A stretch of DNA of 58,036 nt from Sphingomonadales bacterium (GTDB lineage: Bacteria > Pseudomonadota > Alphaproteobacteria > Sphingomonadales > Sphingomonadaceae), in contig JBBQTM010000001.1 of NCBI GenBank assembly GCA_038234545.1, positions 1-58,036 of the forward strand, in the 5' to 3' direction. This document shows positions 1-58,036 of the stretch, in pieces. The number at the start of each line of letters is the position of its first letter. The stretch's first letter is position 1. The translations under genes and the position numbers were made by a program. Under the pieces are notes generated by a model that searched no databases, had not been told where the DNA came from, and worked only from the letters and a program-made list of their open reading frames with translations.

Positions 1-11
1 GGGAGTCCCGC

Positions 12-866
<855 letters not shown>

Positions 867-872
867 GGGCTT

Positions 873-897
873 CCCCGCAAAGTATTACTTTGCGGGG
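873..897. other. Perfect 12-bp inverted repeat just after the OMP stop codon
   Basis: CCCCGCAAAGTA-T-TACTTTGCGGGG. Confidence 0.75.
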
Positions 898-957
898 GCC
901 CCTAAGCGAACGGCCCATGACGGACTGGTAAGATAGTCCGATCCAAGGCAACAATTG

Positions 958-986
958 GCCCGCCGGAGCAATCCGGCGGGCTTTTT
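958..986 (+). terminator. Rho-independent terminator of the OMP gene
   Basis: GCCCGCCGGA-GCAA-TCCGGCGGGC followed by TTTTT. Confidence 0.85.
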
Positions 987-1110
987 GTATGTTTTGATCA
1001 GGGCGCGTCAGTCGGAGGAGCAGTGGGACGAAACGTAGAATAACGGCTAGGCCCAAACGGTTATTATCTTCATTGGGTGCTCGGCGGAACGTTTGCGACC
1101 GTGACTAGAG

Positions 1111-2901
1111 TCAATGACGCCAGTGATCGAGGGTTTCGCCAAGGCCGGTTTTGAGCGGGCCAAGCCATTGTTCGAATGCGCGCCATCGATCGAGGCCATC
1201 CTGATTGATTGCCTTGCGGACCTGCCCGGCGCTGATCGTCCTGACGGCGCGTTGATTTTGATGAAAATTCAGACATTCCGGCGCGAACGGCAGGCTAAGA
1301 TAATCGAGCAAACGCCGCACTTCGCCCTCCAGATCGTTGACTAGATCCTCATAGATAATGCGATGCGCCGCACCCGGCTGGACTACGTCGAAATGGCGCA
1401 TGAGCCGGACGTAGTCCGCATAATATCGCCCCATCGTGTCGAGCGCGTTCGAGTGATCGAGCCCGCGCGCGTAAAGCTGCTTCCAGTTGGAAAAGCAGCA
1501 GGCCATGGGATCCCTGCGAACGTCGATGATGCGTGCGTTCGGCAGGATCAGGCGGATTAGCCCAAAATGCATCCAGTTGTTTGGCATCTTGTCGGTAAAG
1601 TTTGGCCGAGCGGTTCGGCGGTGGATCCTGGTCGTGGCGAGATAGCTATCCCCCAGCGCAGCAAGGTCCGCTGCGGGAAGGCTGGCGAGGTAACGTTCGA
1701 ACGGCTTATGGCGGCGGGCTGCGGTCTCACCCATCTGGCGGACGATGTTCGGTATGTCAGTAAGCTCGGCTGTTCCCTCGATTGCGGGATGACTGGCGAG
1801 GATCTGCTCGACCAGGGTTGACCCCGAGCGCTGCATGCCAACGATGAAGATCGGGTCACAAGCATCCGTTCCCTGACCGGCACGGGCTTTGAAAAAGGCA
1901 GGGGTGAACAGAGCGATATTCTTGTCCACCCAGTCGCTGATCATCTCCTTATCATAGTCCGAGATGGAAACCCGTAGCTTGTTGCCAGTGGCGTAATGGG
2001 CATAGGCGGCCGCAGCCTCATTACGGTCTTCATGGGCCTTGCCGAGTGCGAAGTTGAGGCGGATCTGGTTCTGAATTGCCCTGTTCGGGATCGCCAAGCC
2101 CTCTTCCATCGCCGCAATGTCGCCGTCGTCGAAGCGTACTGTTTTCAAATTGGCCAGGCTCCACCACGATGTGCCTTCGCCAGGATAGGCGGCTGTAATT
2201 GAGCGATAGATAGCGATCGCTTCCACCTCGCGACCTAACGATCGCAAGGCATGGCCAATGCGCAACCCGTACCGGAGGATGTCGGGAGCCGCCGCGGCCG
2301 ACAGTCGCTCGAGGATAGCCAATTCTTCGTCGAGCCGGCCAAGCGCGCCCAATGCCTCGGCGCGCAGCGACTGGATCGCTTCCGAGTCGATCACGATCGG
2401 GTCGATGGTGTCAATCTCGGACAAAGCGAGTGCCGAACGTTTCGACCGATGAAGCAATTCCGCCAGCGCCAGCCGAGTGGTGGGTTCGTCCGGCGCCTCC
2501 GCGACGGCGCGTCGCAGCAACGGTTCGGCGACCTCAAAGTCGTTCGCGCCAGTCGCTTGAAGCCCGAGCATTGTCAGGGCGAGGACGTCACTCTCGTCCT
2601 TCGCAAGGAGTCCGCGGAGCAGGGCTCGCGCGCGACCCTGATTGCCCGATTGGAGCGCCTGCGCCGCGGCGCGATGCGCCGGGTTGCGGGTTGACGCCGC
2701 TAGCGCCTGTTTGACCGCGACAGCGGCGTCGGCGGCCTTGCCCAATCGCCGAAGCGCGGCCCCAAGCAGCCGGAGCGCCTCGGCACTGTCTGGATCGCTG
2801 GCCAGCAGGCTGCGCGCGTGGGCCTCCGCAGCCGCAGGATCGGAGGAGATCAACTGTCGCGCCCGGGCCAGCGTCGCCTGCTTGGCAATGATCGTCGTCA
2901 C
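1111..2901 (-). CDS. TPR-repeat sulfotransferase (Sulfotransfer_3-type C-terminal domain)
   Basis: Ala/Leu-rich helical TPR N-terminus; PAPS 5'-motif PIFIVGMQRSGSTLVEQIL; DKMP and RRDPMACCFS 3'-motif; start re-picked at GTG 2901 behind GGAGAG. Confidence 0.88.
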   Translation of the reverse strand: MTTIIAKQATLARARQLISSDPAAAEAHARSLLASDPDSAEALRLLGAALRRLGKAADAAVAVKQALAASTRNPAHRAAAQALQSGNQGRARALLRGLLAKDESDVLALTMLGLQATGANDFEVAEPLLRRAVAEAPDEPTTRLALAELLHRSKRSALALSEIDTIDPIVIDSEAIQSLRAEALGALGRLDEELAILERLSAAAAPDILRYGLRIGHALRSLGREVEAIAIYRSITAAYPGEGTSWWSLANLKTVRFDDGDIAAMEEGLAIPNRAIQNQIRLNFALGKAHEDRNEAAAAYAHYATGNKLRVSISDYDKEMISDWVDKNIALFTPAFFKARAGQGTDACDPIFIVGMQRSGSTLVEQILASHPAIEGTAELTDIPNIVRQMGETAARRHKPFERYLASLPAADLAALGDSYLATTRIHRRTARPNFTDKMPNNWMHFGLIRLILPNARIIDVRRDPMACCFSNWKQLYARGLDHSNALDTMGRYYADYVRLMRHFDVVQPGAAHRIIYEDLVNDLEGEVRRLLDYLSLPFAPECLNFHQNQRAVRTISAGQVRKAINQDGLDRWRAFEQWLGPLKTGLGETLDHWRH

Positions 2902-2956
2902 CGGTCTCTCCGTCTTCGCTTTAAACCCGCCTAGCACGTCTTGAGAATGAAGCGGA

Positions 2957-3946
2957 TCAGCGGGAAGAAACTGGCCCATTTGCGCCTTGGTGACGCGGAT
3001 GGAATAACGCATTGCCCGTGCCGGCTTCAAAGATCAGGTTCTGGAACAAGAACTTTTCCAGCACGTGGTAGAGCAGTTGACCGTTGCGCATCAGAACGTC
3101 TTCCGCACCCAGTGCCAACAGGTCCTGACGTGCCGACATGACTAACTCGCGATAAATGGGAATTCCGGAATCGTCGGTCTCGAATCGGCTCCAGGCGGCG
3201 TTCCATCCAGCAATCAGCCGGTCAAGTCGCGCCCGAACCGCCGGGAACTGGGGCGCATCAATCGCCAAATCGACCAGATCGCCAACGTGGCACCGTAACT
3301 CCCACGAGGACATGATCTTCGGAAAATTATATCGCTCATAAACCAGTTCGCGCTTGCCCGCGCCCGAAGGCATGAGGGCAGACCCGTTTGTATCTGCGGA
3401 TGACGACCGCTCGGGATTGATCAGATCCCACAACCGTTCGCCCCCGACCGTGTCGAAGACCAGGTGCACGCGCTGCGCGGAACCGCGGTTGTGGACGTGG
3501 TGCTTTCGAAACGTGTCAAACACCCATGCTTCGCCGGCAGCCATGTTGACGGTCTGGTCGCCGCAGGTGAAATCGACATCGGGATTGGTGATCACCGGAA
3601 TATGGAGGCGAATGTGCGTGCGCCAATAATAATTGTTATCGATATGCTCCGGGACAATTGCGTTCGCACCCAGGCCCATCAGCCGACTGCGCCCCCACAC
3701 TGCGCCGATCTCCGCCATCAATTCCATCACATAAGGGCAGCGAAGCAGATATTCGGTCGGCGCCATCGGACCAACGAATTCGTTGGTCAGTTGCCCAGCG
3801 GGAGTGACCAACGGCACCGCTTCGTTTCCCGGGAAACGCTGCGGATGCGGTATCCAGGCCGATGGCGGCAAGGCCCGGACTTCCGCGGCGAGCGTATCCG
3901 CGCAGAACCCGATCGGGAGCTTGATCAGCGGCCTGTCAAAATGCAC
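2957..3946 (-). CDS. Aspartyl/asparaginyl beta-hydroxylase-domain 2OG-Fe(II) oxygenase with C-terminal extension
   Basis: HxD (EHIDNNYYW), RLHIPVITN, distal His (HHVHNRG), RVHLVFD 2OG-binding Arg; about 130 extra C-terminal residues. Confidence 0.85.
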   Translation of the reverse strand: MHFDRPLIKLPIGFCADTLAAEVRALPPSAWIPHPQRFPGNEAVPLVTPAGQLTNEFVGPMAPTEYLLRCPYVMELMAEIGAVWGRSRLMGLGANAIVPEHIDNNYYWRTHIRLHIPVITNPDVDFTCGDQTVNMAAGEAWVFDTFRKHHVHNRGSAQRVHLVFDTVGGERLWDLINPERSSSADTNGSALMPSGAGKRELVYERYNFPKIMSSWELRCHVGDLVDLAIDAPQFPAVRARLDRLIAGWNAAWSRFETDDSGIPIYRELVMSARQDLLALGAEDVLMRNGQLLYHVLEKFLFQNLIFEAGTGNALFHPRHQGANGPVSSR

Positions 3947-4115
3947 CTGCTTGATCTCCGTAAATGACGCGCGAGAAGCTGGCGTGCGCCGATTAATCAG
4001 TACTTGCTTACGCTAGTCAAAACAATCAAGTTGCGGGTGTGCCTGCCGTACGAAACGGGCCGACAGGGCGGGCAAGGCAATGGCCGGCATCCGCCGGGTG
4101 CCGACCGGGATCGTC

Positions 4116-4739
4116 ATGATAATTTCACACCTTCACAAGTTCATCTTTGTCGCGGTCCCCAAGACCGGGACGCATTCGGTACGGCAAGCCCTGCGCGAGC
4201 AAATGGGCGACGAGGATATCGAGCAGGTCGGTCTGTTCGTTGCCAAGAAATTCCCTGAGCCGGAGCTTGCCAAGCTGCGCCATGGCCACATCACACTGAG
4301 ACAAGTGCAACCGTTTCTCGCGGCGAGCGATCTTCGAGCCTATTTCAAGTTTGGCTTCGTTCGGAATCCGTTCGACCGGTTTGTCTCTTACTGCGCGTTC
4401 ATGACCCGCGATCAAGACGTTTTCGAACGCCAACCGCAGTCGGTGATGCGCCACCTGCTATTCGAAGCTCCGCCACATCATCACATCTTGTTTCAGTCCC
4501 AGCACCAATTTCTGGTCGGGACGGACGACGCCCTGCTGAGCGATTACGTCGGTCGGGTCGAGGAGATGCAGGAGGGATATGATGAGATTTGCGAACGAAT
4601 CGGTATCTCCTCGCGGCCGCTCGATAAGGTCAACGGTTCGCGCCGTGGCAATTACCGCGACTATTATGACCAGCAATTGATCGATGGAGTGGCGAAGCTC
4701 TACGCTCGCGACTTAGAGCTTTTCGGCTACGATTTCTAA
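4116..4739 (+). CDS. Sulfotransferase family 2 protein
   Basis: FIFVAVPKTGTHS PAPS motif, FVRNPFDRFVS, C-terminal YARDLELFGYDF; start re-picked at ATG 4116. Confidence 0.88.
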   Translation: MIISHLHKFIFVAVPKTGTHSVRQALREQMGDEDIEQVGLFVAKKFPEPELAKLRHGHITLRQVQPFLAASDLRAYFKFGFVRNPFDRFVSYCAFMTRDQDVFERQPQSVMRHLLFEAPPHHHILFQSQHQFLVGTDDALLSDYVGRVEEMQEGYDEICERIGISSRPLDKVNGSRRGNYRDYYDQQLIDGVAKLYARDLELFGYDF

Positions 4740-4752
4740 CAGAGAGCGGTTT

Positions 4753-5328
4753 ATGCATCCCAATCCTCGAAAGACGAATGCGGTTCGCACGCTTGGTATG
4801 ATCGACATCGTCCAGCTGCGCGAAGCGGTGCTGGCGCTGCCTCAAGAGGTCTGGGACGCGGAAAACGCCGCCAAGCCGAACCGTTTCGACGCCCTGGATA
4901 GTACACGTCACATCATCTTTCGGTTCGTCACGAAACTGTCCGACTGGCGGGAATCGTATGACGGGCAGCTGTGGGAGGAATGGCGGCCCCTGATCCAGCC
5001 AATCCTTGCTGCGGCGACTGCTGATTATGGGTATAAGTCTGGGGCATTCCCGCGCGTCATGCTTGCCAATATGGCGCCCGGCGGAGTGATTCATCCGCAT
5101 CGCGACACCAACCGTGCCGCGAAATGGCCGCATAAAATTCACGTGCCCCTTGTGACCAACAATCAGGTGGCTTTCTACATCGACGATGTCGCATATCACT
5201 TTGCCGAAGGCGAAGCGGTCGAAGTCAACAACATGGCGACGCACGCGGTCACCAATAATGGTGCAGGCGATCGCATCCATCTGATCTTCGAATATTTCGA
5301 TCTCGATCAGACGATCCCGTTTGAATGA
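4753..5328 (+). CDS. Aspartyl/asparaginyl beta-hydroxylase-domain 2OG-Fe(II) oxygenase
   Basis: PGGVIHPHRD (HxD), KIHVPLVTN, GEAVEVNN..HAVTNNG..DRIHLIF. Confidence 0.88.
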   Translation: MHPNPRKTNAVRTLGMIDIVQLREAVLALPQEVWDAENAAKPNRFDALDSTRHIIFRFVTKLSDWRESYDGQLWEEWRPLIQPILAAATADYGYKSGAFPRVMLANMAPGGVIHPHRDTNRAAKWPHKIHVPLVTNNQVAFYIDDVAYHFAEGEAVEVNNMATHAVTNNGAGDRIHLIFEYFDLDQTIPFE

Positions 5329-5424
5329 TCCGCGGTCGAACTAAAGATCAGTTGCATTGTGCGACTTGAAGGAACTTTGAGTTTCGAAGCGCATTGATGG
5401 GCTAAACGAACTCAAGTTCTGAAA

Positions 5425-5982
5425 GTGAATGTTATGAGGACGCTAGCACTTCGCCTGGCGGTCGCGGGATCACTCGCGCTGTCGCTTGCCGCCGCCCCCG
5501 CGATAGCGATGATCGAGACACCTGAAGCGAAGGCCGCCGCCGCCGATGCTGCTGCCGATGCTCACGCCGACATGGTCGCGACGTTCGGCGTCGATCAGCT
5601 TCGTCCGGGCCAATATCTGTGGGACGACGAGGCTGGAAACGGCGCACCGCGGGTGATTATCAGCCTGTCGGACCAGACGGCATATCTGTACCGCGGCGAA
5701 CGTCTGGCGGCGGTCACCAGCATCTCGAGCGGCAAGGAGACGAACCCGACCCCGACCGGCTATTTCCCGATCATGGAGAAGAAGGTCATGCATCGCAGCC
5801 GCAAATATGACAATGCGCCGATGCCGCACATGCAGCGCCTCGACACCTATGGGATCGCGCTCCACGCCGGGATGAACCCCGGGCGGCCCGCGTCGCATGG
5901 TTGCATCCGCCTGCCGGCGAAATTCGCAGCCAAGCTGTTCACCGTGACGAAGGTCGGTACGCCGGTGATGATCGGCGGCTAA
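5425..5982 (+). CDS. L,D-transpeptidase family protein
   Basis: Signal peptide; TPTGYF; catalytic ALHAG...SHGCIRL motif. Confidence 0.9.
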   Translation: MNVMRTLALRLAVAGSLALSLAAAPAIAMIETPEAKAAAADAAADAHADMVATFGVDQLRPGQYLWDDEAGNGAPRVIISLSDQTAYLYRGERLAAVTSISSGKETNPTPTGYFPIMEKKVMHRSRKYDNAPMPHMQRLDTYGIALHAGMNPGRPASHGCIRLPAKFAAKLFTVTKVGTPVMIGG

Positions 5983-6056
5983 AAGCCTGTGTCACCCAAT
6001 CACCGTGCTCCTCCGACGGTTAGCGCCCCCTGAGATAGTGTGGAGGCGCCTTCAGG

Positions 6057-6584
6057 TCAGAGCTTTCCGTATCGTTGTTCAAACCCGTCCACGTCGCCGC
6101 GCGCAAGATAGCTGGCCTGGTCGACAACTTTGTCACGAACCAGGCGGCCGCGAAACGCGCCGAGCATCTGGTCAAGATCGTCGACCTGGGCGGGCGACAA
6201 TTTGGCGATCTGGTCGAACCGGTTCAGCCCGTGGCTGTTAAGCAAAGCGGCGAGCTTGGGGCCGATTCCCTTCAATTGTACGAGATCGTCGGGCGGGCCC
6301 GACGCGCCAGGAAGCGAATCATGAACCCGGGCCGAGAGGATGGTTCCGCTGAGGTCGGCAGCAGCCGCGGCGGCCTCATCGGCCAGGCCACGGCCTTCGC
6401 CAGCGACGTGTACTGCACCTTTGGTGCCGAATGCTGATTTGGGCTGGACCGTCATATGCGGGCGGACCGGAGCGCTGTCGGTCAGCGCGACCCTCTGTCG
6501 CGGGCGGAGCAGGAAATAAAGCAGCAATAGTGCGAGGAGGGCGCCGACCAGCGCCAGCGGCCAATAGGCAATCAGTACGTCCAT
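6057..6584 (-). CDS. Membrane-anchored helix-hairpin-helix protein (COG3743-like)
   Basis: N-terminal TM (YWPLALVGALLALLLLYFL); DDLVQLKGIGPKLAALLN..G..RFDQIA HhH motif; start at ATG 6584. Confidence 0.75.
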   Translation of the reverse strand: MDVLIAYWPLALVGALLALLLLYFLLRPRQRVALTDSAPVRPHMTVQPKSAFGTKGAVHVAGEGRGLADEAAAAAADLSGTILSARVHDSLPGASGPPDDLVQLKGIGPKLAALLNSHGLNRFDQIAKLSPAQVDDLDQMLGAFRGRLVRDKVVDQASYLARGDVDGFEQRYGKL

Positions 6585-6597
6585 ATCCCGTCCCCCG

Positions 6598-6696
6598 TCA
6601 GCGGCGCGGCGCACGGAACGCCAGCACCCCGCTGACGATCCCGATCAACAACGCCACCACCAGTACCGGCCAATAATAACTCAAAATTGTCATCAT
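6598..6696 (-). CDS. Small single-TM membrane peptide (32 aa), absent from ORF track
   Basis: MMTILSYYWPVLVVALLIGIVSGVLAFRAPRR*; ATGA overlap with the upstream stop; fills the gap between two co-oriented genes. Confidence 0.7.
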   Translation of the reverse strand: MMTILSYYWPVLVVALLIGIVSGVLAFRAPRR

Positions 6697-7109
6697 GCGT
6701 AGATGGCTTCCTCAGCGCGGCGGCGGAGTGCGGCAATGTAGGCCAGGACCGCGCCGATCGCAAAGCAGGCGAGCGCCATCAGCATGACCTCGGCCAGCAA
6801 CGGAAGCGCGCGTGGGCCAGGGCGGCCGGCCCAGACGGTGTCGGCCACACCGGGCACTTCGCGCCCGATGCGGAGAATTTCGCCGCGCTGGAAACCATCG
6901 GCCGGGCCGTCGAAGCGCAAGGTGCGCGTCAGCGGATCGCGCTGGAGCCGCACGGCGACGCCCGGCATTTCATAATGATCGAGCGTGATCCGCATGGTGC
7001 GCTCGGCGGTGGCCGTGAAGCGGTTCGCCGCGCCACCAGGCCAGTGCCACAGGCTGGCGGCGGCAAGGGTGGCAAGAATACCCAGGGCGAGGGCGGGGTT
7101 GCGCTTCAT
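6693..7109 (-). CDS. Two-TM membrane protein with a possible BON-like central domain
   Basis: ATG 7109 overlaps purD stop (ATGA) behind GGAGAGGA; hydrophobic N- and C-termini; central LRFDGPADGFQR...VPGVADTV resembles BON pattern. Confidence 0.65.
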   Translation of the reverse strand: MKRNPALALGILATLAAASLWHWPGGAANRFTATAERTMRITLDHYEMPGVAVRLQRDPLTRTLRFDGPADGFQRGEILRIGREVPGVADTVWAGRPGPRALPLLAEVMLMALACFAIGAVLAYIAALRRRAEEAIYA

Positions 7110-8356
7110 GTTGTCCTCTCCAGTTCGCGCCAGCCGATGTCGCGGCGGTGGAAGCCATCGGCGAAGTCGATTGCATCGACCGCAGCATATGCGCGGTCGC
7201 GGGCGGTGTGGAGGTCCTGGCCGGTGGCGGTCACCGCCAGCACCCGGCCGCCGCTGGCGATGAGCCGGTCGCCGTCTTGAACGGTGCCGGCGTGGAACAC
7301 CGTCACGCCGGGGATGGCTTCGGCAGCGTCGAGGTTGGCGATGGTGCCGCCCTTGCGTGGCGTACCGGGATAGCCGTGCGCGGCCACTATCACGGTCATT
7401 GCGGTGTCGAGGGAAAGCGATGGGGCTGCGAAATCGGCGCCGGTCGCCACGGCATATAATAGAGCCGCGAAATCGCCCTCGATCCGCGCGCAGATCGCTT
7501 CGCATTCTGGATCGCCGAAGCGGACATTATATTCGATCAGGCTTGGGCCATCGGGGGTGAGCATCAGCCCGGCGAACAATATGCCGCTGAACGGGGTTCC
7601 GGCCTCGGCCATCGCGCGGGCGGTTGGCTCGACGATCTCGAGCATCGCGCGAGCTTCGAGCTCTGGGGTTAGGATCGGGGCGGGGGAGTAAGCGCCCATG
7701 CCGCCGGTGTTGAGGCCGGTGTCGCCCTCGCCGACGCGCTTGTGATCCTGCGCGGAGGCGAGCACGACGCAGCGCGGGCCGTCGACCAAGGCGAACAGGC
7801 TGGCTTCCTCCCCCTCCAGGAACGCCTCGATCACCAACGGCCCGTCACCCGCGGCGCGGACTGCCGCCTCGGCCTCGGCGCAGGTCATTGCAACGGTGAC
7901 CCCTTTTCCTGCGGCGAGGCCGTCGGCCTTGATGACGACCGGGATCGAAAAATCGTCGAGCGCGGCCAGCGCGGCGGCCTCGGTCTCGACGCGAACGTAG
8001 GCAGCAGTCGGGATGTTGGCGCAGGCGCACAGATCCTTGGTGAAGCCCTTGCTGCCTTCCAGTTGCGCGGCGGCGGCGGAGGGACCGAAGGTGGCGATTC
8101 CGGCGGTGCGCAGGGCGTCGGCGACGCCCGCGACCAACGGCGCTTCGGGGCCGACCACGACCAGGTCGACCGCCTCGGACTTGGCGAGGGCGACGACGGC
8201 GGCGACATCGCACGGGTCGATTGCGTGGCATGTGGCCCAGCGCTCGATTCCGGGATTGCCGGGCGCGGCGATCAGGCGATCACAGCTTGGCGATTGCGAA
8301 AGCCGCCACGCCAGCGCATCTTCGCGGCCCCCCGACCCGAGCAGCAGGATATTCAT
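7106..8356 (-). CDS. purD: Phosphoribosylamine--glycine ligase
   Basis: [80 protein letters not shown]. Confidence 0.97.
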
Positions 8357-9776
8357 GAGCGTTTCCGATACTGATCCGGCACCTGGCCCAGACGATGATG
8401 CATCCGGCCTGTTAGCCAAACAGGAGACGGGCGACAATTCGCCGCCGTTCTCGGTCAGCGAATTGTCGGGCGCATTGAAGCGCACGGTCGAGGATGCGTT
8501 CGGGCATGTCCGCGTGCGCGGCGAAATATCGGGGTGGAAGCGCCACGGATCGGGTCACTGCTATTTCACGATGAAGGACGAATCGGCGTGCATCGACGCG
8601 GTGCTGTGGCGCGGCCAGGCCGGGCGCTTGCAATTCGCGCCTGAGGACGGGGCCGAAGTGATCGCATCGGGCAAGCTCACCACTTATCCGGGACGATCGA
8701 AATACCAGTTGGTCGTCGACCGGCTCGAGCTGGCCGGGAAGGGCGCGCTGATGGCGCTACTCGACAAGCGAAGGCGAGCCTTGGCGGCGGAGGGGCTGTT
8801 TGCGGAGGAGCGCAAGCGGGCGCTGCCGTTCCTGCCGCGCACCATCGGGATCGTCACCTCGCCGACCGGGGCGGTGATTCGCGATATATTGCACCGGCTG
8901 GCCGACCGCTGCCCGACGCACGTGCTGGTGTGGCCGGTGCCAGTCCAGGGCGAGGGTGCGGCGGCCAAGGTGGCGGGGGCGATTCGCGGATTTGCCCAGC
9001 TTAAGAGTGCGCCCGACCTGATCATCGTCGCGCGCGGCGGCGGCTCGATCGAGGATCTGTGGGCCTTCAACGAGGAGATCGTGGTGCGCGCCGCGGCCGA
9101 ATCGCCGATCCCGCTGATCAGCGCGGTCGGGCATGAAACCGACACCACGCTGATCGACTTCGCCGCCGATCGCCGTGCACCGACCCCGACCGCGGCGGCG
9201 GAAATGGCGGTGCCGGTGCTGGCCGAGCTGGCCGCGATGTTGCGCGACCGTGGAGATCGAATGGGATCGTGCCTCGCGTTGCAAGCGGGGCGGGCGGGCG
9301 AGCGGCTGGGGCAGCTTGCGGCGCGCTGGCCTGAGGCGGCGCGATTGTTCGAGCCGACGCGGGCAACACTGGGCGAGGTTGCCGCGCGATTGCCGCGCGC
9401 GCTGGGGGCTCGGGCGGCGCATGCCCGGGCCGACCTTGGCGAAGTGGCGCCGAGGTTGCGGGTGGCACTGGTCGAACAACGGGTCGAGCGCGGCGCCGAG
9501 CAGCTCAAGGGATTGTGGCGGCTGGCCGGGCTGGCGCATCCCGAGCGGCCGCTAAGCAAGGGATTCGTCCGGGTCACCGACCGGCAGGGCAAGACCATCA
9601 TCCACGCGGGCGACGCGCGCGAGGCGGGGGCGCTCAGCCTACGTTTCGCCGACGGATCGGTCGATGCGACCGTCGATGGCGCCGCGGGGCGACTTGAGCG
9701 CGCGGCGCCGAAATCGTATCGGCCGGCGAAACCGGGTGTGACGCACAAGCCGCAGCCGGGATTGTTCGATGAGTAG
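8355..9776 (+). CDS. xseA: Exodeoxyribonuclease VII large subunit
   Basis: [63 protein letters not shown]; exact start uncertain. Confidence 0.95.
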
Positions 9777-9805
9777 GAGCCGCGTGACATGCCGATGAGC
9801 ATCAT

Positions 9806-10030
9806 ATGCTGACCACCGGACGCGGGCGCGAGGCCCGGCTGCATTATCTGGCAGGCACCTTCCGGATGCTCGGCGCGGGTGATCATGTGCGTTGTGCCGA
9901 GACCCATGCCCTCATCCCGCTCGAGCAACTGCGCTACTGGAGCGTCGAGCGGCAGGAGGCCTATGTCGACGCCTCTGCAAGCCTTGCCGCCGAATGCCGC
10001 GCAGCCGGGCAGCAAACCGCCAAGCGCTAA
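9806..10030 (+). CDS. DUF2093 family small protein
   Basis: V.CA.T...IPLEQLRYWSVERQEAY pattern. Confidence 0.8.
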   Translation: MLTTGRGREARLHYLAGTFRMLGAGDHVRCAETHALIPLEQLRYWSVERQEAYVDASASLAAECRAAGQQTAKR

Positions 10031-10218
10031 GCCGCCGCCGAAGCGCGACTTTTCACTGTGGCGCGGCTGTCACAGTGGATTAACAAAAGCTGCATGACCC
10101 CCTCGCGGCGCTGGACAGCGAGGCACCTTTTGAAGCTAAACGAAACCCACGTGGGGGTGGATTGCGCCCGCGAACCAGAGGCGTCGCCGAAAATGGCGCC
10201 CCGATTCGGGAGATTATA

Positions 10219-13200
10219 ATGAGGAAATCCAATTTGCGTGCGACTGCCGGACGGCAGGCCCTCGCGCTTCTTGGCGCTGGCGTTTTCGCCGCCGCTCCTG
10301 CGTTCGCGCAGGACACGCCAGAAACCGCCCCTTCGAGTGAAACCCAGCCTTCTGCCAGCCAGCAAGCGGCCGTCGCGACCGATCCGGTTGCAGCCGCCGA
10401 CAGCGACGATGCGATCATCGTTACCGGTTCGCGCATTGCCCGTCCTGACCTCGAGGCTCCGAGCCCGGTTACAACGGTCTCTGCAGAGCAGTTCGAACTG
10501 ACCGGGACGGTCACCGTCGAAACCCTGCTGAACGAACTTCCGCAGCTGATCCCGGGCAACACCCGCGTTTCGAACAACCAGGGCGGCGAAAGCTTCTCGA
10601 CCCTCGATCTTCGTGGTCTCGGGCCGCAGCGCACCCTGATCCTGGTCGATGGCGAGCGCGTTCCCGCTTCCTCGACGACGGGTGTGGTCGACATCGGCAC
10701 CATTCCGGCCGGCCTGATCGAGCGCGTTGACGTCGTCACCGGCGGCGCCTCCGCCGTCTACGGTTCGGACGCCATCGCGGGCGTCGTCAACTTCGTGCTC
10801 AAGGACAATTTCGAAGGTCTCGAACTGTCGTCGCAATATGGTATTTCCGAATTTGGCGATGCCGGCGAATTCAACGTCCAGGGCCTGCTCGGCGGTAACT
10901 TCGGCGACGATCGTGGCAACATGACCTTCTTCGCCAGCTATTACACGCGCGAATCGGTTGGCCAGGGCGATCGCGACATCACTCGCAACTCCGCCGTGGT
11001 CTTTTACGATTACGACACCGGCCAGGTGCGCGTTGCCAATAACGGCGAGCCGCGCGGTCCGAACGAGGGCATCTTCAACTTCTCGTCGTCGGGGACCAAT
11101 CCGTTCGGAACGATCAGCAGCCCGGGCAACGCGTTCGGGACGGTTACGCCATTGTCCGTGGCGTTGCCGGGCCAATTCGCAGCGGCCAACACCGATTGTA
11201 ATCCGGCAACACCGGGCGTTCCCGTCACCGGCGGCAACCTTTCGTTCGACGATAACGGCAATCTCATTTCCGCGAACGACGCCAATTTCGGCACCTCGGC
11301 TGCGGCCCGAAACAACCTTTGCGTGTTCGCTGACAGGGGCATCGGCCCGACAGCGCGGTTCAACTTCAACCCGCTCAACTTCCTCATCACCCCGTACAAC
11401 CGGTGGTCGATGGCGGTGACGGGCCGTTACGACCTCAATGATTCGATCCGCCTGAAAGTGATCGCCAATTATGTCGATTCGGAGCAGGTCGTGAACCTGG
11501 CCCCGACTCCGGTGACCGGGGTGCGCATCGATCCGACGCTGAACCCGTTCATCCGCTTGGGTACTGTCGGCAACGCTCCGTGCGGCGTCGGCATCTCCTG
11601 CGAACCCCAGCTGCTGGCGGCGTTGAACACGCGCGCCAATCCCAACGCGCCTTTCACGATCAACCGCCGGTTCAACGAAACTGGTCCGCGTATCGGCACT
11701 TATGAATCGAGGACGGCGTCGATCCGCGGTACCCTGTCGGGTCCGCTGGCTCACGGCTTCAACTGGGATACGACGCTCAGCTATGGCCGCACCGATGCGC
11801 TCAGCAAGACCGAGAACAACATCAACCGCACGGCGATCCTACAGGGCCTCAATGGCTGCCAGGCTCCCGCTGGTGGTGCAGCTGTGCTTCCGGGCTGCGT
11901 GCCGCTCAGCATCTTCGGTGCAGGCGACCTCAATCTTGGCTTCCCGACGCTCGGCATTTTGCCGGGCGATCAGGTCGCCTTCGCGTCAGTCGACACCAGA
12001 AGCACGCTGAGCTTCGATCAGGCGCGGGTTGCCGGCAACATCACCGGCAATCTGATTGAATTGCCGGCCGGCCCTGTCGGCATCGCGATCGGTGCCGAAG
12101 CGCGCACCGACCGTGGCCGGTTCGAAGTCGACTCGCAGCTCGATACGGGCAACGTCTTCGGCTTCAACGCGCAGAAGGGTCAGCGGGGCAAGATCAACGT
12201 CAAGGAGATCTACGGCGAAATCCGCATTCCGATCTTGGCCGACATGCCCTTCTTCCACGAACTGTCGATCGAAGCGGGTGCCCGCTACTCCGATTATTCG
12301 TCGGTCGGCGGCCTGTTCAACTACAAGCTCGGCGGGCAATTCGCGCCGGTCGAATGGTTGAAGTTCCGCGGCATCTACAACAAGGCGGCGCGCGCTCCTT
12401 CGGTCAACGAGCTGTTCCAGGGCGGTGACCAGGGCTTCGTGACGGTTCGCGATCCTTGCAACGCAACTGGTGCGCCGCAGCGTACGGCGCAGCAGCTGGC
12501 GATTTGCCAGGCCCAGGCTCCCGCAGCGAACTTCGCTGCGTTCAACCAGTCCAACCCGCAGCTGGAGGTTCTCGCCTTCGGTAACCCGAGTTTGACGGAA
12601 GAAACCGCCACGACGTGGACGGTCGGTGCGGTGCTCACCCCGAACTTGGGGCTGGGACGTTTCTCGGCGACGATCGATTATTACAACATCCGGATCGACG
12701 ACATCATCACGACGTTCGGCGCAGGCTTCTTCCTGGGCCAGTGCTTCAACAACAACACCGATCCAGGCATCGATGCCTGCCAGCGGATCGTGCGCGATCC
12801 ACTGACCGGCCAGGTGACCTCGATCAACACCACCGTGCTCAACTCGGATACGTTCAAGGCCAAGGGTGTCGATGGGGCGGTCAACTTCGTCGTTCCCTTC
12901 GCCGATCTCGGCATTGGCATCCCGGGCCGTCTGCGGTTGCAGGAGCTTATATCGTATACCGACTCGATCGAGTTCAGCGGCTTCGAAGCGAAGGGTCTTG
13001 CCTTCTCCGGCCTGTCCGGCGTGTACCCCGAGTGGAAGTCGACGTTGACAGTGGCTTACGACAGCGACGCCTTCACTGCTCAGATGCGGTGGAACTACCT
13101 GTCCGAGCTCGAGGAAGACCAGGGCCTGGGCGATAACAACCCGACCCGTCCGGCGCTGAGCTACTTCGATTTGTCGCTCCGCAAGAAGATTGGCGCGAAC

Positions 13201-13353
13201 TTCGAACTGACCGGCATTGTCAGCAACGTCTTCGACGCCAAGCCGAAGCGGACTCCGGGCGGCATCGGTGACCAAGGTGGGATCGATACGACCTTCTACG
13301 GCCCGCTGATCAATGGTCGCTACTTCCGCGTCGCGGCCAAGGTGAGACTGTAG
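10219..13353 (+). CDS. TonB-dependent receptor (large, with several Cys-containing loops)
   Basis: Signal peptide, TonB-box-like IIVTGSRI, plug motifs LRGLGPQRTLILVDG and IERVDVVTGGASAVYGSDAIAGVVNF, C-terminal GRYFRVAAKVRL; start ATG 10219 after GGGAG. Confidence 0.95.
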   Translation: MRKSNLRATAGRQALALLGAGVFAAAPAFAQDTPETAPSSETQPSASQQAAVATDPVAAADSDDAIIVTGSRIARPDLEAPSPVTTVSAEQFELTGTVTVETLLNELPQLIPGNTRVSNNQGGESFSTLDLRGLGPQRTLILVDGERVPASSTTGVVDIGTIPAGLIERVDVVTGGASAVYGSDAIAGVVNFVLKDNFEGLELSSQYGISEFGDAGEFNVQGLLGGNFGDDRGNMTFFASYYTRESVGQGDRDITRNSAVVFYDYDTGQVRVANNGEPRGPNEGIFNFSSSGTNPFGTISSPGNAFGTVTPLSVALPGQFAAANTDCNPATPGVPVTGGNLSFDDNGNLISANDANFGTSAAARNNLCVFADRGIGPTARFNFNPLNFLITPYNRWSMAVTGRYDLNDSIRLKVIANYVDSEQVVNLAPTPVTGVRIDPTLNPFIRLGTVGNAPCGVGISCEPQLLAALNTRANPNAPFTINRRFNETGPRIGTYESRTASIRGTLSGPLAHGFNWDTTLSYGRTDALSKTENNINRTAILQGLNGCQAPAGGAAVLPGCVPLSIFGAGDLNLGFPTLGILPGDQVAFASVDTRSTLSFDQARVAGNITGNLIELPAGPVGIAIGAEARTDRGRFEVDSQLDTGNVFGFNAQKGQRGKINVKEIYGEIRIPILADMPFFHELSIEAGARYSDYSSVGGLFNYKLGGQFAPVEWLKFRGIYNKAARAPSVNELFQGGDQGFVTVRDPCNATGAPQRTAQQLAICQAQAPAANFAAFNQSNPQLEVLAFGNPSLTEETATTWTVGAVLTPNLGLGRFSATIDYYNIRIDDIITTFGAGFFLGQCFNNNTDPGIDACQRIVRDPLTGQVTSINTTVLNSDTFKAKGVDGAVNFVVPFADLGIGIPGRLRLQELISYTDSIEFSGFEAKGLAFSGLSGVYPEWKSTLTVAYDSDAFTAQMRWNYLSELEEDQGLGDNNPTRPALSYFDLSLRKKIGANFELTGIVSNVFDAKPKRTPGGIGDQGGIDTTFYGPLINGRYFRVAAKVRL

Positions 13354-13379
13354 TTCCGATCGACACGGACCTAAAATTG

Positions 13380-13411
13380 GCGGCGGGGGAGAAATCCCCC
13401 GCCGCTTTTTT
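13380..13411 (+). terminator. Rho-independent terminator of the TonB-dependent receptor gene
   Basis: GCGGCGGGGGA-GAAA-TCCCCCGCCGC then TTTTTT. Confidence 0.88.
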
Positions 13412-13478
13412 ATGTGCCTGCTGCGGGGTGAACGGAGCGCGCGCCGATTTCGGCTATGCCAACCTGGGCTGGCCGCGA

Positions 13479-15305
13479 TTAGTCGGCAGTGAGCGGCTGG
13501 TAATCGAAGGCGGCGGTCAGCCGCTCCCCCGCGCCAAAGGGGATTGTCCCGTGCCACATATAGGAGGGGAACAGGACCAGTTTGCCTTCCTTGGGCTCGA
13601 CCAATCGGCGCGGGCCGAGATCGAGGTTGAAGACCGGCGGCGGGCGGCCGAATTCGATCCAGCCCTGATTGGGGTCTGCGCCTTCCGCTGTTTCCGGAAG
13701 CCGGGCATAATAAGCCGAACTCATCCAGCCCTCGCTATGGAAATGCGGTACGTGATGACCGCCGCCGGCGCGCAATCGCACCGACCAGCTCCCGCTGAAC
13801 CCGAATGTCGTCGTCTTGCGCGACAGGAATGGATGATCCGAATCGTCGGGAAGTTGGCTGACCGCGCGCGCGGCCGCATCGGTCACCGCCTGACGGAAGC
13901 GCTGAATCGCCTTATCCGGATTGTCGAACAATGATCCCGCGGTCTGGGTGCCGTGCCGCAATGATTGATCACCGGGGGCCTCGAGCGTGGAATGCAACGG
14001 ACGCAGCACATCGCCTACCACATGCGCATAGTCCGCCGCCGTCATCGACCCGTCCGAAGGCGGGACATCGACTTGCATCACCAGCCGGTCGTAATCGCAT
14101 AGCCAATGCTCACGCGGATCATCTAGCAGCCGCCAGGCAACCGACAGAATCGCCCAAGCCGATTGATTAAGGGGATTTTGCGCAATCATCCGCCCGGCCG
14201 TTTCGGCCGAAATCCCGGGATGTCCGGCGCGCAATCCCAGCTGGGACAACGTCCCCCACAACAGCTCGTGATCTGGATTGCGTTTGTAGAGCGCTTCCAA
14301 CTCCGCGGCGGGGCCCGCCGGATCGCCGACAATCCCTTTGCTGAAGACCCGAACAATCCGCAAATTCCGGTTCTCCGGGTGGCGGGCTAGACCGCTGGCC
14401 GCGACCGACCCGGCTTCCTCAAAGCGGCGATTCATGGCCAGCGCATTGGCCCAGTTGAGCCAGACGTTGGGATCGTCGCCGTGCGTTTCGGCCAAACCCG
14501 CGAAATGGGCAAACGGGTCTACGCCGGTCCGATATTCAATGTGCAGCCGGGTCAGGGCCTTGAGCGATTCTTCATCGAGCGGATCTTCGGTCAGCGCCAC
14601 CGCGTAATGGCTTCTCGCCTCATCGACCCGTCCCGCTTCAAGCGCGGCGGCGGCCCAGTTGGCGTAGAAACGTACACCCTCCATGCCCAATCGTCGCGCT
14701 TCCTCGAAGGCGTTGCATGCTTCCTCGAAGCGGAACGAAGAGCGCAGGGACACCGCCTGGTTGTGACGGGTGAGCGCGCGATCCGGGTCCGCGGCGACCG
14801 CTTGCTCGAACGCCACCACCGCATCCTCCAGGCGCCCGGCGTTTTGCAGCGCCATCGCCCGACTTGCCATCAGGCGGGCATGGCCCGGGAAACGCTTCAG
14901 CCCCTCCTCCGCCGCGCGCACCCCAATTGCCGGTTGCCCGGCATCGGATGCGGCAATTGCCCGGTTGAGATGAGCCTCGGCAATATTCGGTTGGAGCATG
15001 ACCAGCTTACTCCATTGGGCAAGCGCCGCGTCATGCTGTCCGGTCTTGCCCAGCATGTCGGCCAGAGCGCCGATGATCTCAGGCGGGTCGCGCTCGATTC
15101 TGATGATCTGTTGCAACGCCTCTATCGCCATGTCGACGTGCCCAGCACCCTGCGCGATTAGCGCGTAGAGGCGAAGCGCCTGCCCGTGCCGGTCGATGGC
15201 TGAGCGCAGCGGCGCGATCTCCTTCCATGCCTCGGGCAGTCGCCCGGCTTGTTGCAGCGACTGGGCGCGAAACAGCTGGGATTGGAGCGATGCGGCATTC
15301 AGCAT
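13479..15305 (-). CDS. TPR-repeat protein with C-terminal putative 2OG-Fe(II) oxygenase domain
   Basis: Multiple TPR helices; QSLRHGTQT, SWSVRL..GGHHVPHFHSEGWMSSAYY, LVLFPSYMWHGTIPF..RLTAAFD. Confidence 0.88.
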   Translation of the reverse strand: MLNAASLQSQLFRAQSLQQAGRLPEAWKEIAPLRSAIDRHGQALRLYALIAQGAGHVDMAIEALQQIIRIERDPPEIIGALADMLGKTGQHDAALAQWSKLVMLQPNIAEAHLNRAIAASDAGQPAIGVRAAEEGLKRFPGHARLMASRAMALQNAGRLEDAVVAFEQAVAADPDRALTRHNQAVSLRSSFRFEEACNAFEEARRLGMEGVRFYANWAAAALEAGRVDEARSHYAVALTEDPLDEESLKALTRLHIEYRTGVDPFAHFAGLAETHGDDPNVWLNWANALAMNRRFEEAGSVAASGLARHPENRNLRIVRVFSKGIVGDPAGPAAELEALYKRNPDHELLWGTLSQLGLRAGHPGISAETAGRMIAQNPLNQSAWAILSVAWRLLDDPREHWLCDYDRLVMQVDVPPSDGSMTAADYAHVVGDVLRPLHSTLEAPGDQSLRHGTQTAGSLFDNPDKAIQRFRQAVTDAAARAVSQLPDDSDHPFLSRKTTTFGFSGSWSVRLRAGGGHHVPHFHSEGWMSSAYYARLPETAEGADPNQGWIEFGRPPPVFNLDLGPRRLVEPKEGKLVLFPSYMWHGTIPFGAGERLTAAFDYQPLTAD

Positions 15306-15335
15306 GATAAGTTGGCCAGGACCGCCTTGCCCAGA

Positions 15336-15866
15336 CTAATTGACCCGTTCGATGCGGAAGCCCGGCCGACCCGAAATGCTCCCGAAAAAGCTTCCCAGCG
15401 CCGCCCGTTTGATGCGGATCGGTGCGCCAACCTTCGGTCTGTCCATGTAAGCGCCGTCGGTCTGCCGCCATCGCGCGCCGTCCTTGAGGGTGAAGACATA
15501 ACCTTTCTGGCTCTCGTTAAAAGCCGCGATGGTCGATTCGATGGAGCTGACGTCCTTTTCCATGTCGTCATCGGCGAAAATTCGCATATTTGGCAAGTTC
15601 AAGCCGAAAAGGCCACGCCGCGCCTCGCGCATTGCTTCCTTGTCGGCGACGTAGACTTCCTTGTTCGCCTGAGCGGTAGCGAGCGTGCCGACGCTGCGGT
15701 CGAAGCAGGCGAGGCGTTCGGCATTGTCGGTGATCGTGCGGCACTGGATGACGTCGGTGAAAATCTTGGGCGGCGGGGCCGCGGCGAGCGGTTGGGTCTT
15801 GGCCGAAGTCGACCCCGCATATGCCATTCCAACCAGCGCCAGCGCGATCTTCAAAACCCGTGCCAT
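15336..15866 (-). CDS. Secreted hypothetical protein (Cys pair, C-terminal beta domain)
   Basis: Signal peptide MARVLKIALALVGMAYAGSTSA; CRTITDNAERLACFD; FTLKDGARWRQTD. Confidence 0.75.
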   Translation of the reverse strand: MARVLKIALALVGMAYAGSTSAKTQPLAAAPPPKIFTDVIQCRTITDNAERLACFDRSVGTLATAQANKEVYVADKEAMREARRGLFGLNLPNMRIFADDDMEKDVSSIESTIAAFNESQKGYVFTLKDGARWRQTDGAYMDRPKVGAPIRIKRAALGSFFGSISGRPGFRIERVN

Positions 15867-15936
15867 GATCCACCCCGTCCCAAAGCCATTGTTGCCATGA
15901 CCATGCCCAACTCGGCCAATCACGTCAAAGACTTGC

Positions 15937-18519
<2,583 letters not shown>

Positions 18520-18540
18520 TCACCCCTTGGTTCGTTCAAG

Positions 18541-18569
18541 GATGTGGTGTGTTAGGCAAACAACACAAG
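18541..18569 (-). promoter_or_regulatory. Putative RpoH (sigma32) promoter of clpB
   Basis: Minus strand CTTG-N18-CCACATC about 20 nt upstream of the start, similar to the alphaproteobacterial heat-shock consensus. Confidence 0.55.
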
Positions 18570-18577
18570 GTCTTTCG

Positions 18578-19294
18578 TCATCGCATCGGCGCCAGCGGGT
18601 CGCGCGGGGTGACGGCGGGCGCGGCTGCAACCGGCGCGCGATAGGGTATCCCGTTCTCGGTCAGCACCGCCGGGCAACCGTATCCGCCGCGCGTGCCGGC
18701 GGTGCCCCATTCGCGCGCTTTCTTGCTGTCGATGTGGAAGCGCAATCCCTTGTAGAAACCGAGGCCGATGTTGTTCCACGACCCCTTGTCGAGCTGGATG
18801 CGGCATAGAGCGAGCATCAGCGCCTCGCGGGTGACGGGGCGGAGCGGGACCATGTCGACTGCCCCCGCAGTGATGTGGGTGCTGGTCTTCGCCCCGCCCG
18901 CGCAGACGTTGAGGTACGGGTTGCGATAGACCGAGACCGGCTCGACCGGGCCGATCACCGGCTCGATATAGGCGCCAATGAAGCGCAAAGCGGCGACGAT
19001 GTTGGGCCAAGCGGTGGTCGGGGGCACTTCGAACGGCTGGTTGTTGCAACGCCGCCAGTCAGTCGCGGTGCGGAGCAATTGCCAGGTCGGGGTGACCCCA
19101 CCGACGCCGTTGGCGGTGAGATAATCGTTGAACGCGCGGACATACATCGAGCGCGTGGGCGCCGAGGTGACCCAGGCGCGGTAGCCGGGTTCGTCTTGTC
19201 CCGCGGTGACATATTCCGCGGCCGGATTGAAAAATTGCGCGGGGGCGGCCGCGGGCGCGAGCAAGGCGATCAACAGGAGCAGCAGGCGCTTCAT
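18578..19294 (-). CDS. Peptidase M15 (D-Ala-D-Ala carboxypeptidase-family) metallohydrolase
   Basis: Signal peptide MKRLLLLLIALLAPAAAPA; SVYRNPYLN, STHITAGAVD (SxHxxxxAxD), FHID. Confidence 0.82.
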   Translation of the reverse strand: MKRLLLLLIALLAPAAAPAQFFNPAAEYVTAGQDEPGYRAWVTSAPTRSMYVRAFNDYLTANGVGGVTPTWQLLRTATDWRRCNNQPFEVPPTTAWPNIVAALRFIGAYIEPVIGPVEPVSVYRNPYLNVCAGGAKTSTHITAGAVDMVPLRPVTREALMLALCRIQLDKGSWNNIGLGFYKGLRFHIDSKKAREWGTAGTRGGYGCPAVLTENGIPYRAPVAAAPAVTPRDPLAPMR

Positions 19295-19353
19295 CCGGCT
19301 ATCAGAACCCGCGCGGGATTGAAAAGCAACGGGCGGACCTTCATCTTGGCGCA

Positions 19354-19674
19354 ATGTCACGCCCGATCAACGTCGATTTGCCGCATAAGCTCGGCCGCGA
19401 CGAAGCCCGCCGCCGGATTGCCGGCAATATCGACCAGCTCGCCGGGCACATCCCGGGCGGCGCCGCCGAGGTGAAATCGCGTTGGGAGGGGGACACGCTC
19501 CACCTCAACATCGCCGCCATGGGACAGGACGTGAAGGCCGAAATCGCGGTCGACGAAAAGGTCGTGCATTGCATGATCGACCTGCCGGGGATGCTCAGCC
19601 TGTTCGCCGGGCCGATCGAGGCGCTGCTGAAGCGCAAGGGTGACAACTTGCTGCTCGAGGACAAGCGCGACTAG
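19354..19674 (+). CDS. Polyhydroxyalkanoic acid system family protein
   Basis: PHKLGRDEARRRI...WEGDTL pattern, about 105 aa. Confidence 0.75.
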   Translation: MSRPINVDLPHKLGRDEARRRIAGNIDQLAGHIPGGAAEVKSRWEGDTLHLNIAAMGQDVKAEIAVDEKVVHCMIDLPGMLSLFAGPIEALLKRKGDNLLLEDKRD

Positions 19675-19703
19675 GCTGTTCGCACAACAGCGGGAGCCCA
19701 AGC

Positions 19704-21011
19704 ATGCGTCATTTCGCGATTATCGGGTCGGGGCCTGCGGGATTTTACACCGCAGAGGCACTGGCCAAGAGTTTCGGCGACGGCGCGAAGATCGACATTA
19801 TCGACAAATTGCCGGTACCCTACGGCCTGATCCGCTTCGGCGTGGCGCCTGACCATCAGTCGATCAAGGCGGTCAGCAAGCGCTATGACAAAGTCGCGGA
19901 TGATGCCCAGGTGCGGTTCGTCGGCAATGTCGCGGTTGGCGGCGCGGTGTCGGTCGCGGAACTGCGCGGAATGTACGATGCCGTGATCTTGGCCACCGGC
20001 GCTCCGCACGACCGCGCACTCGGCATCCCCGGGGAGGAATTGCCAGGGGTGATCGGCTCGGCGGCGTTCGTCGGCTGGTACAATGGTCACCCGGATTTCG
20101 CCGATCTCGACCCGCCGCTGGACGGGGCCAATGCGGTGGTGATCGGCAATGGCAATGTGGCGCTCGACGTGGCGCGGATCCTGTCGAAGACCCGCGCGGA
20201 ATTCGCCGGATCGGACATCGTCGGCCATGCGATCGACGCGTTGGATGGCAGCGCGGTGCGGACGATTACCTTCCTTGGCCGCCGCGGGCCGCACCAGATC
20301 GCAATGACCCCCAAGGAATTGGGCGAGCTCGGGCACCTCATGGCTGCCGCGCCGATGATCGAGGCGGGCGATTTGCCCCCGGTGGCGCAGGATGACGCGC
20401 TCGATCCGGGACTGCGCAAGTCGGTGACTCACCTACGCGCCTTTGCCGATTCGCCGCCGGCGGGCGACAAGCCGAAGACGATCGTGTTCGACTTTTTCGC
20501 CAAGCCGCTGGCGATCGAGGGTGAGGGCAAGGTCGAGCAGGTGCTGGTCGAGCGCACCCGGCTCGACGATGGGCGCGCGGTGGGGACGGGCGAGACCTAT
20601 GCCGTGGCGGCCGACCTGGTGATCAGCTGCATCGGTTATTCATCACCCCATATCGACGGGGTTCCGTTCGACGCTGACGGCGGGAAATATCGCAACGATC
20701 ACGGGATGATCGACGACGGGCTCTACTGCGTCGGCTGGGCGCGGCGCGGGCCGTCGGGTACGATCGGGACCAATCGCCCGGATGGTTATGAAGTGGCCGA
20801 GCAGGTCGCAGGCGCTATGGCACCGGGCAGCGATGGCGGCAAAAGTGGCGGGGCGGCGCTCGATTCACTGCTTGAGGAGCGCGGTATCAAAGCAACCAGT
20901 TACGACGACTGGCGCCGGATCGAGGCTGCCGAAACCGCCGCCGCGCGCCCCGATAGCCCGCGCGAGAAATTCGTCCGGCATCACCATTGGCTGGAAATCC
21001 TCGGTCACTGA
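19704..21011 (+). CDS. Adrenodoxin-reductase-like ferredoxin--NADP+ reductase
   Basis: IIGSGPAGFY, PYGLIRFGVAPDH, VIGNGNVALDVAR, GRRGP, GWARRGPSGTIGTN. Confidence 0.92.
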   Translation: MRHFAIIGSGPAGFYTAEALAKSFGDGAKIDIIDKLPVPYGLIRFGVAPDHQSIKAVSKRYDKVADDAQVRFVGNVAVGGAVSVAELRGMYDAVILATGAPHDRALGIPGEELPGVIGSAAFVGWYNGHPDFADLDPPLDGANAVVIGNGNVALDVARILSKTRAEFAGSDIVGHAIDALDGSAVRTITFLGRRGPHQIAMTPKELGELGHLMAAAPMIEAGDLPPVAQDDALDPGLRKSVTHLRAFADSPPAGDKPKTIVFDFFAKPLAIEGEGKVEQVLVERTRLDDGRAVGTGETYAVAADLVISCIGYSSPHIDGVPFDADGGKYRNDHGMIDDGLYCVGWARRGPSGTIGTNRPDGYEVAEQVAGAMAPGSDGGKSGGAALDSLLEERGIKATSYDDWRRIEAAETAAARPDSPREKFVRHHHWLEILGH

Positions 21012-21091
21012 CCTGGGATGCTTGCGTATCGGGGCACCCACCGCTAGGAAGCCCGCGCTCCTGCACCGGACCCACACGGTCCGGTCCCGGT

Positions 21092-21168
21092 CGGGGAGTA
21101 GCTCAGCCTGGTAGAGCACTGTCTTCGGGAGGCAGGGGCCGGAGGTTCGAATCCTCTCTCCCCGACCA
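21092..21168 (+). tRNA. tRNA-Pro (anticodon CGG)
   Basis: Cloverleaf: acceptor CGGGGAG/CTCCCCG, anticodon arm CTGTC-TTCGGGA-GGCAG, GGTTCGAATCC T-arm, encoded CCA. Confidence 0.97.
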
Positions 21169-21170
21169 GC

Positions 21171-21207
21171 TTTAAATCTCCATGTCCGGGGGACATGGAG
21201 ATTTAAA
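21171..21207. repeat. Perfect 17-bp hairpin directly after tRNA-Pro (core ATGTCCGGGGGACAT)
   Basis: TTTAAATCTCCATGTCC-GGG-GGACATGGAGATTTAAA; may also act as terminator. Confidence 0.85.
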
Positions 21208-21224
21208 AGCTCAGAGGGTGAGCC

Positions 21225-21926
21225 TCATGCCGTCGCTTCTTCCGGCACCTTCGCCAGCGCCTTCAGCAACGCCTCGGCGGCTGGTTCGCTCGACGGCGGA
21301 TTCTGGCCGGTGATCAGCAGGCCGTCCTCGATCACATAGGGTTGAAAATCGGGGCCCTTGGAATAATCGCCGCCCTTGGCCTTGAGCATGTCCTCCAGCA
21401 GGAACGGCACGACGTCGGTCAGCTTGACGGCATCTTCCTCACCATTGGTGAAGCCAGTGACGCGCTTGCCCCGGACCAAGGGTGCGCCTCCGCGCGTGGT
21501 GACATTCTTGAGCGCGGCGGGCGCGTGGCAAACGAGGGCGACCGGCTTGTCCGCGGCGATCATCGCCTCGATCAGCGCCTTGGAATCGACATCCTCCGAC
21601 AAATCCCACAGCGGGCCGTGTCCGCCGGGGTAGAACACGCCGTCGAACCCGGCCGGGTCGATCTCGCCAAGCACCTCGGTCGTTGCCAGCTGCGCCTGGG
21701 CGTCGCCATCGGCCTTGAAGCGGCGGGTGGCATCGGTCTGCGCATCGGGGGCATCGCTCTTGGGATCGAGCGGCGGCTGGCCACCCTTCGGGCTGGCGAG
21801 CGTGATGCTGTGCCCGGCGTCTTTCAGCACATAATAAGGCGCTGCAAACTCCTCGAGCCAGAAACCGGTCTTCTTGCCGGTATTGCCAAGCTGGTCGTGG
21901 CTGGTCAGCACCATCAATATGTTCAT
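21225..21926 (-). CDS. DJ-1/PfpI (type 1 glutamine amidotransferase-like, Hsp31-like) protein
   Basis: TGFWLEEFAAPYY, FYPGGHGPLWDL, VCHAP nucleophile, LITGQNP. Confidence 0.92.
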   Translation of the reverse strand: MNILMVLTSHDQLGNTGKKTGFWLEEFAAPYYVLKDAGHSITLASPKGGQPPLDPKSDAPDAQTDATRRFKADGDAQAQLATTEVLGEIDPAGFDGVFYPGGHGPLWDLSEDVDSKALIEAMIAADKPVALVCHAPAALKNVTTRGGAPLVRGKRVTGFTNGEEDAVKLTDVVPFLLEDMLKAKGGDYSKGPDFQPYVIEDGLLITGQNPPSSEPAAEALLKALAKVPEEATA

Positions 21927-21992
21927 CGCGACGTCTCCAGGATTGCCCCAGACAGGGGATTGATCAAGGAACGCGGCGCAGGTCGGAAAAGT

Positions 21993-22790
21993 TCAAGTCG
22001 CGAAGTTCGGATCCAGCCGGTACGCCTTCCTCAGCAGCGCCGGCCATGCCAGCAGATTCGCCGCCAGCTTCAGCCCGACGCCGCCTTGTTCGGCCGCTAG
22101 TTCCGGCGTGCCTTGGGGCGGGTTGTTGAGCTTGTCGCCGGCGGTGAGCGCCATCACCTGGGCCTGGCAGGCGCGCTCGAGGAAATAGAGCTTCACGAAG
22201 CATTCGCCGACATTGCCGCCGACGGCGAGGGTGCCGTGGTTGCGGAGTAGCATGGCATTCTTGTCGCCCAGGTCTTCGACCAGCCGCTCGCGCTCCTCCA
22301 TCTCGGTAGCGACCCCTTCATAATCGTGGAAGGCAAGGTCGCCGCGTACCAGCATCGCGGTCTGGGTGATCGGCAGCAAACCCTCCTCATGCGCGGCGAC
22401 CGCCTGCCCGTGGGGTGTGTGAAGGTGCATCACCGCATGAGCATCCTCGCGCGCCATATGGATCGCGCTGTGGATGATGAACCCGGCAGGATTGGTGATG
22501 AACGGGGTCGGATCGACCGGATTGCCGTGGACGTCGACCTTGACCAGCGAGGAAGCGGTCACTTCCTCGAACATCAACTGGTATGGATTGAGCAGGAAAT
22601 GATGCTCGGGGCCCGGGATGCGGGCCGAGAGATGGGTGAAGATGAGGTCGTCCCACCCGAAGTGGGCGATCAGCCGATAGGCGGCGGCGAGATCGACGCG
22701 GATCGCCCATTCCTCTGCGCTCACCCGATCCTTCATCGGCGGAATGGCGAGCTCGGTAATCTGCGCGTCGGCGTCGATCCCGCGGTTCAT
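21993..22790 (-). CDS. Class II aldolase/adducin family protein
   Basis: DLAAAYRL, FTHLSARIPG, GFIIHSAIH, MHLHT, LLRNHG; ATGA overlap with maiA. Confidence 0.92.
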   Translation of the reverse strand: MNRGIDADAQITELAIPPMKDRVSAEEWAIRVDLAAAYRLIAHFGWDDLIFTHLSARIPGPEHHFLLNPYQLMFEEVTASSLVKVDVHGNPVDPTPFITNPAGFIIHSAIHMAREDAHAVMHLHTPHGQAVAAHEEGLLPITQTAMLVRGDLAFHDYEGVATEMEERERLVEDLGDKNAMLLRNHGTLAVGGNVGECFVKLYFLERACQAQVMALTAGDKLNNPPQGTPELAAEQGGVGLKLAANLLAWPALLRKAYRLDPNFAT

Positions 22791-23455
22791 CGTGTCGACT
22801 CGGTACATGGAATGGCATCCTGCTGGGCGATCATGTCGGGATGGGCGGCGGCGAAGGCGGGGTGGGCGCTGGCCGATTCATCAGCGCGGCGGAGACAGGG
22901 ATAAGGCGCGATCGGGACCGCGAACCGGCGCGCATTGTAGAGCTGCGGGACGAGGCAGACGTCGGCCAGGCCGGGCTCGTCGCCGAACAGGAAGGCGCCC
23001 GCGCGCGGGGCGGCGAGGGCCTCCAGTGCTTCCAGCCCTTCCGTCACCCAATGGGCGTACCAGGCGTCGCTCTGCTCCTGCGTCACGTCGAAAATGCCCT
23101 TGAGATATTTGAGCACGCGGAGATTGTTGAGCGGGTGGATGTCGCACGCCACCGTCATCGCCAGCGCGCGGACATGGGCGCCGTCGGCGGGATCGCGCGG
23201 CATCAATGGGGGATCGGGAAACTTCTGGTCGAGATAGACGGCGATAGCGAGACTCTGGGTCAGCTTGAGCCCATCGATCTCGAGCATTGGCACGAACCCT
23301 TGCGGGTTGATCGCGCGATAGGCCGGCTGCTTCTGTTCCCCCGACGCCAGGTTCACCGACCGACGGTCATAGCCGATGCCCTTGAGATTCAACGCGATCC
23401 GCACGCGATAGGCAGCGGACGAGCGGTAATAATCATGGAGCAAAGGCCGCGTCAT
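22787..23455 (-). CDS. maiA: Maleylacetoacetate isomerase (GST zeta)
   Basis: YYRSSAAYRVRIALNLKG, NPQGFVP, CDIHPLNNLRVL, ADVCLVPQLYNARRF. Confidence 0.92.
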   Translation of the reverse strand: MTRPLLHDYYRSSAAYRVRIALNLKGIGYDRRSVNLASGEQKQPAYRAINPQGFVPMLEIDGLKLTQSLAIAVYLDQKFPDPPLMPRDPADGAHVRALAMTVACDIHPLNNLRVLKYLKGIFDVTQEQSDAWYAHWVTEGLEALEALAAPRAGAFLFGDEPGLADVCLVPQLYNARRFAVPIAPYPCLRRADESASAHPAFAAAHPDMIAQQDAIPCTESTR

Positions 23456-23464
23456 GACGTCAGT

Positions 23465-23869
23465 TTACCCTTCATCCATGAATGGCGCCACTACCTCGGG
23501 AGGGACCCGGACCGGGCGGCCCGCGGCCTTGTCGATGATCGCCCATTAGGTGACTGCGCGGACCCGGACCTTGCCGTCCTCGCCGACGAATTCCAAGTGG
23601 CGGTCGAACCGCGCGCCCTTGGGAGCCTCGCCGACCCAGGTGCGGCCGGTCAGCGTTTCGCCGTCGAACGCGGGGCGGAGATAATCGATCTCGTGGCGCA
23701 CAACGACCCAGATGTAATCGTCCTGGTGGGCGGGATCGGCGACGCTGTACCAATGCGCCAGCGCGACTTCCTGGATCCACTGCACCCACACGGCATTATT
23801 GACGTGGCCGAGTTCGTCGATGTGCTCGGGCACCGCGGTGACGGCGTGGGTGAAGACGGGGCGGGTCAT
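23465..23869 (-). pseudogene. Acyl-CoA thioesterase (4HBT/hotdog) interrupted by an in-frame TAA at 23546-23548
   Basis: HIDELGHVNNAVW, VVVRHEIDYLRP; the frame continues past the TAA as WAIIDKAAGRPVRVPPEVVAPF, a typical family C-terminus; could be a sequencing error. Confidence 0.75.
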
Positions 23870-25242
23870 TTGGCAGGAGCGAATTGATCGGCGATCCGGG
23901 CCCTGGCGATGAAGGCGTCGAGCGCGGCGGCTGGATCGGGCTGGGCCTGATCGAGCAGGGATGAAACCGACGCCGACAGTCCGCGCCCCGACGCGCGTTC
24001 GTCGAGCAGGGCGAGCCATTCGGCGCGGGTGACGATCTTGTCGGGATTGCGGGCGATCAGGGTTTTCACGAAATCGCCGAAATTGCCGCCGCTGGCCTGC
24101 TCCGCAGCGAGCGCGATGATCGCCCCGCAGGCATAATAAGCCCGGAAGTCGTTTTGGCGGCGGTAGGCTCCGGCGATCCCGCCCTTGACGAGAAATGGCA
24201 GGCATTCGGCGCGGGCTTCGCGCAGGCGGGCGCGAACGTCGAAGCTCCGGTCGCCGGCCGCGGTGGCGCGAAAGGCGAGCAGGTCGGCCCCGCCCTCGGT
24301 GATCCAGCTTTCGGCCGGCGTGTCATAGCCGATCGCCTGACCGAGCCAGAAATGCGCCGCCTCATGGGCCACGAACCAGCGGGCATGGGACGCCGCTTTG
24401 GCATTGGGTGCGGCCAGGCCTTCCCCTTCGAGCGCCATCACTACCAGCCCGGGAAGCACGCTTCCGCCCATGCTGACCACGCCTTTGGTCGGTCCGGCCC
24501 ATGACACCATTAGCGTCGGCTGGCCAACCGGCGAGGGGCCAAGGCGGGTGCGGTAATCGGCCAGGATCGCGGGCATTTCGCGGTTGAGGTAGGCGCTGAT
24601 CCAGCTTGGCAACGCGGGGTCAAAGAGGGTGGTCATCGCCGGGCCGATGCTGGGGCGGAGCTTGCCGAACAGGACATAGGCCTCGCCGCGATCCATGGTC
24701 GCGCGGGGCAGCCGGCGGCCTTGCGACAGGACCGGCGCGGCGCGGTCGATGAAGATGGTGCGCGTTGGCTGGGCGATGCCGGGCAATGAGTCTTCGTTTC
24801 GGTCCGCGGCACGGGCGGCGGCGGCGGAGGCCATCGGGATGATCTTGAAGCCGTCGGCATAAAGCGCGACCGATCCGTCCGAGAAGCTGATCGCGGGGTC
24901 ATAACCGGCTTCGACATCGGGCTTGAACGGGGTGAAGGCGAGGCGGACGCGGGGCGGGAGGGCGGTGCCATTGGCGGCGACCAGGGCATCGTAATTGCCG
25001 AGCCGTTCAAGACGCACACCGGGGGTCAGCACGCGCACCGTATCGAGCCGCCACGAGCGGTTGGACTCGCGCGGCAGGATCGACTTGGCGAACAGCCAGA
25101 CAGGCGCGCGGGCGGACAGGCGATAATCGGCGGTCCAGCGGTCGCCGTTGCGAACGATCTCGACCGTGGCAATTGGCGCAGTCTGCGCCGCCGCGGGTGC
25201 CGCGATCAGCGCAAGAAGGGCGATGAGCAACCGTGCGATCAT
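23866..25242 (-). CDS. Secreted gluzincin (M1-like) metallopeptidase, uncharacterised
   Basis: Signal peptide MIARLLIALLALIAAPAAA; HEAAH-x18-E motif; ATGA overlaps on both sides. Confidence 0.72.
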   Translation of the reverse strand: MIARLLIALLALIAAPAAAQTAPIATVEIVRNGDRWTADYRLSARAPVWLFAKSILPRESNRSWRLDTVRVLTPGVRLERLGNYDALVAANGTALPPRVRLAFTPFKPDVEAGYDPAISFSDGSVALYADGFKIIPMASAAAARAADRNEDSLPGIAQPTRTIFIDRAAPVLSQGRRLPRATMDRGEAYVLFGKLRPSIGPAMTTLFDPALPSWISAYLNREMPAILADYRTRLGPSPVGQPTLMVSWAGPTKGVVSMGGSVLPGLVVMALEGEGLAAPNAKAASHARWFVAHEAAHFWLGQAIGYDTPAESWITEGGADLLAFRATAAGDRSFDVRARLREARAECLPFLVKGGIAGAYRRQNDFRAYYACGAIIALAAEQASGGNFGDFVKTLIARNPDKIVTRAEWLALLDERASGRGLSASVSSLLDQAQPDPAAALDAFIARARIADQFAPAK

Positions 25243-27296
25243 GCCGCCTCCAGCTGGGTCAGCACGAAGGCATAGGCCTCCGCCACCTCGCGCAGCGAAT
25301 TCCAGCGGCCCGACTTGCCGCCATGCCCCGCACCCATATTGATCTTGAGCAAAAGGAGATTGTCGTCGGTCTTTGTGGCGCGCAGGCGGGCGGCCCATTT
25401 GGCGGGCTCCCAATAGGTCACGCGCGGATCGTGGAGGCCGCCGGTGATGAGCAAGGGTGGGTACGCCTGGGCGGTGACATTGTCGTAAGGCGAGTAGCTT
25501 CTGATCAGCTCGAATGCCTCGCGGTCCTCGATCGGATTGCCCCATTCGGTCCACTCGCCCGGGGTCAGCGGCAGCGTGTCGTCGAGCATGGTGGCGAGCA
25601 CGTCGACGAACGGCACGTCGGCGACGACCGCGCCGTATAGCTCGGGCGCCTGGTTGATCACCGCCCCCATCAACTCGCCGCCCGCCGACCCGCCCTGCGC
25701 CGCGATATTGCCCGCCTTGGCATAGCCAGCTTCGATCAGCCCGCGCGTGACATCGACGAAATCGTTGAAGGTGTTGGTGCGGCTCTTGAGCTTGCCGTCG
25801 AGGAACCATTGATAGCCAAGGTCGTCGCCGCCGCGGATGTGGGCGATGGCAAAGGCGACCCCACGATCGACCAGGCTCAGGCGGCTGGTGGCGAAGCTGG
25901 GTGGGATGGCGTAGCCGTAAGCGCCATAGGCATAGACGAAGAGCTTGCCCGACCCGTCGAGCTTGCTGTCCTTGAGGCGAAGCACCGAGACCGGGACCAT
26001 CTTGCCGTCGCGGGCGGGAATCATCAGCCGGTCGGTGACATATTTGGCGGGTTCGTAGCCCGAGGGAATTTCCTGGACCTTGAGCACTTCGAGCCGGTTG
26101 TCGGCGGGGTAATAGTCGTAGGCGGTGCCGGGGGTGACCATCGACGAATAATGCAGCCGATAGGCGTCTGGCGCATAATCGGGATTGCCCGAGAAACCGG
26201 CGCTGTAGCTCGCTTCGGCGAACGGTACGCGGCGCTCGTCGCCGGTGGCGTAATCGCGCAGCACGAGCTGGTCGAGGCCGTCGACGCGGCTGGTGACGAG
26301 CAAATGATCGCGGTGGCTGGCGAGCCCTCGAAGGTAAGTGCGGTCACTTCCCGCGACGACGGTCGTCCAGTCGGCGGGGGCGGCGGGATCGGCGCTTGCG
26401 ATTCGGAAATTGACGTGGTCGTCGTTGGTCAGGATCCACAATTTGCCGTGCGCGGCGTCGACTTCATACTGGACGTCGGGGGTACGCGAGCGGATCAGGG
26501 TCAGCGGCGCAAAGGGATTGTCGGCGGGAACGAAGCGGACCTCGTTCGAGCTGTTGTTGCCGGTCGCGACGATGATGAAGCAATCGTCGGTGGTGCGCCC
26601 GACATTGACCGAAAAGGCGATATCTTCGCTCTCTTCGTAGATGGTGACCGCCGCCGCCGGATCGGCACCGATGCGGTGATAGCAGGCGCGGTAGCTGCGC
26701 CATTGGTCGTTGACCTCGGTGAAGACGAGGCCCGCGCTATCGCTGGTCCATACTGGCTGGCCAATGCCGACCGCGGTGACGGTCTCGACGTCCTGACCGG
26801 TGGCGAGGTCGCGCACCACCAGCTTGAACCGCTCCGATCCGTCATCGTCCACTAACGTGGCGAGCAAGCGGCCGTCGGGGCTGACCGCGAACGCACCGAG
26901 GCGAAAATATTCCTTGCCCTCGGCCTCGGCATTTTCGTCGAATATCAGGGACTGGTCCCCGCCCGCTGCGGGTCGGCGGTACCACAAGCGATATTGCGTC
27001 CCTTCCTTGAACGCCGACCAGTAGAGCCAGTCGCCATCCTTCAACGGCGGTGACGAATCATCCTCCTTGATTCGCCCCTTCATCTCCTGGAACAGCCCCT
27101 CGACGAGGTCGGCATGCGGCGCCATCGCGGCCTCGAAATAGGCATTTTCGGCCTTGAGATAGTCGAGCACCTCGGTGTCGGTGACCTCGGGGTAACCGGG
27201 ATCGCGGATCCATGCCCAAGGGTCGTCGATCGTCACACCGTGGACGGTGGTGCTGTGGGGCTTGCGTGCGGCGACTGGGGCGGGAGGCAGGCTCAT
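25239..27296 (-). CDS. ptrB: Oligopeptidase B (S9A)
   Basis: YGAYG, HIRGG, GGSAGG catalytic Ser, DPRVTYWEPAKW, MGAGHGG. Confidence 0.93.
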   Translation of the reverse strand: MSLPPAPVAARKPHSTTVHGVTIDDPWAWIRDPGYPEVTDTEVLDYLKAENAYFEAAMAPHADLVEGLFQEMKGRIKEDDSSPPLKDGDWLYWSAFKEGTQYRLWYRRPAAGGDQSLIFDENAEAEGKEYFRLGAFAVSPDGRLLATLVDDDGSERFKLVVRDLATGQDVETVTAVGIGQPVWTSDSAGLVFTEVNDQWRSYRACYHRIGADPAAAVTIYEESEDIAFSVNVGRTTDDCFIIVATGNNSSNEVRFVPADNPFAPLTLIRSRTPDVQYEVDAAHGKLWILTNDDHVNFRIASADPAAPADWTTVVAGSDRTYLRGLASHRDHLLVTSRVDGLDQLVLRDYATGDERRVPFAEASYSAGFSGNPDYAPDAYRLHYSSMVTPGTAYDYYPADNRLEVLKVQEIPSGYEPAKYVTDRLMIPARDGKMVPVSVLRLKDSKLDGSGKLFVYAYGAYGYAIPPSFATSRLSLVDRGVAFAIAHIRGGDDLGYQWFLDGKLKSRTNTFNDFVDVTRGLIEAGYAKAGNIAAQGGSAGGELMGAVINQAPELYGAVVADVPFVDVLATMLDDTLPLTPGEWTEWGNPIEDREAFELIRSYSPYDNVTAQAYPPLLITGGLHDPRVTYWEPAKWAARLRATKTDDNLLLLKINMGAGHGGKSGRWNSLREVAEAYAFVLTQLEAA

Positions 27297-27364
27297 TCAT
27301 TCTCCTGGGGCATTGGCGAAACGGGCAGTTCGGCTCTATCTAGCGAGCGAATAGGAGTATGCCC

Positions 27365-29158
27365 ATGTCTTCCCATGCCGACCGTCTTGCCGCGCTTCGT
27401 GAGCAGTTGAAGGTCGACCGGCTCGACGGGTTCGTCGTTCCCCTGACCGACGAGCATATGAGCGAATATGTCGGCAGCTACGCCAAGCGGCTGGAATGGC
27501 TGACCGGGTTCAAGGGCTCGGCCGGATCGGCCGTGGTGCTGCCGCAGGAAGCGGCGATCTTCACCGACGGGCGCTATACGTTGCAGGTGCGCAGCCAGGT
27601 CAGCGGGTCGGAATGGAGCTATGAGTCGGTGCCCGAGACCAGCGCCGCGGAATGGCTCGCCAAGCATGCGCCGCAGGGCGCGCGGATCGGTTATGATCCG
27701 TGGCTGCACACCGGCGACTGGGTCAAGCAGGCGACCGAGCAATTGGCGGCCAAGGGCGCCGAGCTGGTCGCGGTGGGGGTCAATCCGATCGACCGCGTGT
27801 GGGCCGATCGGCCCGAGCCGTCGAAAGCGCGGCTGGTGGTCCAGCGCGATGAACTTGCCGGGCGGTCGTCGGCCGACAAGCGCCAGGAAATGGCCGACTG
27901 GCTGAGCAACAATGATGCCGATGTGGCGGTGCTCGCCGCGCTCGATTCGATTGCCTGGACGTTCAACTTGCGCGGCGCCGATGTCAGCCACACGCCGGTC
28001 GCTTTGGCCTATGCTTTGGTCAATCGAGACGGGACGGCGGAGTTATTTGTCGATCCGGAAAAGGTCGATGACGAGGTGAGAGCGCATCTTGGCAATGGCG
28101 TCCGGCTGCACGATCGCGACGCGTTCGAGCTTTATCTGAAGGGCTTGGCAGGAAAGAATATCGCGGTCGATCCCGAGCGGTCGGTAGCCGCGATCGGGCA
28201 GGCGCTTGAGGGCGCGGGCGCGAAGATGTGGCGGGTGCGCGATCCGGCGGTGCTGCCCAAGGCGATCAAGAACGGCGCTGAAATCAGCGGTCACCAGGCG
28301 GCGCAGTCGCGCGACGGGGCGGCGATCGCGCGGTTCCTTCGCTGGGTCGAAGCCGAGGCGCCATCGGGCAAGCTCGACGAATTGAACGCGTCCGATCGCT
28401 TGCAGGCGTTTCGCGAGGAAGGCGGGATGCTGCGCGACCTGTCGTTCGACACGATTTCGGGCAGCGGGCCGAACGGCGCGATCGTCCATTACAAGGCGTC
28501 GCCCGAGACCAATCGGCCGATCGCGATGAACAGCCTGTATCTGGTCGATTCGGGCGGACAATATGAGGATGGCACGACCGACATCACGCGCACGCTGGCG
28601 ATCGGCGAGCCGACCGACGAAATGCGCGACCGCTTTACCCGTGTGCTGCAGGGCCATATCGCGATCGCCACCGCATTGTTCCCCAAGGGAACGCGAGGGT
28701 CGCAGCTCGACAGCTTTGCGCGGCGGGCGTTGTGGGAAGCGGGGGTCGATTACGCCCATGGCACCGGCCACGGGGTCGGCGCCTTCCTGTCGGTCCACGA
28801 AGGGCCGCAGCGTATCTCGCCGGCGGGATCGAGCCAGTCGGGCGGCGACGAGCCCCTCGCGGCGGGGATGATCCTCAGCAACGAGCCGGGCTATTACAAG
28901 ACCGGAGAGTATGGCATCCGGATCGAGAATCTGGTGCTGGTGGTCGAGAAACAGGTCGCGGGCGCGGAGAAGCCGATGCTCGGGTTTGAGACACTGACCT
29001 TCGCGCCGATCGAGCGGCGGCTGGTGGCGACCGAGATGCTGTCGACGCGCGAGCTCGACTGGCTCAATGGCTATCACGCCGAGGTGCTGGCCAAGATCGG
29101 GCCGCAACTCGACGGGGACGAGCGCGCCTGGCTCGAAGCCGCCTGCGCGCCACTTTAG
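27365..29158 (+). CDS. Aminopeptidase P family (M24B) protein
   Basis: DEHMSEY, DGRY, DSGGQYEDGTTDITRT, HGTGHGVG, VHEGP, SNEPGYY, GIRIEN. Confidence 0.95.
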   Translation: MSSHADRLAALREQLKVDRLDGFVVPLTDEHMSEYVGSYAKRLEWLTGFKGSAGSAVVLPQEAAIFTDGRYTLQVRSQVSGSEWSYESVPETSAAEWLAKHAPQGARIGYDPWLHTGDWVKQATEQLAAKGAELVAVGVNPIDRVWADRPEPSKARLVVQRDELAGRSSADKRQEMADWLSNNDADVAVLAALDSIAWTFNLRGADVSHTPVALAYALVNRDGTAELFVDPEKVDDEVRAHLGNGVRLHDRDAFELYLKGLAGKNIAVDPERSVAAIGQALEGAGAKMWRVRDPAVLPKAIKNGAEISGHQAAQSRDGAAIARFLRWVEAEAPSGKLDELNASDRLQAFREEGGMLRDLSFDTISGSGPNGAIVHYKASPETNRPIAMNSLYLVDSGGQYEDGTTDITRTLAIGEPTDEMRDRFTRVLQGHIAIATALFPKGTRGSQLDSFARRALWEAGVDYAHGTGHGVGAFLSVHEGPQRISPAGSSQSGGDEPLAAGMILSNEPGYYKTGEYGIRIENLVLVVEKQVAGAEKPMLGFETLTFAPIERRLVATEMLSTRELDWLNGYHAEVLAKIGPQLDGDERAWLEAACAPL

Positions 29159-29167
29159 GGGAACATC

Positions 29168-29320
29168 ATGATCAAGTTGCGGAGGGCCGCGCGGCCGCTG
29201 GCGTGGATTGCGCTCGGCTGGGTGCTTGGCGCCCTATATATTCTCGGCCCCCGCGCGGCGCTCAACCGCGGGCTCGATCATGGCTATTCGCTGGCCGCCT
29301 GGTTTTCGTCGGTCTTCTGA
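29168..29320 (+). CDS. Putative 50-aa membrane peptide, absent from ORF track
   Basis: GGGGA SD just after the aminopeptidase stop; MIKLRRAARPLAWIALGWVLGALYILGPRAALNRGLDHGYSLAAWFSSVF*. Confidence 0.45.
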   Translation: MIKLRRAARPLAWIALGWVLGALYILGPRAALNRGLDHGYSLAAWFSSVF

Positions 29321-29415
29321 GGTGCGACATCGCGGGCCTGGGCTTTGCGGCGGCGCAAATTCTCGCGGAGGGCGGCGGCGAGCTTCTGGTCGCGTTGCTG
29401 GTCGGCTTTGGACAT
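29284..29415 (-). CDS. Small basic helical protein (43 aa), absent from ORF track
   Basis: MSKADQQRDQKLAAALRENLRRRKAQARDVAPQKTDENQAASE*; I recognise the LAAALRENLRRRK motif from small alphaproteobacterial proteins. Confidence 0.7.
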   Translation of the reverse strand: MSKADQQRDQKLAAALRENLRRRKAQARDVAPQKTDENQAASE

Positions 29416-29503
29416 GCACTGTGCTCTATCCGCACCGCCATGCCAGGCCAAGCGGGTTGACGCCGCGCGCCGCGCTGGCCATAGGCCGCCCGTCTCCGGA
29501 CAC

Positions 29504-29577
<74 letters not shown>

Positions 29578-29578
<1 letters not shown>

Positions 29579-29622
29579 GCCTCTCAAAAGCAATGTCCGG
29601 GGGACATTCCTTTTGAGAGGCT
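29578..29622. repeat. Long hairpin directly after tRNA-Thr (core ATGTCCGGGGGACAT)
   Basis: AGCCTCTCAAAAG-C-AATGTCC-GGG-GGACATT-C-CTTTTGAGAGGCT. Confidence 0.85.
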
Positions 29623-29673
29623 CCCATTTCCATCGCAATTGACCGCGTGGCCATGCCTCGCCATGTCCCGGTG

Positions 29674-30675
29674 ATGCGTTTTTTCTCCGACAATGCCGCC
29701 GCTGCCTGCCCCCAGGTGATCGATGCCCTGGTCGCGGCCAACCGGCTCGACACGGCCTATGACGGCGATGCGTGGAGCCTGAAGCTCAACCGCGCATTTT
29801 CGGACCTGTTCGAAACCGAGGTCGAGGCCTTGTGGGTGACCACCGGCACGGCCGCCAACAGCATCGGCCTCGCCATGCTCTGCCCGCCGACCGGCGTGAT
29901 CCTCACCCACCGCGATGCCCATATCGAGAATGACGAGGCCGGCGCCCCGGCAATGTACAATGGCGGGGCCAAGCTGATGCTGCTCGACGGCCCGGGCGCC
30001 AAGGTGACGCCGACGGCGGTCGAAGCCGCCTGCGCGCGGATCCGGCCCGACGTCCACCAAGTGCAGCCGGCGGCATTGTCGATCACCAATGCCACCGAAT
30101 ATGGGCTGACCTATTCGCCCGCCGAGACCGCCGCGCTGGGGGAGGCGGCGAAGGCGCGGGGGCTGGGATTTCAGCTCGACGGCGCGCGGTTCGCCAATGC
30201 GGTGGTGTCGACCGGGGCCAGTCCCGCGGAGCTGACATGGAAGGCCGAGGTCGATGTGCTGAGCTTCGGCTTCGTCAAGAATGGCGGGATGAATGCCGAG
30301 GCGTTAATCTTCTTCGACCCGCGTCATGCCGAGCGCGCGAAGGTATTGCGCAAAAGGTCGGGGCATTTACTGTCCAAGGGCCGCTACCTTGCCGCCCAAT
30401 TGCTGGCGATGCTCGACGGCGATCTGTGGCTCGCGAATGCCAAGAGCGCCAATGCGGCGGCGACGGTGCTGGCCGAGGCGGCGGCGGAGCGGCTGGTTTA
30501 TCCGGTCGAGGCCAATGAGTTGTTCGTGCGGATGTCGCCCGAGGAAGCCGCCGCGATCCGCGCGCAGGGGTTCGATTTTTACGACTGGGCGCCGGGCGAG
30601 GTGCGGCTGGTGACGAGCTGGGACCAGGATATGGACGCGGTCGCGGCGCTGGCGAAGGCCATCCGGGAGCTGTGA
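29674..30675 (+). CDS. Low-specificity L-threonine aldolase (PLP-dependent)
   Basis: FFSDN, TGTAANS, DGARFANA, SFGFVKNG (PLP lysine), LLSKGRYLAAQ. Confidence 0.9.
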   Translation: MRFFSDNAAAACPQVIDALVAANRLDTAYDGDAWSLKLNRAFSDLFETEVEALWVTTGTAANSIGLAMLCPPTGVILTHRDAHIENDEAGAPAMYNGGAKLMLLDGPGAKVTPTAVEAACARIRPDVHQVQPAALSITNATEYGLTYSPAETAALGEAAKARGLGFQLDGARFANAVVSTGASPAELTWKAEVDVLSFGFVKNGGMNAEALIFFDPRHAERAKVLRKRSGHLLSKGRYLAAQLLAMLDGDLWLANAKSANAAATVLAEAAAERLVYPVEANELFVRMSPEEAAAIRAQGFDFYDWAPGEVRLVTSWDQDMDAVAALAKAIREL

Positions 30676-31607
30676 ACCGGGCTCACGAGTCGCGGATCGA
30701 TTCGTCGATCGTCATCCCGTTCATCATTTTCACGTTGATCTGGGGATCGACCTGGCTGGTGATCCGCGGCCAGATCGACACGGTCGCGCCGCAATGGTCT
30801 GTGACCTATCGCTTCGCCATGGCGGCGGTGGCGATGGCTGCGGTAGCACATTGGAAGGGCCAGTCGCTGCGCCCGACGCGCGCGATGCTGGGGGTCGCGG
30901 CGGTGGTCGGGATCAGCCAGTTCTGCTTCAACTTCAACGGCGTCTACGTCGCCGAACTATACATCACCTCGGGAGTGGTCGCGACCATGTTCGCCTTGCT
31001 GTTCATCCCCAACAGCCTGCTGGCCTGGGGACTGCTGGGCCAGCGCCCAAGCGGGCGATTTGCAATCGGCGGCGCGATCGCCGCGGCGGGGATCGGCCTG
31101 CTGTTCGTCAACGAGCTTCAATCGAGCAAGGCCAGTACCAGCGAGGTGCTGGCTGGGCTTGGGTTGACCCTGTTTGGATTGCTGTCGGCGTCCTGGGCCA
31201 ATGTCTATCAGGCGCTCGAAGGATCGCGCCGCCAGCCATTGCTGGCGATGCTGGCGTGGGCGATGGGGATCGGGGCGCTGGCCGACGGGCTGTTCGCGAT
31301 TGCCGTTGCCGGACCGCCAACGATCGACCTGAGCGTGGGCTACTGGCTTGGGCTGGTCTACCTCGCGCTGGCGGCGACGGTGCTGGCGTTCAGCCTGTAT
31401 CTGCCGGTGGTGCGCAAGATCGGGCCGGGCCGAGCGGCCTATTCCAGTGTGCTGGTGCCGGTGATCGCGATGGGGCTGTCGACGATCTTCGAGGAGTATC
31501 GCTGGAGCCTGCTCGCCGCCGCGGGCGGATTGCTCGCGCTGGGCGGGATGCTGGTGGCGCTGAGCGGCAATCGGGGGAGCAAGGTCGCCGCCCCCGATGC
31601 CGGCTGA
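30672..31607 (+). CDS. EamA/DMT family transporter
   Basis: About 10 TM segments, LIWGSTW, IGPGRAAY. Confidence 0.9.
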   Translation: MNRAHESRIDSSIVIPFIIFTLIWGSTWLVIRGQIDTVAPQWSVTYRFAMAAVAMAAVAHWKGQSLRPTRAMLGVAAVVGISQFCFNFNGVYVAELYITSGVVATMFALLFIPNSLLAWGLLGQRPSGRFAIGGAIAAAGIGLLFVNELQSSKASTSEVLAGLGLTLFGLLSASWANVYQALEGSRRQPLLAMLAWAMGIGALADGLFAIAVAGPPTIDLSVGYWLGLVYLALAATVLAFSLYLPVVRKIGPGRAAYSSVLVPVIAMGLSTIFEEYRWSLLAAAGGLLALGGMLVALSGNRGSKVAAPDAG

Positions 31608-31610
31608 CCC

Positions 31611-32891
31611 TCACTTCGCCGGCGGTGGTGCCGGCGTGGTCATCACCATCTGCCGCTGCTGATCGGCGGGCAGCGTGGCGAGGTATTTCGCCTTCCACTC
31701 CATCGCCATGCTGACCCGGGTGCGGCCGGAGGGGTGGTCGAAGAACAGGATTTCCTCGAGCGCCGATGGTTCGATCTTGCGAAATTCGCTGAGCTGCATT
31801 GCGGTCATCGCGAAGCCGTCGGGTTCTCGCGCCGACATCAGACCGAAGGCGTCGGCTTCGCTTTCGTGATAGCGGATCAGCGAGTTGAAGATGATCCCGC
31901 CGGGGATAAGCAGCACTGCGAGTAGCATATAGAGCAACGGAGCGGAGGCCGGGTCGGCGACCTCGCTGACGCCCCATTTTTCCCTGTTTTTCGCCAAAAT
32001 CTTCGGAGCGAGCCAATACATGGTGCCGAACGCGACCAGGGCCATCAGGGTGATGTAGAGCAGCAATTTCTGGATATGGTAGAGTTTGTAATGGCCCATT
32101 TCGTGGCCCATCACCGCCTTGATCCCGTGGATGTTGGAACGGTTCAACAGATTGTCGTTGAGCGCGATGCGGATGGTCGGCCCGAGCCCCGCGACATTGG
32201 CCGAAATTCGCTTGGTCTGCTTCGATGCGTCGACCACATAGACGTCATTGGTCGGGATTTTCTGCTCATGCGCGATGCGCAGGATTTCGCTCTTGACCGG
32301 TCCGTCGGCCATCGGGGTATATTTGTTGATCAGCGGTTCGATGAAGATCGGCGCGAGCATGATCATGAAGGCCATCATCGCCGCCATCGCGCCGCTCGCC
32401 CATAACCACCAGCGCTTCGGGCTTTTGCGGATCACGGCGTAGATCACCATGAACATCAAGGCGCTGATCACCAGCCCGACGCCCATCAGTTTCAATTGCT
32501 CGATACCCCATTGACCAAGCGTCTGGTTCGACATGCCATACTGATGCTCGCGGTAGAAAGCGGTGTAGATCGACCAGGGCAGGGTCAGCACCGCACCCGC
32601 GATCCCAAACGGGACCGAATAGATCGCCGGCTGGAGCCATTTGTGACGAGTGATCTTCGCTGCCCATTGGCTCCATGACGCCGACCAGCCGAGGCGGAGC
32701 ATCAGCCAGTAAGCCAGGATCGAGACCGAAGCGCCCCACAGGGGCAGCCAATAGCCGCCCTCGAAATACGCATCGGACTTGGCCCGCGCCGCGCCGTCCA
32801 GCGTGGCGAGATAGGCCCGCGTCGCAGCCTCGGCATCGAACGCCGGCGCGGCAGTCGCCGCGGCCAGCAGGATGGTGTCCAAGCTTAACAT
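31611..32891 (-). CDS. M48 family (Ste24-like) membrane metalloprotease
   Basis: Multiple TM; MGHEMGH (HExxH), ESEADAFG, DHPS...RV. Confidence 0.9.
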   Translation of the reverse strand: MLSLDTILLAAATAAPAFDAEAATRAYLATLDGAARAKSDAYFEGGYWLPLWGASVSILAYWLMLRLGWSASWSQWAAKITRHKWLQPAIYSVPFGIAGAVLTLPWSIYTAFYREHQYGMSNQTLGQWGIEQLKLMGVGLVISALMFMVIYAVIRKSPKRWWLWASGAMAAMMAFMIMLAPIFIEPLINKYTPMADGPVKSEILRIAHEQKIPTNDVYVVDASKQTKRISANVAGLGPTIRIALNDNLLNRSNIHGIKAVMGHEMGHYKLYHIQKLLLYITLMALVAFGTMYWLAPKILAKNREKWGVSEVADPASAPLLYMLLAVLLIPGGIIFNSLIRYHESEADAFGLMSAREPDGFAMTAMQLSEFRKIEPSALEEILFFDHPSGRTRVSMAMEWKAKYLATLPADQQRQMVMTTPAPPPAK

Positions 32892-32955
32892 TTCATTCCC
32901 CCAATTCCCCGAGCGGGAGCGTAGCTTCTTCGAGAGGGCGTGCAAGTCTTAGCTT

Positions 32956-33067
32956 CTCCCCCTTCTCAGGGGGAGGTGGCGCGAAGCGTCGGAGGGGGCG
33001 GTGCGGTCAAGGAAGGGCCCCCTCCCGTCAGCTGCGCTGACACCTCCCCCAGGGAATTCTGGGGGAG
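32956..33067. repeat. Inverted pair of REP-like palindromic units between the M48 gene and pepN
   Basis: CTCCCCCT-TCTC-AGGGGGAGGTGGCGCGAAGCGTCGGAGGGGG (32956-32998) and inverted CCCCCTCCCGTCAGCTGCGCTGACACCTCCCCCAG-GGAATT-CTGGGGGAG (33018-33067). Confidence 0.8.
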
Positions 33068-33114
33068 TGGCTGGCTATATTGCGCCCTGGGGCTGCCTTC
33101 CCTAGCAGACCTCC

Positions 33115-35715
33115 ATGGACGCACGATTGAACCCCGAAGCTCCGACCAGTCCGGAGCATATTGCCACTCTCCGCTCGGACTATCGCCCGCCCGATTTCTG
33201 GGTGCGCGAGGTGACGCTGGATGTCGCGCTCGATCCGGCGGCGACGCGGGTTCGATCGACGCTCCGCGTTGAGCGAAATGGGACACACGAGCGGCCGCTC
33301 CGGCTTGCCGGTGACGGGCTGACCCCGCTCACCGTGCGCGTCGATGGCGCGGAAGCCACTTGGCGCATGGAAGACGGCACATTGGTGGTCGCGATCGACG
33401 GCGCAACAGCCTCGGTCGAAACCGAGGTCGAGATTGCGCCGGAGGCCAACAGCCAGTTGATGGGGCTTTATGCATCGGGCGGCATATTATGCACGCAATG
33501 CGAGAGCGAGGGCTTTCGCCGCATCACCTTCCACCCCGACCGGCCTGATGTGCTGTCTATTTATTCGGTGCGTATGCAGGCCGACAAGGCACGTTTCCCG
33601 ATCCTACTGGCCAATGGTAATTTGACCGATAGCGGTGACGGGGCTGACGGAAGCCACTGGGCGCAGTGGCACGATCCTTTTCCCAAGCCATCCTATCTGT
33701 TCGCGATGGTTGCGGGCGACCTGGCCGCCAACCGCGACAGCTTCACGACGATAAGCGGGCGCAAGGTCGACCTGGCGATCTGGGTGCGCGAGCAGGATTT
33801 GCCGCGCACCGCGCATGCCATGGCGAGCCTGAAGCAGGCGATGGCGTGGGACGAAACCGCCTACGGCCGCGAATATGACCTCGACCTGTTCAATATCGTC
33901 GCGGTTGATGATTTCAATTTTGGGGCGATGGAAAATAAGGGGCTCAACGTCTTCAACTCGCGCTACATCTTGGCCGACCAAGAGACCGCTACCGACGCCG
34001 ACTTCGATGCCATCGCGGGCGTGGTCGCGCACGAATATTTCCACAATTGGTCGGGCAATCGGGTGACCTGCCGCGACTGGTTCCAGCTGAGCCTGAAGGA
34101 AGGCTTCACCGTCTTTCGTGACCAATGCTTCTCGGCCGATATCGGGTCACAGGCGGTCCAGCGGATCGACGATGTGCGGCTGCTTCGCGCGGCTCAGTTC
34201 CCCGAAGATGCGGGACCGCTGGCGCATCCGGTGCGGCCCGACTCCTATCTGGAGATCACCAATTTCTACACCGCGACGGTCTATAACAAGGGTGCCGAGC
34301 TGATCCGGATGATGCGCACGATGCTGGGCGCGGGGCCGTTTCGCGCCGGGGCCGACCTGTACTTCGAGCGGCATGACGGCGAGGCGGCGACGTGCGACGA
34401 TTTCGTCAAGGCGATGGAGGACGCCAGCGGGGCCGATCTGTCGCGGTTCAAGCGCTGGTATGAGCAGGCGGGGACACCGCGGGTCACCGCAAAGCTGGTG
34501 CATGACGCGACCGCGCGGACTGCCAGGCTGCATCTAGCGCAATCGATGCCGCCGACACCGGGGCAGCCCGACAAGCAGCCGATGCAGATACCGCTCGTGA
34601 CGGCGTTGATCGGGGCGACAAGCGGAGCGGAAATCGCGCAGGAACGGCTGGTGGTGCTCGTCGGGCCGGAAATGTCGGTGACGTTCGACGACGTGGACGA
34701 GACTCCTTTATTGTCGATCAATCGTGGCTTTTCGGCGCCGGTGATCCTGGATGTCGAGCGGGGGGCGGGGGAACTCGAGCGGCTGGCGCAGTGCGATCGC
34801 GATCCGTTTGCACGCTACGAGGCGCTGCAAGAACTGATGTTCACCGCGCTAATCGCGGGGGCGTCGGGTCACGGCGCCGATCAAGCGGCGGTGATTGCGG
34901 CGATGCGCGATACGCTGACCTCCAATGAGCTCGATGCGGCCTACAGGGGCGAGGCGCTGACTTTGCCGTCGGAGGCGTTGGTCGGCGACCGGATGGACCT
35001 GGTGGATCCCGATGCGATCCATTCCAGCCGTGAGACGTTGCGCGCGGCGATCGGGCAGGCGCTGGCGCGCGAGCTTGGCGAGGCGCAGGCGGCCAATGCA
35101 CCGGGCGGCGATCTGTCGAGAGCGGCCAAGGGCGTGCGGCGGCTGAAAACGGTCGCGCTGGCGTTGATCGCGGCGGGGGATCCGGCGAAAGGCGCGGCGC
35201 TGGCGAAGGCGCAATATGATGCGGCGGACAATATGACCGACCGGCAGGGCGCGCTGGCGGTGCTGACGATGATCGACGGGCCGGAGCGGTCGGCGGCGCT
35301 GGACGATTTCTACCGCCGCTTCGCCCATGATCCGCTGGTGGTCGACAAATGGTTCGCGTTGCAGGCCGGGGCGCCGCGGGCCGACACGATCGACACCGTC
35401 GAGGCGCTGTTGAAGCATCCCGATTTCACCATGAAGAACCCCAACCGCCTGCGCGCGGTCGCGGGGAATTTCGCCGCGGGGCAGTGGGTGTTTCACGGAC
35501 AGAACGGGCGCGGATACCGGTTGCTGGCCGACCTGATCATCGCCGCCGACGCGATCAATCCCCAGACCGCCGCGCGGCTGGTGCCCCCGCTGGGGCGGTG
35601 GCGGCGGTTCGGCGAGGATCGCGCGAGCCTGATGCGCGGGGAGCTGGAGCGGGTGCTGGCGACGCCGGGGGTGAGCAAGGATGTGTACGAGCAGGCGAGC
35701 AAGAGCCTGGGGTAA
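33115..35715 (+). CDS. pepN: Aminopeptidase N
   Basis: TQCESEGFRRIT, DPFPKPSYLFA, GAMENKGLN, HEYFHNWSGNRVTCRDWFQLSLKEG, NFYTATVYNKGAE. Confidence 0.97.
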   Translation: MDARLNPEAPTSPEHIATLRSDYRPPDFWVREVTLDVALDPAATRVRSTLRVERNGTHERPLRLAGDGLTPLTVRVDGAEATWRMEDGTLVVAIDGATASVETEVEIAPEANSQLMGLYASGGILCTQCESEGFRRITFHPDRPDVLSIYSVRMQADKARFPILLANGNLTDSGDGADGSHWAQWHDPFPKPSYLFAMVAGDLAANRDSFTTISGRKVDLAIWVREQDLPRTAHAMASLKQAMAWDETAYGREYDLDLFNIVAVDDFNFGAMENKGLNVFNSRYILADQETATDADFDAIAGVVAHEYFHNWSGNRVTCRDWFQLSLKEGFTVFRDQCFSADIGSQAVQRIDDVRLLRAAQFPEDAGPLAHPVRPDSYLEITNFYTATVYNKGAELIRMMRTMLGAGPFRAGADLYFERHDGEAATCDDFVKAMEDASGADLSRFKRWYEQAGTPRVTAKLVHDATARTARLHLAQSMPPTPGQPDKQPMQIPLVTALIGATSGAEIAQERLVVLVGPEMSVTFDDVDETPLLSINRGFSAPVILDVERGAGELERLAQCDRDPFARYEALQELMFTALIAGASGHGADQAAVIAAMRDTLTSNELDAAYRGEALTLPSEALVGDRMDLVDPDAIHSSRETLRAAIGQALARELGEAQAANAPGGDLSRAAKGVRRLKTVALALIAAGDPAKGAALAKAQYDAADNMTDRQGALAVLTMIDGPERSAALDDFYRRFAHDPLVVDKWFALQAGAPRADTIDTVEALLKHPDFTMKNPNRLRAVAGNFAAGQWVFHGQNGRGYRLLADLIIAADAINPQTAARLVPPLGRWRRFGEDRASLMRGELERVLATPGVSKDVYEQASKSLG

Positions 35716-35735
35716 GGGATAAGGCGGGAAGAGAG

Positions 35736-35838
35736 CCCTCACCCAACCCTCTCCCGTAAGGACGGGAGAGGGCTAGGAAGGGCCGGCCTCGTTTTCTTCT
35801 CCCTCTCCCGTGCTTACGGGAGAGGGTATGGGTGAGGG
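35736..35838. repeat. Inverted pair of about 38-nt REP-like units on the 3' side of the DUF559 gene
   Basis: CCCTCACCCAACCCTCTCCCGT-AAGG-ACGGGAGAGGG (35736-35772), 28-nt spacer, inverted copy 35801-35838. Confidence 0.92.
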
Positions 35839-36177
35839 TTCTTCTTCCCCCTGCAAGATTATCAGGATCGACCGCAGCACGCCGTCGGTATTCTGCAATA
35901 TCTCATTGTTCCAGAACCGAACTACGCGAAACCCGCGCGATTGGAGCCAGGCAGTTCGGGCGGCGTCCGCCTCAGGGGAATGCTGACCGCCGTCGGCCTC
36001 GACGATCAGCTTAGCGTCAATGCACAGAAAATCGACGATGTAGGGGCCGACCGTGGCTTGGCGGCGGAATTTTGCGTTGGCGAGTTGACGTGCGCGCAGG
36101 CGGTGCCAGAGGCGCTGTTCGGCGTCGGTGGAGTCGCGGCGAAGGCGGCGCGCGTGCGGGTTGGTCTTGCCGATCAA
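35773..36177 (-). CDS. DUF559 (Vsr/PD-(D/E)XK-like) endonuclease-domain protein
   Basis: ARRLRRDSTDAEQRLWHRLR, KFRRQ..GPYIVDF, LIVEADGGQH, D..RT.WL...GFRVVRFWNNEI; start uncertain (TTG 36177 chosen). Confidence 0.88.
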   Translation of the reverse strand: MIGKTNPHARRLRRDSTDAEQRLWHRLRARQLANAKFRRQATVGPYIVDFLCIDAKLIVEADGGQHSPEADAARTAWLQSRGFRVVRFWNNEILQNTDGVLRSILIILQGEEEPSPIPSPVSTGEGEENEAGPS

Positions 36178-36187
36178 GGGAAAAGGG

Positions 36188-36289
36188 CCCTCACCCCGAC
36201 CCTCTCCCGTAAGGACGGGAGAGGGGGAAGATGGTAGGGCGACCACTTTAGCCCTCTCCCGTTCTTCACGGGAGAGGGTTGGGTGAGGG
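36188..36289. repeat. Inverted pair of about 38-nt REP-like units on the 5' side of the DUF559 gene
   Basis: CCCTCACCCCGACCCTCTCCCGT-AAGG-ACGGGAGAGGG (36188-36225), 26-nt spacer, inverted copy 36252-36289. Confidence 0.92.
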
Positions 36290-36298
36290 TTCTTTCGC

Positions 36299-36886
36299 TT
36301 AGCCCCCGATCCACCTCGCCACTTCGACCGCGACCTGGTTGGCCGCCTGGTTGAGCGCCGGGCCGACCGTGGCGGCGGTGCCGTCGGCGGGGATTTTGGC
36401 TTCGAAGCGGCGGGTTTCGACGCGGGTGCCGCCAGCGGTGGCGAGCGCGCCGTCGTAGCGGACGATGACCACGCCTTCCGCGGTGTCATAGCCGAAGCGG
36501 GTCAGCGTCCCGGTCAGCTTGAGACCCGGATCGAGGCTCGCCTGGCGCGGGTCGAGAACGACGCGGTTGGTGGTTCGGACGGTGGTTTCCTGGAGCAGAT
36601 CCTGGAACAATTTGTCGGGCGCATCGACCCATTGCAAATCCTGGACATAGGCCACCGCGGTGGGGCCGACGAGGGCGGGGACGCGGGTCGTTGCAAGCTC
36701 CTTGGGGATTACCGGCACGTCGATGGTGACTGCCTCGCCCGGCGCGGCGATGCGGCTGATCGCGGCTGGCGCGGGCGCGCTGCTGGTGAGGGTGAGCAGG
36801 GTCGGCGGGACCTTCTTGCCGCCGAAGCAGGCGCCCAGCGAAAGCAAAGCAGCGGCGACGAGGATCAGGCGGCTGTTACGCATCAT
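36299..36886 (-). CDS. ABC-type transport auxiliary lipoprotein (PqiC-like)
   Basis: Lipobox LGAC; QWVDAP motif; last gene of the MCE operon. Confidence 0.85.
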   Translation of the reverse strand: MMRNSRLILVAAALLSLGACFGGKKVPPTLLTLTSSAPAPAAISRIAAPGEAVTIDVPVIPKELATTRVPALVGPTAVAYVQDLQWVDAPDKLFQDLLQETTVRTTNRVVLDPRQASLDPGLKLTGTLTRFGYDTAEGVVIVRYDGALATAGGTRVETRRFEAKIPADGTAATVGPALNQAANQVAVEVARWIGG

Positions 36887-37836
36887 TTCGTCTTTCCGGG
36901 TTTGTAATCGGGGAGCTTCTCGGGGCCGAGCACGCCCAAGGCGCCGTCATTGTTGAGACGGTCTGAGAATTGGCTGAGCGACCCGGTCAAATCGCGCAGG
37001 TCGCGGACCAGGCGGTTGGCCTCGGGCAGGGTGCTCTTGGTCAAATTCTGAATGCCGGGCCGCGCCTCGGTGATCATGGCGTCGAGATTGTCCGCCGCGC
37101 GCTGCGCCGAGGCGATGGTCTTGCGCAGATCCTCGGCCGCAGGGCGACCCTGCTCATTGACCAGTCTGTTCGTACTGTCGGCCAGGCGACCGACGTTCTG
37201 CGCGGCAATGCCGGCATTGCGGGCCGCGATGCGAGCGTCGGCGATGGCATCGGCGAGGTCGGGCGCGCGCTCGGCGAGGACGGCGGTGGTCTTGTCGACA
37301 TTTTCGAGGATGTCGGAGATCGAATTCTGGTTCTTGTCACTGACCAGTTCGGTCAGCCGCTCGGTCAGGCGCTGGATTCGGTCGATCAGTTCCGGCGCCG
37401 AATTGAGCAGGGCGCCAAGGCCCCCGGACGTGGCGGGGATCACCGGGCAGCCCTGCGGCCCGACCTGCGTGACTCGCTTGGCCCCGCGGATCGCACCGCC
37501 GAGCTGGATTTCACTGACCCCGGTGAAGCCGACGCCCTTGATCTGGGCCGAGGTGCCCTGAAGCACGGGAGTTTCTTCATCCACCTCAAGCCGCACCCAG
37601 ACGAATTCGGGGCGGTCGGGGAGCAGGCTGATCTTGGTGATCTGTCCCACCGGAACGCCGGCGAAGGTCACCGCGCTGCCCTTGTTGAGGCCGCCGACAT
37701 CCTGCGCGAAATAGACGTCGAAGCATTGTTTCTTGGTGCTCGACAGGCCGGCCAGCCAGATGACGAACAACAGCAAGGCAGCAATCAGCGCCAGCACGAC
37801 GCCGCCGACCAGGATATGGTTTGACCGTGTCTCCAT
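36883..37836 (-). CDS. MlaD/MCE family protein
   Basis: METRSNHILVG, N-terminal TM, VGGLNKGSAVTFAGVPVGQI, helical C-terminus. Confidence 0.92.
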   Translation of the reverse strand: METRSNHILVGGVVLALIAALLLFVIWLAGLSSTKKQCFDVYFAQDVGGLNKGSAVTFAGVPVGQITKISLLPDRPEFVWVRLEVDEETPVLQGTSAQIKGVGFTGVSEIQLGGAIRGAKRVTQVGPQGCPVIPATSGGLGALLNSAPELIDRIQRLTERLTELVSDKNQNSISDILENVDKTTAVLAERAPDLADAIADARIAARNAGIAAQNVGRLADSTNRLVNEQGRPAAEDLRKTIASAQRAADNLDAMITEARPGIQNLTKSTLPEANRLVRDLRDLTGSLSQFSDRLNNDGALGVLGPEKLPDYKPGKTK

Positions 37837-37856
37837 CGCGTGCCCGCTAACCTCTC

Positions 37857-38642
37857 TTACGCCTTGGCCGCTGCGCGTCCGCGCGGGCCGTTAAAATATT
37901 CTTGAATCCAAGGATGGTCCAACGCCAGCAACTGGTCAATCGTCCCGACCGCCACGACCTTCTGGTCGGCCAGCACCGCCACCCGGTCGCAGATCGCGTA
38001 GAGCGTGTCGAGGTCGTGGGTGATCAGGAACACGGTCAAATCGAGCTTGTCGCGCAAGGACAGGATCAATTCGTCGAAATTCTGCGCCGAAATCGGGTCG
38101 AGGCCGGCGGTCGGCTCGTCGAGGAACAGCAGTTCCGGATCGAGCGCGAGGGCGCGGGCGAGGCCGGCGCGCTTGATCATCCCGCCCGACAATTCGGCCG
38201 GATATTTGGGCCCGGCGTCGGCGGGCAACCCCGACATGGCGATCTTGTAGCTGGCGATCTCGTCCATCAGCGTCTGCGAGAAATGGAAATATTCGCGCAG
38301 CGGGACTTCGACATTCTCGGCGACGGTGAGGGTCGAGAACAAGGCGCCATTCTGGAACAATATACCCCAGCGGCGGCGGATGTTCTTGGCTTCATCCTCC
38401 TCGCGGCCGATCATGTTCTCGCCAAGCACGTCGATCGTCCCGCCGCTCGGGGTTTGAAGGCCGATGATCGAGCGCATCAGCACCGATTTTCCGGTGCCCG
38501 ACCCGCCGACCACGCCGAGGATTTCGCCGCGGCGCACGTCGAGATCGAGATCCTGGTGGATGATCTGCTCGCCGAAATGATTGTCGATCCCGCGGATGAC
38601 GATCACCGGTTTCTCGTCATCGGGGAGGATTGGCGAGGTCAT
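37857..38642 (-). CDS. MlaF-like ABC transporter ATPase
   Basis: GGSGTGKS, LFQNGALF, ELSGGM, FLDEPTAGLDP, ITHD; ATGA overlap with the permease. Confidence 0.93.
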   Translation of the reverse strand: MTSPILPDDEKPVIVIRGIDNHFGEQIIHQDLDLDVRRGEILGVVGGSGTGKSVLMRSIIGLQTPSGGTIDVLGENMIGREEDEAKNIRRRWGILFQNGALFSTLTVAENVEVPLREYFHFSQTLMDEIASYKIAMSGLPADAGPKYPAELSGGMIKRAGLARALALDPELLFLDEPTAGLDPISAQNFDELILSLRDKLDLTVFLITHDLDTLYAICDRVAVLADQKVVAVGTIDQLLALDHPWIQEYFNGPRGRAAAKA

Positions 38643-39745
38643 GCCCAGCCAACCGAGCTGAAAAATACCGCGAACAATGCGTCGAGCACGATCACCAGGA
38701 AAATCGACTGGACCACCGCGGCGGTGGTGCGCAGCCCGACTTCCTCGGCATCGCCCTTGACCTGCATGCCCTGGAAGCAGCCCGACAAGGCGATGATGAA
38801 GCCGAACACCGGCGCCTTGATCAGCCCGACCCACAAATCGGTCAGCGGCACCACTTCACGGATGCTCTGGATGAAGGTCAGTGGCGGAATCCCGAGATAA
38901 AGCCAGCAAAAGACGCCGCCGCCGAGCATCGACATCATCATCGCGAAAAAGGACAACAGTGGCATCATGATGATCGCCGACAGCATGCGCGGGATGACCA
39001 GGGCTTCGATCGGCGACACGCCGATGGTACGCATGGCATCGATTTCCTCGGTCAGCTTCATGGTCCCGATCTGCGCCGCAAAGGCGCTTCCCGAGCGGCC
39101 GGCGACCATGATCGCGGTCATCAGGGTGGCGAGTTCGCGAACGCTGATGCGGCCGATCAGGTTGATGGTATAGACTTCGGCGCCGAACTGTTCGAGCTGG
39201 ACCGCGCCCTGCTGGCCGATGACGACGCCGATCAAAAAGGTCATCAGCCCGATGATCCCGAGGGCGCGAACGCCGACCACGTCGAACCGCTGGACCACGG
39301 CGTTCAAGCGGAAGCGGCGCGGTCGCTTGGCGACATTGTAGAAGCCGATCAGGGTCGCGCCGAAAAAGCCGATCAGCCCGCGGAAGGTGTGGCCGGTTTC
39401 CGCCACCCAGCCGCCCAATTCCTCGACCCCGCCCGATACGCCGCCGCGCTTGTCGGGGACCACCCGCACCGGGCGGTCGGCATCGGCCACCTGGTCGAGC
39501 AGGCCGCGGATCTGTTCGCTTTCGCCGATTATCGTGGCGCCGCGATCGCGCTGGGCGCGGTAGATCAGCCAGGCGCCGACGGTATCCATCTTCTCGACCC
39601 CGGTGAGGTCGATCGTCATGCCATCGGCCATCGCCGCAATCTCGCGCTCGGTGGTGGCGGCGCGAAGGATGGTCAGCGTGCCCATGCAGCGGTAGCAATG
39701 GTCGGCGCTATCGTCGCCTTTGCCGGAGATGCTTTGACTGGCCAT
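38639..39745 (-). CDS. MlaE family permease with N-terminal STAS-like domain
   Basis: IDLTGVEKMDTVG; RELATLMTAIMVAGRSGSAFAAQIGTMKLTEEIDAM. Confidence 0.93.
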   Translation of the reverse strand: MASQSISGKGDDSADHCYRCMGTLTILRAATTEREIAAMADGMTIDLTGVEKMDTVGAWLIYRAQRDRGATIIGESEQIRGLLDQVADADRPVRVVPDKRGGVSGGVEELGGWVAETGHTFRGLIGFFGATLIGFYNVAKRPRRFRLNAVVQRFDVVGVRALGIIGLMTFLIGVVIGQQGAVQLEQFGAEVYTINLIGRISVRELATLMTAIMVAGRSGSAFAAQIGTMKLTEEIDAMRTIGVSPIEALVIPRMLSAIIMMPLLSFFAMMMSMLGGGVFCWLYLGIPPLTFIQSIREVVPLTDLWVGLIKAPVFGFIIALSGCFQGMQVKGDAEEVGLRTTAAVVQSIFLVIVLDALFAVFFSSVGWA

Positions 39746-39852
39746 CGCCGCCCTGACTGCGCGAAATCGGGGGGAGCGGCAAGGGGAATGGCGGCATTCC
39801 GACCATTACGCCTCTTTCTTGCCGAACTTTGTGGCCTATAGGACGCGTCACG

Positions 39853-40992
39853 ATGGAGCAATTGTCCCCCCCCGAGGCCAGCGCGCCCCCGATCTTCGTG
39901 CCCGTCGGCGACAATGTCGCGCGGGTATTCGGGCTGGATGCCGAGACGCGCGCACGCCGGCTTGCGGCCAAGGCGAAGCTCGACTGCGCCGGCGCGGCGC
40001 GTCCTGGCCAGGCCGTATTGCTGTCCGATCTCGATTATGCGTGGGATCCGGCGTGGCTGGCGGCGATCGCCAAACGACCGGGCGCGGTTCTGATGCTGGG
40101 CGACCGGGCGGTGCTGGCGCATGTCCCCGCGCACCAGGATTCGGGGCCGATGGTCGCGGCGATGGATCAGAAGGCGGCCTGGACCGGGTCGGAATTTGAC
40201 CGGCTTGATGCGGAGACCACCGAACTCAACAATCATGAGCTGAGGAAGCGCGAGCGGCCGTTCGTGCTGAAGCTCGACGCCGCCGACCCCGAGCCGGTCG
40301 AGCGCGCGGCCTATGACGCCAGCTATAAGGGCGTGACCGACTTCCTGACGCTCTATTTGTGGCGACGGCTGGCGTTTCACCTGACCCGCTGGGCGGCGAA
40401 GGCGGGGATGACCCCCAACCAGATTACGCTGGTCGGCGCGATCCTGTGCGTGGTCACCATCTGGCTGTTCGCGCGCGGCGATTACTGGCTCGGCATGGCA
40501 ACCGGTTTCGGCTTCATGGTGCTCGATACGGTCGACGGCAAACTGGCGCGCTGCACCGGGCAGTCGAGCTGGTGGGGCAATATCTTCGACCATGGCATCG
40601 ACCTGATCCACCCGCCCTTCTGGTGGTGGGCGTGGGCCGAGGGGCTCAATTATCATGGCGACCCGTTCGAGCGGGTGTACGAAGTGCTGATCGTGCTTGC
40701 GATCGTCGGCGGCTATGTCGTCCAGCGCTTCGTCGAAGGCATTTTCATGCGCAAGTTCGGCATGCATATCCACGTCTGGCAGCCGCTCGACAGCCGCTTC
40801 CGGCTGGTCACCGCACGGCGCAACCCGAACATGATCATCCTGCTGGTCAGCCTGGTGTTCCGCCGCCCCGACATGGGGCTGGAGCTGGTCGCCCTGTGGA
40901 CGATGCTGTCGCTGATTTTTCACGCGGTTCGGCTGGCGCAGGCCAATGCACGGGTTGAGCGCGGGCAGGTGCTGAGCAGCTGGCTGGCGTGA
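39853..40992 (+). CDS. CDP-alcohol phosphatidyltransferase family protein
   Basis: TPNQIT; DTVDGKLAR...G..FDHGID signature. Confidence 0.9.
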   Translation: MEQLSPPEASAPPIFVPVGDNVARVFGLDAETRARRLAAKAKLDCAGAARPGQAVLLSDLDYAWDPAWLAAIAKRPGAVLMLGDRAVLAHVPAHQDSGPMVAAMDQKAAWTGSEFDRLDAETTELNNHELRKRERPFVLKLDAADPEPVERAAYDASYKGVTDFLTLYLWRRLAFHLTRWAAKAGMTPNQITLVGAILCVVTIWLFARGDYWLGMATGFGFMVLDTVDGKLARCTGQSSWWGNIFDHGIDLIHPPFWWWAWAEGLNYHGDPFERVYEVLIVLAIVGGYVVQRFVEGIFMRKFGMHIHVWQPLDSRFRLVTARRNPNMIILLVSLVFRRPDMGLELVALWTMLSLIFHAVRLAQANARVERGQVLSSWLA

Positions 40993-41005
40993 CGGGCTCG
41001 CCCGA

Positions 41006-41860
41006 GTGACAAGCTACACCGCGCTGCTGCTCGCCGGGTCGCGGCCCGGCGGCGACCCATTTGCCGAGGCCAATGGGGTCAGGGCCAAGGCGCTGATCCC
41101 GGTGGCGGGCGAGCCGATGATCGCGCGGCCGGTGCGGGCGCTGCTTGGCAATGCCAATATCGACCGGGTGCGGGTGCTGGCGCAGGATGCACTCCTAAAT
41201 CCGTTGGTGTCGAGCCCTTCGACTCGCTCAGGATTCGAGACACGTCCCTCGACTGCGCTCGGGACAAGCGGGAAAGACGGTATGTCCATCTTCTCGGTCT
41301 TGCCCGTGGACGAGCGGCTGAGCGTCGAACCGTCCGGCGCGACCATTGCGGCGACCATCGAAGCGATTTTGGCCGATCCGGCGACCCGCTATCCGCTGTT
41401 GGTGACGACCGCCGATCATGCCTTGCTCGATGGTGCGATGATCGACGATTTCTGTGCGCAGGCCGATGGGGCCGACGTGGCGATCGGGCTGGTCGAGCGG
41501 CGACCGCTGATGGCGCGGTTACCGCAGACCAAGCGGACCTGGATCGGGTTTCACGGCGGGGCCTATTCGGGGGCCAATTTGTTCGCCTTGGGATCGCCCA
41601 AGGCTGCAAAGGCGGTGGCGCTGTGGCGCGAGGTCGAACAGGATCGCAAGAAAGGCTGGAAATAACTGACGGCGCTGGGATTGCCGGGGATGCTCGGGCT
41701 GATGCGCCTGCGGACGCTGGATCAGGTGCTTGCCGCAATGGGGGGCAAACTCGGGATGACGATTCGCGCGGTCGAAATGGCCAATCCGCTGGCGGCGGTC
41801 GATGTCGACAAGCCGGATGACCTGGTGTTGGTCGAGGCCATTCTCGGAGGCCGCGTATGA
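41006..41860 (+). pseudogene. MobA-like nucleotidyltransferase with an in-frame palindrome insertion and an internal TAA (41663-41665)
   Basis: LLLAGSR, KALIPVAGEPM, TTADHALL; the frame stays open after the TAA to DVDKPDDL..TGA 41860, which overlaps the next ATG (ATGA). Confidence 0.75.
41201..41271. repeat. Palindromic element inserted within the nucleotidyltransferase CDS
   Basis: Imperfect terminal arms CCGTTGGTGTCGAG / CTCGGGACAAGCGG; two internal CCC(T)TCGACT(G)CGCTC(A/G)GG units; two GANTC sites. Confidence 0.75.
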
Positions 41861-42522
41861 CCGATCTTGCCATCTACGACATGGACCGCACGGTCACGCG
41901 GCGCGCGACCTATACGCCGTTCCTGCTGCATTGTGCCGCGAAACGCGCGCCGTGGCGGCTGCTGGCGATCCCGCTCGTGATCGCATCGATGCTGCTGTAC
42001 GTCGCGAAGATCATCGATCGCGGGCGGCTGAAGGAGATCAATCACTGGCTGTTGCTCGGCAGGGAAACGCATCTCGCGGTGCTCGCGCCGTTGGTGGAAT
42101 CGTTCGCGCAATCGACGATCGAGCATAATATCCGCCCCGGCGCGCTGGCGGCGATTGCGCGCGACAAGGCCGAAGGGCGCCGCGTGGTGATGGCCACCGC
42201 CAGCTACCGCTTCTACGCCCGCGCGATTGCCGAAAAACTCGGCTTCGACGATTGCATCGGCACCAACTCGATCCTCGGCCTCGACGCCTGCGTCCAGGCC
42301 AGGATCGAGGGGGTCAATTGCTACGGCCCGGCCAAATTGACGATGATCGAGGCGTGGCTCGCCGAGCATGGCCTGACCCGGGCGCATGTGCGCTTCTACT
42401 CGGACCATGCCAGCGACGCGCCGGTATTCGAATGGGCCGACGAAGCAGTCGCGGTGAACCCGCACGATCGGCTCAAGCGGCTGGCGGCGGAGCGGGGTTG
42501 GGTGGTTGAGGATTGGGGATAA
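41857..42522 (+). CDS. HAD-IB family hydrolase
   Basis: YDMDRT, ATAS, NCYGPAK, YSDHASDAP, AVNP. Confidence 0.92.
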   Translation: MTDLAIYDMDRTVTRRATYTPFLLHCAAKRAPWRLLAIPLVIASMLLYVAKIIDRGRLKEINHWLLLGRETHLAVLAPLVESFAQSTIEHNIRPGALAAIARDKAEGRRVVMATASYRFYARAIAEKLGFDDCIGTNSILGLDACVQARIEGVNCYGPAKLTMIEAWLAEHGLTRAHVRFYSDHASDAPVFEWADEAVAVNPHDRLKRLAAERGWVVEDWG

Positions 42523-42529
42523 GGGCTTA

Positions 42530-43453
42530 ATGAGCATTCCAAGAGATCATCACTACCTTCCCCAATTCTATCTTGAACGATGGGCAACCAAGGGAACTCT
42601 TTTTCGCTTTGTCCGACCTCGAGGGTCTAATGGCAAACTGGACTGCAAGCTAAGGTCACCGAAAGCCATCGCTTACGAACGAGACCTCTATCAACTGTCG
42701 GACTTGAGCGATGCCGCAGACAGTCAGCGCTTAGAAATGAAGCTTTTCCAACAACTTGACGATCGAGCGGCGACGGCACTTCAGAAGTTAGATCAGGGCC
42801 TACCGGGAAACGCGAAAGACAGGATCGCACTATCTAAATTCATGGTTTCACTGATGCACCGCTCTCCGAGTCGACTCGCTGAGATCAGACGCGAACTAGC
42901 AACACGCGTTGACGGCGCTCCTTATGCCAATCTTGAAGGCGATGATTTTGAAAAATCCCTCAAATCGACTGCGAACAGGCTATTAGCGAGTTTAGTTGAG
43001 TCACCCAATGCAACGTCCATAATTTCAAGCTTCACGGTATTCATCGTGGATGTTTCAAGATCTTCAAAACATTTAATCAATTCAGATCGTCCCGTAAGCG
43101 TTTCTGCTCAGTTGATCTCTTCCGACGCGTTTATGATATTACCGATATCTCCTACAAAACTTTTGATTCTGACGAACGAGGTCGAGATTGCGAGGGCGTT
43201 CTCAACGCAAGAGCCAAACGTCTTGGTCAGAGGTATTAACAGCGCGGTTGTCGAACAAGCACGAGACATTGTGATTGCTGCTGACCAAGACGCACAAAAG
43301 ATGATTGATCGGCTTTTTCTGCGCTCGCAGATTGGGAGAGAATTTGACACAATCGGACTCATTCGACGTAAATCGCCTTTTGTCGATCTACGTCCCAAGC
43401 CCAAGCGCTTCAGTCGGCACAACAAAGGTGCAATGAGGTACCTTGGTGATTAA
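42530..43453 (+). CDS. DUF4238 domain protein (AT-rich, likely horizontally acquired)
   Basis: N-terminal HHYLPQFYL, SDRPV, LPISP motifs; visibly lower GC than neighbours. Confidence 0.8.
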   Translation: MSIPRDHHYLPQFYLERWATKGTLFRFVRPRGSNGKLDCKLRSPKAIAYERDLYQLSDLSDAADSQRLEMKLFQQLDDRAATALQKLDQGLPGNAKDRIALSKFMVSLMHRSPSRLAEIRRELATRVDGAPYANLEGDDFEKSLKSTANRLLASLVESPNATSIISSFTVFIVDVSRSSKHLINSDRPVSVSAQLISSDAFMILPISPTKLLILTNEVEIARAFSTQEPNVLVRGINSAVVEQARDIVIAADQDAQKMIDRLFLRSQIGREFDTIGLIRRKSPFVDLRPKPKRFSRHNKGAMRYLGD

Positions 43454-43470
43454 CCTGTATTGACTGTTGC

Positions 43471-44757
43471 TCAGACCGCCGCCAGCGCATTGTCGAAGTC
43501 GGCGATTAGGTCTTCGGCTTTTTCCACGCCGATCGAAATTCGCACCAGATTGTCCGAAATCCCCAGCGCGGCTTTGCGGTCGTCGGGGACCGAGAGGTGG
43601 GTCATCGCAGCGGGGGCCGAGGCGAGGGTTTCGGTGCCGCCGAGGCTGACCGCGAGCTTGGCGATCTTGAGCGCGTCGAGAAAGGCGAAGGCCTCGCGCT
43701 CGCCGCCCTTGAGGTAGAGCGAGAAGGTCGATCCGGCGCCGAGGCAGTGGCGGTCGTAAATATCCTTCTGGCGCGATCCGGCTTCGAGGAAGCCGAGGTA
43801 GCCAACCGTCTCGACCTTGGGATGATCGCGCAGGAATTCGCACACCTTGGCGGCGTTTTCGCCGGCGCGGCTCATGCGGAGTTCGAGCGTTTCGAGACTG
43901 CGGAGCAGCATCCAGGCGGTGTTCGGATCGCAGATGCCGCCCATCGTGTTGCGGATCATCCGCACCTTGTCGAGCAGCACCTTGGAACCGGTCAGGCCGC
44001 CGGCAACGAGATCGCTGTGGCCGCCGGCATATTTGGTCAGGCTGTAAACCGAAATGTCGGCGCCCTGGTCGATCGGGCGTGCCCAGAGCGGGCCGAGGAA
44101 GGTGTTGTCGATCGCGATCGGGGGGAGCGCATCACCCGCGAAGGCGGCGGCGCGGGCATCGCGGACGGCCTCGACGTCGACCAAAGCATTGGTCGGGTTG
44201 GCCGGGCTTTCGAGATAGATCAGGCTGACATTGCCCATCGCCTTGGCGCGGTCGAGCACGTCATCGATTTCTTCGCGGGTCGCGCCGGCGGGGAAGTCGA
44301 CATATTTGATGCCGAACTGGCTCAATATCTTGGCGATGATCGACTCGGTCGCGGCGTAAAGCGGGCCCGAATGAACGATCACGTCGCCGGGGCGGACGAA
44401 GGTCAGGAACAGAGTGGTGATGGCGGTCATGCCACTGGAGAAAGCGAGGCTTTCCTCGGCATCTTCCCACAGTTTCAGGCGATCCTCGAGGATGTTCTGG
44501 TTGGGGTTGTTGAAGCGCGAATAGACCAGGCCATCGCCCGCGCCGGGGCGGCGGCCGGTGATTCCTTCGAAGAACAATTTGCCGTCGGCGGCGCGCTCGA
44601 ACACGAAGGTCGAGGTGGGGAAAATGGGGGGCTTGAGCGAGCCTTCGCTCAGCGCTGCATCATAGCCGTGGCCCATCATCATGGTCGACGGGTCGAGCTT
44701 GTGATTGCCGATGTGGGTGGCGGCTTGCTTGGGCTTGCGGGAGGTCGTGTCGGCCAT
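43471..44757 (-). CDS. Cystathionine gamma-synthase / methionine gamma-lyase family PLP enzyme
   Basis: YSRFNNPN, FSSGM, ESPANPT, DNTF, SLTKYAGGHSD, AVSLGGTET, RISIG. Confidence 0.93.
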   Translation of the reverse strand: MADTTSRKPKQAATHIGNHKLDPSTMMMGHGYDAALSEGSLKPPIFPTSTFVFERAADGKLFFEGITGRRPGAGDGLVYSRFNNPNQNILEDRLKLWEDAEESLAFSSGMTAITTLFLTFVRPGDVIVHSGPLYAATESIIAKILSQFGIKYVDFPAGATREEIDDVLDRAKAMGNVSLIYLESPANPTNALVDVEAVRDARAAAFAGDALPPIAIDNTFLGPLWARPIDQGADISVYSLTKYAGGHSDLVAGGLTGSKVLLDKVRMIRNTMGGICDPNTAWMLLRSLETLELRMSRAGENAAKVCEFLRDHPKVETVGYLGFLEAGSRQKDIYDRHCLGAGSTFSLYLKGGEREAFAFLDALKIAKLAVSLGGTETLASAPAAMTHLSVPDDRKAALGISDNLVRISIGVEKAEDLIADFDNALAAV

Positions 44758-44890
44758 GGGGGATCCTCGTTTCAATCGTCCCAGGGAGGCGGGACATCTG
44801 AGCGAGGAAGCCGGGGCGATTCCATCCTAACCTCCGCAGGATCCGCCGGCTCACCGTCGGCTGGGCAATTAGTCGCCGCCCGGGGAGATT

Positions 44891-45646
44891 TCAACCGGGG
44901 TTGAGGCCGATGATACTCAGCTGGCGGCCGTAGTCGGGCTCGCCGGCGTGGGTGGCGCGGCGGTAGCTGAAGAAACGGTCGGGCGCGGCATAAGTGTCGA
45001 GGCCGAGCGCCTCGATGCGGGTGACTCCGGCGGCGGCGAGGCTTGCAACGACGAAGCTTTCGAGGTCGAAATGCGGTTTGCCGGCGGGGCCGTCGGTCAA
45101 GAAACGCTCATTCTCCTCACCCAGCCGCTCGGCGAAGGCGGGGTCGACCTCGTAATTTCGCTGGGCGATGCAGGGCCCGACCGCAGCGGCGATTCGTTCG
45201 CGGCGGGCGCCGAGTTTTTCCATCGCGGCAATGGTGCTGGCGGCGACCCCGGCGACCGCGCCGCGCCATCCGGCATGGGCGGCGCCGATGACCCCGGCCT
45301 CGCGGTCGGCGAGCAGGATCGGGGCGCAATCGGCGGTCAGGATCCCGAGGAGAATGCCGGGACGGTCGGTGACCAAAGCGTCGGCGTGGGGACGGTCGTC
45401 GTCGGGCCAATCGCCTGCTTCAACCGCGTCGGCGCTGTGGATCTGGTGGACCGTCACGAGTCGCGAACAGGGAAGCACCGCTTCGACCGCGCGGCGGCGG
45501 TTCTCAGCGATGGAGGCGCGATCGTCGCCGCTGCCCCAGCCGCAATTGAGGCCGGTGAGCGTGCCGGTGGAGACGCCGCCTGCCCGCCCGAGGAACGCGT
45601 GGGGGAGGTCGGCCAGCGCTGCGGCGCGGACGGCCTCGACCGTCAA
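44891..45646 (-). CDS. pgeF: Peptidoglycan editing factor PgeF (YfiH family)
   Basis: GGVS, QIHS, ADALVT, TADCAPIL, AAHAGWRG, GPCI, FFSYRR. Confidence 0.92.
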   Translation of the reverse strand: MTVEAVRAAALADLPHAFLGRAGGVSTGTLTGLNCGWGSGDDRASIAENRRRAVEAVLPCSRLVTVHQIHSADAVEAGDWPDDDRPHADALVTDRPGILLGILTADCAPILLADREAGVIGAAHAGWRGAVAGVAASTIAAMEKLGARRERIAAAVGPCIAQRNYEVDPAFAERLGEENERFLTDGPAGKPHFDLESFVVASLAAAGVTRIEALGLDTYAAPDRFFSYRRATHAGEPDYGRQLSIIGLNPG

Positions 45647-46155
45647 AGCGGCCTTCGCATGACGATATCCTCATCGGCATGCGTGCCGACCATGAAGGCA
45701 TAGCGCCCTTCCGCGACGAACCCCCAGCGCTCGTAGAATTTGCGGGCGCGGTGGTTGTCGACGAACACCGAGAGGTAGAGGTCGTCGCCCTTGCGCTGCT
45801 CGGCCTGGTCGATCACCCAGTGCATCATCTCGTCGGCGATGCCGTGGCCTTGCCAGTCCTTGACGAGGTAAAATTGGCGAAGTTCGACCGCCACCCCGCG
45901 CGGCTCGAACGGAAGGTGAGGCGGGCCGACCTTGGCATAGCCGACCGCCTCGCCGCTCGCCGTTTCAACCAGCAGCACCGCATATTCGGGATCGCATAGC
46001 TCCGCCGCCCAATGCTCCTCGGCATGGGTCTTGAGGAACAGGTCGAGGTCGTCGGGATCGTAGAGGTGGCCGAAGGTGTCGGTGAAGGTGCGGCTGCCGA
46101 GGGCGGCGAGCGTCGCGGCATCGGCCTTGGTCGCGTCGCGGAGGGTGACGGTCAC
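45643..46155 (-). CDS. GNAT family N-acetyltransferase
   Basis: WQGHGIA, LSVFVDNHRARKFYERWGF; GTGA overlap. Confidence 0.9.
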   Translation of the reverse strand: MTVTLRDATKADAATLAALGSRTFTDTFGHLYDPDDLDLFLKTHAEEHWAAELCDPEYAVLLVETASGEAVGYAKVGPPHLPFEPRGVAVELRQFYLVKDWQGHGIADEMMHWVIDQAEQRKGDDLYLSVFVDNHRARKFYERWGFVAEGRYAFMVGTHADEDIVMRRPL

Positions 46156-47111
46156 TGGAAACCCGCGGGAATCGGCCAATCGGGATGATGGATTGCCATG
46201 ATCTTGAACAGATCGCCCATCTGGTCGGCTGCGGTCAAGCGGGCGAGCGCCGAAGCGATGGTTTCAGCATGGTGGGGGTTGGCGCGGGTGAGGGCGTCGG
46301 CGCGTTGCTGGATGCCGAGGCGCGTGAGCCAGTCGCGTTGCGTTGCAAGCGCAGTCACCGCCGCGCCCGCTTCGCGTGCTACTTTCCCCACCGCCTGGAA
46401 ATCGACGTGGGCGGTGAGATCCTGCTCGCCCGGATCGGCCAGCGGATCGGCAAAGGCGTGACCGCGCACCGCCTGGAGCGTGTCGCCGGGGGCGCTCGCG
46501 GCGTGGCCGTAATCGATGATCAGGGCGATCCCGCCGTGGGTGACGAGGTGCGCGGCGAGGGCGGCAGCGGCGGCGGCGCGGGCGGGGGAGGTTTCGACGA
46601 TCAGGCCGTGGCCGGTGAAGGCGAGCGCATTGCCGTGCGGCACGATCAGTCGTTGCTCGTCGCCGACCCATTGCTGGACGGGCAGCGCGTCGAAGAATTC
46701 ATTGGCGACCAGCAGGATGGGTTGCTGGGGAAGCTGCTCGATGCGGTCAAGGTGGACCGCGTGGGGCACGCGTGCCCGCTGGGCGTCACGCAGGGTGGGG
46801 CTGGTCTCGATGAAGTGGGCCGGAATTGGACCGAACAGGCGAAGCGCATCGGCGGCAAGCGTCCCACGGCCGGGGCCGAGCTCGGCGTAGATTGCGTCCG
46901 TCGCTCCCGCCCTCGCCGCGACATCGGCGAGGCAGGCGCCGACCATCTCGCCGAACATCTGATGAATTTCGGGCGCGGTGGTGAAGTCGCCGCTCGCGCC
47001 CAGCGGATCGCGGGTGGCGTAATAATGCGCGTTGCACAGCGCCATATAGGCCTCGACGGTGAGCGGTCCGCGGGTGCGGATCCGCTCGTTCAATTCGTCG
47101 GCGAAGCTCAG
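46152..47111 (-). CDS. SAM-dependent methyltransferase, MidA/NDUFAF7 family
   Basis: [50 protein letters not shown]; probable CTG start. Confidence 0.9.
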
Positions 47112-48019
47112 GCCACGCTCTCCGTCCCGGCCACCGGCTCGACCCGGTCGCGGCGGCGCTTGGCAGTGGCCATCAGATACAGGCCGCCGATGATCATCGG
47201 CAGCGACAGCCATTGCCCCATGTGCAAGCCCGAGGCTTCGATGATGGTGCCGGCAAACTGATCGTCGGGCTCACGGATATATTCGATGGCGAAGCGGAAC
47301 AGCCCGTAAAACAGGATGAACGCGCCGACCAATTTGCCCGGTTCGTAGCGCGCCTTGGTCTTCCAGAACATGAAAGCGAGGATCGCGAACAGCACCGCGC
47401 CTTCCAGGATCGCTTCGTACAATTGGGTCGGATGGCGGGCGGGGCCGAGCTGAAGCGTGCCGGCGATCATTTCGGGAAAGCGCACCGCCCACGCGACCGT
47501 GGTTGGCGCGCCCCACAATTCGCCGTTGACGAAATTGGCGACGCGCACCAGCCCGAGCCCGATCGGCACGGTGCAGGCGACATAGTCATGGACCCGCAGC
47601 CAGTTCAGCCCTTCCTTGCGGGCAAGGTAAAGGATGCCGATGGTGACCCCGATGACCCCGCCGTGAAAGCTCATCCCGCCGTCCCACAATTTGAGGATGT
47701 CGAGCGGGTTCTTGAGATAATAGCCGAGGTTGTAGAACAGGACGTAGCCCAGCCGGCCACCGAAGATCACGCCGAGCGACGCGTAGAAGACGAGATCGTC
47801 GGCGTGGCGCCGGGCGAGCGGGGCGCCGGGCTGCTTGATCAGCTTGAGCAGATACCAATAGCCGAGGAAAATGCCCGCGAGATAGCCGAGGCTGTACCAG
47901 CGAAGCTCGAAAATGCCGAGATCGAGCGCGACCGGCGACAAGCCGAGGTCATAATAGCTGATCGCCCCGCTATTATTCGCGACATTATTGGCCACATTGT
48001 TGGCAGTTACGGCGGTCAT
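47108..48019 (-). CDS. lgt: Prolipoprotein diacylglyceryl transferase
   Basis: [55 protein letters not shown]. Confidence 0.96.
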
Positions 48020-48081
48020 GGGTCTTCCTTCGTGCGGTGACGCCTCATAAGGTGCCCGACGGGGAAGGCAAAGGAGAAGCG

Positions 48082-49746
48082 ATGCCAAGCGAGCTCGACC
48101 GTATTTTCGATGCAACCCTGGCCGCGGTGATCGGGCCGGGCGGACGGATCGTGATCGAGCGCGATTCCAAGGGCCAGGCGATCGTCGGCAACTTTCCTGC
48201 CACCCTTCCGAGCTTTTTCGCCACCTTCTGCGCCCTCAACGGCGCGGTCGAGGCGGTGATCGCGGGCGACGAACGGCTGACCTTCGCCGATCTCGGGCGA
48301 TTATCCGACGAGGTCGCGCGCGGGCTGGTGGCGCGGGGCATCGTCAAGGGCGACCGGGTCGGAATCGCGATGCGCAACTGCCCGAGCTGGATCGTCGGCT
48401 ACATGGGCGCGCTCAAGGCCGGCGCAATCGCGACCCTGCTCAACGGCTGGTGGCAGGCCGAGGAGTTGGCCCACGCGCTCGAACTCACCGCGCCCAAACT
48501 GATCCTGGCCGATGCGCCCCGTGCGGCGCGCATTGCCAAGGTCGCTGGCGACTGGGACTTGGTGCAGCTTCAGGTGGAATTGCCGTCCGGACAGGCGTTG
48601 GCGCCGTTGCTTGGGGCCGATCCGGCGACGAGTTTGCCCGAGGTCGCGCCCGACGACGATGCCACCATCCTCTTCACCTCGGGATCGACCGGCGAGGCCA
48701 AGGGCGCGCTGTCGACCCATCGCGCGGTGACCACCGGCGTCTATGTCTACGCGACGCACCTGATGACCCTGCTCGGAATCATGACCGCGCGCGGAACCCC
48801 GCCGCCCAATCCGCCCAAGACATTGGTCAACGTGCCGCTGTTCCATGTCACCGGCGAAGTGCCGGTGTTGCTCAACAGCTTCGTCGTCGGGCGTGGAATG
48901 GTGCTGATGACCAAATGGGACGCGGGCGAGGCGCTGCGGCTGATCGAGGCAGAGACGGTGACCTATTTCGTTGGCGTCCCGACGATGAGCCTGGAGCTGA
49001 TGAACCATCCCGACCGCGACAAATATGATCTGTCGTCAATGACCGATATCGCGGCCGGCGGCGCGGCCCGGCCGACGGCGCATGTCGAGCGGCTTAAGGA
49101 CAGTTTCGCCGAAGCACAGCCCGCGCTAGGCTATGGTTTGACCGAGACCAATGCCGTCGGCTGCGGCAATTTCTGGAGCAATTATATCGACAAGCCGGCG
49201 TCGACGGGGCGTCCGACCGCTCCTTTTGTCGAGATGGCGATTCTCGGCGATGACAACCAGCATCTGCCGTCGGGAGAGCGCGGCGAAATTGGGATCCGCA
49301 CCGCAGCCAACATCAAGGGTTATTGGAAAAATCCAGCCGCCACCGCCGCCGCATTCACGGCCGATCATTTCCTCAAGACCGGTGACATCGGCTATCTCGA
49401 CGATGACGGCTATTTGTTCATCGTCGACCGCAAGAAGGACATCATCATTCGCGGCGGCGAGAATATTTCGGCGGCCGAGGTCGAGGCGGCGCTCTACGCC
49501 TGCACCGGAATCGGCGAGGTGTCGGTGTTCGGGGTTCCCGACGAGCGGCTGGGCGAGATCGTGGTCGCGGTGCTCCACCCGGCCGAGGGTGAAAATGTCG
49601 ACGAAACCACCCTGCGCGGGTTTCTCGATGGCAAGCTTGCGGCATACAAGATTCCCGAACGGATGATCTTTTCCGACCAGCCGCTGCCAAGGCTCGGCAC
49701 CGGCAAGATCGACCGCGTCGTCTTGAAGCAGAAATACGCGCATTGA
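48082..49746 (+). CDS. AMP-forming acyl-CoA synthetase (class I adenylate-forming enzyme)
   Basis: [41 protein letters not shown]; AGGAG SD. Confidence 0.93.
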
Positions 49747-51770
49747 GGCCGATCAGCCGTCGTAGCCTGCTGGTCGGCGGCGGGGTCGGCATCGGGCTGA
49801 TCGTCGCCTTTGCAGCCTGGCCGCGCAAAATTGGAAGCGCGCTGACCGCCGCGCGCGGCGAGCAAGTGTTCGGCCATTATCTCAAGATCGCGCCCGACGG
49901 GCGGGTGACGGTGGCGATTCCACAAGCCGAGACCGGGCAGGGCATCTGGACCGGCCTGGCCCAGGTTGCCGCCGACGAGCTGGGTGCGGCGTGGGAGCAG
50001 GTGGCGGTCGAGCCTGCCCCGGCGGGCGCAGTCTATGCCAATGCGACGTTGAAGCGCCGTGCGACCGCGGGGGCGACCTCGGTGCGGGCGTTCGAGCAGC
50101 CGCTGCGCGAAGCCGGAGCAATGGCGCGCGACCTGCTGGTACGGGCGGCGGCGGCCCGATGGGACGTCGATCCGGCCGAATGCGAGGCGGCCGACGGATT
50201 CGTCGCGCATGGCGGACGGCGGCTGGGGTTCGGGCAAGTGGCGGAGGCGGCAGCGGCGCTGGAGCCGGGCGAGCCCGTGCTTCGCGCAGCCGACAGTGGA
50301 CGGCTCGCCGGCCAGTCGCTGGCGCGGCTCGACGGGCCGGCCAAGTCGGACGGGGCGTGGCGTTTTGCCGGCGATGTGCGGTTGCCGGACATGCTATTCG
50401 CGTCGGTACGGATGGCGCCGCCGGGCGGGCAATTGCGCGGCTTTTCGCGCCGGAGCCAGGATGATCGACTGGTCGCGGGCGAGGGCTGGCTGGCGGCGGT
50501 GGGCGCGACGTGGTGGTCCGCCGAGCGCGCGCTGGTTGCGGCTGCCGCGCGCTTCACCGGCAATGCCGACAGCAACAACGCGGCAGTCGATATAGCGCTC
50601 CAGCAGGCGCTCGACACCGGCGACCGGCAATCCTTGTTCTCGCGCGGGGACTATGCCGAGACCGTCGTCGATGCGCAGGCGCTGGCGGCAACCTATCGGA
50701 TTGCTGCGGCCGACCATGGTTCGCTCGAACCGATGTGCGCCACCGCACGGTTTGCGGGCGGGCGGCTCGAACTGTGGGCGCCGGTCCAGGATTATGATGC
50801 CGCGCTCGCGGCGACCGGGATGGAGGCGGCGGCGGTGACGCTTTACCCGATGCCAGTCGGCGATCCGTCGGGTGCGGGAATGGCGACCCTCGCCATTCCT
50901 ATTGTGATCAATCTGGCGCGGCGGACGGGCAAGCCGGTGCAGCTGGTCGTCCCGGCCAAGGGCAGCCGCAATCATATACCGATGCGCAGCCCGATGGTCG
51001 CGCGGATGACCGCTCTGCCGTCGCCCGATGGCGGTCTGGCGGCATGGAGCGCGCGGTTCGTCAGCGCGCCCGATTTGGCATTACCCGGTGCCGCCCCGCC
51101 CTATTCGGTGCCGGCGATGCGGATCGAGCAGGTCGCCGCCGACCTGCCGATTGCGAGCGGATATATGCGCGGCGGGAGCGAGGCGCTGACCGCCTTTGCA
51201 ACCGAGAGCTTCGTCGACGAAGTGGCGCGGCGGATGGGGTCGGAACCATTCTCGTTCCGAATGGGCTTGCTGGGCGGCAACGTCCGGCTCGCCCAGGTGC
51301 TGAGCGCGGTGGCGGCGCTTGGCCGGTGGGATGGCGGCGGCCCGGGAAGCCGGATGGGCCTGGCCTGCGCATCGGCGTTCGGGTCGCACATCGCATTGCT
51401 GGCTGAGGCCGGGATCGGAGCCGACCAGCAAATCGCGGTCGAGCGGCTGGTGGCGGTGGTGGACTGCGGGCGGGCGATCAATCCCGGGCTGGTGATGCAG
51501 CAGGTCGAGGGGTCGTTGCTCCAGGCACTGGCGCTGGCGACCCGTCTCGCGCCCGAGATCGTTGCCGGAATGCCGGTCGTGCGGCGTTCGGGTCGGGCCA
51601 GCTTCGCCGTCGTTCCGCAAATCGAGGTCGAAATTGCGCCGAGCAGCGCCGAGCCCGGCGGAGTCAGCGGGCTCGGCCATGTCGTGCTTGCGGCCGCGGT
51701 CGCCAATGCCATCGCCTCTGGAACCGGGCGACGCTTGCGCGATCTGCCGTTCGATAGCATGGCGAGTTAG
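49743..51770 (+). CDS. Xanthine dehydrogenase-family / IorB-like molybdopterin-binding subunit, Tat-exported, probably degenerate
   Basis: SRRSLL twin-arginine signal; ETGQG, LEPM.ATA, ESFVDEVA, VDCGRAINP..QQVEG. Confidence 0.82.
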   Translation: MRPISRRSLLVGGGVGIGLIVAFAAWPRKIGSALTAARGEQVFGHYLKIAPDGRVTVAIPQAETGQGIWTGLAQVAADELGAAWEQVAVEPAPAGAVYANATLKRRATAGATSVRAFEQPLREAGAMARDLLVRAAAARWDVDPAECEAADGFVAHGGRRLGFGQVAEAAAALEPGEPVLRAADSGRLAGQSLARLDGPAKSDGAWRFAGDVRLPDMLFASVRMAPPGGQLRGFSRRSQDDRLVAGEGWLAAVGATWWSAERALVAAAARFTGNADSNNAAVDIALQQALDTGDRQSLFSRGDYAETVVDAQALAATYRIAAADHGSLEPMCATARFAGGRLELWAPVQDYDAALAATGMEAAAVTLYPMPVGDPSGAGMATLAIPIVINLARRTGKPVQLVVPAKGSRNHIPMRSPMVARMTALPSPDGGLAAWSARFVSAPDLALPGAAPPYSVPAMRIEQVAADLPIASGYMRGGSEALTAFATESFVDEVARRMGSEPFSFRMGLLGGNVRLAQVLSAVAALGRWDGGGPGSRMGLACASAFGSHIALLAEAGIGADQQIAVERLVAVVDCGRAINPGLVMQQVEGSLLQALALATRLAPEIVAGMPVVRRSGRASFAVVPQIEVEIAPSSAEPGGVSGLGHVVLAAAVANAIASGTGRRLRDLPFDSMAS

Positions 51771-52777
51771 TGCCGCCGCCCGCCGATCATCCAGCGATAC
51801 GTCCCCCGCGCGTCGGTGTGCTGCTGACCAATCTCGGCACGCCCGATGCGCCCGACGCGGCGTCGGTCAAGCGTTACCTGGCGGAGTTCCTGAGTGATCG
51901 CAGGGTGGTCGAGATCCCGCCGATCGTGTGGCAGCCGATCCTGCGCGGCTTCATCCTCAATACGCGACCGAAAAAGAGCGCTCACGCTTATTCGCAAGTC
52001 TGGACCGACGAGGGCTCGCCGCTCGCGGCGATCACCGCGCGGCAAGCGCGAGCGCTCCAGGCGCGACTGGGCGATACGGTGCGGGTGGTCCACGCCATGC
52101 GCTATGGCAAGCCGGCGATTGCGGCGACGCTGGCCGACATGAAGGCCGAGGGCTGCGAGCGCATCCTGGTCGCGCCGCTCTATCCGCAATATTGCGCCGC
52201 CACGACCGCCACCGCCAACGATGCCGCCTTCGCCGCACTGGCCACGATGCGGTGGCAACCGGCGCTGCGCACCCTGCCCCCTTATTATGACGACCCGCTC
52301 TATATCGGCGCGTTGAAGGCGGATCTGGAGCGGCAGATTGAGGCGCTCGACTTCGTGCCCGAGCGGCTGCTGCTGAGCTTCCACGGAATGCCGCTGCGGA
52401 CGCTAGAACTGGGCGATCCCTATCATTGCCACTGCCAGAAGACCGCCCGGCTGCTGGGCGAGGCGATGGACCGGCCGGTCGATATCTCGTTCCAGTCGCG
52501 CTTCGGCCGCGCCAAATGGCTCGAGCCGGCGACCGACGACACGCTCAAGATCTATCCGGGCGAAGGCGTGACCAAAGTGGCGATCGCAGCGCCGGGATTT
52601 TCCGCCGACTGCCTGGAGACGATCGAAGAACTCGGACTGCGCGGCAAGGAAGATTTCCTGGCGTCGGGGGGAACGCATTTCGCGCGGCTCGATTGCCTCA
52701 ATGACGGACAGGCTGGCATGGAAATGCTGCAAGCGCTGATCACGCGCGAACTTGCCGGATGGTGGAGCGAAGTCTAA
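51770..52777 (+). CDS. hemH: Ferrochelatase
   Basis: NLGTP, YLAEFLSD.RV, AMRYG, PLYPQY, SFHG, FQSRFG..WLEP, DCLETIEE. Confidence 0.96.
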   Translation: MPPPADHPAIRPPRVGVLLTNLGTPDAPDAASVKRYLAEFLSDRRVVEIPPIVWQPILRGFILNTRPKKSAHAYSQVWTDEGSPLAAITARQARALQARLGDTVRVVHAMRYGKPAIAATLADMKAEGCERILVAPLYPQYCAATTATANDAAFAALATMRWQPALRTLPPYYDDPLYIGALKADLERQIEALDFVPERLLLSFHGMPLRTLELGDPYHCHCQKTARLLGEAMDRPVDISFQSRFGRAKWLEPATDDTLKIYPGEGVTKVAIAAPGFSADCLETIEELGLRGKEDFLASGGTHFARLDCLNDGQAGMEMLQALITRELAGWWSEV

Positions 52778-52806
52778 CCGTCCAAAGAAAACGGATGGAG
52801 AGAAAA

Positions 52807-53529
52807 ATGGCTCGAGTGGCAGTGGTGACCGGCGGCACGCGCGGGATTGGCGAGGCGATCAGCATTGCCTTGAAGGAAATGGGCATGGACGTCGCGGCGA
52901 CTTATGCCGGCAATGAGGAACGGGCCAAGGAATTCTCCGACCGTACCGGGATCAAGTCCTACAAGTTCGATGTCGCCGATCACCAGGCGTGCCTCGACGG
53001 CGTGGCTGCGATCGAAGGCGACCTCGGCCCGGTCGACGTGCTGGTCAACAATGCCGGAATCACCCGCGACACGACCATGAAGCGGATGGACCATGCCAAG
53101 TGGCAGGACGTCATCGACACCAACCTCGGCGGTTGTTTCAACATGGCGAAAGCGGTGTTCGAGGGGATGCAGACGCGCGGCTACGGGCGAATCGTCAACA
53201 TCGGCTCGATCAACGGCCAGGCCGGGCAATATGGCCAGGTCAATTATGCCGCCGCCAAGTCGGGCATCCACGGCTTCACCAAGGCGCTGGCGCAGGAAGG
53301 CGCGCGCGACGGCGTGACCGTCAACGCGATCGCCCCGGGATATATCGACACTGACATGGTCGCCGCGGTGCCGGCCGACGTGCTCGGCAAGATCGTCGCC
53401 AAGATCCCCGTCAACCGGCTCGGCAAGGCCAGCGAGATCGCGCGCGGCGTGGCTTTCCTGGTGGGCGAAGATGCCGGCTTCGTGACCGGATCGACGCTGT
53501 CGATCAACGGCGGGCAGCATATGTATTGA
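52807..53529 (+). CDS. phbB: Acetoacetyl-CoA reductase
   Basis: TGGTRGIG, NNAGITRD, SINGQAGQYGQVNYAAAKSG, APGYIDT, SINGGQHMY. Confidence 0.93.
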   Translation: MARVAVVTGGTRGIGEAISIALKEMGMDVAATYAGNEERAKEFSDRTGIKSYKFDVADHQACLDGVAAIEGDLGPVDVLVNNAGITRDTTMKRMDHAKWQDVIDTNLGGCFNMAKAVFEGMQTRGYGRIVNIGSINGQAGQYGQVNYAAAKSGIHGFTKALAQEGARDGVTVNAIAPGYIDTDMVAAVPADVLGKIVAKIPVNRLGKASEIARGVAFLVGEDAGFVTGSTLSINGGQHMY

Positions 53530-53610
53530 AGACGTTTTTGTTTTGGTTTCCTCGCATAAGCTCGGGCGGGCAGTCGGCCTTGCGGAGTTCGTCCGGCTCA
53601 TGCTGAAGGC

Positions 53611-53850
53611 ATGATTTTCGGCGTTCCCACCAAGAGGTCGGTGACGATCGCCGGGCATGAGACGTCGATCAGTCTCGAGCCTGCTTTCTGGGCGGCGCTG
53701 GAGACGGCGGCGGTCGAGCGCGGCCTACCGCTCAACGCGCTGATCGCGGCCATCGATGTCGAGCGGATGGAGGGCGCGCCGCCGCCCAATCTGACTTCGG
53801 CGATCCGCCAGTGGCTGTTTGCGCGCGGCGGCGGGGCTCAGTCGACGTAG
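53611..53850 (+). CDS. Ribbon-helix-helix domain protein
   Basis: KRSVTIAGHETSISLE..FW..L...NLTSAIR. Confidence 0.88.
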   Translation: MIFGVPTKRSVTIAGHETSISLEPAFWAALETAAVERGLPLNALIAAIDVERMEGAPPPNLTSAIRQWLFARGGGAQST

Positions 53851-54593
53851 ATCCCGACAACCTTCCAGTCCCCGTTTTCGCGGACCAGGCTGAGGGTCTC
53901 GACGACGTCGGCCCGGTTAGCGAAGCTGGCGCGGAACTTGACCACTTCGACCCCGGCAGGCGGGGCGGGGACGCTGTCCTGGCTTAGCGCGGTCCGGGAA
54001 ATGAGCGCGCCCATCGGCACGCGCACCTTGGTCGCGGCAGCGGCCCACTGCTCGGCGCTGTTCAACTTGCGGAACGATTCCGCGGTGGCCAGCCAACCGT
54101 CGTTCCAGCGGCTTTGGTCGCCAAGCACCAGCCAGTTGCGAGCGGCGCGAACCGCATCCGATTCGACGACGACGGGTGCCGTCGGGGACGAGGAAGCGTT
54201 GGTGGCTGCGGATGGCGCAGGCTGGTCGGCCAACAATGACAAAGCAAATACAGCGGCGACGATCGACATGGTGACTGCTCCTGCAATGATGACACCGGTC
54301 GGGTTGCGAGCGGTGCCTGATGCCTCCTTTTCCTCCAAGGCGAAGGGCGTGGCATCCCCGATTTGCTTGTCCGCTTGATTTTGGGGGACGCCGCCTTCGC
54401 TCTCGAACAATTGCCGGGCGGCCTCGCGGCTGCTGGAAACCTCGAGCTTGCGGCGCGCGTCGCGAAGGCGTTCGTTGATCGTATGCACCGACAGACCAAG
54501 GTGCCGCGCCAGGGATTTTGCATCGTGACCGCGCACGATCAGGCGCAGCGTCTGCTTCTCCTTTTCGGTAAGTGACTGAGTATTTGCCGACAT
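53838..54593 (-). CDS. LuxR-type HTH regulator with TM helix and C-terminal DUF4019-like domain
   Basis: LTEKEKQTLRL..GH.AK..A..LGLSVHTINERLRDARRKL; hydrophobic segment; AARNWL...F.ASF..ETL...W.VVG. Confidence 0.8.
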   Translation of the reverse strand: MSANTQSLTEKEKQTLRLIVRGHDAKSLARHLGLSVHTINERLRDARRKLEVSSSREAARQLFESEGGVPQNQADKQIGDATPFALEEKEASGTARNPTGVIIAGAVTMSIVAAVFALSLLADQPAPSAATNASSSPTAPVVVESDAVRAARNWLVLGDQSRWNDGWLATAESFRKLNSAEQWAAAATKVRVPMGALISRTALSQDSVPAPPAGVEVVKFRASFANRADVVETLSLVRENGDWKVVGIYVD

Positions 54594-54673
54594 TGGTCGT
54601 ATGCGCCCTGCTTTTGCGTGAACGAAGCCTAAGTGGCGGCACGCTTCGTCGCCACCCCCAAAAAATCGTACTT

Positions 54674-55552
54674 CTAATTGCGTGCGCTCGCGGCTGCTGC
54701 TGCTGCTGCGGTGCGAACGGCTGAGGCGAAGGCAACGCCTTTATCGGGGGCGTCATGGAGGAACAGGGCCGGCTCGATCAGCTCGAGTTCCATGACCTTG
54801 AGCGCACCGGCGGCATTGGCGATCATGTCGACGCGGGCGTAGAGCGCGGAGGCGGGCGCTGCGGCGAGTGCCTTTTGGGCCAGCGCGACCGCACCGTGCG
54901 GCGGCACTGCGATCTTGTCGGTTCCGCCCAAGTGCGGCTGGACCCGGAATTCGTCCGTGGCCGGAGTCTTGAGGACGGCATGGCTGAACTTGCCGCCGAA
55001 CAGGATGATCGACCATTCGCCCATAGCGATGGTCGGCTGGAAGGTCTGGACCATCATCCGCCGGCCCGCGACATCGGCCGGGATCCGATCCTCGAGCCCG
55101 ATCCGGTACGTGCCATGTGCGCCGCCCGAAATCGGTGGTTTGATGACCAGGTCGATCGCGCCCAGCTTGGCCGCAGCACTGCGCAACGAACCTGCGTCGA
55201 GCGTGTTGACCTCGACCGTCGCGACTGTCGGGATGCCTTTTGCGCCAAGCTCCCTCAGATAGGCCTTGTCGCCATTCCAGCGCAGCAAATCGGGGGGATT
55301 GAGCAAGGGCCAGCGTTCGACCTCGGCACGCTGGAGCATAGCCAGCCAACGCGGATAATCGAGATTATAACCCCACGCGACCAGCGGCAGGATCAAGTCG
55401 AACCCCGACACGTCGGCGACCTGGGTCCACGGTAGCGGCACCACTTCCATCCCCACCCGGGCAAGGATCGCCGCCTCGACATCATAGGTCCAGGCATAAT
55501 CCTCGGGATAGGCCGGATCGGGAACCAGCAGCGCCACCCGCATGCGGTTCAT
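54674..55552 (-). CDS. ATP-grasp ligase (RimK/glutathione synthetase-like)
   Basis: WNGDKAYL, VIKPPISGG, GEWS, FRVQ..GG, YARVD, MELELIEP. Confidence 0.85.
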   Translation of the reverse strand: MNRMRVALLVPDPAYPEDYAWTYDVEAAILARVGMEVVPLPWTQVADVSGFDLILPLVAWGYNLDYPRWLAMLQRAEVERWPLLNPPDLLRWNGDKAYLRELGAKGIPTVATVEVNTLDAGSLRSAAAKLGAIDLVIKPPISGGAHGTYRIGLEDRIPADVAGRRMMVQTFQPTIAMGEWSIILFGGKFSHAVLKTPATDEFRVQPHLGGTDKIAVPPHGAVALAQKALAAAPASALYARVDMIANAAGALKVMELELIEPALFLHDAPDKGVAFASAVRTAAAAAAASARN

Positions 55553-58035
55553 CGCGCGAGCAGGATTCTCGCCTGGCTCGCGATCTGGGCGAGCATCGAC
55601 GCGGTCACCGCGCCCGACGTTCGGCCCTGGGCGATGAGCTTGCGGAATTGCTCGATGCGCGGTGCCTGGCGTTCGATCCAGCGGTCGACAGTCGCCGCTG
55701 GATCGCCGTCGCGCCCGCGCGCAAGAAACTCCAGCCGCAATTGCTCGAAATCGCGCTCGAGGCCGGCGACCAATAGCCGTTCCCATTGATCCGCGGGTTG
55801 AAACCGAGCGACTTCCTGCTGCGCCCAGTCGAGACCGAGCGCTTCGCCCAGCTGCGTATAAGCCTCGGTCAATTGCTGCGCATCGAGCTGGCGCTTGGCG
55901 GCGAGCGCCGAAATGCCGAACACGCCGTCGAGTTCGAAAATCCGCACCAGCCCGTCGACGATCGCCGCGTCGGCGCCAAGCCCGAGCAGATGCTCGCGCC
56001 GCGCCAGCGCTTCATTGCGAACTTCGGAGCGGATCAGCTTGGTCGCGGCGGCGGAGATCGCGCGCATCGCGGGCTTGAGCAACTCGACCAGGTCGGCGAC
56101 GCTGTCCTCGGCGCCGGTCGAGCGCAAGATGTCGGAGACATGGCTGCGGACCGAGCGCGCGGCGACCTGGAACAGCTCGATCCGAACGGCTTCGGGCACC
56201 GGGGCGTCCTCGATCCGCTCCCACAATTTTGGCAGCTCGAGCAGATGCTCGGCGGCGAGGAACGCGACCGCGACCTGGCCGAGCGAGGTGCCTTCCTCCT
56301 CGGTCAGGCTGAGTGGGATGCTCGGGCCGAGGCGATTGACGATCCGGTTGGCGACCTTGGTAGCAAGGATTTCGTGCCGCAGCCGGTGAGTGCGGATCGC
56401 CTCGGCATGGGCTTTGACCATCGGCGCGGGGAAGGCAGTGAACAATTGCTTGCCGAGCAGGGGGTCGTCGGCCAGCTTGAGCTTCTCGATCGCGGCCTGA
56501 AGCGCCAGCTTGGCCATCGACAGGACGACCGCCAGTTCGGGGCGGGTCAGCCCGCGCTGGTCGAGCGAGCGGCGCAGCAGGACATCGCTCGAGCCGAGTC
56601 CCTCGACCCTGCGATCGAGCCGGCCACTGGCTTCGAGCAGTTCGATCGCGCGGACATGCTCGGGCAGTGCCCTGGCCCCGCCCGATTCGGCGATCGACAG
56701 CGCCAGGCTCTGAAGGCGATTATCTTCCAGCACCAGTTCCGACACTTCGTCGGTCATGCTGACCAGCAACGCATTGCGCTTCGCCTCGGTCAGCCGCCCC
56801 TCGTCCATTTCGCGGTTGAGCGGAATCTTGATGTTGACCTCATTATCCGAGCAATCGACGCCGGCGCTGTTGTCGATGAAATCGGTGTTGATGCGCCCGC
56901 CGAGGGTCGCGAACTCTATTCGCGCGGCCTGGGTGATGGCGAGGTTGGCGCCTTCGCCGATCGCCTTGGCCCTTATCTCGCTGGCGTCGATGCGAAGCAC
57001 GTCGTTGGCCGGATCGCCGACGTCGCCATGCGGCTGCGTCGAGGCTTTGACGTAAGTCCCGATACCGCCGAACCAGATCAGGTCGACCGGGCTCTTGAGG
57101 ATTGCGGTGATCAGCCCGTTGGGGTCGATCTCGTTCGCGCTGATGCCGAGTGCGGCCTGCGCTTGTTTGGTCAGCTTGATCGACTTTTGCGAGCGCGGGA
57201 CGATCATTCCGCCCTTGGACATCGTCTTGCGATCATAATCGTCCCAGCTCGACCGCGGCAGCGCGAACATCCGGTTGCGCTCCTTCCAGCTTTTCGCCGG
57301 GTCGGGATTGGGGTCGATGAAGATGTGGCGATGGTCGAACGCCGCGACCAGCTTGAGCGCCTTGGACAGCAGCATGCCGTTGCCGAATACGTCGCCAGAC
57401 ATGTCGCCGCAACCGACCACCTGGATCGGGTCCGACTGTACGTCGATGCCGACTTCCAGGAAATGGCGCTGGACCGAAATCCACGCGCCCTTGGCGGTAA
57501 TCCCCATCGCCTTGTGATCGTAACCGTTGGAGCCGCCGCTGGCGAACGCATCGCCAAGCCAGAACTGGCGTTCGAGCGCGATTCCGTTGGCCACGTCGGA
57601 GAAGGTCGCGGTGCCCTTGTCGGCGGCGACCACGAAATACGGATCGTCGCCATCGTGGCGGACGACCTTGGCGGGATGGGTGATCTTGTCGTCGACGATA
57701 TTGTCGGTGACCGAGAGCAGAGATCGAATGAAGATCTTGTAGCTTGCCGTGCCTTCGGCAAGCCACGCGTCGCGATCGATCGCTGCGCTGGGCAAGTGCT
57801 TGGGATAGAAACCGCCCTTGGCGCCGGTCGGTACGATCACCGCATTCTTGACCAGCTGGGACTTCATCAGGCCGAGGATTTCGGTGCGGAAATCATCGCG
57901 CCGGTCGGACCAGCGAAGCCCGCCGCGGGCGATCGGCCCGCCGCGAAGGTGAATGCCCTCGACACGCGGCGAATAGACCCAGATTTCGCGATATGGGACC
58001 GGCGCGGGAAGGCCGGGCATCTGTTTGGAATCGAT
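55549..58035 (-). CDS. gdhB: Large NAD-specific glutamate dehydrogenase (5' part lies outside the window)
   Basis: EGIHLRGG.IARGGLRWSDR, KNAVIVPTGAKGGF, VAADKGTATFSD, GDAFASGGS, GDMSGDVFGNG, DNSAGVDCSD.EVNIKI. Confidence 0.95.
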   Translation of the reverse strand: MDSKQMPGLPAPVPYREIWVYSPRVEGIHLRGGPIARGGLRWSDRRDDFRTEILGLMKSQLVKNAVIVPTGAKGGFYPKHLPSAAIDRDAWLAEGTASYKIFIRSLLSVTDNIVDDKITHPAKVVRHDGDDPYFVVAADKGTATFSDVANGIALERQFWLGDAFASGGSNGYDHKAMGITAKGAWISVQRHFLEVGIDVQSDPIQVVGCGDMSGDVFGNGMLLSKALKLVAAFDHRHIFIDPNPDPAKSWKERNRMFALPRSSWDDYDRKTMSKGGMIVPRSQKSIKLTKQAQAALGISANEIDPNGLITAILKSPVDLIWFGGIGTYVKASTQPHGDVGDPANDVLRIDASEIRAKAIGEGANLAITQAARIEFATLGGRINTDFIDNSAGVDCSDNEVNIKIPLNREMDEGRLTEAKRNALLVSMTDEVSELVLEDNRLQSLALSIAESGGARALPEHVRAIELLEASGRLDRRVEGLGSSDVLLRRSLDQRGLTRPELAVVLSMAKLALQAAIEKLKLADDPLLGKQLFTAFPAPMVKAHAEAIRTHRLRHEILATKVANRIVNRLGPSIPLSLTEEEGTSLGQVAVAFLAAEHLLELPKLWERIEDAPVPEAVRIELFQVAARSVRSHVSDILRSTGAEDSVADLVELLKPAMRAISAAATKLIRSEVRNEALARREHLLGLGADAAIVDGLVRIFELDGVFGISALAAKRQLDAQQLTEAYTQLGEALGLDWAQQEVARFQPADQWERLLVAGLERDFEQLRLEFLARGRDGDPAATVDRWIERQAPRIEQFRKLIAQGRTSGAVTASMLAQIASQARILLAR

Positions 58036-58036
58036 C

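Follow-up and report, generated by a model that had tools for sequence, protein, structure and literature searches.

The window analysed here, a stretch of 58 kb, contains four 37-38-nt repeat arms that surround a gene for a 134-aa DUF559 (PF04480) protein as two inverted pairs. The gene lies on the minus strand (35773..36177), running from a predicted TTG start at 36177 to a stop at 35773, and its product retains an intact Vsr/EDxHD-like catalytic set, E-D-E-D-H-D. The outer arm on the pepN side, arm 1 (35736..35772, plus strand), consists of the third-strand complement CCCTCACCC followed by an 11-bp hairpin with an AAGG loop. The 28-nt spacer of this doublet (35773..35800) contains the final codons and stop of the ORF, which is translated through the inner arm 2 (35801..35838, minus strand) as PSPIPSPVSTGEG. 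On the other side, the G-rich third strand of the inner arm 3 (36188..36225, plus strand) is a likely ribosome-binding site, its GGTGAGGG lying ten nt ahead of the TTG, and a 26-nt spacer (36226..36251) separates it from the outer arm 4 (36252..36289, minus strand). The 554-nt unit occupies a 583-nt gap between the convergent stops of two host genes that lie outside the element: pepN, encoding an M1 aminopeptidase (33115..35715, plus strand), and an ABC_trans_aux lipoprotein gene at the end of an Mla-type operon (36299..36886, minus strand, in the same orientation as the DUF559 gene).

The stems CCCTCTCCCGT/ACGGGAGAGGG are invariant across the four arms, the loops vary (AAGG, GCTT, AAGG and TCTTC on the plus strand) and the heads are separated from the stems by 2-3 nt. 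This head-plus-stem pattern occurs four times in the 58-kb window and was absent from 100 shuffles of it; each doublet folds as a long hairpin, with z about -11 to -12.5. The earlier note had described just this four-unit, gap-filling layout, with an ORF that reads through one repeat and may draw its Shine-Dalgarno sequence from another, and its description is borne out in these respects. The locus is no assembly artefact, since independent soil metagenome contigs span the same junctions with few differences (pepN to arm in X1 and X2, arm to lipoprotein gene in X2), one run being possibly the source of the window itself. A promoter scan of the locus returned nothing and the one terminator-like site is what shuffled sequence also yields; the upstream arm provides the likely ribosome-binding site, and the gene is probably transcribed with the host operon. 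Rfam gave only sub-threshold hairpin matches, and PADLOC found no defence system at the locus. Just upstream of pepN, at 32953-33072, we also noticed a gene-less doublet of a different arm class, termed clade I below (CCCCCTT..AGGGGGAGGTG..hairpin..GGAGGGG), in cassette polarity, so that two different arm subtypes flank pepN.

The protein matches the DUF559 profile over positions 4-108 of 109 with 137.5 bits (E=2e-40; curated cut-off 20.6 bits), while its match to NCBIfam PRK09767 falls below that model's cut-off. It matches PDB 3hrl by sequence, and a fold search with the predicted model (pLDDT 91) returned 3hrl (TM 0.80), I-Bth0305I (0.70) and Vsr (0.54). Among the 85 DUF559 proteins compared within the genus the catalytic positions are invariant, except that the first Glu is present in 84, and dN/dS among the genes is about 0.04-0.13. 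A start lies in frame within 12 nt of an arm G run at 49/84 loci, against 12/168 off-frame, and the DUF559 frame extends into the downstream arm at 70/83. Seven loci (L135, L141, L145, L148, L180, L188 and L209) have DUF559 cores inside open frames of 400-1,350 aa, several of them with arms, which suggests in-frame insertion into host genes.

The pairing of gene and arms extends well beyond this locus. All five DUF559 genes of this genome lie inside inverted arms, and every pair is a separate subtype. In the genus, in which one unpublished genome (G020) forms one row of the tallies, 38 of 61 genomes have a DUF559 match, or 36 once two with weak matches in long frames (G002 and G022) are set to zero; weak partial matches were dropped in G051 and G057. 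Inverted arm pairs flank 87 of the 91 scored genus loci (three of 94, under 60 bits, were omitted); of 81 distal controls, one reaches the score of 34 applied to both. For the 80 closest GTDB homologues, whose record titles include Dehalococcoidia, Planctomycetota, Nitrospirota and Omnitrophota and whose loci range in GC from 0.42 to 0.70, the corresponding figures are 65 of 76 scored loci, including one N-run artefact and one different, AT-rich repeat, and 0 of 72 controls. In another alphaproteobacterial family paired arms were found at 27/30 loci (control 0/30), and in a phylum-wide draw at only 14/29. Homologues thus generally carry such flanks, as the reading in the earlier note requires.

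The basic unit of the family is nevertheless not the pair of inverted doublets that the note had taken it to be. It consists of the gene with one arm at either end, each arm turning its hairpin outwards and its third strand towards the gene; at the present locus this canonical cassette spans 35801-36225, with arm 2 as its downstream and arm 3 as its upstream end, and one outer arm has been added per side. Outer arms on both sides were called at about 2 of 85 loci by a noisy arm-arrangement caller. The present locus is an ordinary family member with two extra arms, which would have joined the site later. The layout of two outward doublets also fits the junctions of an integrated circle, but the mosaic make-up of the four arms gives this idea no preference over insertion into a pre-existing doublet. 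Genomes of the genus carry up to eight divergent DUF559 copies, each with its own arm type, and the gene-less doublets of this genome mostly (about 17) have cassette polarity and resemble internal-deletion derivatives (the two doublets at this locus and one at C14, wrongly parsed by the census, were read by eye). The repeat is thus dispersed, as anticipated, but the window's exact subtype recurs in only one further doublet of the genome, a number unlike that of REPs.

On sequence grounds the arms are classed as a variant of the BoxC/PIT/TM intrastrand-triplex motif, and not as the REP-like elements proposed earlier. On the purine strand each arm reads as a C-rich stem, a loop, a G-rich stem, a short loop and a second G-rich run, and in all four CCCTCTCCC, GGGAGAGGG and GGGTGAGGG stand in the mirror relation that characterises the class. 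Every one of the four arms has three 9-nt stems that fit the TMECO consensus of Holder et al. (2015, PMC4666352), and the BoxC/PIT/TM elements described there are likewise intergenic, often in inverted pairs and patchy among relatives. The strict consensus, with a first loop of 3-6 nt and a second of 3 nt, is not matched: on the TMECO pattern the first loop is 8-9 nt in all four arms, because the stem is longer by 2 bp, and the second is 2-3 nt (2 nt in two of them). The available text of that paper reports that TMECO oligonucleotides form an intrastrand triplex in vitro, that a stable triplex was undetected in vivo or in duplex DNA, that a purine-motif triplex is unable to form in RNA, and that PIT elements showed neither promoter nor terminator activity; it names no partner enzyme (the word "nuclease" has 0 occurrences) and found no link to mobile elements.

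Comparative evidence for the fold comes from the dispersed repeats themselves. Among the 301 of 368 stems that have a G-rich run downstream, the third run mirrors the purine strand of the stem perfectly in 265, a count not readable as a probability given the kinship of the loci, while 500 shuffles gave a mean of 120.5 and a maximum of 140. The two parts change together: GGAGAGG is found with GG(T/A)GAGG in 117/121 cases, GGGAGGG with GGG(T/A)GGG in 36/38 and GGAGAAG with GATGAGG in 16/18. In the 142 asymmetric stems, where the two can be told apart, 111 agree with the mirror relation and 65 with the direct one. That stem and third run change in step suggests that selection acts on single-stranded DNA folded as three strands, and hence that bacteria select for an intramolecular DNA triplex. 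The conserved structure would accordingly be this fold and not just the hairpin of the earlier note.

Arm type follows protein type, as the earlier note had proposed should be looked for. A protein tree of 85 intact cores splits with 100/100 support into groups of 41 and 44 rows with different arm classes, GGTGGAGGGG or GACGGAGGGG in one and GGGTGAGGG or GGGGTGGG in the other, which includes the window gene (the automatic arm classifier got L085 and L095 wrong and gave no class to 16 upstream arms). Protein and arm similarity are correlated across one locus per genus site plus outside loci (Mantel rho 0.53, n=116; 0/999 permutations) and inside the window's clade (rho 0.27, n=96; 0/999 permutations). 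Relatedness among loci and genomes means that these p-values overstate, and shared descent accounts for part of the co-variation, since the paralogues are not recent and nearest neighbours are often same-site orthologues. Two observations separate gene from place. At one and the same site three genomes have a clade I gene and two have clade II genes, at three loci, and each clade keeps its own arms there, so that arms track the gene and not the place; and named Sphingobium homologues have arms near-identical to those of the window at unrelated sites.

The dispersed arms also go with the presence of the gene in the genome. One arm pattern has 460 matches in the 36 DUF559-positive genomes versus 8 in the 25 negative ones, and the window's arm type 101 versus 9; the scarcity in negative genomes persists among those at least 90% complete. 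The positive genomes are not one clade, because DUF559 presence needs six changes on a 23-genome host tree, a number as low as which was reached in 92 of 500 shuffles. At the level of whole genomes the clade specificity of arms is imperfect: of 11 genomes in which only clade II was found, three (62-79% complete) hold 11-24 clade-I arms.

At the pepN-lipoprotein junction the cassette is an insertion in this lineage, and the gap is a recurrent landing place. DUF559 is absent downstream of the lipoprotein gene in all 22 other genus genomes that have this gene (L007-L028), as the note's comparison of relatives would require, and in 21 of them pepN lies within 1.5 kb of it. Eight relatives have an empty junction, with the two stops no more than 11 nt apart, and others have small genes or at least two other palindrome families there. 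Across the genus, 85 loci are spread over about 41 sites. Direct repeats of at least 6 nt outside the arms were seen at 9 of 90 cassettes, where shuffles predict about 5, so that the target duplication typical of a DDE insertion sequence or MITE shows no excess among what are mostly old insertions. Filled and empty hrpB-mrcB alleles of Escherichia coli likewise have no target duplication and imprecise junctions, and no clean joint across the cassette, as expected of a strain-level empty site, was present in the contigs of four metagenome runs. The cassette is no fast transposon: we found no recent paralogues, the best same-genome pair at different sites being 74% identical, and the nearest neighbours of 53 of the 85 loci are same-site orthologues, from which we conclude that movement is slow and inheritance mostly vertical.

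The closest known system is the Ssn nuclease with its NTS/SRM repeats (Chenal et al. 2025, PMC11893778), a single-domain enzyme of about 100 aa, without a transposase, whose genes are flanked by their own palindromic repeats, which are also dispersed and vary with the homologue in a layout that its authors noted to be IS-like. The earlier note knew of no established mechanism for such a unit; a nuclease other than a transposase lying within its own repeats had in fact already been published. Ssn and DUF559 loci share the combination of a small single-domain gene with its own dispersed palindromic flanks. They differ in that Ssn is a GIY-YIG protein (cd10448) and the window protein a Vsr/EDxHD-like PD-(D/E)XK one, and in that SRMs are simple hairpins whereas arms of the window type co-vary as triplexes. 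Ssn has been shown to cut single-stranded DNA a few bases from its repeat; for DUF559 arms cutting is predicted. DUF559 is absent from the main text of that paper. As a separate observation, the genome under study holds two small GIY-YIG genes (L288, G000:C14:15694-15906; L289, C16:13622-13834), one with an internal TAG, within inverted palindromes of a GTTCGTCCTGAGC..GTCGAAGG-like family in an Ssn-like layout, so that both nuclease-plus-repeat architectures coexist here; the same family occupies the pepN-lipoprotein junction in G016 (L008).

We would also distinguish the cassette from two better-known systems. RAYTs with their REPs and REPINs (Bertels et al. 2017, PMC5581495) likewise combine cognate palindromes and dispersed gene-less doublets co-occurring with the enzyme, mostly vertical inheritance and no recent duplication; a RAYT, however, is an HUH Y1 transposase, typically one per genome, whereas DUF559 is present in 0-8 divergent copies with few to tens of arms. 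The EDxHD homing endonuclease I-Bth0305I (Taylor et al. 2011, PMC3239194) has the same E-D-H-D set and, as noted, a similar Vsr-like fold, but the window gene encodes a 134-aa single domain without its N-terminal NUMOD region, is intergenic, and belongs to a family spread over about 41 sites in place of a conserved host-gene site with an intron or intein. By the features tested, the DUF559 cassette is not a member of the Ssn, RAYT or EDxHD homing families. What appears to be new is the nuclease-plus-cognate-repeat pairing of DUF559 with BoxC/TM arms; the repeat class itself was already known. We found no paper linking DUF559 to BoxC/TM repeats, a point on which subscription journals and some supplements may bear.

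Since DUF559 relatives in many bacteria each come with a repeat version that matches them, the enzyme is likely what recognises, cuts and slowly spreads those repeats. On the strength of the Ssn analogy, the intact catalytic residues and the triplex co-variation, we think it rather probable that the small, stand-alone DUF559 protein is a nuclease whose target is its cognate arm, folded as single-stranded DNA into a triplex of hairpin and third strand, and that it nicks the DNA next to this fold; it would work much as Ssn and RAYT systems do, with a Vsr/EDxHD fold instead. The protein would cut arms that become exposed on incoming DNA or the lagging strand, freeing arm-bounded single-stranded pieces, mostly gene-less doublets and rarely a whole cassette, and host repair would put these back, imprecisely and with no target duplication, into gaps between genes. 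Thereafter the gene would be long kept, mostly by descent, with the upstream arm providing its ribosome-binding site and the host operon probably its transcription. For the whole chain, from nicking to the spread of doublets and cassettes by host repair, we would claim a credible case with somewhat less than even chances. We know of no strand-transfer step for PD-(D/E)XK enzymes. A wider proposal, in which stand-alone DUF559 proteins form a second, fold-unrelated family of triplex-reading ssDNA nucleases that, alone and transposase-free, propagate BoxC/TM repeats and cassette with the aid of host repair, YcjD and VsrA being decaying or domesticated members, is offered tentatively and may well prove too broad.

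These two proteins lie at loci that lack the upstream arm. The E. coli gene ycjD, present in 3,378 of 5,426 genomes, carries an arm downstream, oriented as in the cassette; one strain has it intact, whereas in K-12 it has decayed. TMECO counts were 23 and 16 in two ycjD-positive chromosomes and 2 and 6 in two negative ones, these four, out of ten chromosomes intended, being a very small sample. The ycjD-less alleles hold other genes and so offer no clean empty site. At the hrpB-mrcB position E. coli NT1F31 has a TM doublet other than that of K-12, with the arm types swapped (L287 vs L276), apparently an independent insertion or an inversion.

The Caulobacter protein VsrA (CCNA_02930; Matthey et al. 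2026, PMC12907096) has a DUF559 domain with catalytic residue spacing identical to that of the window protein and is needed for the SOS response of cells without the cytosine methyltransferase ScmA. Its authors propose a very-short-patch T:G repair enzyme while calling the activity uncharacterised. The work does show that a member of the DUF559 family is able to cause DNA damage in vivo, an effect modulated by methylation in a way that the proposed model leaves unexplained. Repeats go unmentioned in the text available ("palindrom" has 0 occurrences), yet the published vsrA primers put the end of the reading frame inside an arm of a downstream doublet, and the 23-nt motif at that end recurs as a dispersed arm core in one genus, where 18 of 101 genomes contain it. 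A locus matching these primers (L275, G529:C18:53900-55500) has a LexA box and a downstream doublet only, and its frame also ends inside an arm. The box sits just before a plausible later start codon and may thus be an ordinary upstream operator, not an intragenic one. In the supplement of the same paper, the primer NM222 for the imuA SOS reporter holds an arm-like hairpin, CCTCCCCCCAAGGGGGAGG, so that an arm may lie at that reporter locus too.

VsrA is the natural starting point for the view that DUF559 is a host Vsr-like mismatch-repair or damage-response nuclease and that the repeats are independent insertions or passive companions. Its catalytic spacing and its SOS phenotype, the LexA box and missing upstream arm of the locus matching its primers, and the purifying selection and vertical inheritance of the family at large would all agree with such a role. 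We nonetheless consider it improbable. The activity of VsrA is uncharacterised by its authors' own account and the vsrA frame itself finishes within an arm; a perfect LexA box precedes only 3 of 192 loci; in the genus of the window, C5 methyltransferases do not follow the distribution of DUF559 (8/36 positive vs 6/25 negative genomes), the neighbours of the window gene being pepN and the lipoprotein gene; and up to eight divergent copies per genome with their own arm types, together with the near-absence of arms where the gene is missing, are hard to reconcile with passive companionship. That the arms are RNA or expression signals only, such as ribosome-binding sites and stabilising hairpins co-inherited with the gene and not its substrate, we regard as very improbable. 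The Shine-Dalgarno-like run supplied by the upstream arm and the entry of the frame into the downstream arm speak for it at the frequencies given above, but it leaves the inverted symmetry and the dozens of gene-less copies unexplained, as it does the mirror co-variation, the purine-motif triplex being excluded in RNA and PIT elements being without promoter or terminator activity according to Holder et al. (PMC4666352).

Movement could also be owed to another enzyme altogether. The arms might belong to a non-autonomous element as its ends, with an ordinary transposase (Y1/RAYT, IS200, ISL3 or other) moving it in trans and DUF559 serving as a TnpB-like or homing helper; by cutting empty or donor sites, it would let repair restore the cassette. 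The IS-like inverted ends, the MITE-like gene-less derivatives and the repeated use of the same intergenic site would be explained in this way, and the nearest characterised fold is that of a homing endonuclease, I-Bth0305I. We think it unlikely all the same. Our screen covered the Y1 and ISL3 families: this genome, 63% complete, yielded neither a Y1 (PF01797) nor an ISL3 transposase, in keeping with the earlier note's description of a unit without a transposase, and Y1_Tnp occurs in 4 of 61 genus genomes, with none of its 5 loci flanked by arms. Target duplications show no excess, the protein is without the N-terminal DNA-binding region of I-Bth0305I, and the insertion sites are about 41 unrelated gaps. 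The Y1 genes of the four genomes (L291-L295) have short tandem units at their flanks instead, for instance GTCACCGTAAT or GTCCCCGGAATT.

If DUF559 proteins do act on their arms, the pairing would join two orphans: the BoxC/PIT/TM repeats, known since the 1990s and present in E. coli K-12, to which neither an enzyme nor an origin had been assigned, and DUF559/YcjD, which has had a crystal structure and no substrate. It yields a direct substrate prediction with built-in specificity controls, the clade-matched arms, and offers an alternative reading of the VsrA phenotype. Should the Ssn analogy hold, the family would provide a new set of ssDNA nucleases of about 110 residues that are both sequence- and structure-specific. 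In a Legionella anisa record (L220), a search of 200 nt on either side of the gene placed DUF559 within a long AT-rich inverted repeat (score 252) unlike the triplex arms. In a table of PMC9881135, DUF559 genes are enriched among predicted inversion targets (odds ratio 14.3), an enrichment that may reflect the arms.
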